Positions 1 through 64,000 are shown, counted from the first letter of the stretch. The stretch is 64,000 bases of DNA from an uncultured Pseudomonadota bacterium (GCA_963749075.1 CAVVLJ010000017.1:544001-608000), one strand, 5' to 3'. A program made the numbers and translations. Notes: generated from the letters alone by a model not told the origin.

Positions 1-290
1 AGCCGCCGCCCGCGGGCTCCAACCATCCCGAGCGCCTCGACAGCGCGGTGCGGCTCCGGCGCGAGCGGCGCGAGCGCGCGAAACGCGGGGGCGAGCGCTC
101 GATCGCGCAGAATCTCGCCATGATCGGCGCGTTGGGCTGGACGATCGTGACGCCGACGCTCGCCGGCGTCTTTGCGGGCCGCTGGCTCGACCGCCACTTC
201 GGGAGCGGCATTTTCTGGACGCTCGGCCTGCTGACTGCCGGGCTCGCCGCCGGATGCGCGCTCGCCTGGACGAGGATGCACCGCGAATGA
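1..290 (+). CDS. atpQ: N-ATPase AtpQ (AtpZ/AtpI family), 5'-truncated by window edge
   Basis: Frame open from window start; ...IGALGWTIVTPTLAGVFAGRWLD...WTLGLL motif; precedes atpR-atpB as in N-ATPase operons. Confidence 0.85.
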   Translation, partial: PPPAGSNHPERLDSAVRLRRERRERAKRGGERSIAQNLAMIGALGWTIVTPTLAGVFAGRWLDRHFGSGIFWTLGLLTAGLAAGCALAWTRMHRE

Positions 291-574
291 GCGCCGAGGC
301 CTTCATCCGCGCCGCGGCGCTCGCATCGGCAGCCGCACTCGCCGGCCTGGTCCTCGGCAGCGCTTATTTCGCGGCGATGCGGTGGACGGTCGAGCTCCTC
401 TGCGCCGGGCGGGGGCGGCTCCTGCCTGCGGCACTGACCCTCGGGCGGGTGGCGGCGGCCGTGCTCGTGCTGGCACTCGCGGCAACGCTCGGGATCGTGC
501 CGCTCGCGGGCATTTCCACAGGCTTTCTCCTGGCGCGCGCCGCAGCGCTCCGCTGCGCACGGAGGGCGGTCTGA
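287..574 (+). CDS. atpR: N-ATPase AtpR small membrane subunit
   Basis: ATGA overlap with atpQ stop; hydrophobic GLVLGSAYF...GFLLAR pattern; position between atpQ and atpB. Confidence 0.8.
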   Translation: MSAEAFIRAAALASAAALAGLVLGSAYFAAMRWTVELLCAGRGRLLPAALTLGRVAAAVLVLALAATLGIVPLAGISTGFLLARAAALRCARRAV

Positions 575-1245
575 TGCAGCCCTCGCCCTTCGCCAGCATC
601 GTCCTCTTTCACCTGGGGCCGGTCGCGATCACCAAGCCGGTGGTCACGACCTGGTGCATCATGCTGGCATTGACCGCCGTCTCCTGGCTGGCGACGCGCC
701 GCCTCGGTCTCCATGCGGACCGGCGCCAGGCGGTGCTCGAGGGCATCGTGAGCGCCATCATGGCGCAGATCGAGGGCGTCGTCGGCGACGACGGCCGCCC
801 GCTCCTGCCGCTCATCGGCACCCTCCTCATCTTCCTCGTCAGCGCCAACCTCTCGGGCGTGCTGCCGGGCGTCGAGGCACCGACCGCGAAGATCGAGACG
901 CCGGCGGCCCTGGCGCTCATCGTGTTCTTCTCGGTGCATTATTTCGGCGTGCGCGCGCAAGGGCTCCGCGGCTATCTCGCGAGCTTCGCGCGGCCCAAGC
1001 TCATCATGCTGCCGCTCAACGTCGTCGCCGAGGTGACGCGCACCTTCTCGCTCATGGTGCGCCTCTTCGGCAACGTCATGAGCGGGGAGTTCGTCATCGC
1101 TCTGGTCCTGGCACTCGCCGGCCTCTTCGTGCCCATTCCGCTCATGGCGCTCGAGATCCTCATCGGCATCGTGCAGGCGTACATCTTCACCATCCTCGCA
1201 ACCGTCTTCATCGGCGCCGCCCTCGGCGGCAAAGAGAACGCGTAA
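574..1245 (+). CDS. atpB: F0 subunit a (N-ATPase)
   Basis: RTFSLMVRLFGNVMSGE and QAYIFTILATVFI motifs; ATG overlaps atpR stop. Confidence 0.95.
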   Translation: MQPSPFASIVLFHLGPVAITKPVVTTWCIMLALTAVSWLATRRLGLHADRRQAVLEGIVSAIMAQIEGVVGDDGRPLLPLIGTLLIFLVSANLSGVLPGVEAPTAKIETPAALALIVFFSVHYFGVRAQGLRGYLASFARPKLIMLPLNVVAEVTRTFSLMVRLFGNVMSGEFVIALVLALAGLFVPIPLMALEILIGIVQAYIFTILATVFIGAALGGKENA

Positions 1246-1262
1246 GAACGGAAGGAGCCCTC

Positions 1263-1505
1263 ATGGACGCAAAGCTTCTCAGCATCCTGGCGGCGGCCAT
1301 CGCCGTCTCGATCGGCTCGATCGGCCCGGCGCTCGCCGAGGGACGCTCGGTCGCCGCGGCGATGGACGCCATCGCGCGTCAGCCCGAGGCGGCCGGCACG
1401 CTCTCGCGCACCCTTTTCGTCGGCTTAGCCATGATCGAGACCATGGCGATCTACTGCCTCGTCATCGCGCTCCTCTTGTTGTTCGCCAACCCCTATGCCG
1501 GCTGA
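1263..1505 (+). CDS. atpE: F0 subunit c (N-ATPase)
   Basis: ARQPEA loop, GLAMIETMAIY ion-binding helix; GGAG RBS. Confidence 0.96.
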   Translation: MDAKLLSILAAAIAVSIGSIGPALAEGRSVAAAMDAIARQPEAAGTLSRTLFVGLAMIETMAIYCLVIALLLLFANPYAG

Positions 1506-1507
1506 CC

Positions 1508-2260
1508 ATGCATCTCGACGCCTGGACCTTAGCCCTTCAGACCGTCAACTTCGCCATCCTCGTGTGGCTGCTGCGCCGTTTCCTCTACCGGCCGGTGCTG
1601 CGGATGATCGACCGGCGCAAGGGGGAGATCGACAAGCAGTTTGCCGAGGCTGAGGCCGCATTGAGCGAGGCGAAGGTCAAGCTCGCCGCCGTCGAGGGTG
1701 AGCGGGACGGGCTCGCGGCCGAGCGCGCGGCCGTGCTCAAGGCGGCGGCGGAGGCGGCGGCGGCGGCGAGCGAGACGCTGCGGGCCAGGGCCGAGCGCGA
1801 TGCGGCAGCCCTCCTCGAAGGCGGGCGCAGGACATTGGCCGAGGAGCGCGGCCAGGCGCTCAAGGACGCGAGAGCCGCGGCCCTCGATCTCGGCGCCGAC
1901 ATCGCGCGCAGGCTTGCCGGCGACGTGCCGCCCGAGCTGCGCGCCGAAGCCTGGCTCGGCCGCATCGAGCGGCACCTGGCCGGTCTCGCGCCCGACCGGC
2001 GGCGCGAGCTCCTGGGCGATAGCACCGCCACGGTGCGGGTGGTGACGGCCATCGAACTCCCGGAGCCCGTGAAGACCGCATGGCGCGCTCGGCTCGTTGC
2101 CGCGCTCGGCGGCACGCCGGCCATCGAGTTCGACGTGGACCCCTCGCTCGTCGCCGGTGCCGATCTTCATCTGCCGGGCGCCGTGCTGCGCTATTCCTGG
2201 CGCAGCTCGCTTGACGCCATTCGCACGGAGCTCGAGGCCCATGGCAACGCTCGCCGATGA
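1508..2260 (+). CDS. atpF: F0 subunit b fused to delta-like domain (N-ATPase)
   Basis: [26 protein letters not shown]-terminus, coiled coil, C-terminal [13 protein letters not shown] delta-like segment. Confidence 0.92.
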
Positions 2261-3794
2261 TCTGCGCGAGTGGACCGCCCGCAGCCGCGCGCGCATCGCG
2301 GGGCTCGCGATCGAGCCGCAGATCGAGCGGGTCGGGCGGGTCCGCCGAGTGGGCGACGGGGTGGCGCTCGTCTCCGGCCTGCCCGAGGCGCGGCTCGACG
2401 AGCTGCTCGTCTTCGCAAGCGGCGTCCACGGCATTGCCGTCGATCTCGGCGAGGAGACCATCGGCTGCGTGCTGCTCGGCAGCGACGACGCCATAGCGGC
2501 CGGCAGCATCGTCCACGGCACCGGCGAGGTGGCCGAGGCGCCCGTCGGCGAAGGCCTGCTCGGCCGGGTCGTCGACGCCCTCGGCGCTCCCCTCGACGGC
2601 CGCGAGCCGCCCGAGGTGAAGGCCTACGCCCCGGTCGAGCAGCCGGCGCCCGCGATCGTCGACAGGGCACTCGTGACGCGGCCGCTCGCCACCGGGCTCT
2701 TGGCCGTGGACGCCGCGATCCCCCTCGGCCGGGGACAGCGCGAGCTCATCATCGGGGACCGCGGAACCGGCAAGACGGCGATCGCCGTCGACGCCATCAT
2801 CAACCAGCGCTCGAGCGACGTGATCTGCGTCTATGCCGCGGTCGGCCAGAAAACCTCGACGGTGACGCAGGTGATCGACGCGGTCAGGCGCTACGGCGCA
2901 CCCGAGCGCTGCCTTTTCGTCGTCGGCGAGGCCAGTGCCGCACCCGGGCTGCAGTGGCTCACGCCCTATGCCGCCTGCACGATGGCGGAATATTTCATGA
3001 GGCGCGGGCAGGACGTGCTGCTGGTCATCGACGACCTCACCAAGCACGCCATGGTCTACCGCCAGCTCTCGCTGCTATTGCGCCGGCCGCCGGGCCGCGA
3101 GGCCTATCCGGGCGACATCTTCTACATCCATTCGCGCCTCCTGGAGCGGGCGGCGAAGCTCTCGCCCGAGCGCGGCGGCGGCTCGCTCACGGCCCTGCCG
3201 ATCGCCGAGACCCAGGCCGGGAACATCAGCGCCTACATCCCGACCAACCTGATCTCGATCACCGACGGCCAGATCATCCTCGACCCGCGCCTCTTCTACG
3301 AGGACCAGAAGCCCGCCGTCGACATCGGGATGAGCGTCTCGCGCGTCGGCGGCAAGACCCAGGCGCCGGCGCTCAAGGCGCTCGCCGAGACGCTGCGCCT
3401 CGAATATGCGCAATTCATCGAGCTCGAGGTGTTCACCCGCTTCGGCACCATGGTCGACGAGCGCACCCGCAAGGTGATCGAGCACGGCCGCGCCATCCGC
3501 GCCGTCCTCCGCCAGCCCCAGTTCACCCCGCTCTCCCTCGCCGAGGAGGTAGCACTCCTCCTGGCACTCGGCGAGGGCATCCTCGACGGCGCTCCGCCCG
3601 AGCGCGTCGCCGCCTTCCGAGCCGGCCTCAGCACCTGGCTCGCCGATCATTGCCCGGAGGCCTTGACCCTGGATGACGAAGTGCTGCTCGCGGACGAACT
3701 GCGGACCCGCCTCAAAGCAGCACTGCGGGAGCTCGTGCGATCGCTCTCCGCCGCCGGCGGGGCGGCTCGCGGGGCGGCGGCGGAGCCGTCATGA
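2241..3794 (+). CDS. atpA: F1 subunit alpha (N-ATPase)
   Basis: [17 protein letters not shown] Walker A; [22 protein letters not shown]. Confidence 0.97.
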
Positions 3795-4639
3795 CGCGCG
3801 TTGCCGACATCGAGGCGCACATCGAGAGCATGAGCGAGCTCACCGGCATCGTCGGCGCCATGCGCTCGCTCGCCGGCATGCACGTGCAGGAGGCGCAGCG
3901 CGCACTTCCCGGCATCCGCCGCTATGCGGAGGCGATGGCGGCCGCGGTCGGCACCGCCATGACGCTGATCCCGGAGGCAGCGCAGCGCGACGGCGCCGCC
4001 GGCGGCCTCCGCGCGGTCGTTTTCTTCGCGGCCGAGCACGGCTTCGTCGGCGGTCTGAACGAACGCCTCATCGCGGCGCTCGACGGCGTCGCCGGGCCCA
4101 AGGACGCGCTCTTCATGCTCGGCACCCGAGGGGCCGGGATCGCGCTCGGCCGCGGGCGGCAGGCCGCGTGGACGCATGCCATGGCGAGCCGCACCGCCGG
4201 CATATCGCAAACCGTCGCCCGCCTCGCCTCCGAGCTCTACCGGCGCATCGCGCGCGGCGAGATCGCCCGGGTCGAGGTGATGTACGCCCGTTACCGGCAC
4301 GATGGCGGAGCTGCCATCGAGCGGCACTCCCTCCTGCCGCCCGATCCGGCGCTGCTCAAGGGGGGCCGGCGGCGCTCCCCGCCGCTTCACACGCTCCGCC
4401 CGGCCGCCCTGCTCGAGCGCCTGATGGCCGAATATGTCCTGGCACTCCTCACCGAGGCCGCCGTCGAATCCCTCGCCAGCGAGAACGCCGCGCGCTTCGC
4501 CGCCATGCAGTCCGCGCGCGAGAACGTCGCGAAAAAGCTCGCCCGGCTGCGCGAGGACGCGCGTCAGGCCCGCCAGGCCGAAATCACCACCGAGCTCCTC
4601 GATCTCATTGCCGGCGTCGAGGCGCTCGGCGGCGGCTGA
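3791..4639 (+). CDS. atpG: F1 subunit gamma (N-ATPase)
   Basis: [16 protein letters not shown] and [15 protein letters not shown] motifs. Confidence 0.95.
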
Positions 4640-4649
4640 CATAGGTCAA
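4636..4649 (+). promoter_or_regulatory. FNR/FixK-like box upstream of CBS gene
   Basis: CTGAC-ATAG-GTCAA vs consensus TTGAT-N4-ATCAA; TAGGAT -10-like hexamer at 4673-4678 gives class II spacing. Confidence 0.6.
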
Positions 4650-4737
4650 AGGACCGCTACGGCTTTCGGCAGTAGGATCGTTTCGTCCCGCTGCGGCAAG
4701 GGCAGGACGGCCGATGTCTCGCATCAGGAGGCGGACA

Positions 4738-5484
4738 ATGAAAGTGGCGGACGTGATGACGCGCCGGGTGATCTCGGTCAAGCCGGACACGCTGGTCGCG
4801 GAGGCCGCGCGCCTCATGCTGCAGGACAACATCAGCGGGCTTCCGGTGATCGACAGCCGCAACGAGCTGGTCGGCATCGTCACGGAGGGCGATTTCCTCC
4901 GTCGGGCCGAGACCGGCACCGAGCGGCAGCGCCCGCGCTGGCTCGAGCTCCTGCTCGGTCCGGGCCGGCTTGCCGACGAGTACGTCCGCACCCACGGCCG
5001 CAAGGTGGAAGAGGTGATGACGCGCGACGTCGTCACCGTGACCGCGGAGACGCCGCTCGACGAAGCGGTGCGGCTGATGGAGCAGCGGCGCATCAAGCGC
5101 CTCCCGGTCGTCTCCGAGGGGCGCGTGGTCGGCATCGTCAGCCGGGCCAACCTGCTGCAGGCGTTCGCCGGGATCGCGGAGGAGGCGCCGGCGCCGAGCG
5201 ATGCCGCGATCGAGGAGCGGCTGCTGGCCGAACTGGCCAAGCGCTCCTGGACCCCCAGGGCCTCGACGAAGGTGGCCGTGAGCAACGGCATCGTCGATCT
5301 GTGGGGCGTCATCTTCGACGAGCGGGAACGTCACGCGCTGCGCGTCGCGGCGGAGAACGTGCCCGGCGTCAAGCGGGTGCGCGATCATCTGGTCTGGGTG
5401 GAACCCAATTCGGGTTACTACATGGAACCCCCCGGGAGCGCGCCGGACGAAGACGGAAGCCGCAGCGAGCCGCACGGGCGGTGA
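4738..5484 (+). CDS. CBS-pair + BON domain protein
   Basis: MKVADVMT..., ISGLPV..GIVTEGD, IKRLPVV..GIVSRANL, C-terminal BON (VAAENVPGVKRVRDHL); GGAGG RBS. Confidence 0.9.
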   Translation: MKVADVMTRRVISVKPDTLVAEAARLMLQDNISGLPVIDSRNELVGIVTEGDFLRRAETGTERQRPRWLELLLGPGRLADEYVRTHGRKVEEVMTRDVVTVTAETPLDEAVRLMEQRRIKRLPVVSEGRVVGIVSRANLLQAFAGIAEEAPAPSDAAIEERLLAELAKRSWTPRASTKVAVSNGIVDLWGVIFDERERHALRVAAENVPGVKRVRDHLVWVEPNSGYYMEPPGSAPDEDGSRSEPHGR

Positions 5485-5545
5485 TCTGCCGCGCCATCTG
5501 CCGAGCGGCGACCGCAGCGCCTGCGCGCGACCGTCATTCGCCGGG

Positions 5546-5758
5546 TTATGCCTCTCTCGGCAGCCGAGTTGCGCCGGATTTCCAATAAAGCTTCTTGACC
5601 GCCGCCCAGGCCACCCGATGAGCGATCTCCTCGTGGCGCGGGTCGTCGCCGTATTGGCGCCAGGCGTGGTCGAAGGCTTCCCGATAGATGTCCTGCGCAT
5701 GCGGCGGCAGATGGTTGCGCACCGACGGCGGCAGGTCTTCATTGATCGGATAGGGCAT
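5546..5758 (-). CDS. chaB: ChaB family protein
   Basis: MPY..NEDLPPSVRNHLPPHAQDIYREAF...AHRVAWAAVK. Confidence 0.92.
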   Translation of the reverse strand: MPYPINEDLPPSVRNHLPPHAQDIYREAFDHAWRQYGDDPRHEEIAHRVAWAAVKKLYWKSGATRLPREA

Positions 5759-5803
5759 GAACCTCCCCCGGCGAAGCGGCGGGGTCCCTTCTCCCGCCGG
5801 CTC

Positions 5804-6127
5804 TTAGCGCTTGGCCAGCTCGCCGAAATACGCGACGAAGTCCTCGATTTCCTGCCGGCTGAATTGGATTGGCGGCATCGGCGGATGCGGCTTGGCGAGG
5901 AAGCCGCGCCAGTAGTCGGGACCTCTTTGAGGATCGTGTGCGATCGCCGCAAACGGAGGAGCGGTGTCCTGCCCGCTCTTCCCGCCGCCGACGAGATGAC
6001 ACGAGGTGCACCACCGGTTCGCCATCGCCTCGCCGCGCGCGGGGTCGCCGGCAATTCTGCTCCCTTGACCGGCCGCCGGAGCCGCCAGAGCGAAGGACAA
6101 GACGATCACAGCCAACGCGCGTTTCAT
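5804..6127 (-). CDS. Periplasmic monoheme cytochrome c
   Basis: Signal peptide, GDPARG, CTSCH heme motif, distal Met in PHPPMP. Confidence 0.88.
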   Translation of the reverse strand: MKRALAVIVLSFALAAPAAGQGSRIAGDPARGEAMANRWCTSCHLVGGGKSGQDTAPPFAAIAHDPQRGPDYWRGFLAKPHPPMPPIQFSRQEIEDFVAYFGELAKR

Positions 6128-6196
6128 AGCAACCTTCGATCGGGAGCGCCGCGGAATCTTCGCCGGCACAATAGGGTCCGCCTGCCGGACCGCGGT

Positions 6197-6210
6197 ATGA
6201 TCCAGATCAA
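6197..6210 (-). promoter_or_regulatory. FNR/FixK-like box for cytochrome c gene
   Basis: ATGAT-CCAG-ATCAA (1 mismatch); TATTGT on minus strand at 6168-6173. Confidence 0.6.
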
Positions 6211-6294
6211 TCCCGCATCGAGATCCCGGCAGCGCAGGACGCCGGCCGCCGCACGCGCCGTTGCCGCGGCGTGCAAGCCCGCGGGCCGCAGGTA

Positions 6295-6308
6295 TTGACC
6301 CAAATCAA
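6295..6308 (+). promoter_or_regulatory. FNR/FixK-like box for ABC exporter operon
   Basis: TTGAC-CCAA-ATCAA; CATGAT at 6330-6335. Confidence 0.7.
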
Positions 6309-6513
6309 TGTCGGCGCGGCGCCGGAGCCCATGATATCGCACGTATTTAACTCGGCATGGACTGCGGCAAGCGATGCGCAATGTTTCGGACAACCGCTTG
6401 GGATCGCCACGCCAAGCGCTGTATGCAGCCCGAAAAGGCGGCCCGAGCGGCAATCGCCGGCCTCGTTTGATCCCGCGCGATCTCCTCATGCCGCATGCGG
6501 ACCCGGACGTCCG

Positions 6514-7650
6514 ATGCCGGGAATCCTGAGGATCGCCTACAAGCTCTTGGTCAATGACCGGGCCAAGTTCGCCGCACTCCTGGTCGGGATCACCTTTGCC
6601 GTGTTCCTGATGATCGAGATGACGTCGCTGTTCTCCGGGATTCTCAACCGCTCGTCGGCGACCGTCATCAACATCGGCGCCTCCATCTGGGTGATGGACC
6701 CGGCGATCCAGACGGTTGCCAACAGCATTCCGCTGCCGGACTACGTCCTCGACGAGGTGCGCAGCATACCGGGCGTCAAATACGCCGTTCCCCTCTATTC
6801 CGGGTCTGCGCTGCTCAAGCTGCGCGACGGAACGCATCAGTCCGCCAACATCGTCGGTCTCGACGATACCAGCCTCTTCGGAAGGCCGAGGCTTGTCGCC
6901 GGAAACATCGAGGATATCTTCGCCGAGAACGCCTTCATCGCCGTCAAGGACCCCGAGTTCTACAAGCTCGAAAACCCGAAGATCGGCACCGAGTTCGAGC
7001 TCAACGACCATCGCGGCGTCATCGTCGGCATCGCGCATGTCGCATCGAGCGGACTGTTCGGCGTGCCGACGCTCTACACGACGTACAACCGGGCACTGCA
7101 ATACATACCCAATACGCGCTTCACGATCTCCTACCTCCTCGTCGAGCCGAAATCGCCGGCCGACGTGCCGGCGATCAAACGGCAGGTCGCGGCGGCCGGA
7201 TACCTGGCTCTCACGAAAGGCGAGTTCATCAAGAAGATCTCCGATTTCTACAAATACCAGACCGGGATCGGGACCAACATGCTGCTGATGACGGTGATCA
7301 GCTTCATCATCGGATTGTCCATCTCGGGGCAGACCTTCTACACCTTCATCCTCGAGAACATCGAGAAGTTCGGCGCCCTCAAGGCGATCGGCGCCAAGGG
7401 GCGCGAGCTCGTATCCATGATCCTGTTTCTGGCGTCATTCGTGGCTTTGACGGGGTACGGCATCGGCGTCGGGCTATGCGCGCTCATAATATGGCTCGCC
7501 CGCATCTATCTTCCCGATTATGCGGCGATCATCACCTACCCGAACCTCGGCCTCGCCCTCGTCATGGTCGTCATCATCGCCGCATTCTCGAGTTACGTCG
7601 GGGTCCGCAAGGTCCTGAGAATCGAGCCCTTCGACATCTTCCGGGGCTAG
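6514..7650 (+). CDS. ABC exporter permease (MacB/FtsX/DevC-like)
   Basis: One N-terminal TM, large periplasmic loop, FGALKAIGA motif, three C-terminal TMs. Confidence 0.88.
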   Translation: MPGILRIAYKLLVNDRAKFAALLVGITFAVFLMIEMTSLFSGILNRSSATVINIGASIWVMDPAIQTVANSIPLPDYVLDEVRSIPGVKYAVPLYSGSALLKLRDGTHQSANIVGLDDTSLFGRPRLVAGNIEDIFAENAFIAVKDPEFYKLENPKIGTEFELNDHRGVIVGIAHVASSGLFGVPTLYTTYNRALQYIPNTRFTISYLLVEPKSPADVPAIKRQVAAAGYLALTKGEFIKKISDFYKYQTGIGTNMLLMTVISFIIGLSISGQTFYTFILENIEKFGALKAIGAKGRELVSMILFLASFVALTGYGIGVGLCALIIWLARIYLPDYAAIITYPNLGLALVMVVIIAAFSSYVGVRKVLRIEPFDIFRG

Positions 7651-7652
7651 CC

Positions 7653-8357
7653 ATGGCGAGGTCGGCGATCCAGGCGGTTGGCCTCAATAAGTGGTTCGGC
7701 GAAGGCGACGCCAAGACCCATGCCGTGAGGGACGTGACGTTCGACGCCAATTTCGGCGAGATGCTTTACGTGGTCGGCCCGTCCGGCAGCGGCAAGACCA
7801 CCATGCTGAGCATGATCTCGGGAATCCTCCGGCCGAACGCGGGTACCGTCAAGATCGAGGGCACCGAGATCTGGACCCTCTCGAACGACGCGCTCGCCGA
7901 GTTCCGGCTGCACAAGATCGGCTTCGTGTTTCAGGACTACCACCTGTTTCCCCGGCTGACGACCGCCGAGAATGTCGCGATTCCGCTCATCCTGCAGAAG
8001 CGCAACTGGGACGAGGCCCTCGAAGAGGCGACGCTCGATCTCGAGATCGTCGGCTTGAAGGCCCGGGCGCAGCTGCCGCCGGTGAAGCTCAGCGGCGGCG
8101 AGCAGCAACGGGTCGCGATCGCGAGAGCCATCGTCAGCCGGCCCGACATCCTGATCCTCGACGAGCCGACCGCGTCGCTCGACGGCGACACCGGACGGAA
8201 CGTCGTCACCTTTGTCCGGCAGCATATTCTCTCCGACCAGCGCTGCATCGTCATCGTCACCCACGACAGCCGCATCTACGAGTTTGCCGACCGCATCCTG
8301 AAGATGGAGGACGGCAGGGTGATGGGCGTGGAGCGGGAGAGTTTGGATGCCCAATAG
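7653..8357 (+). CDS. ABC exporter ATP-binding protein (LolD/DevA-like)
   Basis: GPSGSGKT, LSGGEQQRVAIARA, ILDEPT, VTHD. Confidence 0.93.
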   Translation: MARSAIQAVGLNKWFGEGDAKTHAVRDVTFDANFGEMLYVVGPSGSGKTTMLSMISGILRPNAGTVKIEGTEIWTLSNDALAEFRLHKIGFVFQDYHLFPRLTTAENVAIPLILQKRNWDEALEEATLDLEIVGLKARAQLPPVKLSGGEQQRVAIARAIVSRPDILILDEPTASLDGDTGRNVVTFVRQHILSDQRCIVIVTHDSRIYEFADRILKMEDGRVMGVERESLDAQ

Positions 8358-9432
8358 AGCCATCTACATCCTCTCGGCCATCGGCCTGATCCTGGCGCTC
8401 GTCAGCGCCTTCGTCTTCAGCGAGGAACCGAGCGCGCAGCCGCCCGTCTTCAATCCGGCGGCCAATCCCTATGCCAAGGGGATCTACGCGAACGGCATCG
8501 TCGAGAGCGCCCTGGCGCAGGGCGAGAACATCAACATCTATCCCGAAGTTTCCGGGCCGGTCACCCAGGTCCTGGTCGCCGAAGGCGAAGGGGTCCACAA
8601 GGGCGACCGGCTGCTGACGATCGACGACTCGGTGCAGCGGGCGACGGCCGAGCAGCAGCGCTCGCAGGCGGAAGCGGCGCTCGCGGTGCTCACGGAGCTC
8701 AAGGCGGAGCCCAGGCCGGAGACCCTCGAGGTCGCTGCCGCCCAGGTCGAGAACGCCAAGGCGACCCTCAAGAACGCGCAGGATCAGCTCGCCAAACAGG
8801 AGCAATCCTACGCCCTCGATGCGAAATCGGTCAGCCGCGACGCGTTGGACAATGCGCGGAACGCCGAGAAGATAGCGGACACCAACCTCAAGGTCGTGCA
8901 GAAGCAATACGCGCTCACCAAGGCAGGCGCCTGGATCTACGATATAGAAAACCAGGAAAAGCAATATGCCGCCCTTTCGAAGGCCTATGCGGCCTCCGCG
9001 GCGCTGCTCGCGAAATATACCATCGTAGCGCCGGCGGATGGCGTGGTGCTCTCGCTTCAGGCCGCGGTCGGCAGCTACGTTTCGTCGCAAGGCGCCTACG
9101 ATTCCTATACCCAGGCGTTGAACCCCCTCATCGTCATGGGCGCGCCGCAGGATCGCCTCCAGGTCCGCGCCTATATCGACGAGATCTTGGTCCACCGCCT
9201 CGCCGATCCGGCCAAGATGGACGCCCAGATGTTCATCCGGGGCACCGACATCCATGTGCCGCTCACGTTTACGCGCATCCAGCCCTATGTCTCGCCGAAG
9301 ATCGAGCTCTCCGATGAGCGGCTGGAGCGGGTCGATGTCCGGGTGCTGCCGGTGATCTTCCGCTTCGAGAGGCCGAAAGGCTTGAACCTCTACCCGGGGC
9401 AGCTGGTCGATGTCTATGTCGGCGAGAAATAG
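8347..9432 (+). CDS. HlyD/MFP periplasmic adaptor
   Basis: N-terminal anchor, lipoyl-like VLVAEGEGVHKGD, coiled coil, ERVDVRVLPVIF. Confidence 0.9.
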   Translation: MPNRAIYILSAIGLILALVSAFVFSEEPSAQPPVFNPAANPYAKGIYANGIVESALAQGENINIYPEVSGPVTQVLVAEGEGVHKGDRLLTIDDSVQRATAEQQRSQAEAALAVLTELKAEPRPETLEVAAAQVENAKATLKNAQDQLAKQEQSYALDAKSVSRDALDNARNAEKIADTNLKVVQKQYALTKAGAWIYDIENQEKQYAALSKAYAASAALLAKYTIVAPADGVVLSLQAAVGSYVSSQGAYDSYTQALNPLIVMGAPQDRLQVRAYIDEILVHRLADPAKMDAQMFIRGTDIHVPLTFTRIQPYVSPKIELSDERLERVDVRVLPVIFRFERPKGLNLYPGQLVDVYVGEK

Positions 9433-10951
9433 GCGCCAGCACGTATCGCTGCCGCCGCAGCGCCTGCGGGAGGGGCTCGTCATGGGGCTCTTCGGCGGCC
9501 TGGCGCTGCTCAGCGCCCTGCCCGGCTGCGCCGTCGGTCCGGATTTCCTCCGCCCCGATGCGCCGCCGGCGACCCATTACTCGAACGGCGCGGATGCCGA
9601 GGCGACGGCTTCCGTCGATGGCACCGCGCAGCACTTCGCTACCGGGACGAAGCTCGCCGCCGACTGGTGGCGCCTCTTCAAATCGCCGCAGCTCGACGCG
9701 GTCATCTCGGACGCGATCGCCAACAACCCCGGGCTCGAGGCGGCGCAGGCGAGCCTGCGCCAGAGCCAGAACAACTTGCGCAGCGGCTATGGCATCTTCT
9801 ACCCCGACATCGACGCCGAGGGCGGTGCGATGCGGCAGCGCTACACGCCGATCAAGGGCGGCCAGAACCTGCCGGCCAGCGTGTTCAATCTCTTCACGCT
9901 TTCGGCCACGGTGAGCTACGCCCTCGATGTCTTCGGCGGGGAGCGGCGCCTGGTCGAAGGCCTCGGCGCCGAGGTCGACGCGGCCCGCGCCACGGAACAG
10001 GCGACCTATCTCGCGCTCTCGTCCAACATCGCAAATACGGTGATCGCCAAGGCGGCCTATCGCGCCGAGATCGAAGCCACGGAGCAGCTCATCGAGCTGC
10101 AAAAGGAGCAGGTCGGCCTGGCCGAAGTCCAGGCGCAAGCCGGGACGGTGCCCTATTCCACCGTCTTGAGTCTGCGCAGCCAGCTTGCCTCCTACCAGGC
10201 GACGATCCCGCAGCTCCAGCAAAAGCTAACGCAAAGCGACGACTTGCTCGCGACGCTCGCCGGCCACACGCCGGCCGAGTGGAAGGCGCCGCAAGTCGCC
10301 ATGGCCGACCTCGCACTGCCGAGCGAGCTGCCGGTCAGCCTGCCGTCCGATCTCGTGCGCCAGCGTCCCGACATCCTAGCGGCCGAGGCGGCGGCTCACG
10401 CCGCCAGCGCCAACATCGGCGTGGCGACCGCAGCGCTTTTGCCGAGCGTCACGTTGAGCGGAAGCTTAGGCACCAACGGCACTTCGACGGCCAATCTCTT
10501 CGCGGCCAACGGCAATTTCTGGAGCATCGGCGCCGGCGCTGCGGAGCCGCTGTTCGACGGCGGAACATTATGGTTCAAGCGGAAGGCGGCGATCGACAAT
10601 TATCGCGAGGCCATGGCCGCGTACCGCCAGACCGTTTTGAGCGCATTCGGACAGGTGGCCGACACGCTTCGCGCCCTCGATCACGACGCCGCGGTCCTCC
10701 AGGCGGAGGAGGAGGCGCTTACGACCGCGGAGCAGGCCTTGCATCTGGTGCACGCCAACTACCAGGCGGGACTTGCGACTTATCTCGACGTCCTCAATGC
10801 CGATGCGCAAGATCACCAGGCGAAAATCGCCGAGCTGCAGGCGATCGCCGTGCGCTATCAGGATACCGTGGCGCTTTTTGCGGCACTCGGCGGCGGCTGG
10901 TGGAACGCGAAGGGCGAAGAGGCGAAGGCGGACGGAGCAAAAACCGATTGA
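9410..10951 (+). CDS. Outer membrane efflux lipoprotein (NodT/OprM family); alternative start 9482
   Basis: GCAVGPDF lipobox, WW.LF, LPSDLVRQRPDILAAE, ALGGGWW. Confidence 0.92.
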   Translation: MSMSARNRRQHVSLPPQRLREGLVMGLFGGLALLSALPGCAVGPDFLRPDAPPATHYSNGADAEATASVDGTAQHFATGTKLAADWWRLFKSPQLDAVISDAIANNPGLEAAQASLRQSQNNLRSGYGIFYPDIDAEGGAMRQRYTPIKGGQNLPASVFNLFTLSATVSYALDVFGGERRLVEGLGAEVDAARATEQATYLALSSNIANTVIAKAAYRAEIEATEQLIELQKEQVGLAEVQAQAGTVPYSTVLSLRSQLASYQATIPQLQQKLTQSDDLLATLAGHTPAEWKAPQVAMADLALPSELPVSLPSDLVRQRPDILAAEAAAHAASANIGVATAALLPSVTLSGSLGTNGTSTANLFAANGNFWSIGAGAAEPLFDGGTLWFKRKAAIDNYREAMAAYRQTVLSAFGQVADTLRALDHDAAVLQAEEEALTTAEQALHLVHANYQAGLATYLDVLNADAQDHQAKIAELQAIAVRYQDTVALFAALGGGWWNAKGEEAKADGAKTD

Positions 10952-11008
10952 TCGGCGAGGCGACATGGCCATGGCGAAGACGGCGAAGACGGCGGCGGAG
11001 GTTGCGCG

Positions 11009-11995
11009 ATGCGCGCCATGATCCTCGACGCCGTCCCCGGCGCTCTTCGGCTGGACGAGCAGAGAGCCGTGCCGCAGCCGCGGCCGCGCGAAGTCTTGAT
11101 CCATGTCCATGCCTGCGGCGTCTGCCGGACCGATCTGCATGTCGTCGACGGCGAGCTCGCTCATCCGAAGCTGCCGCTGGTGCCCGGACATGAGATCGTA
11201 GGCACGGTCGCCGCCGTCGGCGCGGATGTTCGCGGGATCAAGCTCGGCGAGCGGGTGGGCGTGCCCTGGCTCGGCTGGACCTGCGGCCAATGCGTCTATT
11301 GCAGGACCGGCCGGGAGAACCTCTGCGAGCGGGCGCGCTTCACCGGCTATCAGATCGACGGCGGCTACGCCGAATACACGGTGGCCGACGAGCGCTTTTG
11401 CTTTGCCATCCCCGCCGGCTTCGGCGACGTCGAGGCGGCGCCGCTGCTCTGCGCCGGCCTCATCGGCTACCGCGCGCTCCGGCTCGCCGGCGAGGCCGGG
11501 CGCCTTGGCCTTTACGGCTTCGGCGCCGCCGCTCACATCGCCGCACAGGTGGCGCGATACCGCGGGCAGAAGGTCTTCGCGTTCACCAAGCCCGGGGACC
11601 GCGCCGGACAGGACTTCGCCCGCGGGCTCGGCGCCGTCTGGGCCGGCGGCTCCGACGCGCTGCCGCCCGAGCCGCTCGACGCGGCGCTCATCTTCGCACC
11701 CGTGGGCGCGCTGGTCCCGGCGGCGCTCGCGGCGACCGCGAAGGGCGGCACGGTCGTCTGCGCCGGCATTCACATGAGCGATATCCCGAGCTTCCCCTAC
11801 CGCATCCTCTGGGAAGAGCGGGTGGTGCGCTCGGTCGCCAACCTGACGCGCCGGGATGGCGACGAGTTCCTGGCGATCGCGACCAAGGTTCCGGTGCGCA
11901 CGACGACGGTGCCCTTTCCTCTCGCCGACGCCAACGAGGCGCTGAGGCGGCTGCGCGACGGGCGCATCGAGGGTGCCGCGGTGCTCGTCGCCTAG
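11009..11995 (+). CDS. Zinc-dependent alcohol dehydrogenase (AdhP-like)
   Basis: CGVCRTDLH, GHEIVG, CGQCVYC..GRENLC, GFGAAA. Confidence 0.93.
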   Translation: MRAMILDAVPGALRLDEQRAVPQPRPREVLIHVHACGVCRTDLHVVDGELAHPKLPLVPGHEIVGTVAAVGADVRGIKLGERVGVPWLGWTCGQCVYCRTGRENLCERARFTGYQIDGGYAEYTVADERFCFAIPAGFGDVEAAPLLCAGLIGYRALRLAGEAGRLGLYGFGAAAHIAAQVARYRGQKVFAFTKPGDRAGQDFARGLGAVWAGGSDALPPEPLDAALIFAPVGALVPAALAATAKGGTVVCAGIHMSDIPSFPYRILWEERVVRSVANLTRRDGDEFLAIATKVPVRTTTVPFPLADANEALRRLRDGRIEGAAVLVA

Positions 11996-12051
11996 CCGGA
12001 CGCGGTTGCTCGAAGGACGCGGAAACCGGGCCTCCGCGCCGATGTGCCGCC

Positions 12052-13050
12052 TCAGCGGCTCATGCTGAAGCCCTGCAGGATCTTGATATAATTTGCCCGC
12101 TCGAAGGAGGCCGGGTGCGCCACCGTGCGCTGGCTCATGCGCCCGCGTATGGGATCGAGCGTCTCGAGGTTGCGCGCCGCGAGCCAGCTCTCGAGACCGT
12201 CGCGCAATACCTTCATATGGGCGACGCCGTGCCGCAGGAGGGCGGAGGTGGTCATCACGACGTCGGCGCCGGCGAGGAGGTACTTGACGACCTCGTCGAC
12301 GCTCTCCACGCCGGTGCTCGCCGCGAGCGACGCCTTGAGGCGTCCCGCCAGCACGCCGATCCAGAGCAGCGGCAGGCGGATCTCGGAAGACGTGCTCAAT
12401 TCGAGGTCCGAGCGCAGCTCGAGCCGCGCGAGGTCGATGTCGGGCTGATAGAACCTGTTGAACAGGACCAGGCCGTCGGCGCCGGCTTGATCGAGCTCGA
12501 GCGCCATGTGGCCGATCGCGCTGAAATAGGGCCCGAGCTTGACCGCGACCGGGATCGCGACGGCGCGCTTCACGGCGCCCAGGATGTCCTTGTAGCGGCG
12601 CTCGACCTCGCGTCCGCTCATGTCGAGATTGGCCGGAATGAAGTAGACGTTGAGCTCGAGCGCGCTCGCGCCTGCCTCCTCGATCTGCCGGGCATAATCG
12701 ACCCAGCCGTGATCGGTGACGCCGTTGAGGCTGGCAATGACCGGCATGTCGACCGCCTTGGCGGCGCGGTGCACGAGCTCGAGGTACGGTCCCGGACCGT
12801 TCGGGTACGAGACGGCCGCCGGGAAATAGCTCAGCGCCTCCGGGAAACTGTCCGTCCCCGTCGTGACCAGGCGCTCGAGCAGTTCCGCCTCGCGCTCGAT
12901 CTGCTCCTCGAAGATCGAGGGCAGCACGACGGCGCCGGCGCCGAGCTCCTCCAGACGCCGGATGTTGTCCAGCTCGCCGGTGAGCGGCCCGGCGCTGGCC
13001 ACGAGCGGGCTCTTGAGCCTGAGGCCGAGATAACGCGTCGTCAGATCCAT
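12052..13050 (-). CDS. Dihydroorotate dehydrogenase-like flavoprotein
   Basis: YLGLRLKSPLVASAGP, GAVVLPSIFEEQI, LFNRFYQPDID, LLAGADVV. Confidence 0.88.
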   Translation of the reverse strand: MDLTTRYLGLRLKSPLVASAGPLTGELDNIRRLEELGAGAVVLPSIFEEQIEREAELLERLVTTGTDSFPEALSYFPAAVSYPNGPGPYLELVHRAAKAVDMPVIASLNGVTDHGWVDYARQIEEAGASALELNVYFIPANLDMSGREVERRYKDILGAVKRAVAIPVAVKLGPYFSAIGHMALELDQAGADGLVLFNRFYQPDIDLARLELRSDLELSTSSEIRLPLLWIGVLAGRLKASLAASTGVESVDEVVKYLLAGADVVMTTSALLRHGVAHMKVLRDGLESWLAARNLETLDPIRGRMSQRTVAHPASFERANYIKILQGFSMSR

Positions 13051-13087
13051 GGCTGCGATCCTCTTCTGCTTCCTTGCGCCGCCGCCT

Positions 13088-16681
<3,594 letters not shown>

Positions 16682-16810
16682 CTCGGTTCTTCCCCTCCGG
16701 CTCGGGCATCATCTCGATGGCGTGGCGTGGACACCGCTCGGTCGGGCCGCTTCCCGGCGCGCCGTCCGTGCCGTGCGGCAGTATGAGACCATGTCGCCCG
16801 CCTGTGCACT

Positions 16811-16824
16811 TTGATCTAGATTAA
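16811..16824 (-). promoter_or_regulatory. FNR/FixK-like box upstream of PFOR
   Basis: TTGAT-CTAG-ATTAA (1 mismatch). Confidence 0.6.
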
Positions 16825-17012
16825 ACCGCCTGCGAAAGCCGCGGCCGTCGCGGACGCCACCTCGTAAGCGCGCGGGGCTGCAATTCCCGGCCCTGCCGCC
16901 CTCCCGGACCGCCTGCCGATGCCTTACGCCATCCTCAGGCGCATGAAAACCGACCCCTTCACCGCGGCCCAAGGTCTCTGCAACAGTGCGCCAGGATTAA
17001 CTCATCCCGTCA

Positions 17013-17026
17013 TTGACCAGGATCAA
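17013..17026 (+). promoter_or_regulatory. FNR/FixK-like box upstream of alkene reductase
   Basis: TTGAC-CAGG-ATCAA; CATCTT at 17049-17054. Confidence 0.7.
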
Positions 17027-17133
17027 GACGGCTCGCCCTGGAGCGCTTCATCTTGCATGGTCGGGCGATCGAGCATGGGCGGCGGGCCGTTCACCCGCCC
17101 CCTTCCGGGTGCCGGCGCGAGGGAGAGACGACA

Positions 17134-18264
17134 TTGGGCGGCAGGATCGAGAAGAGAGAGGCGCCGAGCGATCTTTTCGAGCCGGTGCGGCTGGGGCCGT
17201 ATCAACTTGCGAACCGCGTCGTCATGGCGCCGTTGACGCGCAGCCGCGCCGGCGAAGACGGCGTCCCACGGCCCTTGATGGCCGAATATTACGCCCAGCG
17301 CGCCTCGGCCGGGCTGATCGTCACGGAGGGCGTCAACATCTCGCCGCAGGGGAGAGGCTACGCCCTGACGCCGGGCCTCTATGACGACGCCCAGATCGAG
17401 GGATGGCGGCAGGTGACCGCGGCCGTCCATACCCGCGGCGGCCGCATCTTTCCGCAGCTCTGGCATGTCGGGCGCGTGTCGCATCCTTCGCTGCAGCCCG
17501 GCGGCGCCCTGCCCGTCGCCCCTTCGGCGATCCGCCCGGAGGCCACGTCCTATACCGCGGCCGGTTTCCAGCCCTGCGCGACGCCCCGCGCGCTCGCCAC
17601 GGCCGAAATCCCCGAGATCGTCGGGCAGTACCGCCGCGCGGCGCGAAACGCCCTCGCCGCCGGCTTCGACGGCGTGGAGATCCATGCGGCCAACGGCTAT
17701 CTCATCGAGCAGTTCCTGCGCGACAGCACGAACAAGCGGACCGACAGCTATGGCGGGCCGCCCGAGAACCGCGCGCGCCTCCTGCTCGAGGTGACGGAGG
17801 CCGTGGCCGGCGTCTGGGGCGGCGCGCGCGTCGGCGTCCGCCTTTCGCCGCTCAGCCCGGTCAATGGCGCCGCCCTCGACAGCGACCCCGCCGGGACCTA
17901 CAGCCATGTCGTCGAGTGGCTGAACGCGTTCGGGCTGGCCTACATCCACATCATCGAGGGAGCGACCCAGGGGCCGCGCGAGGTCCCGGGCGGCTTCGAT
18001 CTTCAGATTCTACGGCGATCGTTCAAGGCTCTCTATATCGCAAACAACGGCTACGACTTGGGGCTCGCCCACGAGGCGCGCCGCCGCAACCTCGCGGACC
18101 TCATCTCGTTCGGCCGGCTCTACATCGCCAACCCGGACCTCGTGGAGCGCTTGCGCACCGGCGCGCCGTTGAACGTTCCCGACCGCGCGAGCTACTTCGG
18201 CGGCGGTGCGGCCGGATACACCGACTATCCGGTCCTGACGCCGGCGGAACGCGACGCCGCCTAG
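17134..18264 (+). CDS. Old yellow enzyme / NemA-like alkene reductase (TTG start inferred)
   Basis: NRVVMAPLTRSRA, QLWHVGRVSH, GFDGVEIHAANGYLIEQFL, GRLYIANPDLVER, GYTDYP. Confidence 0.93.
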   Translation: MGGRIEKREAPSDLFEPVRLGPYQLANRVVMAPLTRSRAGEDGVPRPLMAEYYAQRASAGLIVTEGVNISPQGRGYALTPGLYDDAQIEGWRQVTAAVHTRGGRIFPQLWHVGRVSHPSLQPGGALPVAPSAIRPEATSYTAAGFQPCATPRALATAEIPEIVGQYRRAARNALAAGFDGVEIHAANGYLIEQFLRDSTNKRTDSYGGPPENRARLLLEVTEAVAGVWGGARVGVRLSPLSPVNGAALDSDPAGTYSHVVEWLNAFGLAYIHIIEGATQGPREVPGGFDLQILRRSFKALYIANNGYDLGLAHEARRRNLADLISFGRLYIANPDLVERLRTGAPLNVPDRASYFGGGAAGYTDYPVLTPAERDAA

Positions 18265-18357
18265 CGCCGGCCGCTGCACGCCTCGTTGCCTCAGGGGCCG
18301 CTCGGCGATGAGAGGGCGTGCGGAGCGCGCAGACTTTCGCTAGAGGCAGGCCTTTGA

Positions 18358-20034
18358 TCAGGGCCGCGGCTCAGGCGCCCGGTCTGCAAGGGCGGCCGGC
18401 GGCAACGCGGCGGTTGGATTTCCCGCGCTTTCCCCGGAGCGATTGCCGCCGCGCCGCCAGCCGTCGATGGCCGCGAGCTCGGCTTGCGGCACTTCCGCGA
18501 TAATCTCCAGCCGGCCGAGCATGACCTCGCCGGTCTCGCCGTCGAGAGAAATCCAGCTTCCCTCCTCGATTTTCCTTCCGGCAATCTCGCCGCCGGATCC
18601 GCTCTCGCCGATTTTCAGATCGCGGCACCCGACCAGACAGACCTTGCCGAGCTGGCGTGCCACGACCGCGGCATGGGCGGTCCGCCCTCCGACCGCGGTC
18701 AAGATGCCGGCAGCCGCCGCGAAACCGCCCACATCATCGGTCGAGGTGTCGTGGCGCACGAGAATGACCGGTTCGTTCCCGGCCGCGAGCGCCTTGGCGC
18801 GGATGCTGTCGAAGGCGACGCGCCCGGTGGCGACGCCGGGAGACGCCGAGAGGGCGGTGGCGACCGCCGGAACCTTGTTGGCGAAGCGGGTCAAGCGGGT
18901 TCCCGCAAGGTCGATCTCGGCTGCGCGCGACAGCGCCGTCGCGCGATCGAGGAGGCCTTCATCGACGAAATCCACCAGAACGCGCAAGGCCGCCCGCGGC
19001 GTCCGTTTGGCCGAACGCGCCTGCAGGAAGAACAGCCTGCCGTTCTCCACCGTGAACTCGACGTCCTGGACGTCGCGGAATTCGCGCTCGAGGCGGGCGA
19101 CGCCCTCGGCGAGCTCCTTTGCCACCTGCGGAAGCCGGGCGGCAAGCAGATCACCGTTGCCCGGCATGCGCCGGCCGGCCACCACGTCCTCGCCTTGCGC
19201 ATCGACGAGAAAATCGACATAGAGCTCTTTCGCGCCGGTTGCCGGATTCCGCGAGAATGCGACGCCGGCACCGGACTTCCCGCCCGAGTTGCCGAAGACC
19301 ATGGCCTGAACGGTGACGGCGGTGCCGATGAGCCCGTCGAGCTTATTGAGACGACGGTACTCCTTGGCCCGCGGGTTGTCCCAGGAGCGATAAACGGCGC
19401 GCGCCGCGGCCTTGAGCTGCTCGATCGGGCTATCGGGAATCGCCCGGCCCGCCGCCTCGGCTGCCGCGGCACGAAACTCATGCGTCAGCCGCTCGAGCGC
19501 TTCCGAATCGAGATCGCCGTCGCTTTCAGCACCCTCCGATCGCATCATCTCCGCAGTGCGCGCCTCGAAGAGCGCCGACGCGGCGCCTTCGACGGTCTCG
19601 CAATAGTTCTGGATGAAGCGCCGATAGCTGTCCCAGGCGAGGCGGGGGTTGCCGGTCAGGCCGATCAAGCCGCGGACGCTCTCGGCATTGAGGCCCACAT
19701 CGAGAATCGTGTCCAGCATCCCGGGCATGGATTTTGCCGCACCCGAGCGCACCGAGACGAGGAGGGGCGCGCGGTCGCCGCCGAAACGGCGGGCGGTCGT
19801 CTCTTCCAAGCGGGCGATGCCGTCGCGCAGCCCTTGGTCGAGCGCCTCGAGGGCCTGTGCATCGCCCCGGTTGGCCGGCGCGCAGAGCTCGGTCGGCAAG
19901 ACGAAGGCAGGCGGCACGTTCAAGCCGAGCCTTTTCATTTGCCAGAGGCTGGCCGCCTTCGACCCGGCCAGCGCCGCCGTGATTTCGTCGCTTCGCCCAG
20001 CGGTGCCTATGTAAAGCGGCGCATAGCGGTTCAT
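18358..20034 (-). CDS. PPDK-like protein: nucleotide-binding + phospho-His swivel domains, no C-terminal PEP/pyruvate barrel
   Basis: LLVSVRSGAAKSMPGMLDT, QAMVFGN, AQGEDVVAG, QDVEFTVE, GGRTAHAAVVARQ; ends shortly after ISLDGETGEV (558 aa). Confidence 0.88.
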   Translation of the reverse strand: MNRYAPLYIGTAGRSDEITAALAGSKAASLWQMKRLGLNVPPAFVLPTELCAPANRGDAQALEALDQGLRDGIARLEETTARRFGGDRAPLLVSVRSGAAKSMPGMLDTILDVGLNAESVRGLIGLTGNPRLAWDSYRRFIQNYCETVEGAASALFEARTAEMMRSEGAESDGDLDSEALERLTHEFRAAAAEAAGRAIPDSPIEQLKAAARAVYRSWDNPRAKEYRRLNKLDGLIGTAVTVQAMVFGNSGGKSGAGVAFSRNPATGAKELYVDFLVDAQGEDVVAGRRMPGNGDLLAARLPQVAKELAEGVARLEREFRDVQDVEFTVENGRLFFLQARSAKRTPRAALRVLVDFVDEGLLDRATALSRAAEIDLAGTRLTRFANKVPAVATALSASPGVATGRVAFDSIRAKALAAGNEPVILVRHDTSTDDVGGFAAAAGILTAVGGRTAHAAVVARQLGKVCLVGCRDLKIGESGSGGEIAGRKIEEGSWISLDGETGEVMLGRLEIIAEVPQAELAAIDGWRRGGNRSGESAGNPTAALPPAALADRAPEPRP

Positions 20035-21968
20035 GCCGACAACTCCTCGAGGACACGGTCTCTGAGAGCGAGAGCCGAATGAGACAGGTGATCGGTCGCG
20101 GTCTCGAGTACGCGCGCGATCTCAAGGGCGAGCACCAGCGGCCTCGCGTCGCCGCGAGGCACGGCCATGAGTGCCGCAAAGGCATCGCGCTCGGCCGTGT
20201 CGGCGCTGCGCTCCAGGTTCACCACCGCATCGAAGGCTTGCAGCGAGGCGACCGCATCGGCGCGCTGGCCCCTCGGCAGCCGCGATGCCGCCTCGACGGC
20301 GCGGACAAGCTCGCTCACGCTCTCGGTCACGATCTCGGAGAGCTCTGCCAGCGGCGCAACGGCGAGCACCGATGCGTCCTCTTCGGGCACGAGGCTCAGA
20401 AGGAAGGTGCAATCCTCCAACGAATCGGTCGTATTTTCGACCTCGTCGATCACCGGCCGCAGCATCCCGGCTTCGCGGATGCGGGCCGCCATTTCGCGCG
20501 CGGAGACGGTCTGACGATCCGCCTTCTCTTCGATTTTCTTGGCCCGGCGGGCGAGCGCGCGCCTCTCTGCCGGCGTCACGGAGGAAGGCGCCGAGAGAGC
20601 ATCGGAGATCGCCGCGGCGAGAATCCGCGTGAGCCCGAGATGGCGGACGAGCACCGTGAGGACGGAGCTTTCGGCCGTCTCGAACCGGCGCGACAGATCG
20701 GCCTGGATCTCGTCGCGAATGAGCCGCGCGGTGCGCCCGGCGGAGAGCCCCTGGCTGGTGTCGCGCAGAACCCGCTCGAGGAATTCCCTGCATGCGGTGG
20801 CACCCAGCGCCTCGTCGAGCCGCACGCCATAGGGAATGCGCCCCGCCGCGGCACGCTGCACCGCGTCGAAGATCAGATCGGCGCCGCCAAGATCGAGAAA
20901 GGCCCGGTGTCCGAGATCGCGTGCGGCGGCCCACTTGAGCAGATCGACCGCGGCGTTCTTGCCGACGAACGTCTGGAGCGCCTTTCGCGCCTTGTTCCAG
21001 TCGATCAAAAAGACGATGCGCGACCCGAGAAACTCGAGGAAGCGCTCGACCGCACCATCGCCATCGGAGACGTAACGCCCCGTCAAAAGGTAGAAGACAT
21101 CCTCGTCGAGCCCGGCCGCCGATTTCTCGGCAAGAGGGCTCCAGCCAACGCCCTGGCCTTCGAAGAGCGCTATGAAGAATTTGGCGCGCGGCCGGTGGGT
21201 GTCGGTGTAGGTGACGGTCACCGCCTGATCCTCGACATGGACGACCAGCACATGGGCATCCGTGGTCCCGATGTCGTTCTGGATCGTCAGTCGTCCGCCG
21301 GCCCGGACCGCCGTCGTGCCGAGCCCGGGGTGACCGAAGGCCAGAGGTGCCGTGCGGTTGAGCCCCCGCATGAACGCCTTCACCCGTACGCGGTCGCGCT
21401 CGTCGATGCGATGCACGCGCGCCCCATCGAGAGTTTCGAGCGCCGTATCCGCGGCGAGCCGGTTGAGCGCCTTGTGGATATCCATGACGAGGCCGTGAAC
21501 GCTGTCCCGGCCGGCGCGGCCGGCTGACGTGAGGTCATCGATGTCGCGGAAATCGAGCTGATCGCGCTCGCCCGCGGGAAGGCATCTTGTCAATGCCTCC
21601 GCCCTCGCGACGAGGGATCGGCTGGCTTCGCCGTCGGCCGCCTCCAGGGGGGCCAGCATGAGCGAGAGATCGGCCGCGGCACCAGCGAGCAATTCGCTGG
21701 CGCCCGGAATGAACAAGCGCGTCGGGCCGAGTGCCCTGGCACCGGAGACCAGCGAGTCGAGCCCCGGCGCATCGAGACGGGCGGCCTGCCGCTCCGCGCG
21801 GAAGAGACGCGGCTTGCGGTTGGGGTCTTGCGCTTGCAACGCGGCTTCTTGCAGAAGACTGAGGCGGAGCTTGATGCGGTCGTTGGCGGCAAGCGCATCC
21901 CCGATGAGCGAAGGCAGCAGAACGGCCTTCTCCCCTAAACGCTCCATCACTTTGGCTTTGGTTGTCAT
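20031..21968 (-). CDS. Large protein with C-terminal DUF47/PhoU-like helical domain (putative phosphate transport regulator)
   Basis: C-terminal IEEKAD / LERSAD / LETATD repeats typical of DUF47; central QNDIGTTDAHVLVVHV; stop overlaps start of PPDK-like gene. Confidence 0.7.
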   Translation of the reverse strand: MTTKAKVMERLGEKAVLLPSLIGDALAANDRIKLRLSLLQEAALQAQDPNRKPRLFRAERQAARLDAPGLDSLVSGARALGPTRLFIPGASELLAGAAADLSLMLAPLEAADGEASRSLVARAEALTRCLPAGERDQLDFRDIDDLTSAGRAGRDSVHGLVMDIHKALNRLAADTALETLDGARVHRIDERDRVRVKAFMRGLNRTAPLAFGHPGLGTTAVRAGGRLTIQNDIGTTDAHVLVVHVEDQAVTVTYTDTHRPRAKFFIALFEGQGVGWSPLAEKSAAGLDEDVFYLLTGRYVSDGDGAVERFLEFLGSRIVFLIDWNKARKALQTFVGKNAAVDLLKWAAARDLGHRAFLDLGGADLIFDAVQRAAAGRIPYGVRLDEALGATACREFLERVLRDTSQGLSAGRTARLIRDEIQADLSRRFETAESSVLTVLVRHLGLTRILAAAISDALSAPSSVTPAERRALARRAKKIEEKADRQTVSAREMAARIREAGMLRPVIDEVENTTDSLEDCTFLLSLVPEEDASVLAVAPLAELSEIVTESVSELVRAVEAASRLPRGQRADAVASLQAFDAVVNLERSADTAERDAFAALMAVPRGDARPLVLALEIARVLETATDHLSHSALALRDRVLEELSA

Positions 21969-22284
21969 GACCACCCTCGCCCGCCCGCCGCCCCATGGCC
22001 GACGCGCCATTAGGGCAAGAAATCGCCGCGCATGCCTTGCGCTAGATCATTCATGGAAGTGTCATGACCCTATTGCGTTACAGTGGCAGCCCCGGCTTTT
22101 GCCCCGTGAGGCTGAAAGGATCGGGCGGGGCGCCGGTGGAAATTCACCAGGCGAAAAGGCCGCCCGCTCGGCGGAGAAAACTCGCCTGCGGCAACGTCAT
22201 GCCGGCAACGCCACGCCGATGGCCGACGGACTGCCGCCCTGCGGGCGAGCCACTCGCTTTTACGCGTAGCCGGCAGTAATCGCT

Positions 22285-22413
22285 TCAAGGCTTGGTCTCG
22301 CCGCGCAAACGTCGGACGTGGTCCTCGAGCTGCCGACGCGCCGCGCCGAGGGCGTCGCGTATCGCGACATGAACGTCCTCATGGGCGTGGCGATCCCGGT
22401 GCAGGTCTATGCG
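22285..22413 (-). pseudogene. Relic of HPF/RaiA-family ribosome-associated protein gene
   Basis: RIDL-HRDRHAHEDVHVAIRDALGAARRQLEDHVRRLRGETKP* resembles the HPF C-terminal helix; no own start or N-terminus. Confidence 0.6.
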
Positions 22414-22712
22414 TGGCTTCCGGACGGCTCGATCCAGCCGCCGCACAGCTCGGGATTGCTCCGGCAATGCTCGATGAAATGGCGGAGGACAAGCTTCAAC
22501 TGCGCCGCGTGACGAAAATCGCGGCGGCCGCGCGCCGCTTCGATATCGTCGCGGATGATCGCCTTGATCGCCTGCTGGCCGCCCGGGCAATGGACGAGGT
22601 AACAGCCGAGCGAGGCCGCAATCACCTCCGGGCGATGCTCGTGCTCGGCGATGGCATCGATCTCTTCCCGGGTGAGATCGCTCAAAGCGATGCAGTCCTC
22701 GAGCGTCAACAT
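22407..22712 (-). CDS. Conserved hypothetical protein
   Basis: GGAG RBS; MLTLEDCIALSDLTREEIDAIAEHEH... coding-like; downstream of an FNR-like box. Confidence 0.75.
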   Translation of the reverse strand: MLTLEDCIALSDLTREEIDAIAEHEHRPEVIAASLGCYLVHCPGGQQAIKAIIRDDIEAARGRRDFRHAAQLKLVLRHFIEHCRSNPELCGGWIEPSGSHA

Positions 22713-22774
22713 CGACATCTCCAACGAAAGAGCCTGCCTCGATGGTAGGATCGCAGGCATCTCGCCCGAGTGCC

Positions 22775-22788
22775 TTGACATAGATCAG
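22775..22788. promoter_or_regulatory. FNR/FixK-like box between divergent genes
   Basis: TTGAC-ATAG-ATCAG. Confidence 0.6.
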
Positions 22789-22881
22789 CTGGCGAGCTGA
22801 GTTTACCCGCCAAGCTTGCGAAGCCGCATCGCCGAGTTGGCTTTCTTTGCGCTCCGCATGCGGGCCTGGCGGAGGCGGGCG

Positions 22882-24012
22882 ATGACCGACAAGAACCCGG
22901 CCGAGCGCTATCGCGCCAACCTGCAAGGCGAAATCGACAGCGCCTCGCTCTACCGCGCCCTGGCCGAGGTCGAGGGCGACCCGCAGATCGCCAAGGTCTA
23001 CGGCCGGCTCGCCGCGGTCGAGGAGGCCCACGCCTCCTTCTGGCAGAAGCGCCTCGAGGCGCTCGGCAAGCGGCTTCCCCGGCTGCGTCCCGGCTTCCGC
23101 CCCAAGGCGCTGGCGTGGCTCGCGCGGCGCTTCGGGCCGGGCTTCATTCTGCCGGCGATCAACACGCTCGAGCGCATGGACAGCGGCCATTACGACGCCC
23201 AGCCCGAAGCCGTGGCGGGCGGGCTGCCGCAGGCCGAGCGCAGCCACGCGCGCATCCTCCAGGCGATTGCCGGCGACGCCCCGGGGGCGATCACGGGGAG
23301 CACGCTGGCGCGGCTCGAGGGCCGCCACCGCGGGCTCGGCGGGAACGCGCTGCGCGCCGCCGTGCTCGGCGCCAACGACGGGCTCCTCTCCAACCTGAGC
23401 CTGGTCATGGGGGTCTCGGGCGCGGCGCTCGACCGCCATGCGGTTCTCATCACCGGGCTTGCGGGGCTCCTGGCCGGCGCCTGCTCGATGGCGCTCGGCG
23501 AGTGGCTCTCGGTGACGAGCTCGCGCGAATCCTATCAGCGCCAGATCGGCAAGGAGGCCTCCGAGCTCGCCGAGGTGCCCGACGAGGAGAAGGAGGAGCT
23601 CATCCTCATCTACCAGTCGAAAGGGCTCGGCGAGACCGAGGCGCGTGCCTTGGCCGAGCGGCTCATGGCCGACAAGTCGACGGCGCTCGACACGCTGGTG
23701 CGCGAGGAGCTCGGCATCGACCCGTCCGAGCTCGGCGGCTCGGCCTGGACGGCGGGCGCCACGTCGTTCCTCCTCTTCGCCACGGGTGCCGTCTTCCCCG
23801 TGGTGCCCTTCTTCTTCGCCGGAGGAGAGCGCGCGGTGGCAGCGAGCCTGGCGCTCTCCGGCCTCGCCCTCTTCGCGATCGGCGGCGGCACCAGCCTCTT
23901 CACCGGCCGCGGCGTGCTCCTCTCCGGCGTGCGTCAGCTGCTCGTCGGCCTGGCCGCGGCCGGCGTCACCTACGGCCTCGGCCGGCTCATCGGCGCGGCG
24001 CTCGGGGGATGA
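22882..24012 (+). CDS. Rubrerythrin/ferritin-like domain + VIT1/CCC1 transporter
   Basis: E..HA di-iron-like motifs (EEAHA, ERSHA); LRAAVLGANDGLLSNLSLVMGV, GACSMALGEWLSV. Confidence 0.9.
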   Translation: MTDKNPAERYRANLQGEIDSASLYRALAEVEGDPQIAKVYGRLAAVEEAHASFWQKRLEALGKRLPRLRPGFRPKALAWLARRFGPGFILPAINTLERMDSGHYDAQPEAVAGGLPQAERSHARILQAIAGDAPGAITGSTLARLEGRHRGLGGNALRAAVLGANDGLLSNLSLVMGVSGAALDRHAVLITGLAGLLAGACSMALGEWLSVTSSRESYQRQIGKEASELAEVPDEEKEELILIYQSKGLGETEARALAERLMADKSTALDTLVREELGIDPSELGGSAWTAGATSFLLFATGAVFPVVPFFFAGGERAVAASLALSGLALFAIGGGTSLFTGRGVLLSGVRQLLVGLAAAGVTYGLGRLIGAALGG

Positions 24013-24088
24013 GCCGGGTGCCGGCGCCGGGCGCTTGCCATGCACGGCCGCTTGGCGTATCTCCTGGCACCACTTCGCCTCGAAAGCT

Positions 24089-24163
24089 GCCGCCGTAGCT
24101 CAGTGGTAGAGCACGTCCTTGGTAAGGACGGGGTCCGGTGTTCAATTCACCGCGGCGGCACCA
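24089..24163 (+). tRNA. tRNA-Thr(GGT)
   Basis: Acceptor GCCGCCG/CGGCGGC, D-arm AGCTCAGTGGTAGAGC, anticodon arm CGTCC-TTGGTAA-GGACG, TTCAATT T-loop, encoded CCA. Confidence 0.96.
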
Positions 24164-24187
24164 CCCACTCCCCATGCCACGCCAGCC

Positions 24188-24880
24188 CTAATCCGGCGCG
24201 CGCAAGCGGTAGCCGACGCCCGTCTCGGTCAGGAGGTACTGCGGCCGCGCCGGCTCGCGCTCGAGCTTGTGGCGCAGGCTGCGCACATAGACGCGCAAAT
24301 ATTGCACGTCCTCCACGTGCGCCGGCCCCCACACCTCGCGCAGGATGAACTCGTGGGTGAGCACGCGCCCGGCCTGGGTCACGAGCAGGCGCAGGAGATC
24401 GAATTCCTTGGCGGAGAGCCTGACCTCCTCGCCCTCGAGCATCACGTGGCGGCGCACGAGGTCGACGGTGAGCGCGCCGCACTTGTAGACCGGGGGCGCG
24501 CCCTGCTCCTGGAAGCGCCGCCGGAGCGCCGTGCGCAGGCGCGCGTTGAGCTCCTCCATGCCGAAGGGCTTGGTGATGTAATCGTCGGCGCCGAGATCGA
24601 GCGCCTGCACCTTGCCGCGCTCGTCGCCGCGCGCGGAGAGCACCAGGATGGGCATCGCGGAGAGCCGGCGGATGCGCTGGATGACCTCGAGGCCCTCCAT
24701 GTCGGGCAGACCGAGATCGAGGATGACGAGGTCGGGCTTTTGCAGCACCACCGCGTCGACCGCGTCGCCGCCGGTTTCCGCGACGCTGACCTCGTATCCC
24801 TCGGCCTTGAGCCCGGCATCGAGGAAGCGGCGGATCGCCTTCTCGTCGTCGACCACGAGGATGCGGTGGGCCTTGCTCAT
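24188..24880 (-). CDS. kdpE: Response regulator KdpE
   Basis: ILVVDDE, DLGLPD, GADDYITKPF, YLRVYVRSLRHKLE..PARPQYLLTETGVGYRL; follows kdpD. Confidence 0.93.
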   Translation of the reverse strand: MSKAHRILVVDDEKAIRRFLDAGLKAEGYEVSVAETGGDAVDAVVLQKPDLVILDLGLPDMEGLEVIQRIRRLSAMPILVLSARGDERGKVQALDLGADDYITKPFGMEELNARLRTALRRRFQEQGAPPVYKCGALTVDLVRRHVMLEGEEVRLSAKEFDLLRLLVTQAGRVLTHEFILREVWGPAHVEDVQYLRVYVRSLRHKLEREPARPQYLLTETGVGYRLRAPD

Positions 24881-27591
24881 GCCGGTGCCGCCGCGTCGCG
24901 CGCTTCCGCCGGCTGCGGCGCCAGGGGGAGGGCGATGGTGAAGACCGCACCCGAGCGGTCGGCGCGGTTGGCGGCGCGCACCGTGCCGCCCGACGCCTCG
25001 ACGAAGCCGCGGCAGATGGCGAGGCCGAGCCCCGTTCCCGCCGGGCGGTGGTCGCCGTCTGTGACCCGGTAGAACTTGTCGAAGATGCGCTCGAGCTGGC
25101 CCTCCGGAATGCCGGGCCCCTCGTCGGCGACCTCGAGCCTGAGCGTCTCCTCGTCGCGGCGCGCCGAGACGCGGACGAGCGAGCCCGGCGGCGCGTATTT
25201 CGCCGCGTTGTCGAGGAGATTGAAGAGCGCCTGGTCGAGCAGCAGCGCATCGCCCGCCACCATCGGCAGATCGGGAGCGATCTCGACCTCGACGCGGTGG
25301 TGCTGGAGCAGCCGCCCCGCACGCCTCAAGGCGGTCTCGACCAGCTCGCCCGCCTCGAGCATCTCGCACTTCGGCTGAAGCGCGCCCAACTCGAGCCGCG
25401 TCACGTCGAGGAGATTGCCCACGAAACGGTTGAGGCGCTCGGCCTCGTCCTCGATCGTGGCGATGAGCTCCTCCTTGACGCGCGGCTCCGCCGCCTCCTT
25501 GAGCGTGCGCAAGGCGGTGACCGAGCCGATGATCGAGGCGAGCGGCGTGCGCAAATCGTGCGAGATCGAGGTGAGGAGCGTCGAGCGCAGGCGCTCCGCC
25601 TCGGCCGCCACGCGCGCCTCGTCGATGTCGCCTGCGAGCCGCACCCGCTCGATGGCCACGGCTATGAGATCGGAGAGCGCGTCGAGGAGGCGGCGCTCGT
25701 CGGGCGTGAGGATCGGCCCCGGACGGTCGCGGTCGAGGCCGAGCACGCCGATGATGCCGCGCCCGGTGCGCATGGGGAGAAAGAGGCGGCGGGCGCCCGG
25801 CAGCGTGTCCGAGGCGCGGCCGGCCGCCTGATTGTGCGACCAGGTCCATTTGGCGGCGGCGAGGTCGGCCTCGTCGAGCTCGTCCTCGGGCGGATAGCCG
25901 GCGCGCACGGCGATCTGGCCCTTCTCCGGGAGGAGGACCACGATGCGCAGCTTGAGGAGGGCTGCCACCTGGTAGCAGAAGGCCCACAAGAGGTCGTCGA
26001 GATTGCCCGTCGCCGCGAGCTTGCGGCTGAAGGCATAGAGCTCGGCGGTGTCCTTGGCGCGGCGCTGGGCGGTGAGGACCTGCTCGCGCGTGCGCGCCGT
26101 CAAGTTGCTCGTCAGCACGGCGACGATGCCGAAGAAGAGGAGCGCCATGACATTCGCCGGATCGGAGATCGTGAAGGTATAGAGCGGCGGCAGGAAGAAG
26201 AAATTATAGGCGAGCACGCTCAAGAGCACGGCGAAGAGCGAGGGCAGGAGGCCATAGGCGACCGCGGTGAAGAGGATGGCGGCGAGATAGACGAGCGAGA
26301 GGTTGGGCAGCCGCACGAAATGGTCGATGGCGAGGCCGATGAGCGTTGCGGCGGCCGTAGTGCCGGCGGCGACCAGATAGGGCAGCAGGTCGACCGGCTC
26401 GCCGGCGGCACGCGTGGTGACGTTCTTCGGCGGGATGGGCTGACCCTCGCCGGTCACCACCTCGACGCCGATGTTGTTGGCCTTGCGGATGAGCTCGCCC
26501 GGCACCGAGCCGCGCAGTATCTCGCTTACGCGCGAGCGCCGGGGTTTCCCCACGAGCACGCGCGTGACGTTGTTGGCCCGGGCGTAGGCGAGCACGTCGT
26601 CGGCGACGCTGCGGCCGGGGACGGTGAGCGCCTCGCCGCCCAGCCGCTCGGCCAGACGCAGCGTATCGGCGATGCGGTCGCGCTCGACCTCCGAGAGGCG
26701 GTGATGCCGCGAGGTCTCGATGTAGAGCACGCCCCACTTGGCCTTGAGCTGGTCGGCCACCCGCCGCGCCTGGCGCACCACTTGCGCGGACGCCGGGCTC
26801 TCGCTCACGCAGGCGAGCACGCGCTCGCCCGCGGCCCACGGGCCGCTGATGGCGTGCGCCTGCATGTAGCTCAGCATCTGCTCGTCGACGCGCTGGGCGG
26901 CGCGCCGCAAGGCGAGCTCGCGGAGTGCCGTGAGGTTGCCCGGCGAGAAGTAATGCTTGAGGGCGCGCTGCGCCTGGTGGGGGACGTAGACCTTGCCCTC
27001 CTTCAGGCGCTGCGTGAGGTCCTCCGGCGTGAGATCGACGACCTCGATCTCGCCGGCCTGGTCGATCACGCTGTCCGGAATGGTCTCGCGCACGCGGATG
27101 CGCGTGATCTGCGCCACCACGTCGTTCAGGCTCTCGAGGTGCTGGATGTTGAGCGTCGAATAGACGTCGATGCCGGCGGCGAGCAGCTCGGCCACGTCCA
27201 TGTGGCGCTTGGGATGGCGCGAGCCGGGAGCGTTCGAATGGGCGAGCTCGTCGACCAGCACGAGCTGGGGCGAGCGCTTGAGCACGGCGTCGAGATCCAT
27301 CTCCTCGAGGATATGGCCGCGGTACTCGACACGGCGGCGCGGGATGATCTCGAGCCCGCGCAAGAGGCGCTCCGTCTCGACGCGGCCGTGGGTCTCGACC
27401 ACGCCGACGACCGCGTCGACCCCCTCGCGCCGGCGCTGCGCCGCGGCGAGCAGCATCTCGTAGGTCTTGCCGACGCCGGGTGCGGCGCCGAGGAAGATCT
27501 TGAGCTTGCCGCGCCGCTCCTCCTTCGCGGCCGCGAGCAGGGCTTCCGGCGACGGGCGATGGTGGTACTCGCTCCCGTTCGGCTGGACCAT
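24877..27591 (-). CDS. kdpD: Sensor histidine kinase KdpD
   Basis: GKLKIFLGAAPGVGKTYEML, LVDELAHSN, Usp domain, 4 TMs, GAF, SHDLRTPL, GTGLGLAIC. Confidence 0.97.
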   Translation of the reverse strand: MVQPNGSEYHHRPSPEALLAAAKEERRGKLKIFLGAAPGVGKTYEMLLAAAQRRREGVDAVVGVVETHGRVETERLLRGLEIIPRRRVEYRGHILEEMDLDAVLKRSPQLVLVDELAHSNAPGSRHPKRHMDVAELLAAGIDVYSTLNIQHLESLNDVVAQITRIRVRETIPDSVIDQAGEIEVVDLTPEDLTQRLKEGKVYVPHQAQRALKHYFSPGNLTALRELALRRAAQRVDEQMLSYMQAHAISGPWAAGERVLACVSESPASAQVVRQARRVADQLKAKWGVLYIETSRHHRLSEVERDRIADTLRLAERLGGEALTVPGRSVADDVLAYARANNVTRVLVGKPRRSRVSEILRGSVPGELIRKANNIGVEVVTGEGQPIPPKNVTTRAAGEPVDLLPYLVAAGTTAAATLIGLAIDHFVRLPNLSLVYLAAILFTAVAYGLLPSLFAVLLSVLAYNFFFLPPLYTFTISDPANVMALLFFGIVAVLTSNLTARTREQVLTAQRRAKDTAELYAFSRKLAATGNLDDLLWAFCYQVAALLKLRIVVLLPEKGQIAVRAGYPPEDELDEADLAAAKWTWSHNQAAGRASDTLPGARRLFLPMRTGRGIIGVLGLDRDRPGPILTPDERRLLDALSDLIAVAIERVRLAGDIDEARVAAEAERLRSTLLTSISHDLRTPLASIIGSVTALRTLKEAAEPRVKEELIATIEDEAERLNRFVGNLLDVTRLELGALQPKCEMLEAGELVETALRRAGRLLQHHRVEVEIAPDLPMVAGDALLLDQALFNLLDNAAKYAPPGSLVRVSARRDEETLRLEVADEGPGIPEGQLERIFDKFYRVTDGDHRPAGTGLGLAICRGFVEASGGTVRAANRADRSGAVFTIALPLAPQPAEARDAAAPA

Positions 27592-27662
27592 GGCTTGCTA
27601 TTAACCCCGCGAACGAACGAGGTCGGACCCTCCGCCCCCGAGGGGGCGGATCGAGCCGGCAC

Positions 27663-28619
27663 CTAAGGCGCGCTGCCGGCGGCTCCCTCGGCCGTCTGCC
27701 CGGCCGGCACCGGCCGCCTGAGACGCCCCTCGCCGAGGAGGAGGAGGATCGGCGCCGCGATGAAGATCGACGAGGACGTGCCGATCACGATGCCGACGAG
27801 GAGCACGATGGCGAATTCGCGGAGCACGCCGGAGCTCATGATGGCGAGCGGCAGGATGGCGAGGAACACCGTGCCAGAGGTCGCGATGGTGCGGCACAGC
27901 GTCTCGTTGATGCTGCGGTCGATCAGCTCGCGCAGGCTCATGCGCCGGTAGAGCCGCAGATTCTCGCGCACGCGGTCGTAGACGACGACCTTGTCGTTGA
28001 TCGAGTAGCCCATGACGGTGAGGATCGCGACGATGCTGGTGACGTTGAACTCGAAGCGGGTGAGCCCGTAGACGCCGACGATCTTCGTCACGTCGAGGAT
28101 GAGGGTCGCGGTCGCCGCCACGCCGAACTGCCATTCGAAGCGGAACCAGATGTAGCCGAGCATCGCCAAGAGGGCGATGCCGAGCGCCTTGAGGCCGTCG
28201 CTCCACAGCTCGCCGCTCACGGTGGCGCCCACTGCCTCGACGCTCTGCAGCACGGTGCCGGGCAATTCGCGCTCGAGCGCCGCGCGCAGCACGGTCACGG
28301 CCTCCTGCTGCGCCGCATCTCCGCCGGGCTGCCGCTCGAGACGGATATCCACGTCCCTGGGCGAGCCGAACTGCTGCAGCTCGACCGGGCCGAGATTGAG
28401 CTGCTGGAGATCGACGCGCAGCTTGGCGAAATCGACGTCGTCCTTCATATGGGCCTGGATCCCGATGCCGCCGCGGAAATCGATGCCGAGATTGAGCCCG
28501 GGGTAGAGGGCGAGGGTGATCGAGCCGATGCTCAGCACGGCCGAGACGATGAGGCCCGCGAAGCGCCCGTTCATGAACGGGATCGTGGTGTCGTCGGGTA
28601 CGAGGCGGGGTCCGAACAC
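27663..28619 (-). CDS. secF: Protein translocase subunit SecF
   Basis: GLNLGIDFRGG, VGATVSGEL, YIWFRFEWQF, GYSINDKVVVYDRVRENL, GTSSSIFIA. Confidence 0.93.
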   Translation of the reverse strand: MFGPRLVPDDTTIPFMNGRFAGLIVSAVLSIGSITLALYPGLNLGIDFRGGIGIQAHMKDDVDFAKLRVDLQQLNLGPVELQQFGSPRDVDIRLERQPGGDAAQQEAVTVLRAALERELPGTVLQSVEAVGATVSGELWSDGLKALGIALLAMLGYIWFRFEWQFGVAATATLILDVTKIVGVYGLTRFEFNVTSIVAILTVMGYSINDKVVVYDRVRENLRLYRRMSLRELIDRSINETLCRTIATSGTVFLAILPLAIMSSGVLREFAIVLLVGIVIGTSSSIFIAAPILLLLGEGRLRRPVPAGQTAEGAAGSAP

Positions 28620-28631
28620 GGGGCGGTCTCC

Positions 28632-30200
28632 TCAGGCGAGCAGCGCCTTGGGCCGCGCGCGGCGCACCCAGAGCGCTATGAGCATGCGGACGAGCACGAT
28701 GGCAGTGAACATCGAGGTCATGATGCCGAGGCTGATGGTGACGGCGAAGCCCTTGACCGGCCCCGAGCCCAGCATGAAGAGGATCATCATCTTGAGGAGC
28801 GTGGTGAGGTTGGCGTCCACGATCGTCGACATGGCCTTGGCGAAGCCCGTCTGGATCGCCGAGAGCGGGCTGCGCCCCTTGCGCGCCTCCTCGCGGATGC
28901 GCTCGTTGATGAGCACGTTGGCGTCGACCGACATGCCGACGGTCAAGAGGATGCCGACGATGCCGGGGAGCGTGAGGCTCGCCTGGAGGAGCGAGAGCAG
29001 GCCCATGAGCAGGCAGAGGTTCATCACCAGACCGGCCGCTGCGAAGACGCCGAACAGGCGGTAGAAGAAGATCATGAAGGCGACGACCAGCGTGCCGCCG
29101 ATCAGGCAGGCATAGATGCCGGTGCGGATGGCGTCGGCCCCGAGGCTGGGCCCGACGGTGCGCTCCTCGATGATCTTGAGCGGCGCGGGCAAGGCGCCGC
29201 CGCGCAGCAGAATGGCGAGGTCGTTGGCGGATTGCGCGGAGAAGTGGCCGCTGATCTGGCCCCGGCCGCCGAGGATCGGCTCGCGGATCACGGGCGCGCT
29301 GATGACCCGGTTGTCGAGCACGATGGCAAGCAGCCGGCCCACGTCCTTCTGCGTCGCCTGGCCGAACTGCCGGGCGCCCACCGTATCGAACTCGAAATTC
29401 ACCACCCATTCGCCGGTCTGCGAATTGGTGCCGGCCTGCGCGTCCTTGAGATGCGAGCCGTCGACCTCGATCGCGCGCTGGACGAGATAGCGGCCAGCAC
29501 CCTGCCGCCCGTCCGAGGCGGGCATGTACTCCGTGCCCGGCGGCGCCGCGGCGCCCGGACTCGGCGTCTCGCTGCTCACCAGATGGAAGGTCAGCTTCGC
29601 CGTGGTGCCGAGCAGCCGTTTCAGCCGGTCGGGATCCTGCACGCCGGGAAGCTGCACGGCGATGCGGTCGGAGCCCTGCCGCGAGATGGTGGGCTCGTTC
29701 ACCCCGGTCTCGTCGATGCGGCGGCGGACGATCTCGATCGACCGCGTCACGGCGTCGTTGGCGCGGTCGCGCAGGACCACCTCGCTCGGCTTGAGCGCCA
29801 CCTCCCCGCCGGCACCGGCGGTGATGTCGTATTCCGCGGCGGCCCCGCTGCCGGCGACCGTCTGAAGGGCGCTCCGCGCCTCATCGCCGCGCTCGGGGTC
29901 GCGCAGCTTGAAGCGCACGGCGCCGCCCTCGACGCGCAGCTCCGTGTAGAGGAGATGGGCCGCAAGCAGCGCGCGTCGGACGCCCTCGAGGACGCCCTCC
30001 AGGCGCTCGTGCTCCGCCGCCGCCACGTCGACCTGGAGGAGGAGATAGCTGCCGCCCTTGAGGTCGAGACCGAGATGGATCTGCCGGTCGAAGGGCAGGT
30101 AGCGAAGCGCTTGCTGACCGACCACGTTGGGCAGCGCCAGGAGCAGGCCCAGGAGACACGCCAAGCCGATAGCGGTGATCTGCCATCGGGAATAAAACAT
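28632..30200 (-). CDS. secD: Protein translocase subunit SecD
   Basis: LGLDLKGG, RRIDETGVNEP, LLRGGALPAPL, VGPSLGAD, GMSVDANVLINERIREE. Confidence 0.95.
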   Translation of the reverse strand: MFYSRWQITAIGLACLLGLLLALPNVVGQQALRYLPFDRQIHLGLDLKGGSYLLLQVDVAAAEHERLEGVLEGVRRALLAAHLLYTELRVEGGAVRFKLRDPERGDEARSALQTVAGSGAAAEYDITAGAGGEVALKPSEVVLRDRANDAVTRSIEIVRRRIDETGVNEPTISRQGSDRIAVQLPGVQDPDRLKRLLGTTAKLTFHLVSSETPSPGAAAPPGTEYMPASDGRQGAGRYLVQRAIEVDGSHLKDAQAGTNSQTGEWVVNFEFDTVGARQFGQATQKDVGRLLAIVLDNRVISAPVIREPILGGRGQISGHFSAQSANDLAILLRGGALPAPLKIIEERTVGPSLGADAIRTGIYACLIGGTLVVAFMIFFYRLFGVFAAAGLVMNLCLLMGLLSLLQASLTLPGIVGILLTVGMSVDANVLINERIREEARKGRSPLSAIQTGFAKAMSTIVDANLTTLLKMMILFMLGSGPVKGFAVTISLGIMTSMFTAIVLVRMLIALWVRRARPKALLA

Positions 30201-30405
30201 CGCCCCTTCCTTTCGCGCCGCCTGGCGCTAGCTCGCAGAAGGGCGCCATGATAGCGAGCTTCCCGCCCCAGCACCAGACGGGATTCGCTTTGAAATCCAA
30301 AGGCTTGGTATAGTCCGCGGCGGGCCGCGCGAGGGCCGCGATCACGCCGCCGCGAGGCGGTTGGAGGAGCGCGCTTCTCCGCATGGGGCGCTTGCCGCCC
30401 GCGGC

Positions 30406-30642
30406 TCAATTGCGGCGGCACCCATCCTCGCCCTCGACCACGAGCCTGAGCGAGGCCGCGTCGTCGCTCTCGTCGCGCGCGAAGCGGATGGCGGCGTCGC
30501 GCTTGAAGAAGATGCCGAGCACCATGCCGTCGGCCCGGCGCGCGTGCCAGCGCCCGATCTGATTGCGGAAGATCTGGAAGACGTTGCTCGGGTCGGCGGC
30601 TGCGGGCGGCGGCTCGTAAGCGGTTCTCGTCAAGGCGTTCAT
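30406..30642 (-). CDS. Small hypothetical protein (78 aa)
   Basis: GGAG RBS; FQIFRNQIGRWHARRADGMVLGIFFKRDAAIRFARDE; lies behind AT-rich KdpE-like boxes. Confidence 0.6.
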   Translation of the reverse strand: MNALTRTAYEPPPAAADPSNVFQIFRNQIGRWHARRADGMVLGIFFKRDAAIRFARDESDDAASLRLVVEGEDGCRRN

Positions 30643-30705
30643 CGGCGGCTCTCCTTGCCGTTGAGACATCGCCGTGAATATTAGGAGTGCGCGGCCGGAT
30701 TTTCT

Positions 30706-30755
30706 AATAAATATGTAGTATAAACTCTTGGTGTCCCCATAAAAACGAGTAAAAG
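30706..30755 (-). promoter_or_regulatory. Putative KdpE-type double box
   Basis: Minus strand CTTTTACTCGTTTTTATG ... TTTATACTACATATTTATT, boxes ~32 bp apart. Confidence 0.5.
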
Positions 30756-30789
30756 CTTCGCAGAGGCATCTCGGACCGCGTGCGGTGCA

Positions 30790-30952
30790 TCCTTCGAGAC
30801 GCTCGCTGCGCCCGCTCCTCGGGATGAGCTCAAGTCTTTCAGCCACGCACGAATCCACCTCGTCCTGAGGAGCGCCCCCGCGGGCCGAAGGCCCGCTCTT
30901 TTGCACCATGCAAAAGAGGCGCGCTTCGCGCGCGGGGGCGCGTCTCGAAGGA
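30790..30952. repeat. Palindromic intergenic element (TCCTTCGAGACGC...GCTCCTCGGGATGAG / CTCGTCCTGAGGAGC...GCGTCTCGAAGGA)
   Basis: Two inverted arms visible; internal hairpin CTCTTTTGCA-CCA-TGCAAAAGAG. Confidence 0.7.
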
Positions 30953-30985
30953 CCGACGTCGGCAGTGCAAGCCTCCTCGAGTTCT

Positions 30986-31116
30986 GTCCATGCCCTGGCG
31001 CGAAAGCGGGGGTCCAGAGCAGATGGATTCCCGCTCTCCGCCTTCGCGGGGACAGGCTTCGCGGGGACAGGCTTCGCGGGGACAGGCTTCGCGGGGACAG
31101 GCTTCGCGGGAATGAC
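30986..31116. repeat. REP-like element containing a 15-bp tandem repeat (CTTCGCGGGGACAGG x4 + partial, 31042-31110)
   Basis: GCGAAAGCGGGGGTCCA...TGGATTCCCGCT...TTCGCGGGAATGAC; same family as 46853-46912. Confidence 0.8.
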
Positions 31117-31152
31117 GACCGCGGCGGCAATTCCGTTTGAACGGCGACCGTT

Positions 31153-31761
31153 CTACGGCTTGTGCGCGGCCATCTCGTCGAGCGCCATGTTGAGCTCGAG
31201 CACGTTGACGTGCGGCTCGCCGAGCACGCCGAGGGTGCGGCCCTCGACGAAGCGCTGGACGAGTGCCGCCACCTCGCTCTCCGGGAGATTGCGCGCCTTG
31301 GCGACGCGCGGGATCTGGAATTGCGCCGCCGCGGGCGTGATGTGGGGATCGAGGCCGCTCCCCGATGCGGTCACCAGATCGACGGGGACCGGCTTGCCGT
31401 TCTCCGCGTGCAGCTTCGCCGCCGCGTCCTTGACGCCGTCGACGAGCGCCTGGCTGGTGGGGCCGAGGTTCGAGCCCATCGAATTGCTGGCGTCATAAGG
31501 ATCGGGGATCGTCTTCGACGGATCCTTGGGATCGGGTGCCGTGATCGCCGACGGGCGGCCGTGGAAATACTTGTCGCCGGCAAAATTCTGCCCGATCAGC
31601 GCCGAGCCGACCACCTTGCCGCCCTTCTCGATCAGGCTGCCGTGCGCCTGCCAGGGGAAGAGCACCTCGGCGATTCCGGTCATGGCGAGCGGGTAGGCGA
31701 GCCCCACGAGCGCCGTGAAGAGCACGATCATGACGAGGGCGGGACGCAGCTCCTTGAGCAT
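31153..31761 (-). CDS. kdpC: K+-transporting ATPase subunit C
   Basis: [58 protein letters not shown]. Confidence 0.95.
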
Positions 31762-31772
31762 GGCACGCTTCC

Positions 31773-33870
31773 CTAAGCAAGGCCCAAGGCGCTGATGACC
31801 ATGTCGCACGCCTTGATGCCGATGAAGGGGATGATGACGCCGCCCACGCCGTAGATGAGGAGATTGCGGCTCAAGAGGCGATAGGCGCTCTCCGGGCGGT
31901 ATTTGACGCCGCGCAGCGCCAGCGGGATGAGCGCCACGATGACGAGCGCGTTGAAGATCACCGCGGCTAGGATGGCGCTCTCGGGGTTGCGCAGGCCCAT
32001 GACGTTGAGCACGTTCAGGCTCGGGTAGAAGGCCGCGAACATGGCCGGGATGATGGCGAAGTACTTGGCCACGTCGTTGGCGATGGAGAAGGTCGTGAGC
32101 GCGCCGCGCGTGATCAGCATCTGCTTGCCGATCATGACGATCTCGATGAGCTTGGTGGGGTCGGAATCGAGATCGACCATATTGCCGGCCTCGCGCGCCG
32201 CCTGGGTGCCGGTCTGCATGGCGACGCCCACGTCGGCTTGCGCCAACGCCGGCGCGTCGTTGGTGCCGTCGCCGCACATGGCGACCAGCTTGCCCTTGCC
32301 CTGCTCCTCGCGGATGAGCTTGAGCTTCTCCTCGGGCGTCGCCTGGGCGAGGAAATCGTCGACCCCCGCCTCGGCGGCGATCGCGGCGGCGGTGAGCGGG
32401 TTGTCGCCCGTGATCATCACCGTGCGCAAGCCCATGCGGCGGAGCTCGTCGAAGCGCTCGCGGATGCCGCCCTTGACGATGTCCTTGAGGTGGACGACGC
32501 CGAGCAGCTTGCCGTCCCTGGCGACCGCGAGCGGCGTGCCGCCGGCGCGGCCGATGCGGTCGGTCGCCGCCTCGAGCTCCGCCGGCACCGGCATGTTGGG
32601 ATTGTCGTTGACCTTGCGCACGTGGGCCACCACCGCCTCGACGGCGCCCTTGCGGATGGAGGAGCCCTCGAGGTCGATGCCGCTCATGCGCGTCTGCGCC
32701 GAGAACTTGATGAACCGGGCATGCAGCGGCGCCATCTCGCGGCCGCGCAGGCCGTACTTCTCCTTGACCAGCACCACGATCGAGCGCCCCTCCGGCGTCT
32801 CGTCGCTGAAGGAGGCGAGCTGGGCCGCGTCCGCGAGCTCGGCGTCGGAGACCCCGGGCAGCGCTATGAGCTCGGTCGCCTGGCGGTTGCCGAGCGTAAT
32901 CGTGCCCGTCTTGTCGAGGAGGAGGGTGTCGACGTCGCCTGCCGCCTCGACGGCGCGGCCCGACATGGCGAGCACGTTGAACTTGACGAGGCGGTCCATG
33001 CCGGCGATGCCGATGGCCGAGAGCAGGCCGCCGATCGTCGTCGGAATGAGGCAGACGAAGAGGGCCGCCAGCACGACGACCGAGACGCTGCCGCCCGCGT
33101 AGGCCGCGAAGCTCGGGATGGTCGACGACGGCGAAGACGAAGATGATCGTCATGCCGGCAAGCAGGATGTTGAGCGCGATCTCGTTCGGCGTCTTCTGGC
33201 GCACCGCGCCCTCGACGAGCGCTATCATGCGGTCGAGGAAGGTCGAGCCGGGTGCCGCCGTGATGCGCACCACGACCCAGTCCGACAGCACGCGCGTGCC
33301 GCCGGTGACCGCCGAGCGGTCGCCGCCGCTCTCGCGGATGACGGGCGCCGATTCTCCGGTGATCGCCGATTCGTCGACCGAGGCGACGCCCTCGACCACG
33401 TCGCCGTCGCTCGGCACCACGTCGCCGGCTTCGACGAGGACGAGGTCGTCCTGCTTCAGCTTCAAGGCGGAGATCTCCTCGTAGGCGCGTCCGCCGGCGC
33501 TCTTGAGCCTCTTCGCCTTGGTCTCGGTGCGCGTGCGGCGCAAGGCGTCGGCCTGGGCCTTGCCGCGGCCCTCGGCCAAGGCTTCGGCAAAATTGGCGAA
33601 GAGCACGGTGAACCACAGCCAGCCGACGACCTGCGCGACGAAGCCGATGAGGACGCCGCCCGTCGCGAGGCCGCGAACGAGCAGCACCGTGGTCAAGGCC
33701 GCCACCACCTCGGTCACGAAGATGACCGGGTTCTTCGCGAGCGTGCGCGGATCGAGCTTGCGGAACGAGTCCACGATCGCGCGCGAGACGATGCCGCGAT
33801 GGAGACCCGCGGGTCCGCCGGGGCGATGCCGCTTGCTCCCGGGTGCCGCCATTTTCGCCATGACGTTCAT
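31773..33870 (-). pseudogene. kdpB: K+-transporting ATPase subunit B with +1 frameshift near 33124 (possibly sequencing error)
   Basis: N-half ([12 protein letters not shown]) and C-half ([21 protein letters not shown]) in different frames; removing one base restores [13 protein letters not shown]. Confidence 0.9.
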
Positions 33871-33880
33871 GATCTTCCGC

Positions 33881-35614
33881 TCACGTTGAGAACAGCTTGC
33901 CGGAGTGCATCAGCATGTGCTCGACGCCCGGGCCAAGCGAGAGTGCCGCGAAATAGGTGAGCCCCACGGTGATGAGGATCACGCCGGCGAGGAGCGCCAC
34001 GAAGAGGCCGTTGTCGGTGGGGAACGTGCCGGCCGACGGCGGCACGATCTTCTTGGCCGCAAGCGAGCCCGCCACGGCGAGCAGCGGGACGACCATCGCG
34101 AAACGGCCGATCAGCATCGCGAAGGCCAGCGTCACGTTGTAGAAGAGCGTATTGCCGTTGAGGCCCGCGAAGGCGCTGCCGTTGTTCCCCGTGCTCGAGC
34201 TGTAGGCATAGAGGATCTCGGAAAAGCCGTGCGGGCCTGCGTTGGCGATGCCGGCGAGCCCGGCGGGCAGCACGCTCGCGAGTGCCGTGAAGCCGAGGAT
34301 CGACATCGGCAGCACGAGGAAGGCGAGCATGGTCAGCTTGACCTCGTTCTGCTCGAGCTTCTTGCCGACGTATTCCGGCGTGCGCCCGACCATGAGCCCG
34401 GCGATGAAGAGCGTCACGATGGCGAACACCAGGATGCCGTAGAGCCCGGAGCCGACGCCGCCCCAGATGACCTCGCCGAGCTCGATGTCGAGCAGCGGGA
34501 TCATGCCGCCGAGCGGCGTGAAGCTGTCGTGCATGCCGTTGACGGCGCCGCACGAGGCGTCGGTGGTGAGCGTCGCGAAGAGCGCCGTGTCGGCGATGCC
34601 GAAGCGGACCTCCTTGCCCTCCATGTTGCCGCCGGCCTGGGCGGCGCCGGCACTCTGGTCGACGCCGAAGGGGGCGAAGTTGGGGTTGCCCGCGCTCTCG
34701 GCGCCGTAGAGGATGAGCACGCCCGCGATCGAGAGCACCGCCATGGTCCCGAAGAGCGCCCAGCCCTGCATCGGGTTGCCCACCATGCGGCCGAACAAGT
34801 TGGTGAGTGCGGCGCCGATCGAGATCATCAGGAGCATCTGCAGGAAGTTGGCGAGCGCCGTCGGGTTCTCGTAAGGGTGCGCCGCGTTGGCGTTGAAGAA
34901 GCCGCCGCCGTTGGTGCCCAGCATCTTGATCGCCATCTGCGAGGCGACCGGGCCTTGCGCGATCACCTGCTTGCCGCCCTCGAGCGTCGCCGCCTCGACG
35001 TAGCCGCCGAGGTTCTGCGGCACGCCTTGCCACACCAGGACGAGCGCCGCGACGATAGAGATCGGCAGCAGGATATAGAGCGTGCAGCGCACCAGGTCGG
35101 CCCAGAAATTGCCGATGCCCTTGGCCGAGCGGCGCGCGAAGCCGCGCGTCAGCGCCACCGCCATGACGATGCCGGTGGCGGCGGAGGCGTAGTTCTGCAC
35201 CGTGAGCCCCGCCATCTGCACGAGATAGCTGAGCGTGCTCTCGCCGCCGTAGTTCTGCCAGTTGGTGTTGGTGACGAAGCTGATGCCCGTGTTGAAGGCG
35301 AGGCCGGGCGCTACGTTGTCCATGCCCTGCGGGTTGAACGGCAGGTAGGCCTGCAGGCGCTGCAGCGCATAGAGCAGCACGAAGCCCGCGAAATTGAACA
35401 GCAGCATGGCGAAGGCATAGCTCGTCCAGTGCTGGTCGCTCTTCGCATCGACGCCGGCCAGGCGATAGAAGAGCGCCTCGAGCGGGCGCAGCACCGGCGA
35501 GAGGAAGGTGCGCTCGCCCGCGAAGACGCGCGTCATGTAGCCGCCGAGCGGCTTGGTGAGTGCGGCGATGATCGCGAAGTAGATCGCGATCTGGATCAGC
35601 CCATTGGCGGTCAT
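33881..35614 (-). CDS. kdpA: K+-transporting ATPase subunit A
   Basis: [53 protein letters not shown]. Confidence 0.97.
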
Positions 35615-35624
35615 GGCGTGCCCC

Positions 35625-35714
35625 CTAGAAGAGCTCGGGACGGATCAGGGCTACGACCAGATAGGCGAGGATTGCCAGCGCAACCGCGCCGCCCAGGATG
35701 AAATCGAACAACAT
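35625..35714 (-). CDS. kdpF: KdpF
   Basis: 29 aa [29 protein letters not shown] directly upstream of kdpA. Confidence 0.9.
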
Positions 35715-35721
35715 GGCGACC

Positions 35722-35805
35722 TCAGAACCTGTCGCAGAGGACGACGTAACCGATGAGGAGGGCAAGCGAGCCCAGCCCCAACGCGACCATGACCGCGTCA
35801 AGCAT
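35722..35805 (-). CDS. 27-aa hydrophobic peptide upstream of kdpF
   Basis: GAGGA RBS; MLDAVMVALGLGSLALLIGYVVLCDRF single TM ending YxxxCDR. Confidence 0.7.
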   Translation of the reverse strand: MLDAVMVALGLGSLALLIGYVVLCDRF

Positions 35806-35922
35806 CGGGAGTTCCTCGTTTCCAAGCGCGCTCCACCCTCCCCTCGAGCCGCAGGCCCGACCGGCCGGCGACCGCGAACGAGGACGATGGATCGAAAGAG
35901 CGCTGTTTTTAGGGCATAGGCG

Positions 35923-36130
35923 CATAAAAAATCGATACCGAACTCGGGCCGCCGGCATAAAAATTCCATAAAGACTCCGACTGTTCAGGCGAACCGCGAC
36001 GCCGACATCGACCCGTGATGCCGGAATTAACACCGAGGAAGCCGGCCCGCGGCCAGATTTGCATCAATCGGGCTCGCTCTTTGATGCTTTTTTTACGGCG
36101 AAGGATCGAAATCCAAATCGATTTTTTATG
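35923..36130. promoter_or_regulatory. Divergent promoters with KdpE-like boxes
   Basis: 14-bp exact inverted pair CATAAAAAATCGAT (35923) / ATCGATTTTTTATG (36117); second boxes at 35956-35973 and 36079-36097 (TTGATGCTTTTTTTACG). Confidence 0.6.
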
Positions 36131-36184
36131 GCGCCCCGCGCTATCCATTGCGCCCATAGCGAAATTCTTTGACGGGAGAGGGCC

Positions 36185-36574
36185 ATGCTCTCTTGGCAGT
36201 TTCTCATGTTCATGCGCTTTGCCGGCGGCATTGCGCTGATCGCGATTTTTGTGGCGTTCGTAGCGCTCGGGAAAATTCTCCGGGCGCTCAGAGAGCGCGC
36301 CCGGCGCCGTGCCACGGCGGAGCCCCAGAGCTCGCGCATTGCGCGCGGCGGCGCGGGCCGCGCCGCGGCGGCCATGCTGCTCGCCGCACTCGCCCTTCCG
36401 GCATTCGGCTCCCTCGCCGCCACGGCGACCTCTTGGCCGCCCAGGTCCACCGAAGCCTGCGTGGCCCCGGTGCCGCAGCCGCCGCTCGCCGGATCGCCGG
36501 AGGGCTGTGCCGGGCGAAGCGGCACGGCGCCGAAATCCCACGCGCTCGCCAGGCCCGAGGGCCGGGCCATCTGA
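36185..36574 (+). CDS. Hypothetical membrane protein
   Basis: GAGGG RBS, two hydrophobic segments; first ORF after the plus-strand boxes. Confidence 0.45.
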   Translation: MLSWQFLMFMRFAGGIALIAIFVAFVALGKILRALRERARRRATAEPQSSRIARGGAGRAAAAMLLAALALPAFGSLAATATSWPPRSTEACVAPVPQPPLAGSPEGCAGRSGTAPKSHALARPEGRAI

Positions 36575-36752
36575 GCGAGCCTCCACGCCAACGCCTGCAG
36601 GCCCTGGGGATTAGTGTCGCCCGCCGATGTTCCTGGACGTTGCGGTGCCGGCGCTCCTTTTGACGATCAATCTCGACGCGGGAAACGCGGTCCTCTCCGT
36701 GCGCGGCAACGGGCCGTCGGAGCGCTCGCGCCGCCAAGGGGAGATTTAGAGG

Positions 36753-38046
36753 ATGGACAAGATCACCGCCAATGCGGCCGTCGTCATGCTCGCCGCATCG
36801 CTGGCGGCAATTCACTCGCACGCCCGCGCCGGCGAGGTTCCCGCGCCCGAGCTCGCCCAGACGAGCACCGAGCAGAAGCCCGCCGAGACGCCGCCCTCGT
36901 GGTGGGATAGCTTCAAGAATCTCGGGCCACCTCGAGGCGGGCCTGACCGGCAATCCGGACGACCCCGGCGACCATCGCAACTTCGGACGCCTCTTCGACG
37001 ACCACGCCAATCAGCCCGTGCTCAACCAGCTCATGGTCACGCTCGAGCGCCCGCTCGATCCCAAGGCGGCCGGCTACGACGCGGGCTTCCGCTTCCAGGC
37101 GATGTACGGGTCGGACGAGCGCTTCACGCATTACTTCGCCCAATTCGACCATGCGGTCGACGCGACCGAAGAGATCGGCATCGTCGAGGCCAATGCGAGC
37201 GTCCATGTGCCGGGCATCGGTGCGGGCGGGCTGGACGTGAAGGTCGGCCAGTTCGCCTCGCCGATGAGCGCCGAATCGATCGACGCCAGCCAGAACTCGC
37301 TCTATTCGCACAGCTACATCTTCAATTTCGGCGTGCCCTTCGTGCATACCGGCCTCCTTGCGGCGGCCCACGTCACGCCGCTCCTCGATCTCTACCTCGG
37401 CCTCGATACCGGCGTGAACGCCTGGCTCGGCGGCGGCGGCCTCGCCAACGATACCGTGCCGCACGGCCAGGCCGGCTTCGGGCTCAATCTGCTCGACGGC
37501 AATCTCAGCGTGCTCGGCCTCGCGCACATCGGGCCCGAGAACCCGAAGAGCACCTTCGGCCCCGCGGCCGACGGAGCGCTTCGTTATCTCAACGACATCA
37601 CGGTCGTGTGGAAGGCAAGCGAGCGCCTGACCCTCACCACCGACCTCAACTACATCCACGACGACGGGCTCAAGGCCTCGGGCGGCGGCGCTGCCCAGTA
37701 CGCCGCCTATGCGATCGACGACATTTTCACCGTCATCGGCCGCGGCGAGGTCTGGCGCGACGGCAGCGGCGTCTTCGTCGCGAGCTACCGGCAGCCCTTC
37801 GACTACATCAATTCCGAGCGCGGCCTGCCGACGAGCCCGGGCGGCGTCGCGGGCGGCGGCAGCACGACCTACGGCGCCTTCACCCTCGGCGTCAACATCA
37901 AGCCGCCGGTGCCCAAGGCCATCGCGGGATTCGTGATCCGCCCCGAGCTCCGCTTCGACGACGCGCTCAACGGTACCAAGCCGTTCAATGGCGGCAAGAG
38001 CGGTCACCAGACGACGATCGCCGCCGACTTCATCTTGCCGTTCTGA
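36753..38046 (+). pseudogene. Outer membrane beta-barrel porin-like protein with +1 frameshift near 36918
   Basis: Signal peptide frame (…SWWDSFK) joins ISGHLEAG…NFGRLFDD…YSHSYIFNFGVPF…RPELRFD…DFILPF after removing one A; C-terminal Phe. Confidence 0.8.
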
Positions 38047-38095
38047 AACCGCCACGGGGCGGCATCTCCGATCACACGAGGACAGGGAGGCGGCA

Positions 38096-38368
38096 ATGCG
38101 CGAGGGGAAACTTCCCGAGATGGTCGAGCGGGTGCGGAATGCGCTGCTCGTCTCGCTGCGCTCCGCGGTCTCGCACGATCCCTCCGCGGAGGCGGCATGC
38201 GCGCAGGCCGCGCGCGCGGCCATCCTCGCACTCAAGACGCCGAGCGACGACATGCTGCAAGCCATGAACGACGCCGTCTATCGGCACCACGAGCCGCCGG
38301 AGGGCGCCTATAGCGCCGCGATTTCCGCGGCACTCGGCGAAGTGGCCGGGACCGTCAAAGCGGAGTGA
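38096..38368 (+). CDS. Hypothetical protein (90 aa)
   Basis: GGGAGG RBS; ARAAILALKTPSDDMLQA helical pattern. Confidence 0.6.
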   Translation: MREGKLPEMVERVRNALLVSLRSAVSHDPSAEAACAQAARAAILALKTPSDDMLQAMNDAVYRHHEPPEGAYSAAISAALGEVAGTVKAE

Positions 38369-38489
38369 GCGGCCCCGGCTCGCGGCACTCGCAGAAACTA
38401 TTGGCAATTGCCGTTCTTGCTTGCATAATGCGCGCCGCCAATCGCGTGCCCTGCGACCGCTCCGCGAGTCCCAACCAACGGAGAGATCC

Positions 38490-38981
38490 ATGTCCGCCCA
38501 CGATCGCGCACCGCCCCGCTTCAGCGCAAGCGGGATACTTCCCAAAACAATCATTGCCATGCTTGCAGGCTTGCTCTGCTGGGTGCCCGTCCGCGCCCAC
38601 GCGGCGTCGAAGACGGGCAAGAGCGCCCTCGCCGTCTGTTCGGCCCCGGCGCGGCACGCGCGCCGGCACCTCGATTGCGTCGTCGATACCGGCACGGCGA
38701 CATGGTACGGCAAGGGCTTTCACGGCCATACGACCGCGAACGGCGAGGTCTACAACATGAATGCGCTGACCGCGGCGCACGCCAGCTTGCCGATGAACAC
38801 GCTCGTGCGCGTGACCTACCTGCGCACCGGCCGCTCCGTGGTGGTGCGCATCAACGACCGCATCCCGGCCTTCGTCGACAGCGTGATCGACCTCTCCGCC
38901 AAGGCGGCCGCGCTCCTCGGCATGAAGCGGCGCGGCGCCGGCACGGTCGAGATCGTCTATCTCGCCAAAGGCGACATCTGA
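38490..38981 (+). CDS. RlpA-like double-psi beta-barrel lytic transglycosylase
   Basis: GTATWYGKGFHGHTTANGEVYNMNALTAAHASLP, VVVRINDR, IDLS. Confidence 0.9.
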   Translation: MSAHDRAPPRFSASGILPKTIIAMLAGLLCWVPVRAHAASKTGKSALAVCSAPARHARRHLDCVVDTGTATWYGKGFHGHTTANGEVYNMNALTAAHASLPMNTLVRVTYLRTGRSVVVRINDRIPAFVDSVIDLSAKAAALLGMKRRGAGTVEIVYLAKGDI

Positions 38982-39003
38982 CGCGCGCGCGTCGCGCCGG
39001 CCC

Positions 39004-41772
39004 CTACTCCGCGGCTGCGGCCTCTTCCACCTTCTCGATGCGCGCGGCGCAGTATTTGAATTCGGGAATCTTCCCGAACGGGTCGAGCTGCGGATTGGTG
39101 AGGATGTTGGCGGCCGCCTCGGCGTAGCAGAAGGGGATGAACACCATGCCGTCGGGGACAGCGCCGTCGGCGCGCGCCTTGAGCTCGATGGCGCCGCGCC
39201 GGGTTGCGACGCGCACCCGCTCGCCGGCCTTAATGCCGTGCTTCCACAGCCAGGCCGGCGAGAGCGAGGCCACCGCCTCGGGCTCGAGCGCGTCGAGCAC
39301 CGAGGCGCGCCGCGTCATCGCACCCGTGTGCCAATGCTCGAGCTGGCGGCCCGTGGTGAGCACCAGGGGGTAAGCCTCGTCCGGCGTCTCGGCCGGCGGG
39401 ATGATCGCCGCCGGCACCAGCTTGGCGCGGCCATTCGCCGTCGGGTAGCCGTCGGCGAAGACGACGCTGTGGCCGGGATCGTCCGGCCCGTCCGAGGGAT
39501 AGGTGACCGCGTTCTGACGCGCGAGGCGGTCCCAAGAGATGTTCTTCCATGACGGCATCATCTGCGCCATCTCGGCGAAGACGTCGCGCGGGTGGCCGTA
39601 GCGCCAGTCGAGCCCGATGCGCCGCGCCAGCTCCTGGATGATCCACCAGTCCTGGCGCGCCTCGCCGGGAAGCGGCAGGGCGGCGCGGCCCATCTGCACT
39701 TGGCGGTTGGTGTTGGTGACGGTGCCGTCCTTCTCCGGCCAGGCCGAGGCGGGCAGCACCACGTCCGCGTGGAAGGCGGTCTCGGTGAGGAAGATATCCT
39801 GCACCACGAGATGCTCGAGCTTGGCGAGCGCCTCGCGCGCGTGCTGCGCGTCGGGGTCCGACATGGCCGGATTCTCGCCCATGATGTACATGCCGCGGAT
39901 GTCGCCGTCGAGGATGGCGTGGACGATCTCGACCACCGTGAGACCGCGCTTGGGGTCGAGCTCGGTGCCCCAGAACGCCTCATATTCCTTGCGCACGGTC
40001 TCGTCCTCGACGGAGCGGTAGTCGGGATAGACCATGGGGATGAGGCCGGCGTCGGAGGCGCCCTGCACGTTGTTCTGGCCGCGCAAGGGATGGAGGCCGC
40101 TCCCCGGCCGGCCGACCTGGCCCGTGACCATGGCGAGTGCGATGAGGCAGCGCGCGTTGTCGGTGCCGTGGATGTGCTGCGAGATGCCCATGCCCCAGAA
40201 GACGATGCCGGCCTCGGCGCGCGCGAAGGTGCGCGCCACGGTGCGCAAGGTGCCTGCATCGATGCCGCAGATCTCGGCCATCTTCTCGGGCGCGTAGTCC
40301 TTGAGGTGCTCCTTGAGCGCCTCGAAGTTCTCGGTATAGGTCGCGACGTACTGGCGGTCGTAGAGCCCCTCGTAGACGATGGTGTGGAGGATGCCGTTGA
40401 GCATCGCCACGTCCGAGCCCGGCTTGAACTGCAGCATGTGGGTGGCGTGGCGCTTCAAGGCCTGGCCGCGCGGATCCATGACGATGAGCTTGGCGCCGCG
40501 CTTGGCCGCCTGCTTGAAGAAAGTCGCCGCCACCGGATGGTTCTCGGTCGGGTTGGCGCCGATCACGATGATGACGTCGGAGTTCATGCACTCGTTGAAG
40601 GTGGCGGTCACGGCACCCGAGCCGATGCCCTCCATGAGGGCGGCGACCGAGGAGGCGTGGCAGAGCCGCGTGCAGTGATCGACGTTGTTGGAGCCGAAGC
40701 CGGTGCGCACGAGCTTCTGGAAGAGATAGGCCTCCTCGTTGGAGCCCTTGGCCGAGCCGAAGCCGGCGAGCGCGCGCTTGCCGTGGCTGTCGCGGATGCG
40801 CTTCAAGCCCGCCGCGGCGAGCCCGAGCGCCTCCTCCCAGGTCCCCTCGCGGAAATGCGTCCAGGGATTGGCCGGGTCCACCTGCTCGTCCGCGCGCTTG
40901 CCCACGCCGGGCTTGCGGATGAGCGGCTTCAGGAGCCGGTGCGGATGGTGGACGTAATCGAAGCCGAAGCGGCCCTTGACGCAGAGCCGCGCGTGGTTCG
41001 AGGGACCCGGCCTGCCCTCGGCATAGAGCAGCTTGTCGTCCTTGATCTTGAAGCTCAGCTGGCAGCCCACCCCGCAGTAGGGGCAGATGCTCGCGACCTC
41101 GCGGTCCGGCACCTTGGCGAGGCGCTCCTCCTCGTCGAGCAGTGCCGCCGGCATGAGGGCGCCCGTGGGGCAGGCCTGCACGCATTCGCCGCAGGCGACG
41201 CAAGTGCTGCGCCCCATGGCATCGTCGAAGTCGAAGACGATCTTGGCGCGATGGCCGCGGCCCGCCATGCCGATCACGTCGTTCACCTGCACCTCGCGGC
41301 AGGCGCGGACGCAGAGGTTGCAGTGGATGCAGGCGTCGAGGTTGACGCGCATGGCCGGATGGCTCGCGTCCTTTGCCGGCGCGTCCCGCCGGGGAAAGCG
41401 CGAGAGGGCGATGCCGAAGGAGTCCGCCCAGCGCCAGAACTCGGACTTGGGGTCGTGCGCGGTCTCGCGCTGCGGTTGATCGGCTAAGAGGAGCTCCATC
41501 ACCATCTTGCGCGCGGACTTGGCGCGCTCGGACGCGGTCGTGACCTCCATGCCGGCCGTGGGCTTGCGGACGCAGGAGGCGGCAAGCACGCGCTCGCCCT
41601 TGATCTCGACCATGCAGGCGCGGCAATTGCCGTCGGCGCGGTAATCGGGATAGGGCTGCCAGCAGAGATGCGGGATCTCGTGGCCGAGGCGGTCGGCAAC
41701 TTGCCAGATGGTCTCGCCGGCGGCGGCCTCGACCTCGCGGCCGTCGAGCATGAACTTCACCGTCTCGCTCAT
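39004..41772 (-). CDS. fdhF: Formate dehydrogenase alpha subunit (Mo/W-bisPGD, Cys ligand)
   Basis: N-terminal Fe-S motifs, CPYCGVGC, DHCTRLCHASS, PLRGQNNVQGASD, LTTGRQLEHWHTG. Confidence 0.95.
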   Translation of the reverse strand: MSETVKFMLDGREVEAAAGETIWQVADRLGHEIPHLCWQPYPDYRADGNCRACMVEIKGERVLAASCVRKPTAGMEVTTASERAKSARKMVMELLLADQPQRETAHDPKSEFWRWADSFGIALSRFPRRDAPAKDASHPAMRVNLDACIHCNLCVRACREVQVNDVIGMAGRGHRAKIVFDFDDAMGRSTCVACGECVQACPTGALMPAALLDEEERLAKVPDREVASICPYCGVGCQLSFKIKDDKLLYAEGRPGPSNHARLCVKGRFGFDYVHHPHRLLKPLIRKPGVGKRADEQVDPANPWTHFREGTWEEALGLAAAGLKRIRDSHGKRALAGFGSAKGSNEEAYLFQKLVRTGFGSNNVDHCTRLCHASSVAALMEGIGSGAVTATFNECMNSDVIIVIGANPTENHPVAATFFKQAAKRGAKLIVMDPRGQALKRHATHMLQFKPGSDVAMLNGILHTIVYEGLYDRQYVATYTENFEALKEHLKDYAPEKMAEICGIDAGTLRTVARTFARAEAGIVFWGMGISQHIHGTDNARCLIALAMVTGQVGRPGSGLHPLRGQNNVQGASDAGLIPMVYPDYRSVEDETVRKEYEAFWGTELDPKRGLTVVEIVHAILDGDIRGMYIMGENPAMSDPDAQHAREALAKLEHLVVQDIFLTETAFHADVVLPASAWPEKDGTVTNTNRQVQMGRAALPLPGEARQDWWIIQELARRIGLDWRYGHPRDVFAEMAQMMPSWKNISWDRLARQNAVTYPSDGPDDPGHSVVFADGYPTANGRAKLVPAAIIPPAETPDEAYPLVLTTGRQLEHWHTGAMTRRASVLDALEPEAVASLSPAWLWKHGIKAGERVRVATRRGAIELKARADGAVPDGMVFIPFCYAEAAANILTNPQLDPFGKIPEFKYCAARIEKVEEAAAAE

Positions 41773-43472
41773 CAGAGGTCCTCGCGGAAATACTTGAAGA
41801 CGCTCGCCAGCGGATTGGGCGCTGCCTGGCCCAAGCCGCAGATCGAGGCGTCGCGCATGGCGGCCGAGAGCTCGTCGAGGAGCTTCAAGTCCCACACCGG
41901 GCGCTCCATCAGCTTGACCGCCTTCTCGGTGCCGACCCGGCACGGCGTGCATTGGCCGCAGCTCTCGTCCTCGAAGAAGCGCATGAGGTTGAGCGCCACC
42001 GCCTTCATGTCGTCCCGGTCGGAGAGCACGACGACTGCCGCCGAGCCGATGAAGCAGCCGTGCGCCTCGAGCGTGCCGAAGTCGAGCGGGGCGTCGGCGA
42101 GCGAGGCCGGCAGGATGCCGCCCGAGGCGCCGCCCGGGAGATAGCCCTTGAAGCGGTGGCCCTCCGCCATGCCGCCGCAATACTCCTCGATGAGCTCGCG
42201 CGCGGTGATGCCGGCGGGTGCGAGCTTCATGCCCGGGCTCCTGACGCGGCCCGAGACCGAGAAGCTGCGCAGGCCCTTCCGCCCGTGCCGCCCTTGGCCG
42301 GCGAACCAGGCCGGCCCCTTCTCCACGATGTCGCGGATCCAGTAGAGCGTCTCGACGTTGTGAATGAGGGTCGGGAGGCCGAAGAGGCCCACTTGCGCCG
42401 GGAAGGGCGGCTTGTGGCGCGGCAGGCCGCGCTTGCCCTCGAGGCTCTCGAGCATCGCCGACTCCTCGCCGCAGATATAGGCGCCGGCGCCGCGGCGAAG
42501 ATGGAGCGCCACACCGCCCGCGAGGCCCGCCGCCTCGAGGGCCGCGATCTCCTTCCCGAGGAGCTCGCGGATCGCCGGGTACTCGTCGCGCAGATAGATA
42601 TAGACCTCCGCCGCCTCGATGCCCCAGGCGGCGATGAGCGCCCCCTCGAGGACGCGATGGGGATCGCGCTCGAGATACCAGCGGTCCTTGATGGTGCCGG
42701 GCTCGCCCTCGTCGGCGTTGACGGCGAGGAGGCGCGGGCCCGGATTGGCGAGCACGAAGCCCCACTTGCGCCCGGCGGGAAAGCCGGCACCGCCGAGGCC
42801 GCGCAAGCCCGCCTCGTCGATCTGCTTGACGATCTCCTCGACGCTGTGGCGACCCTCGCGGCAGGCCGCGAGGAGCCGGTAGCCGCCCGCCGCCCGGTAG
42901 GCCGCGAGATCGGCATAGGCGGGGAGGCGCGGCGCGGTCCTGCCGCCCTCGACCGCGGCGGCGACCGCATCGAGGGTCGCGGAGTCCACTTGATAATGCC
43001 CGACCTCGGCCGCCGGTGCCGCCTCGCAGCGCCCCATGCAGGGCGCACGCACCACGCGCGCCGTGCTGCCGAGCCGCCCGGGCAATGCGGCGAGCAGGCG
43101 CTGGGCACCCGCGAGCTCGCAGGAGAGGCTGTCGCACACCCGCACGGTGAGCGGCGGCGGCGGCGTCTCGCCCTCGAGCACCACGTCGAAATGGGCGTAG
43201 AAAGTGGCGACCTCGTAGACCTCGGCCTGGGCGAGCCGCATCTCATGGGCGAGTGCCGCGAGGTGGGCGGCACTCAGGCAATGGTACTTGTCCTGGATGA
43301 GGTGGAGATGCTCGATGAGAAGATCGCGCTGGCGCGGCCGCTCGCCGAGCAGTGCCTGCACCGCCGCGAGCGCCTCGGGATCGACCTGGCGCCCCTTGGG
43401 GAACGGCTTTCCCGGCCGGCGCCCGTCGCCGGGATGAGCGAACTTGCGAACCTGCTGACTGCCCTCGGCCAT
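41772..43472 (-). CDS. NAD-linked FDH beta subunit (NuoE-NuoF fusion); start uncertain (43472 or 43487)
   Basis: VATFYAHF, CDSLSC, CMGRC, GLRGLGGAGFP, NADEGEPGT, GAGAYICGEES, ESCGQCTPCRVG. Confidence 0.92.
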   Translation of the reverse strand: MAEGSQQVRKFAHPGDGRRPGKPFPKGRQVDPEALAAVQALLGERPRQRDLLIEHLHLIQDKYHCLSAAHLAALAHEMRLAQAEVYEVATFYAHFDVVLEGETPPPPLTVRVCDSLSCELAGAQRLLAALPGRLGSTARVVRAPCMGRCEAAPAAEVGHYQVDSATLDAVAAAVEGGRTAPRLPAYADLAAYRAAGGYRLLAACREGRHSVEEIVKQIDEAGLRGLGGAGFPAGRKWGFVLANPGPRLLAVNADEGEPGTIKDRWYLERDPHRVLEGALIAAWGIEAAEVYIYLRDEYPAIRELLGKEIAALEAAGLAGGVALHLRRGAGAYICGEESAMLESLEGKRGLPRHKPPFPAQVGLFGLPTLIHNVETLYWIRDIVEKGPAWFAGQGRHGRKGLRSFSVSGRVRSPGMKLAPAGITARELIEEYCGGMAEGHRFKGYLPGGASGGILPASLADAPLDFGTLEAHGCFIGSAAVVVLSDRDDMKAVALNLMRFFEDESCGQCTPCRVGTEKAVKLMERPVWDLKLLDELSAAMRDASICGLGQAAPNPLASVFKYFREDL

Positions 43473-43546
43473 CGACGCACTTGCCATTGCGATACTGCGA
43501 ATCATTCGGGCGCTGCCCTGGCGCGTGCCAGCAGCGGTGACGTCCG

Positions 43547-43565
43547 TTGGCATTATGTATGCCAA
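43547..43565. promoter_or_regulatory. Palindrome upstream of fdh operon (operator or sigma54-like site)
   Basis: TTGGCAT-TATGT-ATGCCAA; GG-N10-GC on both strands. Confidence 0.45.
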
Positions 43566-43659
43566 GGCCGCGGATGGCAATCTCCCTTGGCCTATTGGCG
43601 GTAGGACAGTCCGAACTTCCGCATGGGTGGGAAGCGGGCATCGGATCGCCGCAAAGCGC

Positions 43660-45072
43660 TTACGAAGGGTCCATGGTGCGGACGGCGCGCCGTGTACCCA
43701 TATGCCAGGCGCTTAGGCATGCCAGCCCTGCCACCGGCAGTGCGGCGAGGAACACCCAGATCCCGGCGGCCTGCGCCGCGGGCGCCGAGAAACCATTGGC
43801 GAATCCCGCGAGATTGGCGACCGCGGCGGCCAGGGCCGAACCCGCCGCGGCACCGGTCAATCGCGCTGTTGCAATCCCGGCCCCGCCAATGGCTCGCTCC
43901 TCGTCGGTGAGGGCACCGAGGATTCCCTGGGTGATGAACGCGTAGGACAGGCCGAACCCTACGCCGGTCAAACCGGCCGCGAGCACGACCAAGGCGAGAT
44001 CGCCGTCATCGAACACCGCCGCGCAGGATGCCAGCCCGACGAAGATCGCTACTGCGCCCAGACGGATCAGGCGGCTCGGCCATCGTCCGGTCAATCCCGC
44101 CACCGGCAGAGATACGGCGGTCCAGAACAGGGCCTCAGCGCTCACCACATAACCGGCGGCGAGCGCCGAAACACCCCGCAAGGTCTGCAGCACGGCTGGC
44201 CCATAAACCGTCAGCCCCATTGTCGCGACATAGTAAAGGAATAGCGTTGCGTACCCGGCGCCATGAATGGTCCGCGGGTCACCCGAGCCCAGGGGGAACA
44301 GGCGTACGGCTCCGCGCGCGTCCAGTCTCAGCGCGAACATGAACGCTCCGACGCCCAGACTGATCAAGGCGGCCACTTGGACGAAATCACCAGCCAAATC
44401 CGCGACGGCTATCAGCGTGATGCCAATCGCGATGAAGGTCAGTTGCCGCCAAGCCACCGCTTGCGCCGCGGCCGCTGCCTCGGCGGCTGGCAACATGATC
44501 CCGGCGGCGGCCGCCACGATCGCACCTTGAACGGCGAACACCCAGAAGACGGCGCGCCAGGAACCGGCATCGGCGAATAGACCGCCCAGCAGCGGGCCGA
44601 TCAGGACGGCGACACCCCAGACCGAGCTGATCGAGGCGTAGACCCGTGGCAGCAGCCGGTTTGCGAACAAGAGACCGATCGCGACCTGGGAGAGGCCCGC
44701 CAGCCACCCTCCGCCGATACCCTGCAAGAGACGCCCCGAGAGGAAGGTGAAGATCTCCGGGGCTGCGGCGCTCAGCACGCAGCCGCCCGCGTAGACCAGG
44801 GCCGCTGCCGCTGTGGCCGAGCGCAGGCCAAAGCGCACGGCGAGCACGCCGGAACTCGCGGCCGCCAGCACCGAACCCATCAGGTAGCCTGCCGTGGCCC
44901 AACCGAAATAAGCGTAGCCGCCGAGAGAGCGTCCGACACTGGGCATGATGGTGGCGGTGACCAGGCTGTCGGCGGCGCTCAACCAGACAGCCAGGCAAAT
45001 CAAGACGAAGCTCGGCAGACGTCCTCCGCCCACCACGTCCGCCCAGCTTGCCCTCGCCGCAGCCGCGCTCAT
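43660..45072 (-). CDS. MFS transporter (DHA2-like)
   Basis: Many TMs, GRLLQGIGGG, IGPLLGGLFA..GSWRAVFW. Confidence 0.88.
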   Translation of the reverse strand: MSAAAARASWADVVGGGRLPSFVLICLAVWLSAADSLVTATIMPSVGRSLGGYAYFGWATAGYLMGSVLAAASSGVLAVRFGLRSATAAAALVYAGGCVLSAAAPEIFTFLSGRLLQGIGGGWLAGLSQVAIGLLFANRLLPRVYASISSVWGVAVLIGPLLGGLFADAGSWRAVFWVFAVQGAIVAAAAGIMLPAAEAAAAAQAVAWRQLTFIAIGITLIAVADLAGDFVQVAALISLGVGAFMFALRLDARGAVRLFPLGSGDPRTIHGAGYATLFLYYVATMGLTVYGPAVLQTLRGVSALAAGYVVSAEALFWTAVSLPVAGLTGRWPSRLIRLGAVAIFVGLASCAAVFDDGDLALVVLAAGLTGVGFGLSYAFITQGILGALTDEERAIGGAGIATARLTGAAAGSALAAAVANLAGFANGFSAPAAQAAGIWVFLAALPVAGLACLSAWHMGTRRAVRTMDPS

Positions 45073-45165
45073 TTGACAACCTCTCAGTTGACAAATTAAT
45101 GGATAGACGGGCCGGGGTATTTTTGCAATCATTAGATTGTCAAACGCGATGTTACGGGAGGGGTC

Positions 45166-45792
45166 TTGCGGTCGACAGCGGACCAGATTCTGTTTGAATT
45201 GAAGACCCGCGGCGCGGCCACGACCCGCGATCTGGCCGCGCGGACGGGGATCACGCGCCAGGCTGCCCGGGAGCATCTGACAAGGCTCGGGGCGGCACGG
45301 CTGGTGGAGCACGCGAGGGCGGCCGCTGGGGTTGGCCGACCGGGCCATACGTGGTCCCTCACGGGAAAAGGCCATGGCCGTTTTCCCGACACCCACGCTC
45401 AGATGACGGTCGAGCTGATCGAGGCGATTCGCGGCGAATTCGGCGAGGCTGGACTTGCTCGCATGCTTGCCCGCCGGGAGCAAGCGACGGCGGAAAAGTA
45501 CGAACAGGCATTGCGGGGAGCCGCAACCCTGGAAGAGCGCGTGGCGCGGCTGGTGCGGCTTCGCTCGACGGAAGGGTACATGGCGGAGGCCTCGCGCCGC
45601 GACGATGGAACTTACGTCATCGCGGAAAACCATTGTCCCATCTGCGCCGCCGCCGCCGCTTGTCAGGGCTTCTGCCGTTCCGAGCTCGCGCTCTTCGCGC
45701 GGCTACTGGCACCGGCTGAGGTGGAGCGTTCCGAGCACTTGCTCGCGGGTTGCCGGCGCTGCTGCTATCTGGTTGCGCCGGCCGGTCGCTGA
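45166..45792 (+). CDS. HTH transcriptional regulator (ArsR/SufR-like, Cys-rich C-terminus)
   Basis: GITRQAAREHL, GVGRP, EGYMAE, ENHCPIC, FCRSEL, RRCCY; TTG start. Confidence 0.85.
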   Translation: MRSTADQILFELKTRGAATTRDLAARTGITRQAAREHLTRLGAARLVEHARAAAGVGRPGHTWSLTGKGHGRFPDTHAQMTVELIEAIRGEFGEAGLARMLARREQATAEKYEQALRGAATLEERVARLVRLRSTEGYMAEASRRDDGTYVIAENHCPICAAAAACQGFCRSELALFARLLAPAEVERSEHLLAGCRRCCYLVAPAGR

Positions 45793-45908
45793 CGGGGCAT
45801 TCGGAGGTCGGAGCCCGAGTGGGCCGCGGACTGTTTGTCGCCGCACTCGCCCACCCGCAGCGGCCACGCCGCAGACGGCGAGCAACCGCCCGCTAAAGCA
45901 CGTCCCGG

Positions 45909-46307
45909 CTACCGCCCGACCTTCGCGTCGAGACGCGCCACGAACCGCGCCATATCGATGACCAGCCGCTCATGGCTGCCGGCGCCGATCTCTTGGCGCT
46001 CGTCGCGCGCCACGACGCGAAAGGTGACGCGGCGGCCTTGGACCGCGGTCACCTCCGCCTCGCCCACCACGCGCATGGCGACGGGCGTGGCAGCAAGGTG
46101 GCGCACGTCGACGCGGGTGCCGACCGCGCTCTCGCCGGGATCGAGGTAGCCCCGGATGGCGTTGAGTGCGGCATTCTCCAGCACCATGACCATGACCGGG
46201 GTGGAGAAGACCGGCGGCAGCATGGCGTCCTTGAACTGGTTCGCCAAATGCTCCGGCTTGACGACAAGGGAGAAGCTGCCGCGAGCGCCGAGCGGTATCT
46301 CTCTCAT
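45909..46307 (-). CDS. FlK-like hot-dog thioesterase
   Basis: VFSTP.MV..LENAA, VGTRVDVRHLAATP, IGAGSHER. Confidence 0.88.
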   Translation of the reverse strand: MREIPLGARGSFSLVVKPEHLANQFKDAMLPPVFSTPVMVMVLENAALNAIRGYLDPGESAVGTRVDVRHLAATPVAMRVVGEAEVTAVQGRRVTFRVVARDERQEIGAGSHERLVIDMARFVARLDAKVGR

Positions 46308-46331
46308 GGACACTCCTCCATCGCGAGCAGC

Positions 46332-46447
46332 GCGGCCGTCAACGCCGTGAAGCAATACGCCCGGGCGGGGCTCACGAAGGAGGTGCCGCTCTACTCGGAC
46401 TCCGTGACCAACGCCACCACCCTGCGCGCTAGGGCGACGTGGCGCTC
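46332..46447 (+). pseudogene. Fragment of branched-chain-amino-acid-type ABC substrate-binding protein gene
   Basis: AAVNAVKQYARAGLTKEVPLYSDSVTNATTLRA then (frameshift) GDVAL; no start or stop. Confidence 0.45.
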
Positions 46448-46796
46448 AGCGCGGTTTGTCCGAAGGGATGAAATCGTATTTTCCGACGCCCTGGACGAGG
46501 AGATAGCGGCTCGTCCCGGGAGCGCCGTTGGTCACGAGGTGCTCGGTCCGCGCCTTAACCGTGCAGCGCTCGCCCGGCCCGAGCCGCCACTTGCGCTCGG
46601 GCGAGCGGGTCTCGACGCCGACCTCTCCCTCCAGGCAGAAGAAGACATCGTCGATCTCGCTGTGGGAATGCCAGGGCACAAGCTCGCCCGGCGCCAAGGT
46701 GAAGACCTTGACCGAGAGCTCCGCCGCCTCGGCCACGACCTCGCGCTTGCTGACCCGGTAAGGGAGTGTCTTGGAGCGGCCTTCCCTCGTCGCCAT
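46446..46796 (-). CDS. Cupin domain protein
   Basis: PWHSHSEIDDVFFCLEG ... EHLVTN; GGAGG RBS. Confidence 0.88.
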   Translation of the reverse strand: MATREGRSKTLPYRVSKREVVAEAAELSVKVFTLAPGELVPWHSHSEIDDVFFCLEGEVGVETRSPERKWRLGPGERCTVKARTEHLVTNGAPGTSRYLLVQGVGKYDFIPSDKPR

Positions 46797-46817
46797 CCCT
46801 TGCCTCCCTCCTTCGAG

Positions 46818-46953
46818 CTGGAGCATGATCCGATCAGGTTGAAACACCCGGCGTCACCCCCGCGAAAGCCGGAGTCCGGGCGCTGCCGGATTCCCGCTTT
46901 CGCGGGAATGACGAAGTGTACACCCGATCCAATTTGACCGGATCACGCTCTAG
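46818..46953. repeat. MITE/RIME-like palindromic element with nested REP
   Basis: Outer IRs CTGGAGCATGATCCGATCA / TGACCGGATCACGCTCTAG; inner GTCACCCCCGCGAAAGC...GCTTTCGCGGGAATGAC (46853-46912). Confidence 0.75.
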
Positions 46954-48101
46954 AAACCAATCAAGCTCTTGAGGTCGGACCACAGCTCGCCGAGGCTGCG
47001 CTTGTGGCCGGTATCGATCTCCGCGTCCACGCTCATGCCGGCGCGCAGGACCGGAGCCTCGTCATAGCCCTCTATGTGGAGCCGCACCGGGATGCGCTGC
47101 ACCACCTTGACCCAATTGCCCGAGGCGTTCTGCGGCGGCAGCAGGGCGAACTCGGCGCCGCTCGCGGGCGCGATGCTCTCGACGACCGCCCGCCAGCTGC
47201 GCCCGGGATAGGTGTCGACCGTAACCGTCGCAGGCTGGCCGGGCAGCACATGGGTGAGCTCGGTCTCCTTGTAGTTGGCCTCGACCCAGAGGCGGTCCGA
47301 GGGAACCAGGGCGAAGGTCGCATCGCCGACGTGGACGTAATCGCCGGCCCGCAACGTCACGTTGGTGACGGTGCCCGCGGTCGGCGCGTACACCGCGGTA
47401 TAGCTGATGTCGAGCTTGGCCTTGTCGAGGGCGGCCATGGCCTGGAGATAGGAGGCCTGCTGCTCGACCGGGAGGTCCGGATTGCCGCCGAGCGCCGCCA
47501 TCACGCGCGCGAGATCCTGCTTGTCGGCGGCAAGCGTCTGCTGGGCGACGCTCAGGCTGTGCTGCGAGTCCTCGAGGTTCTGCGCCGAGACGACGCCTTG
47601 GCCGTGGAGGCCGCGGTTGCGCTCCACGTTGCGCTGGTAATAGGCGACGGTGTCCTGCGCCTTGGCGATTTCCGCGAGCTTCACGCGATAGTCCGCCTTC
47701 TCTCCCTCGATCTCGTCGCGCGCCGAGAGGAGGCGGGCCTTGGCGCCCTCGATCGCTATGCGGTAGGGCGCGTCGTCGATCTTGAAGAGGATGTCGCCTG
47801 CCTTGACGCGCTGGTTCTCGATCACCGGCACCTCCGAGACCCGTCCGGCCACTTCGGCGCTTACCTGGATCTTGTCGGCCTTGACGTAGGCATCGTCGGT
47901 CGAGACGTACCGTCCGCCGGCGAGATAGGCGTAGAGCGCCAGCGCAACGAGGAGGGCGGGGCCGACGATCATGAGCACGACGCGCGTCAGCATGCGCCGC
48001 GAGTAGCGCGAGCGCCGGCGCTGCGGCACCGCGCGCGGCTCGGCGGCGCGCTCGGCGGGAGCGATCTTGGCGATGGGCGCTGCCTCGCGCGGCTTAGCCA
48101 T
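46950..48101 (-). CDS. EmrA/HlyD family membrane fusion protein
   Basis: YVSTDDAYVKAD, WVEANYKETEL, FALLPPQNASGNWVKVVQRIPVR. Confidence 0.92.
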   Translation of the reverse strand: MAKPREAAPIAKIAPAERAAEPRAVPQRRRSRYSRRMLTRVVLMIVGPALLVALALYAYLAGGRYVSTDDAYVKADKIQVSAEVAGRVSEVPVIENQRVKAGDILFKIDDAPYRIAIEGAKARLLSARDEIEGEKADYRVKLAEIAKAQDTVAYYQRNVERNRGLHGQGVVSAQNLEDSQHSLSVAQQTLAADKQDLARVMAALGGNPDLPVEQQASYLQAMAALDKAKLDISYTAVYAPTAGTVTNVTLRAGDYVHVGDATFALVPSDRLWVEANYKETELTHVLPGQPATVTVDTYPGRSWRAVVESIAPASGAEFALLPPQNASGNWVKVVQRIPVRLHIEGYDEAPVLRAGMSVDAEIDTGHKRSLGELWSDLKSLIGF

Positions 48102-48573
48102 TGGGGCCTCCCGCGCGCCGCAGGCCATGGCGCTCGCGCTCGCCCGACTGCAGCGCCAGATTGCCCTTCATGCGCAAAAGCCCCGCGCTCAGCACGGCGA
48201 TCTCGGAACTTGCGAATCCCGCGAAGGCCTCGCCGAGCGTCTCGAGCGCCAGCGCCCTCATGCGCTCCAGCACCGGATGGGCCTTGGCGGTGAGAAAGAG
48301 GCGCCAGGTGCGCCGGTCGGCGGGATCGTGCCGGCGCTCGACGAAGCCGCCGGCCTCGAGGCGGTCGATGAGCCGGGCGAGCGAGATAGGCTCGATCTCG
48401 AGGAGCTCGGCCAGTGCCGCCTGGTGGATACCCTCCTGGCGCCCGATATGGGCGAGCGCCCGCCACTGGGCGCGGGTCAGCCCGAGCGCCTGGGCGCGCT
48501 GATCGAAGCGGTGCCGCAGCAGCCGCGCTACATCATTGAGAAGAAAGCCGAAACCGGGATCGAGATCGGGCAT
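48094..48573 (-). CDS. MarR family regulator
   Basis: LGLTRAQWRAL, LARLIDRLE..GFVER..DPADRR. Confidence 0.92.
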   Translation of the reverse strand: MPDLDPGFGFLLNDVARLLRHRFDQRAQALGLTRAQWRALAHIGRQEGIHQAALAELLEIEPISLARLIDRLEAGGFVERRHDPADRRTWRLFLTAKAHPVLERMRALALETLGEAFAGFASSEIAVLSAGLLRMKGNLALQSGERERHGLRRAGGPNG

Positions 48574-48614
48574 CGTGGAAACCGGGCAGCAGCGAGGCAG
48601 TGCGCGCGGGCGTT

Positions 48615-48636
48615 CATAAGCCCGCTTATGATAAGC
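48615..48636. promoter_or_regulatory. Putative MarR operator
   Basis: CATAAG-CCCG-CTTATG overlapping GCTTAT-G-ATAAGC, about 40 bp upstream of marR. Confidence 0.5.
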
Positions 48637-49025
48637 GCATACTTACGACGCACCGGCGAGGAGTCAACGGGATTTTCCCCGCTCGGGCCCGAGCTCGCCC
48701 CGATTGCCCCAGGCTCCGGCGACTGTCTCCATTTCACGGTCGACAAGGGCCGTGCCGTGGCGTAAAGAGCGGCCGAACGCGCGGCCGCCGCAAGCGGAGG
48801 TAAGCCATGACGCTCGGACAACCTGGGGGTGCGCGCCGGCCGTGCGCCGGCTCGCTGCGGCGGGCGCCAGCCAGGAGGCGGCTGCTCCCGGCAGCCCTCG
48901 AGCCTCCCTCTCCCGGCAGCACCGTCTAAGCCGCCGAGGCCCGCGGCGGTGCGGGCGAGCGGCGCGCCTCGCCGCAGAAAGCGCTTGCCGCGGCGGGGAC
49001 CGAGCCCCGTGCCGGAGAGGGCGTC

Positions 49026-50759
49026 ATGCGCGAACATCCCTATCTCTCGACCGCAACGCAGCTCCGTACGCTCGTTCCCAACCAGTGGGACGTGCTGGCG
49101 ATTCCGCTCGTCTTCAGCGTCATCTTCGCGCTGGCCATCGGATTCCGCCAAATGGCGGCGCCGGTCGAGGTGCTGCAGACGACCGCCGTCACCCTCTCCC
49201 CCTGGAACCTCCCGGAGTACGCGCTGCGCACCGTGCTGCGCATGCTGACGGCGCTTGCCGGCTCGCTCGTCTTCACGCTGGTCTACGGCACGCTCGCCGC
49301 CAAGTCGCGCCGCCTCGCCGTCGTGCTCATTCCGCTCCTCGACGTGCTGCAATCGGTGCCGGTGCTCGGCTACCTCTCCTTCACGGTGACCTTCTTCCTC
49401 GCCCTCTTTCCGCGGAGCGTCGCCGGCGCCGAGTGCGCGGCGATCTTCGCCATCTTCACGAGCCAGGCCTGGAACATGACCTTCAGCTTCTACCAGTCGC
49501 TGCGCACCGTGCCGCACGATCTGGACGAAGCGGCGCGCGCCTTCCGCTTCACCGCCTGGCAGCGCTTTTGGCGCCTCGAGGTGCCCTTCGCCATGCCGGG
49601 ACTGGTGTGGAACATGATGATGTCCATGTCGGGCGGCTGGTTCTTCGTCGTGGCCTCGGAAGCCATCACCGTCGGCGACAACCACATCACGCTGCCCGGC
49701 ATCGGCGCCTATGTGGCGATCGCCATCGAGCAGAAGAGTCTCGCCGCGGTGGGCTGGGCCATCCTGGCCATGGTCGTCGTCATCGTGATCTACGACCAGC
49801 TGATGTTCCGGCCGCTCGTCGCCTGGGCCGACAAGTTCCGCCTGGACACCGTGGGCAGCCAATCGGCGCCCGAGTCGTGGCTCCTCAACCTCCTGCAGCG
49901 CACGCGCTTCTTCCGCTCCGTGACGGCGCCCATCGGCCGCGCGCTCGATCTCATCTTGCGGCTGCCGGCCCCGCGCCCGGCGATGGGCGGGCTGTCGCGA
50001 TGGAAGCCGCCGGAGCGCCTGATCGATACGGTCTGGTACGCGATCCTCCTGGCCGGCGCCGCCTATGCCGCGATCTCCGCCGTCCACTACGTGGCCGCGA
50101 CGCTGAGCTGGAGCGACCTCTGGACCGCCATCCGGCTCGGCTTCTACACCTTGATCCGCGTCGCCGTGCTGATCGTGCTCGCGAGCGCGGTGTGGGTACC
50201 GCTCGGCGTCGTCATCGGCCTGCGGCCGCGCCTCGCCGAGAAGGTGCAGCCGATCGCCCAGTTCCTCGCCGCCTTCCCGGCCAATCTGCTCTTCCCGGTC
50301 GCGGTCGTGCTCCTCGTGCACTTCGCGCTCAATCCCAACATCTGGCTGGCGCCGCTGATGATCCTCGGCACGCAATGGTACATACTCTTCAACGTGATCG
50401 CGGGCGCCAGCACCTTCCCCACCGACTTCATCGAGGCGGCGGCGAACTTCCGGGTGCGCGGCTTCCTGTGGTGGCGTAAAGTCATGCTGCCCGGCATCTT
50501 CCCCTTCTATGTGACGGGCGCCATCACCGCCTCGGGCGGGGCCTGGAACGCCAGCATCGTCTCGGAGGCGGTGAGTTGGGGCGACACCAAGCTCTCGGCC
50601 GCGGGGCTCGGCGCCTATATCGCACAGATGACCGATGCCGGCGACTATCCGCGCATCGTGCTGGGGATCGCCGTCATGTCCGTCTACGTCATCCTTTGCA
50701 ATCGGTTGATCTGGCGTCCGCTCTACGGCTACGCCGAGCGGCGCCTGCGCCTCGATTGA
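49026..50759 (+). CDS. ABC transporter permease, duplicated TM domains (nitrate/sulfonate-like)
   Basis: LDVLQSVPVLGY, FTSQAWNMTFSFYQSL, GGWFFVVASEAI, GGAWNASIVSE. Confidence 0.9.
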   Translation: MREHPYLSTATQLRTLVPNQWDVLAIPLVFSVIFALAIGFRQMAAPVEVLQTTAVTLSPWNLPEYALRTVLRMLTALAGSLVFTLVYGTLAAKSRRLAVVLIPLLDVLQSVPVLGYLSFTVTFFLALFPRSVAGAECAAIFAIFTSQAWNMTFSFYQSLRTVPHDLDEAARAFRFTAWQRFWRLEVPFAMPGLVWNMMMSMSGGWFFVVASEAITVGDNHITLPGIGAYVAIAIEQKSLAAVGWAILAMVVVIVIYDQLMFRPLVAWADKFRLDTVGSQSAPESWLLNLLQRTRFFRSVTAPIGRALDLILRLPAPRPAMGGLSRWKPPERLIDTVWYAILLAGAAYAAISAVHYVAATLSWSDLWTAIRLGFYTLIRVAVLIVLASAVWVPLGVVIGLRPRLAEKVQPIAQFLAAFPANLLFPVAVVLLVHFALNPNIWLAPLMILGTQWYILFNVIAGASTFPTDFIEAAANFRVRGFLWWRKVMLPGIFPFYVTGAITASGGAWNASIVSEAVSWGDTKLSAAGLGAYIAQMTDAGDYPRIVLGIAVMSVYVILCNRLIWRPLYGYAERRLRLD

Positions 50760-50772
50760 GGGAGTCCCTGCC

Positions 50773-52092
50773 ATGCCCGATACGCTTTCGCCCGTAGCGG
50801 CCGGCCTCCTCGACGTGCGCGGCGTGCGTCAGGCGTTCCCCAAGCCCGCGGGCGGCGAGGCCGTCGTGCTCGAGGACGTCAATCTCACGCTTCGCGAGGG
50901 CGAGATCGTCGGCCTGCTCGGCCGCTCGGGCTCGGGCAAGTCGACCTTGCTCCGCATCATTGCCGGGCTCATCCGGCCGCGCGCCGGCGAGGTGATCTAC
51001 GAGGGCAAGCTGCTCGACTGCCCCGCCCAGGGCATCGCGATGGTGTTCCAGACCTTTGCCCTCTTCCCCTGGCTCAGCGTGCTGGAGAACGCCGAGATCG
51101 GCCTCGAGGCGCGCGGCCTGCCCGAGCCCGAGACCCGCCGCCGCGCCCTCTCGGCGATCGACCTCATCGGGCTCGACGGCTACGAGTCCGCCTATCCGCG
51201 CGAGCTCTCGGGCGGCATGCGCCAGCGCGTCGGCTTCGCCCGCGCCCTCGTCGTCGAGCCGAAGGTGCTGCTCATGGACGAGCCCTTCTCGGCCCTCGAC
51301 GTGCTGACCGCCGAGACGCTGCGCACCGACTTCCTCGATCTCTGGATCGAGAAACGCATGCCGATCAAGGCCGTGCTGCTGGTCACCCACAACATCGAGG
51401 AGGCGGTCTTCATGTGCGACCGCATCCTCATCTTCTCCTCCAATCCGGGCCGCGTGATCGCCGAGATCAAGGTGCCCTTCGCGCACCCGCGCAACCGCCT
51501 CGACCCGGCCTTCCGCCAGATGGTCGACGACATCTACGCGCGCATGACGGCGCGCCCCGCCGCCGTCGCCGGGGTTCCCGGCAAGGCGCCGGCGCTCGGC
51601 CTCTTCGACAAGCTGCCGCGCGTCTCGGTCAACCTGCTCTCGGGCCTGATGGAGACCGTCGCAGCACCGCCCTATCAGGGCCGCGCCGACTTGCCGGCGA
51701 TCGCGGCCACGCTCCAGCTCGAGGTCGACGATCTCTTCCCGATCGCGGAAGCGCTGCAGATCATGGGCTTCGCCGAGCTCGCCCAGGGCGACATCCAGCT
51801 CACCGCCGCCGGCCGCCTCTTCGCCGAGTCGGACACCGAGACGCGCAAGCGCGTCTTCGCCGACCATCTCGTGCGCTCGGTGCCGCTTGCGGCGCACATG
51901 CGCCGGGTGCTCGACGAGCGGCCAGGGCATCGCGCGCCCCGCATCCGCTTCGAGGCCGAGATCGAGGACCATCTTCCCGAGGAGGACGCGCAGGAGACGC
52001 TGCGCGCGGTGATCAGCTGGGGGCGCTACGCCGAGCTCTTCTCCTACGACGACGAGGCCGAGATGTTCAGCCTCGAGAACCCCGCGGCGTGA
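50773..52092 (+). CDS. ABC ATP-binding protein (NrtD/TauB-like) with C-terminal extension
   Basis: GRSGSGKST, LSGGMRQRVGFARAL, MDEPFSALD, VTHNIEEA, ISWGRYAELF. Confidence 0.92.
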   Translation: MPDTLSPVAAGLLDVRGVRQAFPKPAGGEAVVLEDVNLTLREGEIVGLLGRSGSGKSTLLRIIAGLIRPRAGEVIYEGKLLDCPAQGIAMVFQTFALFPWLSVLENAEIGLEARGLPEPETRRRALSAIDLIGLDGYESAYPRELSGGMRQRVGFARALVVEPKVLLMDEPFSALDVLTAETLRTDFLDLWIEKRMPIKAVLLVTHNIEEAVFMCDRILIFSSNPGRVIAEIKVPFAHPRNRLDPAFRQMVDDIYARMTARPAAVAGVPGKAPALGLFDKLPRVSVNLLSGLMETVAAPPYQGRADLPAIAATLQLEVDDLFPIAEALQIMGFAELAQGDIQLTAAGRLFAESDTETRKRVFADHLVRSVPLAAHMRRVLDERPGHRAPRIRFEAEIEDHLPEEDAQETLRAVISWGRYAELFSYDDEAEMFSLENPAA

Positions 52093-52129
52093 GCGGAGCG
52101 CCCTCGTCCGGCCAGGACGGGAGGGCCCA

Positions 52130-53209
52130 ATGGCGAGCCTGATTGCGGCAACGCGTGCCTACGAGCGCTGGATGCGGCAGCACATCGCCGTGGTCGGGCG
52201 CGACCTCGCCTTGAAGCACAAGCTCATGGCGGAGGACCCGTTTTCCTTCATGCGCGCGACCTTCTATCGCTGGACCGCGGTGTGGCAGTCCGCCTGCCCC
52301 GATCTCGCCGCGGCACGGCAGGTCCTCGCGGTGGGCGACCTCCACGTCGAGAACTTCGGCACCTGGCGCGACGCCGAGGGACGCCTGGTCTGGGGCATCA
52401 ACGACGTGGACGAGGCCGCCGCCATGCCCTACACGATCGACTTGGTGCGCCTCGCCACGAGCGCCCTCCTGGCGCGCCGCGAAGAGCATCTCGCGATCAC
52501 CCCCAAGGCGGCCTGCAAGGCGATCCTCGCCGGCTATACGAGCCAGCTTCAAGGTGGTGCCTCCGCCTTCGTGCTCGAGGAGAAGCACGGCACCTTGCGG
52601 GCGGCGGCTCTCTCCGCGGAGCGCGATCCGGAGCGCTTCTGGGCCAAGATGGACGGGCTCAAGCCGTGCAAGACGCCGGCCCGGGTCAAGAAACTGCTCG
52701 CCGCCCATTTGCCGGCGCCGCGCATGAAGTTCCACGTCGTCCACCGCATCTCGGGGCTGGGCAGCCTCGGCCGTCCCCGCTATGTGGCGCTCGCCGCCTG
52801 GGAGGGAGCGCAGATCGCCCGCGAGGCCAAGGCCATGCTGCCGTCGGCCTACAACTGGGCCATGGGGATGCCGGAGGAGGAGCTCCACTGCCACGCGATT
52901 CTCGCACGCGCGGTGCGCTGCCAGGATCCTTACTTCGCAGTCAGCAAGCGCTATCTCGTGCGCCGCCTCGGGCCGCACTGCTCGCGCATCGAGCTCACGA
53001 TGCTGCCGAAGACGCGGAACGAGAAGCGCCTCCTCGAGGCCATGGGGCGCGAGACGGCGAACCTCCACCTCGGCAGCGGCTCGGCTTGCGCCGCGGTGCG
53101 CGACGACCTGGCGGCGCGGCCCAAGGGCTGGTTGCTGGCGGCGGCGCGGACCATGCTCGACGCGACGCTCGCCGACTGGAAAACGTGGCAGTCGAGCCGT
53201 CAGCGATAG
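52130..53209 (+). CDS. DUF2252 family (kinase-like) protein
   Basis: PFSFMRATFY, GDLHVENFG, INDVDEA, GLGSLGRPRY. Confidence 0.8.
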   Translation: MASLIAATRAYERWMRQHIAVVGRDLALKHKLMAEDPFSFMRATFYRWTAVWQSACPDLAAARQVLAVGDLHVENFGTWRDAEGRLVWGINDVDEAAAMPYTIDLVRLATSALLARREEHLAITPKAACKAILAGYTSQLQGGASAFVLEEKHGTLRAAALSAERDPERFWAKMDGLKPCKTPARVKKLLAAHLPAPRMKFHVVHRISGLGSLGRPRYVALAAWEGAQIAREAKAMLPSAYNWAMGMPEEELHCHAILARAVRCQDPYFAVSKRYLVRRLGPHCSRIELTMLPKTRNEKRLLEAMGRETANLHLGSGSACAAVRDDLAARPKGWLLAAARTMLDATLADWKTWQSSRQR

Positions 53210-53222
53210 CGGCCGTCCGGCC

Positions 53223-53253
53223 AAAACAAAACCCGCGCGGCAAGCCGCGCGGG
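53223..53253 (-). terminator. Rho-independent terminator
   Basis: CCCGCGCGG-CTTG-CCGCGCGGG followed by TTTTGTTTT on minus strand. Confidence 0.8.
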
Positions 53254-53290
53254 AAGGTTTAGGGAAATACGCGAACGGGTACTTCGCACG
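53223..53290 (-). ncRNA. Candidate small RNA (~68 nt)
   Basis: TTGACA-17-TAGGCT promoter (53325-53297), 5' hairpin, C/U-rich linker, intrinsic terminator. Confidence 0.5.
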
Positions 53291-53394
53291 GTTCGAAGCC
53301 TACCCGATGCAACTGATCGTGTCAAGGGAAAAGTAATAGGGTTCCACAATCTTTACCATGGGCGCCGCCGCCGCTCCCCCGCGGCGCGGCGCCC

Positions 53395-53586
53395 TCACTG
53401 CTGGTTGAGCTCGATGTTCGGGGTGCAATTGCGCTTGCCGTAGCCCACGCAGGCCTGGGTCTTGTTCCAATCGTAGAAGGTGGTGGCGAGCCAATAGAGC
53501 AGCACCACGCCGGCGACCACCGCGACGATGACGAGGTAGCTGCTGCTGCCGTGGGACTCGTCGTCGTCAGGCTCCTCGCCGCTCAT
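53395..53586 (-). CDS. Small single-TM protein with C-x7-C motif
   Basis: GGAG directly before ATG; TM then WNKTQACVGYGKRNCTPNIELN; paralog of upstream ORF. Confidence 0.7.
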   Translation of the reverse strand: MSGEEPDDDESHGSSSYLVIVAVVAGVVLLYWLATTFYDWNKTQACVGYGKRNCTPNIELNQQ

Positions 53587-53609
53587 CTCCCGAGGCTTTC
53601 GCGACGGCG

Positions 53610-53912
53610 TCAGTCGGCCAGCGCGTCGGCGGCATTGCCGCTGCCGCCGAAACGCGGGCGATATTGACGATTGAGCTCGATCGGCGGGGTGCAGTTGCGC
53701 TTGCCCATGGTGACGCAGGTCTGGATCTTGTCCCACTCGGCGAAGCGGACGGACAGCCAGTAGAAGAGTGCCACCCCCACCAGCACCGCCAGCAGCACGG
53801 CATATTCGCGCAAGATCGAGCCGCGCGGGCCTTGCTCGCCGGCACGGGCATCGTTGTCGTTCGCGGGCGGCACCAGGGCGCGCCGCCCGCCTCGCCGCAG
53901 CTCACGCCTCAT
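53610..53912 (-). CDS. Small single-TM protein with C-x7-C motif (start uncertain)
   Basis: TM then WDKIQTCVTMGKRNCTPPIELN. Confidence 0.65.
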   Translation of the reverse strand: MRRELRRGGRRALVPPANDNDARAGEQGPRGSILREYAVLLAVLVGVALFYWLSVRFAEWDKIQTCVTMGKRNCTPPIELNRQYRPRFGGSGNAADALAD

Positions 53913-54055
53913 GCGTCCACAGGCTCCTGCCCGAATTCCCGGCAATCATAGCAGGACTCGGGTCGGAGGGGACCATGAGATCCGCTGATCGGCTCGCGGA
54001 GCTACGCGGAGTGCGGCGGCCGGGCGCTCCGCCCGCCTTCCGGCCGGCGTTTCGC

Positions 54056-54391
54056 CTATGCCGCCCTGTTGTCGCGGCGCAGGTAGGCCTGCGCGCAATG
54101 CTTGGCGCAATAGGGCCGTCCGGGCTCGATCGGCGCGCCGCAGAACTTGAAGTCCTGGGTCGAAGGATCGCCGATGGGCCATTGGCAGGACGGACCCTTG
54201 TGCTTGGCGCGCCGGGCCGCAGGGTTCTCCGAACGGATCGGCGATGGCCGGCTCGCGAGGCCGAGCCGGTGCGCCTTGCCGATCACCGCGTTGCGCGTAA
54301 CCGTGCCCAGCCGCTGGGCAATCTGGCTGGCCGACAGGCCCTCGGCCCACAGAAGCTGCAAGGTCGAAACCTGTTCCTCTGTCCAATTCAT
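54056..54391 (-). CDS. gcrA: GcrA family cell-cycle regulator (short, 111 aa)
   Basis: MNWTEEQV..L..LWAEGLSASQIA..LG.VTRNAVIGKAHRLGL; CQWPIGDP....FKFCG......PYC..H. Confidence 0.92.
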   Translation of the reverse strand: MNWTEEQVSTLQLLWAEGLSASQIAQRLGTVTRNAVIGKAHRLGLASRPSPIRSENPAARRAKHKGPSCQWPIGDPSTQDFKFCGAPIEPGRPYCAKHCAQAYLRRDNRAA

Positions 54392-54570
54392 GCCGTACCT
54401 CAACACATCTAGTAGGCATCCACCTTGACATTCACAAGATAATGGGGGTAGCGACAAGAGTCACATATTTTTTACGGCGCCCGCGCCCATTTTGAGCAGC
54501 CCAGATCTTTGGCGGAAAAAGTGGGATATTCGTCATTGCTGCCAAAGCGGCAATACCGCAGAATTCGGCC

Positions 54571-55641
54571 ATGAGCACGGCTGATCCCGAGCGCGCGGCA
54601 GAGCCTGGCGGTCCTCCGAGCCGCACCATAGCGCTCGTCATCTTCCCCGGCTTCCAGCTCCTCGACCTGGCCGGCCCCCTCGCTGTCTTCGACTCGGCGT
54701 CGCACCTCCTTCCGCAGCGTCCCTCCGGCGGCGCGGGCGGCTATGCCGCGCGCGTGCTCGCCGTCTCGGCCGGGCCGGTCAAGAGCTCGGCCGGGCTCGA
54801 GGTCATGGCGCAGGGCAGCATCCACGACGCCATGGCGGGGATCGACACGCTCCTCATCGCGGGAGGCCAGGGCAGCCGTGCCGCAGCCGAGGACGCGGCG
54901 CTGCTCGCCTGGCTTCGCCGGATGGCGCCCGCGGTGCGGCGGCTCGGCTCCATCTGCACGGGTGCGTTCGTCCTCGCCGCAGCTGGGCTCCTCGAGGGCA
55001 GGCGCGCCACCACCCACTGGGCATCCTGCCGCACGCTCGCCCGCCGCTACCCCGCGATCGCGGTGGAGGCGGACGCGATCCATGTGCGCGACGGCAAGAT
55101 CTACACCTCCGCCGGGGTCACCGCCGGCATGGATCTGGCGCTCGCCCTCGTCGAGGAGGATTGCGGCCGCGAATTGGCGCTCGCCACCGCACGCTGGCTC
55201 GTCATGTTCGTGAAGCGCCCCGGCGGCCAGTCGCAGTTCAGCGCGGAGCTTGCGGCACAGCAGGCCGAGCGCGCGCCGATCCGCGCCCTTCAGGACTGGA
55301 TCTTGGCCCATCTCGCGGACGACCTCTCGGTCGGCGCGCTTGCCGCGCGCGCGGCGATGAGCCCGCGCAATTTCGCCCGCATCTTCCTCGGCGAGACCGG
55401 CACCACGCCCGGCGATTTCGTCGCCACGGCGCGCCTCGCGGCGGCGCGCCGGCAGCTCGAGGACTCAGGGCGCGCGATCGAGAGCGTGGCGCTCGGCACC
55501 GGCTTCGGCAGCGCCGAGCGCATGCGCCGCACCTTCCTCCGCCGCCTCGGCGTGAACCCGCACGACTACCGCCGCCGCTTCCGCTCGGCGCCGCCCGCCG
55601 CTGCGCCCGGTGCACAGGCAAGCGATGGAGCGCAGCCATGA
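54571..55641 (+). CDS. GlxA-family AraC regulator
   Basis: SICTGAFVLAAAGLL, ATTHW, TSAGVTAGMDLAL, RPGGQSQFS, MSPRNFAR HTH. Confidence 0.92.
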   Translation: MSTADPERAAEPGGPPSRTIALVIFPGFQLLDLAGPLAVFDSASHLLPQRPSGGAGGYAARVLAVSAGPVKSSAGLEVMAQGSIHDAMAGIDTLLIAGGQGSRAAAEDAALLAWLRRMAPAVRRLGSICTGAFVLAAAGLLEGRRATTHWASCRTLARRYPAIAVEADAIHVRDGKIYTSAGVTAGMDLALALVEEDCGRELALATARWLVMFVKRPGGQSQFSAELAAQQAERAPIRALQDWILAHLADDLSVGALAARAAMSPRNFARIFLGETGTTPGDFVATARLAAARRQLEDSGRAIESVALGTGFGSAERMRRTFLRRLGVNPHDYRRRFRSAPPAAAPGAQASDGAQP

Positions 55642-56231
55642 CGCTTACGACCGGCATTCTCCTCTTCGACGACGCCGAGGAGCTCGACGCGGTCGGGCCC
55701 TGGGAGGTCTTCACCATGGCCGCCAAGGGCAAGCCCGGCGACCGCGTCGTCACCATCGCACCCAGCGCCCAGCTGGTGCGCTGCGCCAAGGGCTTGCGCG
55801 TGTTCCCCGATCACGCTTTCGCCGACGCGCCGCCGCTCGACATCCTCGTGGTGCCCGGCGGCCAGGGCACGCGCCGCGAGGTCCACAACAAGGCGCTCCT
55901 CGCCTGGATCGAGGAGGCGAGCCGGCCGTGCCGCTGGATCACCAGCGTCTGCACCGGCTCGCTCCTCCTCGCCGAGGCGGGTCCCGCGCGCGGCAAGCGC
56001 GTCGCCACCCATTGGGCCTTCGCCGACACGCTGCAAGCGCGCGGCACGGCCGAGGTGGTGCGCGGCGTGCGCTTCGTGCGCGACGGCAAGGTGGTGAGCT
56101 CGGCCGGCGTCTCAGCCGGCATCGACATGGCGCTCTGGCTCGTGGGCCAGCTCTACGGTCCGGCCTATGCGCGCGAGGTCCAGCGCAACATGGAATACGA
56201 TCCCGCCCCTCCCTATACGGCCGAGGTGTAG
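55638..56231 (+). CDS. DJ-1/PfpI family protein (InhA-like)
   Basis: EELDAVGPWEV, VPGGQG, SVCTG, SSAGVSAGID, EYDPAPP. Confidence 0.9.
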   Translation: MTLTTGILLFDDAEELDAVGPWEVFTMAAKGKPGDRVVTIAPSAQLVRCAKGLRVFPDHAFADAPPLDILVVPGGQGTRREVHNKALLAWIEEASRPCRWITSVCTGSLLLAEAGPARGKRVATHWAFADTLQARGTAEVVRGVRFVRDGKVVSSAGVSAGIDMALWLVGQLYGPAYAREVQRNMEYDPAPPYTAEV

Positions 56232-56242
56232 CGGAACGCCGC

Positions 56243-57232
56243 TCAGGCGTTCACGTCGACCACGGTGCGGCCGCGCAGCTCGCCCTTGAGGATGCGGGGT
56301 GCGAGCGCGGGGAGTGCCGCGAGCGGCACCGTCTCGCTCATTTGGGCGAGCTTCTCGAGCGGCAGGTCGCGCGCGAGGCGAGCCCAGGCCTTGAGCCGGA
56401 GCTCCATCGGACACATCACGGAATCGATGCCGAGGAGGTTGACGCCGCGGAGGATGAAGGGCAGCACGGTCGTCGGCAGATCGTTGCCCCCGGCCAGGCC
56501 GCAGGCGGCGACGGAGCCGCGGTATTTGATCTGGGCGAGGACGTTGGCGAGCGTGTTGCTGCCGACCGTATCGACCGCCCCCGCCCAGCGCTCAGGCTGC
56601 AGCGGCCGCGTCGGCTTCTCGGCGAGCTCCGCGCGCGCGACGATGGAGACCGCGCCGAGCGACTTGAGATAGGCGTGCTGCTCGGCGCGCCCGGTCGAGG
56701 CGGCGAGCTTGTAGCCGAGCCTGGCCAGCACGGCGAGGGCAACGCTGCCTACCCCGCCCGCGGCGCCCGTGACCAGCACCTCGCCCTGGTCCGCCGCAAC
56801 GCCATGGGCCTCGAGCGCCATCACAGAGAGCATGGCGGTGAAGCCCGCCGTGCCGATGGCCATGGCTTCGCGCGTCGAGAGTCCCTTCGGAAGCGGCACC
56901 AGCCACGCCGCCTTGACGCGCGCCTTCTGGGCGTAGCCGCCCCAGTGGAGCTCGCCCACCCGCCAGCCGGTGAGCACCACCTTGTCGCCGGGGGCAAAGG
57001 CGGGCGAGCTCGACGCCTCCACGGTGCCGGCGAAGTCGATGCCCGGGACGTGCGGGTATTGCCGCACCAGCCGGCCGAGACCGCCGAGGATGAGACCGTC
57101 CTTGTAGTTGAGCGTCGAATATTCGACGCGGACGGTGACGTCGCCCTCAGGGAGCTCGGCCTCCTCGAGGGTCGCGACCGCGGCGCTCACCTTGCCGCCC
57201 GCCTCCTCGAGCCGGATCGCCCTGAAGCTCAT
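56243..57232 (-). CDS. acuI: Acryloyl-CoA reductase-like MDR (YhdH/AcuI)
   Basis: YSTLNYKDG, VPGIDFAG, MAIGTAGFTAML, GAAGGVGS, PFILRGVNLLGIDSV. Confidence 0.88.
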   Translation of the reverse strand: MSFRAIRLEEAGGKVSAAVATLEEAELPEGDVTVRVEYSTLNYKDGLILGGLGRLVRQYPHVPGIDFAGTVEASSSPAFAPGDKVVLTGWRVGELHWGGYAQKARVKAAWLVPLPKGLSTREAMAIGTAGFTAMLSVMALEAHGVAADQGEVLVTGAAGGVGSVALAVLARLGYKLAASTGRAEQHAYLKSLGAVSIVARAELAEKPTRPLQPERWAGAVDTVGSNTLANVLAQIKYRGSVAACGLAGGNDLPTTVLPFILRGVNLLGIDSVMCPMELRLKAWARLARDLPLEKLAQMSETVPLAALPALAPRILKGELRGRTVVDVNA

Positions 57233-57254
57233 GCCGCTCCCCCCGCGGCCGCGC

Positions 57255-58421
57255 TCAGCGCAGCGCCTCGAGGATGCTCGCGTAATTGGCGACCCCGGCG
57301 CCGCCCATGTTGAAGGCGCCGGCCAGCTTGGCGCCCGGCACCTGCATGGCGCCGGCCTCGCCGCGCACCTGGAGTGCCGCCATGATGTGCATGGAGACGC
57401 CGGTGGCGCCGATCGGGTGGCCCTTGGATTTGAGGCCGCCCGAGGGATTGACCGGCAGCCTGCCCTCCTTCTCGGTCCAGCCCTCCTCGATGGCGCGATA
57501 CCCTTCGCCGGGTGCGGTCAGGCCCATCGCCTCGTACTGCATGAGCTCGGCGATGGTGAAGCAGTCGTGCGTCTCGACGAGGTCGAGATCGGTGATGGCG
57601 ACGCCGGCATCCGCGAGGGCCAGGCGCCACGCCTCGCTGCAGCCCTCGAACTGCGTCATGTCGCGCCGGCTCATCGGCAGGAAGTCGTTGACGTGGGATG
57701 CTGCGCGGAAGAACACGGCCTTCTTCATCGTGAGCGCAGTCGAGACGCTGGCCAGCACGATGGCCGCGGCACCGTCGGAGACGAGCGAGCAGTCGGTGCG
57801 GCGCAATGGAGCGGCGACCATCGGGTTCTTGTCGCTCACCGTGCGGCAGAACTCGTAGCCCAGGTCCTTGCGGATCTGGGCATAGGGATTGGCGACGCCG
57901 TTCTTGTGGTTCTTGGCCGCGATGCGCGCGAGGGCGTCGGAGCGGTCGCCGTAGCGTTGGAAATAGAGCTGGGCGATGCGGCCGAAGACGGCGGCGAAGC
58001 TGCCGCATTCCTCGCGCTCCTCCTTGGCGTAGCTCGCCTTCATGAGGAGCCCGCCGAGCACCTCGCCCGTGACCTCCGTCATCTTCTCGACGCCGACCAC
58101 GAGGACGATACGCGCGTCGCGCGCCCTGATCGCGCTGAGCCCCGCGTGCACCGCGGCCGAGCCGGTGGCGCAGGCGTTCTCGACCCGCGTCGCCGGCTTG
58201 AAGCGCAAGCTCTCGTCCGCCTGCAGCACGAGCGAGGAGGGGAAGTCCTGATAGACGAAGCCGCCGTTGAAATTGCCGACGAAGATGCGGTCGACGTCCT
58301 TGGCCTCGATGCCGGCGTCGGCGATGGCGCCCTTCGCCGCCGCGACGATCATGCTCTCGAGGTCGTCCGTCTCGCGCTTGCCGAACGGCAAGTGGCTCCA
58401 ACCGACGATGCAGGGGGTCAT
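57255..58421 (-). CDS. Thiolase-like (SCP2-type) acetyl-CoA acyltransferase
   Basis: ENACATGS, DCSLVSDGAAA, ETHDCFT, VNPSGGLKSKGHPIGATG. Confidence 0.9.
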   Translation of the reverse strand: MTPCIVGWSHLPFGKRETDDLESMIVAAAKGAIADAGIEAKDVDRIFVGNFNGGFVYQDFPSSLVLQADESLRFKPATRVENACATGSAAVHAGLSAIRARDARIVLVVGVEKMTEVTGEVLGGLLMKASYAKEEREECGSFAAVFGRIAQLYFQRYGDRSDALARIAAKNHKNGVANPYAQIRKDLGYEFCRTVSDKNPMVAAPLRRTDCSLVSDGAAAIVLASVSTALTMKKAVFFRAASHVNDFLPMSRRDMTQFEGCSEAWRLALADAGVAITDLDLVETHDCFTIAELMQYEAMGLTAPGEGYRAIEEGWTEKEGRLPVNPSGGLKSKGHPIGATGVSMHIMAALQVRGEAGAMQVPGAKLAGAFNMGGAGVANYASILEALR

Positions 58422-58480
58422 GGCTCCCTCCCTCAAATGATGCGCGGCACCATAGCAGACGCAAGCGTCATGGGAAACGC

Positions 58481-59752
58481 TCAGGCCTTCTCGAAGTCGA
58501 TGCGCTCGTCGATGGGCAGGCCCTGGAGATGGCGGCGCAGGCAGTCGAGGCCCATCTCGACCGCTCCCAGGCGCAGCCATTCGCGCCCGCCCACGATGCG
58601 CGCGCGCCGCGAGGCGGCGTGCCCGCCGGACGCGATGGCAAGGCAGATGGTGCCGCCGAAGTCGATGCGCTCGGCGCCCTCGTCGGGGTCGACGAGCACC
58701 GCGAGCGCGTGGCTCGAGCCGGCCTGGGCGAGCGCCGCCCGGGCCACCGCTTCCGCGCTGCCGCGGGTGAGCTCGCCCGCAGGCGGTACCGCGGCGAGGC
58801 CGACGGCGGCGGCGATCTCTCTCGCATCGCGCGCCACCGTGCCGCGGCGGAAGATCGTCTCGGCGCCGGGCAAATGGGCGAGGCGGGCGGCGATCTGCCC
58901 GCCCGTGAAGGTCTCGACCACGGCGAGCGAGCCCTCTGCGCGCGCGAGTGCGGCGAGGACGACGCCCTCGAGCGTCTGGTCGTCCTCCGCCAGGATGAAA
59001 TTGCCGAGGCGGCGGCGCACCTCCGCCTCGACCGGGGCGAGCTTGCGGCGCACCTCTTCCATGTCGCTGCCGCGCACCGTGAGCTTGGTCTCGAGCTGGG
59101 GGTAATGGGCGCGGAAGCCGAGCTTGACGCCGCCGCCGGGCACCAGCTCCGCGACGCCGGAGAGGAGCGCATCCACGTGGGACTCGCCGAGGCCGTAGGA
59201 GTGGAAGCGCTTGAGATGGATCGCCGCCGCCGTGCCGCTCCGTGCAAGGAGCCGCGGCAGGATCTGCTCCTCGAGCATGCGGCGGAGCTCGCGCGGCACG
59301 CCGGGCGTGAAGAAGAAGCGCGCCTTGCCGATGTCGAGCGCGAAGCCGCAGGCGGTGCCGACCGGGTTGTCGAGGATCTCGGCACCTTGCGGCAGCATGG
59401 CCTGCTTGCGGTTGTTGGACGGCATCACGCGGCTGCGCCGGCGGAAATACTCCTCCATGCGCGCGAGCCATTCGGCGCTGAGGGCGAGCTCGACGCCGGC
59501 CGCTTGGGCCGCGGTCTCCTGGGAGAGGTCGTCGACCGTCGGGCCCAGGCCGCCGTTGACGATGACCGCGTCGGCGCGCGCCCCGGCAAGGCGGAAGGCC
59601 TCGAGCAGGCTCTCCCGGTCATCGCCGACCGTCGTCCCCCAGCGCACCGCGAGCCCGAAATCCTCGAGCTTCTGGCTCATGTAGCTGAAGTTGCTGTTGA
59701 CGATCTTGCCGGAGAGCACCTCGTCTCCGGTGCAGATGATCTCGATCCACAT
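58481..59752 (-). CDS. CinA-like protein (MoCF domain + degenerate PncC domain)
   Basis: GDEVLSG..VNSN, VGDD, GGLGPTVDDLS, NPVGTACG, PGVPREL. Confidence 0.85.
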   Translation of the reverse strand: MWIEIICTGDEVLSGKIVNSNFSYMSQKLEDFGLAVRWGTTVGDDRESLLEAFRLAGARADAVIVNGGLGPTVDDLSQETAAQAAGVELALSAEWLARMEEYFRRRSRVMPSNNRKQAMLPQGAEILDNPVGTACGFALDIGKARFFFTPGVPRELRRMLEEQILPRLLARSGTAAAIHLKRFHSYGLGESHVDALLSGVAELVPGGGVKLGFRAHYPQLETKLTVRGSDMEEVRRKLAPVEAEVRRRLGNFILAEDDQTLEGVVLAALARAEGSLAVVETFTGGQIAARLAHLPGAETIFRRGTVARDAREIAAAVGLAAVPPAGELTRGSAEAVARAALAQAGSSHALAVLVDPDEGAERIDFGGTICLAIASGGHAASRRARIVGGREWLRLGAVEMGLDCLRRHLQGLPIDERIDFEKA

Positions 59753-59765
59753 GCGGACGGCCGTC

Positions 59766-61071
59766 TCAGCCGGCGGCTGCGCGCTCGTGCACGAGCTCCT
59801 CGATGGCACTCGCCCAGGCCTTGCACGTATGCCGCACGTCGTCCGCCGTATGGGCGAGCGAGACGTAATATTTGCCCTCGCCCTTGAGCACGCCGCGCGC
59901 GCGCAGGAGCGCGTTGAAGCGGCGCTGCAGCTCCACGTCGCCCCGGAGGGTGTCCCGGTAGTCGCGCATCTGGCCCGAGGCGAAGATCACGTCGAAGAGC
60001 GGCGGCTCGCCCACGACCTGGGCCGCGAGCCCGGCGCGCTGCAGGAGCCGCTTGAGCTCCGCCATGAGCTCGCGGCCCGTGGCGAAGAGGCGCTCGTAGG
60101 CGCCGGGCTCTCTCAGGACCTCGAGCGTGGCGAGGCCGGCCACGGCGGCGACCGGGTTGCCGCTGAGCGTGCCCATCTGCACCATGTAGCCCGCCTCGCC
60201 CGCGGCGGCGCGGTCGAAGTGGGACATGATGTCGGCACGCCCGGCGATGGCCGCCAAGGGGAAGCCGCCGCCCACCACCTTGCCGACGGTGCAGATGTCT
60301 GGCACCACGCCGTAATATTCCTGGGCGCCGCCGTAGGCGAAGCGGAAGCCGGTGACGATCTCGTCGAAGATGAGGGGGATGCCGTTCTCGGCGGTGATCT
60401 TGCGCAGTGCTGCGAGGAAGCCGGGTGCCGGCGGGATGATGCGCTGGAAGGGCTCGACGATGACGCCGGCGAGCTCGTCGCGGTGCTCGCGCACGATGCT
60501 CGCGACCGTCTCGGCGTCGTTGAAGGGGGCGATGAGCATCTCGTCGGAGAGGCTCTGCGGGATGCCCGGCGAGTCTGGCACGGCTTGCGGGAAATTGCCC
60601 GAGCGCTTGGGGGCGAGGCTCATGAGCGAATAGTCGCTCATGCCGTGGAAGCCGCCCTCGAACTTGAGGATCTTGTCGCGCTTGCGGAAGGCGCGCGCGA
60701 GACGCATGGCATAGGCGTCCGCTTCCGTGCCGGTCGAGACGAAGCGCACCTTCTCGGCGCAGGGCACGGCCGCGACGATGGCCTCGGCGAGGCGGATGCC
60801 CTGGCGGTTGTTGGCGAAGAAGGTGGTGCCTTGGGCCACCTGGTCTTGCACCGCGGCAGTGACCGCAGGATGCGCGTGGCCGATCAGCATGGGGCCGGAG
60901 CCGAGGAGGAAGTCGACGTACTCGTTGCCGCTCTCGTCCCACACGCGCCCGCCGTGGCCCTCGCGGATCACCACCTCGGAGGCGAAGTTCCCGAAGCTGC
61001 CGCCGGGGAGCACGCGCTTCGCCGTCTCGACGAGCCCGCGCTCGAACGTCGCTCACGTTTTGCATGGCCAT
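59766..61071 (-). CDS. Class III aminotransferase (GSA-aminomutase-like); +1 frameshift near 61049 separates the ATG from the main frame
   Basis: FVSTGTEA, KFEGGFHG, IFDEIVTGFR, GKVVGGGFP, GTLSGNP; MAMQNVS joins FERGLVETAKRVLPGG after removing one base. Confidence 0.85.
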
Positions 61072-61257
61072 GGCATCCCCGCCCGCTTTCTCCGGCGGGC
61101 GATAGTAGCGGAGCCGCGCCATGGTGTCGCTACGGCTGTTGGGCCGAGGCCTGCCTCTTAAGGCACGGTTGCTCCCGGCCGCCAGGACCGCTTGAATGTC
61201 CCGGCGCCGGCTCGGCGGGCGGCAGCCGGGTTGCGCCATGGCATGAGGGCAGGCGGC

Positions 61258-62481
61258 ATGAGCGGCGAGACTCCCCTCATCGAGCGCTCCGGCGGCCCGT
61301 GGCGCTGCCTCGCCGAGATCCTGCTCGTCTTCCTCCGCCTGGGGCTCACCTCGTTCGGCGGGCCGGTGGCGCACCTCGGCTATTTCCGCGAGGAGCTCGT
61401 GGCCCGGCGGCGCTGGCTCGACGAGCGCGCCTACGCCGATCTCGTCGCCCTCTGCCAGTTCCTCCCCGGACCGGCGAGCAGCCAGGTCGGCTTCGCCATC
61501 GGCCTCATGCGCGGCGGCCTCTCAGGCGGCCTTCTCGCCTGGGCCGGCTTCACGCTGCCTTCGGCGCTCGCCTTGACGCTCTTCGGTTACGGCGCTCGAG
61601 CCTATGGCGGGCTCGCCGGCACGGGGCTGCTCCACGGCCTCCAGTTGGCCGCCGTCGCCGTGGTCGCCCGGGCGCTCTGGGGCATGGCCCGCGTGCTGGC
61701 ACCCGACCGGCCGCGCGCGACGATCGCCATCGCCGCGGCGCTCGTGGTCCTCGCCTGGCCGGGCCCGCTCGGCCAGATCGCCGCGATCTTGGGCGGCGGC
61801 GTCATCGGCTGGCGGCACTTCAAGGCGGCCCCGGCAGGGGAGCGGCAGGCGCCGGCTGCGGCCATCGGCCGCGGCATGGCGCTCGTCTCGCTCGCCCTCT
61901 TCCTCCTCCTCTTGGGCCTGCTGCCGTTCCTGGCCGAGCTCGTGCCGAGCCACGCGCTGCAGCTCGTCGACCGCTTCTACCGCGCGGGCGCCCTTGTGTT
62001 CGGCGGCGGGCACGTCGTGCTGCCGCTCCTGCAGTCCGCGGTGGTGCCGCCGGGCTGGATCGCGAACGACGCGTTTCTCGCGGGCTATGGTGCTGCCCAG
62101 GCGGTGCCCGGGCCGCTCTTCACCTTCGCCGCCTATCTCGGCACGGTGATGGAGCCGGGCCCCAACGGCTGGCTCGGGGCAGCACTCTGCCTGGCCGCGA
62201 TCTACCTGCCGACCTTTCTTCTCGTCGTCGGCGCGGTGCCGTTCTGGGATTATGCGCGGGCGCATCCGGGCTTGCGCTCGGCCCTCGTCGGGGTGAATGC
62301 CGCGGTGGTCGGCCTTCTCCTGGCCGTGCTCTATCGCCCCGGCTGGACGAGTGCCGTGACCGGCACGGCCGACTTCATGCTGGTGCTGGCGGCGTTCCTG
62401 CTGCTCGCCTTTTGGCGCACCCCGCCGTGGCTCGTCGTTCTCCTCGCGGCCGTGGCGGGGTGGCTGCTGCGCCTATCCTGA
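61258..62481 (+). CDS. chrA: Chromate efflux transporter
   Basis: LGLTSFGGPVAHLGYF, CQFLPGPASSQ, VFGGGHVVLPLL, AQAVPGPLFTFAAY. Confidence 0.93.
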   Translation: MSGETPLIERSGGPWRCLAEILLVFLRLGLTSFGGPVAHLGYFREELVARRRWLDERAYADLVALCQFLPGPASSQVGFAIGLMRGGLSGGLLAWAGFTLPSALALTLFGYGARAYGGLAGTGLLHGLQLAAVAVVARALWGMARVLAPDRPRATIAIAAALVVLAWPGPLGQIAAILGGGVIGWRHFKAAPAGERQAPAAAIGRGMALVSLALFLLLLGLLPFLAELVPSHALQLVDRFYRAGALVFGGGHVVLPLLQSAVVPPGWIANDAFLAGYGAAQAVPGPLFTFAAYLGTVMEPGPNGWLGAALCLAAIYLPTFLLVVGAVPFWDYARAHPGLRSALVGVNAAVVGLLLAVLYRPGWTSAVTGTADFMLVLAAFLLLAFWRTPPWLVVLLAAVAGWLLRLS

Positions 62482-62510
62482 GCACGGCCCCACGGGCGGC
62501 AGAGCGATGC

Positions 62511-62846
62511 TCAGCGCTGGAACGGACTGTTCGGGCCGAAGCCGTAGCCGAAGGGGGCCAGCTGAGGGGGTTGTGAGGGGTCGAGGTAGGTGCTCGAGCG
62601 GTCGGCGCCGTAGCCGCCGCCGGTGATGGAGAAGCTCAAGCCCGAGTTGCCGAAATTGTAGCTCTTGGCACCGTTGGGGTCGCTCGTCAGCTTCTGGATC
62701 GGCGCGTCCTCGCCGGGATTGGCGAGCTGCTGGCTGCCGCCGGACTGGGAGGGGCTGACCGGCTCGAGGGTGAAGGCGCACGCCGGCCCCGCACCCCAAA
62801 GGAGCGCAAGCACGATCGCCGAAATCCCCGCCGCCAGATACCGCAT
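62511..62846 (-). CDS. Hypothetical secreted protein
   Basis: GGAG RBS, signal peptide ending ACA-F, Gly/Ser-rich mature part. Confidence 0.6.
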   Translation of the reverse strand: MRYLAAGISAIVLALLWGAGPACAFTLEPVSPSQSGGSQQLANPGEDAPIQKLTSDPNGAKSYNFGNSGLSFSITGGGYGADRSSTYLDPSQPPQLAPFGYGFGPNSPFQR

Positions 62847-62932
62847 GGCCGCTCCGCCTCCGAGCGCTCCAATTTAGGCGCGCCGGCCGCGGAATGCAAG
62901 GCCGCGGCGAGGGGCGAGGAAGTGCCGTCCGC

Positions 62933-64000
62933 CTAGAAACGATAGCGCATGCCGACGAAGACCACGTTGACGAAGTAGGACGGGTTGGCGTCGCCCGGCA
63001 AAAGCCCGGTCGAGTAGGCCGTCGCCGAAGTAAGGGCGAAATCCTGGTAATCCAGGCGCTCCAAGGTATCGCCGATGAAGAGCATGACGTTGGACTGCAG
63101 ATTGTACTCGACGCGCAGGGTCAGGCTGTTGAGCAGCGATACCACGTCGGGGAGCGGCGCCGTCGCCAGGCTGGAGTTGGCCGGCGCCCCGAGTGCGAGC
63201 GTGCCGCCGTCCGAGATCACGAAACCGGTGTCGCCGTAGGAGAGATTGTAGCCGAGCTTGACCTTGAGGCGGTCGGGAATTGCCTTCCATTCGGCATCGA
63301 GGCCGACGCTGTGGACCTGATCGGTCGTCTTGCCGTTCCATTGGCCGTTGCACCCGGCCGTCGTGGTGAAGCCGTTGGCGTTGCAGGTCGTGCTCGTCCA
63401 ATAGACGGAGTTCTGATCGTAGTAGACCCTCTGATAGGTATAGTAGCCGTGGAACGTGAGGTCCTCCGTCGGCTGCCAGGTGATATCCGGCCCGAGCGAG
63501 ATGCTCTCGTTGTTCCTCAGCCCCAGCGTCGATTGCGAGTAATCGTCGTTGTCGTACTTGATCATGAACGTGCCGTTGAGGGTGTGGTTCGGCGAGAAGT
63601 CGAGCGTGCCCTTGACCTCGTCGCGGGTGCGCGACGCCTCGTAGAACTTGAAGAGGCCGCCGAAGTCCAGGTTGCCGGCGTTGTCCAGGAAGTCCCACGG
63701 CGCGTTCTGGTTGTAATTGTGGGCATCGCGCATGGCGTGGGAATATCCGAGGCTGCCGTTGACGTCGTCCAGGATATGGCTGCGTACCTTGCCGCCGAAG
63801 GTGTTCTCCGTCACGTCCTTGGTATCCGCAAAGGTGCGCAAGGTGCTGTCGTAGTCATAGTCCAGCGTGAGCTTCGTCTCATCCAGCACCCGGTAGCCGC
63901 CCTCGAGCGACGCCTTCTGGTGGATATAGCTCGACGGCGTGTTGGAGTATCCGGTGGGCCCCGTGTTGGCGAGGGCATCGCCGACGGCGGTGACGTAATG
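62933..64000 (-). CDS. MtrB/PioB family outer-membrane beta-barrel, 5' part beyond window
   Basis: Frame open to edge; NTPSSY, KFYEASRTRD, DDYSQSTLGL, YQDFAL, NPSYFVNVVFVGMRYRF. Confidence 0.8.
   Translation of the reverse strand, partial: HYVTAVGDALANTGPTGYSNTPSSYIHQKASLEGGYRVLDETKLTLDYDYDSTLRTFADTKDVTENTFGGKVRSHILDDVNGSLGYSHAMRDAHNYNQNAPWDFLDNAGNLDFGGLFKFYEASRTRDEVKGTLDFSPNHTLNGTFMIKYDNDDYSQSTLGLRNNESISLGPDITWQPTEDLTFHGYYTYQRVYYDQNSVYWTSTTCNANGFTTTAGCNGQWNGKTTDQVHSVGLDAEWKAIPDRLKVKLGYNLSYGDTGFVISDGGTLALGAPANSSLATAPLPDVVSLLNSLTLRVEYNLQSNVMLFIGDTLERLDYQDFALTSATAYSTGLLPGDANPSYFVNVVFVGMRYRF

Follow-up and report, generated by a model that had tools for sequence, protein, structure and literature searches.

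A barrel-less PPDK paralogue and its PhoU-tailed partner: a conserved gene pair with a putative role in phosphoryl transfer

What does a PPDK that ends before its pyruvate-binding barrel do, and what is the role of the PhoU-tailed protein encoded directly in front of it? We examined this question in a stretch of 64,000 nucleotides from an uncultured Pseudomonadota bacterium (GCA_963749075.1, CAVVLJ010000017.1:544001-608000), referred to here as the window, with positions counted from its first letter. Both genes lie on the minus strand. The upstream gene encodes the partner, a protein of 645 aa (start MTTKAKVMERL; 20031..21968, with the stop codon at 20031-20033). Its ORF extends over 20031..22010 (-) and would give 659 aa counted from the first ATG at 22010; we prefer the start at 21968, from which homologues align at residue 1 (MxxKxxI..., with K4 nearly invariant) and which has GAGGG 5 nt before its ATG. 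The downstream gene (18358..20034, (-)) encodes a short PPDK paralogue of 558 aa, with nucleotide-binding and swivel His domains and no PEP/pyruvate barrel. The partner stop and the short PPDK start share an ATGA (20031..20034, (-); tcg gcA TGA acc), which on the sequence is translational coupling. An earlier note on this DNA had described a 558-aa PPDK-like ORF with LTAVGGRTAHAAVVARQLGK and an ATG overlapping the partner stop; both ORFs and the ATGA were confirmed. It had also placed a convergent gene and no barrel downstream, and the next gene (17053..18264, (+)) is indeed convergent and, by Pfam, encodes an Oxidored_FMN (old yellow enzyme type) protein, not a barrel. Neighbors inside the window are unrelated to phosphate (the OYE-type oxidoreductase, a VIT1-ferritin fusion, and Kdp-like genes), and a promoter and terminator scan of 18000-23000 gave nothing useful.

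Pfam matches of the 558-aa protein are PPDK_N, with E 2.5e-39, and the PEP-utilizers mobile domain, with E 2.4e-21; the PEP-utilizers_C barrel (PF02896) gave no match. The protein aligns with residues 17-511 of C. symbiosum PPDK (E 5e-128) and shares the ATP-site and His-loop motifs of canonical PPDK (EC 2.7.9.1; TIGR01828; 1kbl, 5jvj), whereas the whole PEP/pyruvate TIM barrel is absent. It scores 545 bits on TIGR01828, compared to a curated cut-off of 843.45, and covers only profile positions 13-516 of 865; given that its score on TIGR01418 is 72 bits, we classify it as PPDK-type and not PEP-synthase-type. The swivel (phospho-carrier) domain occupies approximately residues 381-510 (18505..18894, (-)), as delimited by a Pfam PF00391 match at 420-502 and by aligning the protein with C. 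symbiosum PPDK and with 2fm4, an isolated central domain. Within it, the codons at 18673..18681 (-) specify T452-A453-H454; on alignment to GGMTSHAAVVARG of solved PPDKs, T452 corresponds to the regulatory Thr and H454 to the catalytic His. In the alignment, K26, SVRSGA, SMPGM, DVEFT, LQxR, and T452/H454 match the catalytic motifs of the solved enzymes, which agrees with the earlier reading that the nucleotide motifs, catalytic His, and regulatory Thr are kept. All of these are invariant in 40/40 short PPDKs; the last ~28 residues of the protein are unconserved.

The short form is not a recent truncation, as judged by sequence comparison. Full-length PPDKs had been considered as possible closest homologues; instead, the best 120 homologues are all 435 to 583 aa long, and 34 short or fused forms fall apart from the canonical PPDKs, on one side of a branch with SH-aLRT 99. 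Unlike canonical PPDK, members of this separate clade are always tied to the partner gene. A canonical PPDK is also kept in 5/5 module-bearing genomes, and the short PPDK is 43% identical to the host genome's own PPDK.

The partner has 4005 homologues at E <= 0.001 and a family of 1111 cluster representatives, and its AlphaFold model is confident (pLDDT 92.5). Based on the alignment and the AlphaFold secondary structure, residues 1-177 (21438..21968, (-)) form a conserved N-terminal helical bundle in which R122 is invariant and K4, P19, N29, K33, Q40, D155, H158, D163, and H165 are nearly so; its structural matches are generic helical bundles only. Residues 178-420 (20709..21437, (-); model pLDDT 89.8) form an alpha/beta plus helical core that holds most of the invariant residues (F199, G202, G215, H239, D256, R261, F264, W276, D323-W324-N325, and G353) and the motifs GHPGLGTT, QNDIGTTDAH, YTDxH, and DWNKARK; the window's partner carries LTIQNDIGTTDAHVLV and VTYTDTHRPR. 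These core residues stay invariant even among members that are 27 to 38% identical. No Pfam family matched the front ~420 residues, and Foldseek searches with the whole model and with residues 150-425 returned nothing at E <= 0.001 besides the PhoU tail, so the description of the N-terminal and central region as unrecognized holds. The best wide VIA-align matches of the front were 1tlj (TYW3-like, Z 8.0), the T4 MotA C-terminal domain (Z 7.9), and the ACT-like 9c7o (Z 4.6); the two higher scores lie in the range that the tool describes as common for unmatched models, and we took all three as common arrangements rather than homologues. In the ESM Atlas, residues 1-425 scored at best 0.79, with an unnamed cluster. 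The extra C-terminal 312 residues of an 831-aa Methylocella PPDK-like protein were rejected as a relative of the partner (hhalign probability 0.4).

Residues 421-645 (20034..20708, (-)) form a helical tail, identified as PhoU/DUF47-like by fold and profile matches. With VIA-align, the modeled tail superposes on 3l39 with Z 24.0 and an rmsd of 2.5 A over 203/209 residues of 3l39, and it matches PhoU 1t72 with Z 21.2; the six-helix fold is common to PhoU/DUF47 structures (PF01865, PF01895; 3l39, 2iiu, 1t72) over a range of Z 19.7 to 24.0. The top Foldseek matches of the partner model are PhoU-like, and the family profile finds 3l39 in the PDB at E 1.3e-8. Acidic motifs kept in the tail (E480/D484, D515/E518, E586/D590, R594, E622) fall in corresponding helices of PhoU/DUF47 in the profile alignment. 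The window's own partner sequence has no Pfam PF01865 match at E <= 0.05; among aligned homologues, 52/76 match PF01865 at that threshold (best E 2.1e-11), and P0206, P0145, and P0182 exceed its cut-off of 24.4 bits. The tail proposed in the earlier note is thus upheld by fold, profile, and homologues, and not by Pfam on the window's own sequence; as modeled, we regard the PhoU/DUF47 fold as real. Known PhoU/DUF47 members are stand-alone proteins of about 210 to 240 aa beside Pit or Pst transporters; in the partner, by contrast, it makes up the C-terminal part of a larger, 645-aa protein that is linked to a dikinase.

The two genes have long been inherited together, in some cases as a single fused gene. 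Immediately downstream of the partner, on the same strand, the short PPDK is present in 79/80 genome loci, the sole miss (L067) being a locus that ends inside the partner, and in 68/68 divergent metagenome loci with room for it; in 12 further metagenome loci, outside the 68, the sequence stops no more than 260 nt from the partner. Natural fusions have the partner first (P0179, 1200 aa; P0182, 1205 aa; P0181; L115; L148). The identities of both proteins to the window's pair co-vary across 129 loci (r = 0.97). Adjacency across genomes, which had been suggested as a check, is therefore borne out, and the concern that the pairing might not be conserved is set aside. We detected no third conserved gene, the largest neighbor cluster occupying 12/80 loci in one set and 7/80 in another. 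The module is rare (2/400 sampled genomes of the phylum) and spread across bacteria and archaea. A complex prediction with the full partner and short-PPDK residues 345-535 gave no answer (score 0.00 compared to a mark of 0.32) and counts neither way.

Indirect support ties the pair to phosphate through the PhoU fold, Pho-box-like sites, and neighboring pst, phoU, phoB, and polyphosphate genes. In the window, CATTCATGGAAGTGTCAT (22048..22065, (+), opposite to the operon) differs by 3 mismatches from CTGTCAT-N4-CTGTCAT, the E. coli consensus that we scored, and is centered ~88 nt upstream of the partner ATG. Sites with <= 3 mismatches occur in 30/145 upstream regions compared to 76/7250 dinucleotide shuffles (~1%; a 20-fold enrichment), and sites with <= 2 mismatches in 14/145 compared to 3/7250; at the other 115/145 loci, nothing within 3 mismatches was detected. 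Site centers lie 51 to 114 nt upstream in 23/30 loci with sites, and 3-mismatch boxes also precede 3/3 Pho loci of the host genome (pst and phoU-phoB loci). Because 24/30 sites run antisense to the operon, and divergent upstream ORFs (22/30 boxed compared to 50/115 unboxed loci, by crude ORF tiling) could own the boxes, PhoB control of the operon itself is putative. Considering gene neighborhoods, PstB, PhoU, or PhoB lies within ~7 kb in 13/160 loci, and a Pho or polyphosphate gene (pst/phoU/phoB/PPK2/PPX/CHAD/PhoD) is nearby in 20/160 (raw count), leaving 140/160 with none nearby. Immediate neighbors at some loci are PstB (four times), PhoU (twice), PPK2 (four times), Ppx/GppA, PhoD, CYTH-CHAD, and metallophosphoesterase plus GT4 pairs. 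The main text of a Methylosinus phosphate-limitation paper (PMC9239053) does not mention dikinase, PhoU, or DUF47.

Other dikinases combine the same ATP-grasp and phospho-His logic with acceptor modules that are unrelated to the partner. Phenylphosphate synthase has three subunits and is likewise split over separate proteins. Rifampin phosphotransferase and glucan water dikinase join an ATP-grasp domain and a mobile phospho-His domain to another, non-barrel acceptor module; papers on these two enzymes are PMC4844700 and PMC13553574, respectively. The NCBIfam matches of the short PPDK to such other-acceptor families cover the swivel domain only. Its closest characterized relative is VadK (Rv1127c) of M. 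tuberculosis, a barrel-less PPDK that acts as a His autokinase (EMBO Rep 2026, PMC13400623). According to the available text of that paper, VadK phosphorylates itself on the catalytic His when given ATP and Mg, binds methylcitrate-cycle enzymes, sits by methylcitrate genes, and gains solubility from its operonic neighbor Rv1126c. Both proteins have nucleotide and swivel His domains, a kept catalytic His, no barrel, and an operonic neighbor; Rv1126c is encoded downstream of VadK, whereas the window's partner is upstream of the short PPDK. PhoU and DUF47 have 0 occurrences in the available VadK text, and the literature search found no paper describing a PPDK with a PhoU/DUF47 partner. The label "undescribed" given to the system in the earlier note therefore stands for the pair and falls for the barrel-less His autokinase, which that paper covers without such a partner.

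Given these data, we consider it an even call that the pair is a two-part phosphoryl-transfer machine of phosphate or polyphosphate homeostasis, either a split dikinase or a phosphorelay, and is not part of pyruvate metabolism. The ATP-grasp domain of the short PPDK would bind ATP and transfer the beta-phosphate to its own His454, as suggested by the intact catalytic residues and the precedents of PPDK and VadK. The gamma-phosphate would most likely go to orthophosphate, yielding AMP and PPi, as expected of a PPDK-type and not a PEP-synthase-type protein; given that VadK was phosphorylated in vitro and the available text (PMC13400623) reports no added orthophosphate, the Pi dependence of this step may fail. 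The swivel domain might then carry the phosphoryl group to the partner, whose His/Asp/Arg-rich residues 1-420 would take the place of the PEP/pyruvate barrel of PPDK and, as the earlier note proposed for the partner, provide either an acceptor residue (the candidate being the invariant H239) or a site that binds a small acceptor, probably of inorganic-phosphate type. With neither a family nor a clear fold assigned to residues 1-420, the present data point to no particular acceptor. Based on fold and context, the PhoU-like tail would bind phosphate or metal and so couple the reaction to the phosphate state of the cell, and PhoB control of expression is probable in many lineages.

The precedent of VadK also suggests a different division of labor, in which the autophosphorylated short PPDK binds and tunes other metabolic enzymes, and the partner is a stabilizing or regulatory subunit instead of the acceptor. 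The enzyme binding and the solubility gained from Rv1126c (available text of PMC13400623) speak for it, as do the absence of a recognizable acceptor pocket in the partner and a score of 449.9 bits on NF004531 (PRK05878; profile positions 20-464 of 534), narrowly under the cut-off of 456. We nevertheless think it rather unlikely, given that both the size and the conservation of the partner go far beyond what a chaperone would require, that it has invariant His, Asp, and Arg residues, and that several lineages carry it as a fusion with the kinase. The genomic context differs as well, phosphate and polyphosphate genes here compared to methylcitrate genes for VadK: among 255 nearest-neighbor ORFs of the module loci there is no methylcitrate synthase or dehydratase. 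No Mycobacterium-named protein is among the best 120 relatives of the PPDK half of an actinobacterial fusion (proteins <= 661 aa). Alternatively, the partner could be a phosphate-dependent regulator of the kinase, like PPDK regulatory protein, that acts on T452 or blocks the swivel domain, with the PhoU tail as an on/off switch and the acceptor encoded elsewhere. PhoU-family proteins are regulators, going by the names of the matched structures, and T452 is invariant in 40/40 short forms, which is weak evidence because PPDKs keep this residue for structural reasons as well. Profile searches detected no P-loop or DUF299-like family in the partner, and there is no further conserved gene to supply the acceptor, which makes a regulator of this kind improbable.

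Two further explanations were considered. An ordinary PPDK that has been split, with its barrel encoded elsewhere, or has decayed to a dead remnant might be suspected from a 233-aa PEP-utilizers_C fragment on another contig of the host genome. That fragment is partial (profile positions 105-291 only) and enzyme-I-like, scoring 69 bits on the PPDK model compared to 75 bits for enzyme I. Apart from it, the genome has a complete 896-aa PPDK and two enzyme I type proteins, and no stand-alone PPDK-type barrel was found elsewhere in it, which removes another objection raised in the earlier note. Since the short forms moreover make up an ancient clade whose catalytic residues do not vary, this explanation is already contradicted and almost certainly wrong. 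The rarity of the module within its phylum and its patchy spread over bacteria and archaea might instead suggest a mobile accessory or anti-phage defense cassette. This is highly improbable, because no PADLOC family matched and the neighbors are housekeeping or phosphate genes and not defense or mobile genes, with one IS1595 transposase in the 255 neighbor ORFs.

The two-part phosphoryl-transfer reading can be extended, tentatively and with less conviction than the reading itself, to a histidine phosphotransfer device of a third kind, distinct from two-component systems and the PTS. A PPDK-derived autokinase, with charging set by ATP, AMP, Pi, and PPi, might read cytoplasmic phosphate and energy charge and pass its phosphoryl group to a new type of acceptor domain, 420 residues long, whose output is PhoU-like; that domain might either signal to the Pho/Pst machinery or build or consume PPi or polyphosphate by dikinase chemistry, in bacteria and archaea alike. 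How cells sense phosphate levels and how PhoU-type domains act are both open questions, and here a PhoU-type domain is tied by operon or fusion to an enzyme half that interconverts ATP, AMP, Pi, and PPi via phospho-histidine. Should the partner prove to be the acceptor, the pair would provide a tractable, soluble two-protein system for testing Pi- and energy-dependent phosphotransfer, give a function to a large family-less domain, and place M. tuberculosis VadK among barrel-less PPDKs with dedicated partners.

Both genes lie where the earlier note had put them, as a listing of open reading frames (ORFs) in the window bore out. The short PPDK is the 558-aa product of positions 18358 to 20034 on the minus strand, identified from the ORF listing, Pfam, and NCBIfam. 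Pfam matched its PPDK_N and PEP-utilizers mobile domains and found no match to PEP-utilizers_C in the 558-aa product. The protein covers positions 13 to 516 of the 865 in the NCBIfam PPDK model, scoring 545 bits against a cutoff of 843, and it reaches 449.9 bits against a cutoff of 456 with NF004531/PRK05878, a model of short "PPDKs." Residues 17 to 511 of Clostridium symbiosum PPDK align with it in a comparison with solved structures (E = 5e-128), and alignment to solved PPDKs placed K26, SVRSGA, SMPGM, DVEFT, LQxR, and the histidine loop GGRT(452)AH(454)AAVVAR. To judge from these alignments, the kinase half keeps every catalytic motif, consistent with the earlier description of intact PPDK motifs without a barrel. 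The start codon overlaps the TGA of the partner gene as ATGA, and the next gene downstream is convergent, both as previously noted; that gene encodes a flavin oxidoreductase rather than a barrel.

The earlier note allowed that the short PPDK could be a recent truncation or could be completed by a barrel encoded elsewhere. The best 120 homologues are all 435 to 583 aa long, down to 63% identity, and carry the database names "pyruvate, phosphate dikinase" or "PEP/pyruvate-binding domain-containing protein." All five module-bearing genomes searched encode both a canonical PPDK (>1338 bits) and a short form (512 to 544 bits); in the window's genome, the canonical enzyme is complete, 896 aa long, and encoded on a different contig. 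This PPDK is no closer to the short PPDK (43% identity) than are short forms from other phyla (42 to 52%). In a quick maximum-likelihood tree (40 rows), a branch with SH-aLRT 99 separated 34 short or fused forms from five canonical alphaproteobacterial PPDKs and one odd long-branch protein; because the canonical sample is this narrow, the tree is silent on where the short clade arose in PPDK history. Given the short homologues, the separate branch, and the canonical PPDK kept alongside, recent truncation is ruled out.

A split PPDK is likewise ruled out, since the genome has its complete PPDK and the only stand-alone barrel sequence found is a single 233-aa partial fragment that scores like enzyme I. 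This ORF (contig C20 of the window's genome, 100546 to 101247, minus strand; positions 1547 to 2248 of locus L090) matches PEP-utilizers_C positions 105 to 291 only and looks like a truncated enzyme-I-type barrel. It adjoins a LacI-type regulator, with a complete enzyme I gene about 3 kb off. The genome encodes enzyme I and a GAF-enzyme I of the PtsP type.

The long-branch protein in the tree represents a third PPDK-like form besides the canonical and short ones. It is an 831-aa protein with PPDK_N and swivel domains from a Methylocella silvestris genome (G402, contig C21; locus L179, 679 to 3174, minus strand). Its extra C-terminal part of about 310 residues matched no Pfam family and no PDB sequence and showed no likeness to the partner family.

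We set the start of the 645-aa partner (20031 to 21968, minus strand) at 21968 rather than 22010, because its homologues begin at MxxK and GAGGG precedes that ATG. An AlphaFold2 model built on a 76-sequence alignment had a pLDDT of 92.5 and comprises a helical bundle (residues 1 to 177), an alpha/beta sheet with helices (178 to 420), and a PhoU/DUF47 bundle (421 to 645). The last of these gave VIA-align Z scores of 24.0 to 3l39 and 21.2 to PhoU 1t72, and Foldseek also returned PhoU/DUF47 structures as top matches. A profile of the partner family matched PhoU/DUF47 in the PDB with E = 1.3e-8; Pfam found PF01865 in 52 of 76 homologues and did not find it in the window's own partner sequence. The DUF47/PhoU-like tail proposed earlier is therefore well founded, and the model shows the partner ending in a predicted PhoU fold.

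The fold search that the earlier note suggested for the front of the partner gave no such match. The first ~420 residues belong to no Pfam or NCBIfam family, and residues 150 to 425, modelled alone with a pLDDT of 89.8, had no clear match in structure searches. The top matches, a TYW3-like protein (Z 8.0) and the T4 MotA C-terminal domain (Z 7.9), are at levels usual for unmatched models, and an ACT-like match was weak. This front part carries nearly all of the invariant residues (R122, H239, D256, R261, D323-W324-N325, and G353) and the conserved motifs GHPGLGTT, QNDIGTTDAH, YTDxH, and DWNKARK, which stay invariant among members only 27 to 38% identical. The pattern looks like an active or binding site, without itself specifying a ligand or reaction.

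The partner family is large: 4005 of the candidates scored reach E ≤ 0.001, and it takes in representatives of 1111 clusters formed at 50% identity. Of 80 species-genome loci, 79 have the short PPDK immediately after the partner on the same strand, the exception being a locus that ends inside the partner. These loci are mostly alphaproteobacterial (including Tistlia, Zavarzinia, Acidocella, Reyranella, Methylocella, Rhodoblastus, and Xanthobacter), with one Burkholderiales MAG; cultured carriers include Methylocella silvestris, Acidocella aromatica, Reyranella soli, Tistlia consotensis, and Xanthobacter. A second set consisted of 80 far more distant metagenome loci with partners 34 to 40% identical to an archaeal-type member; 12 end too early to show the following gene, and the short PPDK follows in all 68 others (two fused in frame). 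The adjacency check proposed earlier thus came out in favor of the pairing. There are also fusion proteins of 1200 to 1205 aa in which the partner part comes first; one is from a Solirubrobacteraceae MAG. Named sources of partner relatives include Methanomethylovorans and Halobacteria MAGs. Measured against the window's pair, the identities of partner and short PPDK rise and fall together (r = 0.97 across 129 loci; 0.92 in the first set taken alone and 0.67 in the second), which reflects shared descent and means co-inheritance, not contact. The two genes form one co-inherited, sometimes fused unit. The module is rare: of 400 genomes sampled from the phylum, 2 carry it.

No third conserved gene was found beside the pair in either 80-locus set. 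In the window, the pair is immediately preceded by a 124-aa ORF (22407 to 22781, minus strand) that belongs to no Pfam or PADLOC family and is not conserved beside the pair in other loci; within it is a hairpin rich in G+C with a run of T (22521 to 22538). The gene divergent from the pair (22816 to 24012, plus strand) joins a rubrerythrin/ferritin-like N-terminal domain to a membrane domain of the VIT1 (vacuolar iron transporter) family. Positions 24188 to 27591 (minus strand) encode a 904-aa sensor kinase with a KdpD-like start and then a response regulator of the OmpR family with 36% identity to a PhoB query; the two are probably KdpDE. On the other side, a 1197-aa ORF (13088 to 16681, minus strand) reads like a pyruvate:ferredoxin oxidoreductase, having a thiamine-diphosphate-like end and two Cys clusters of the ferredoxin type; a longer antisense ORF over it (13049 to 16786, plus strand) is probably a high-G+C artefact. 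Elsewhere, a YdjM-family membrane protein is encoded upstream of the partner in six distant loci (L099, L101, L104, L110, L117, and L140) and an RNA 2',3'-cyclic phosphodiesterase directly upstream in four Acidocella-type loci (L031, L034, L036, and L067). These neighbors are lineage specific.

Because the PhoU tail pointed to phosphate, we searched the loci for both Pho boxes and Pho genes. In 13 of the 160 loci, PstB, PhoU, or PhoB (identities checked with NCBIfam) was encoded no more than ~7 kb away. Among the 119 nearest flanking ORFs inspected in the distant set were those for a PhoU-domain protein, two PPK2, Ppx/GppA, PhoD, CYTH-CHAD, and a metallophosphoesterase-Ppx domain III protein, together with pairs of a metallophosphoesterase and a GT4 glycosyltransferase that we take to resemble PlcP/Agt. 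The latter are described as lipid-renovation genes of phosphate-starved bacteria (PMC4796936, PMC8231724). The 136 in the alphaproteobacterial set included four PstB, one PhoU, two PPK2, and one Mg-ATPase. Overall, 20 of 160 loci had a Pho or polyphosphate gene nearby, against a roughly estimated chance of ~1% or less per locus.

The Escherichia coli Pho box is described as two CTGTCAT units four bases apart (PMC4415409). For 145 loci, the 250 nt preceding the partner gene were scanned with the E. coli consensus, and 7250 dinucleotide shuffles served as a control. Sites with ≤3 mismatches occurred in 30 loci (76 shuffles) and sites with ≤2 mismatches in 14 (3 shuffles); in 23 of the 30 loci, site centers cluster 51 to 114 nt before the start codon. 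The window's site is at 22048 to 22065. As a positive control, both pst operons and the phoU-phoB locus of the window's genome each have a 3-mismatch site just upstream (C16:785118, C20:305091, and C21:88894), which suggests that this genome has two Pst systems and that its PhoB site resembles that of E. coli; the whole 5.5-Mb genome holds only seven sites with ≤2 mismatches. However, 24 of the 30 sites run antisense to the operon; by crude ORF tiling, 22 of the 30 loci with a box have a divergent upstream ORF to which it might belong, versus 50 of the 115 without; and 115 of 145 loci have no site at ≤3 mismatches. The region is therefore phosphate flavored in many lineages, and PhoB control of the pair's operon is only a candidate.

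The closest precedent is VadK (Rv1127c) of Mycobacterium tuberculosis, likewise a barrel-less PPDK and the only characterized one found in the literature searched. It is reported to autophosphorylate His422 with ATP and Mg, to bind methylcitrate-cycle enzymes, and to be more soluble when made with its neighbor Rv1126c (PMC13400623); a term search of the available text found no mention of PhoU or DUF47. By analogy with PPDK chemistry and VadK, His454 would be phosphorylated from ATP, with the gamma-phosphate probably taken by Pi. The swivel domain may then dock on the front part of the partner, which would stand in for the barrel, and the PhoU tail may tie the reaction to phosphate. The acceptor could be a small phosphate species or a residue of the partner itself, in which case the pair would act as a relay.

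Other readings are less likely than this dikinase scheme. The foremost is that the pair is a VadK-like regulator of other enzymes, as the enzyme binding of VadK would suggest. Regulation of T452, the threonine in the histidine loop, by the partner is unlikely. Very unlikely are a defense cassette and a decayed PPDK, the latter to be set against the retained motifs and the uniformly short homologues.

The pair is undescribed in the literature searched, where nothing relevant to it was found, and what is newly brought out includes a partner domain without a recognized fold and a context of Pho boxes and Pho genes. The two-gene module is real, ancient, and widespread, a variation on the dikinase/VadK theme for which a link to phosphate starvation and polyphosphate is credible.
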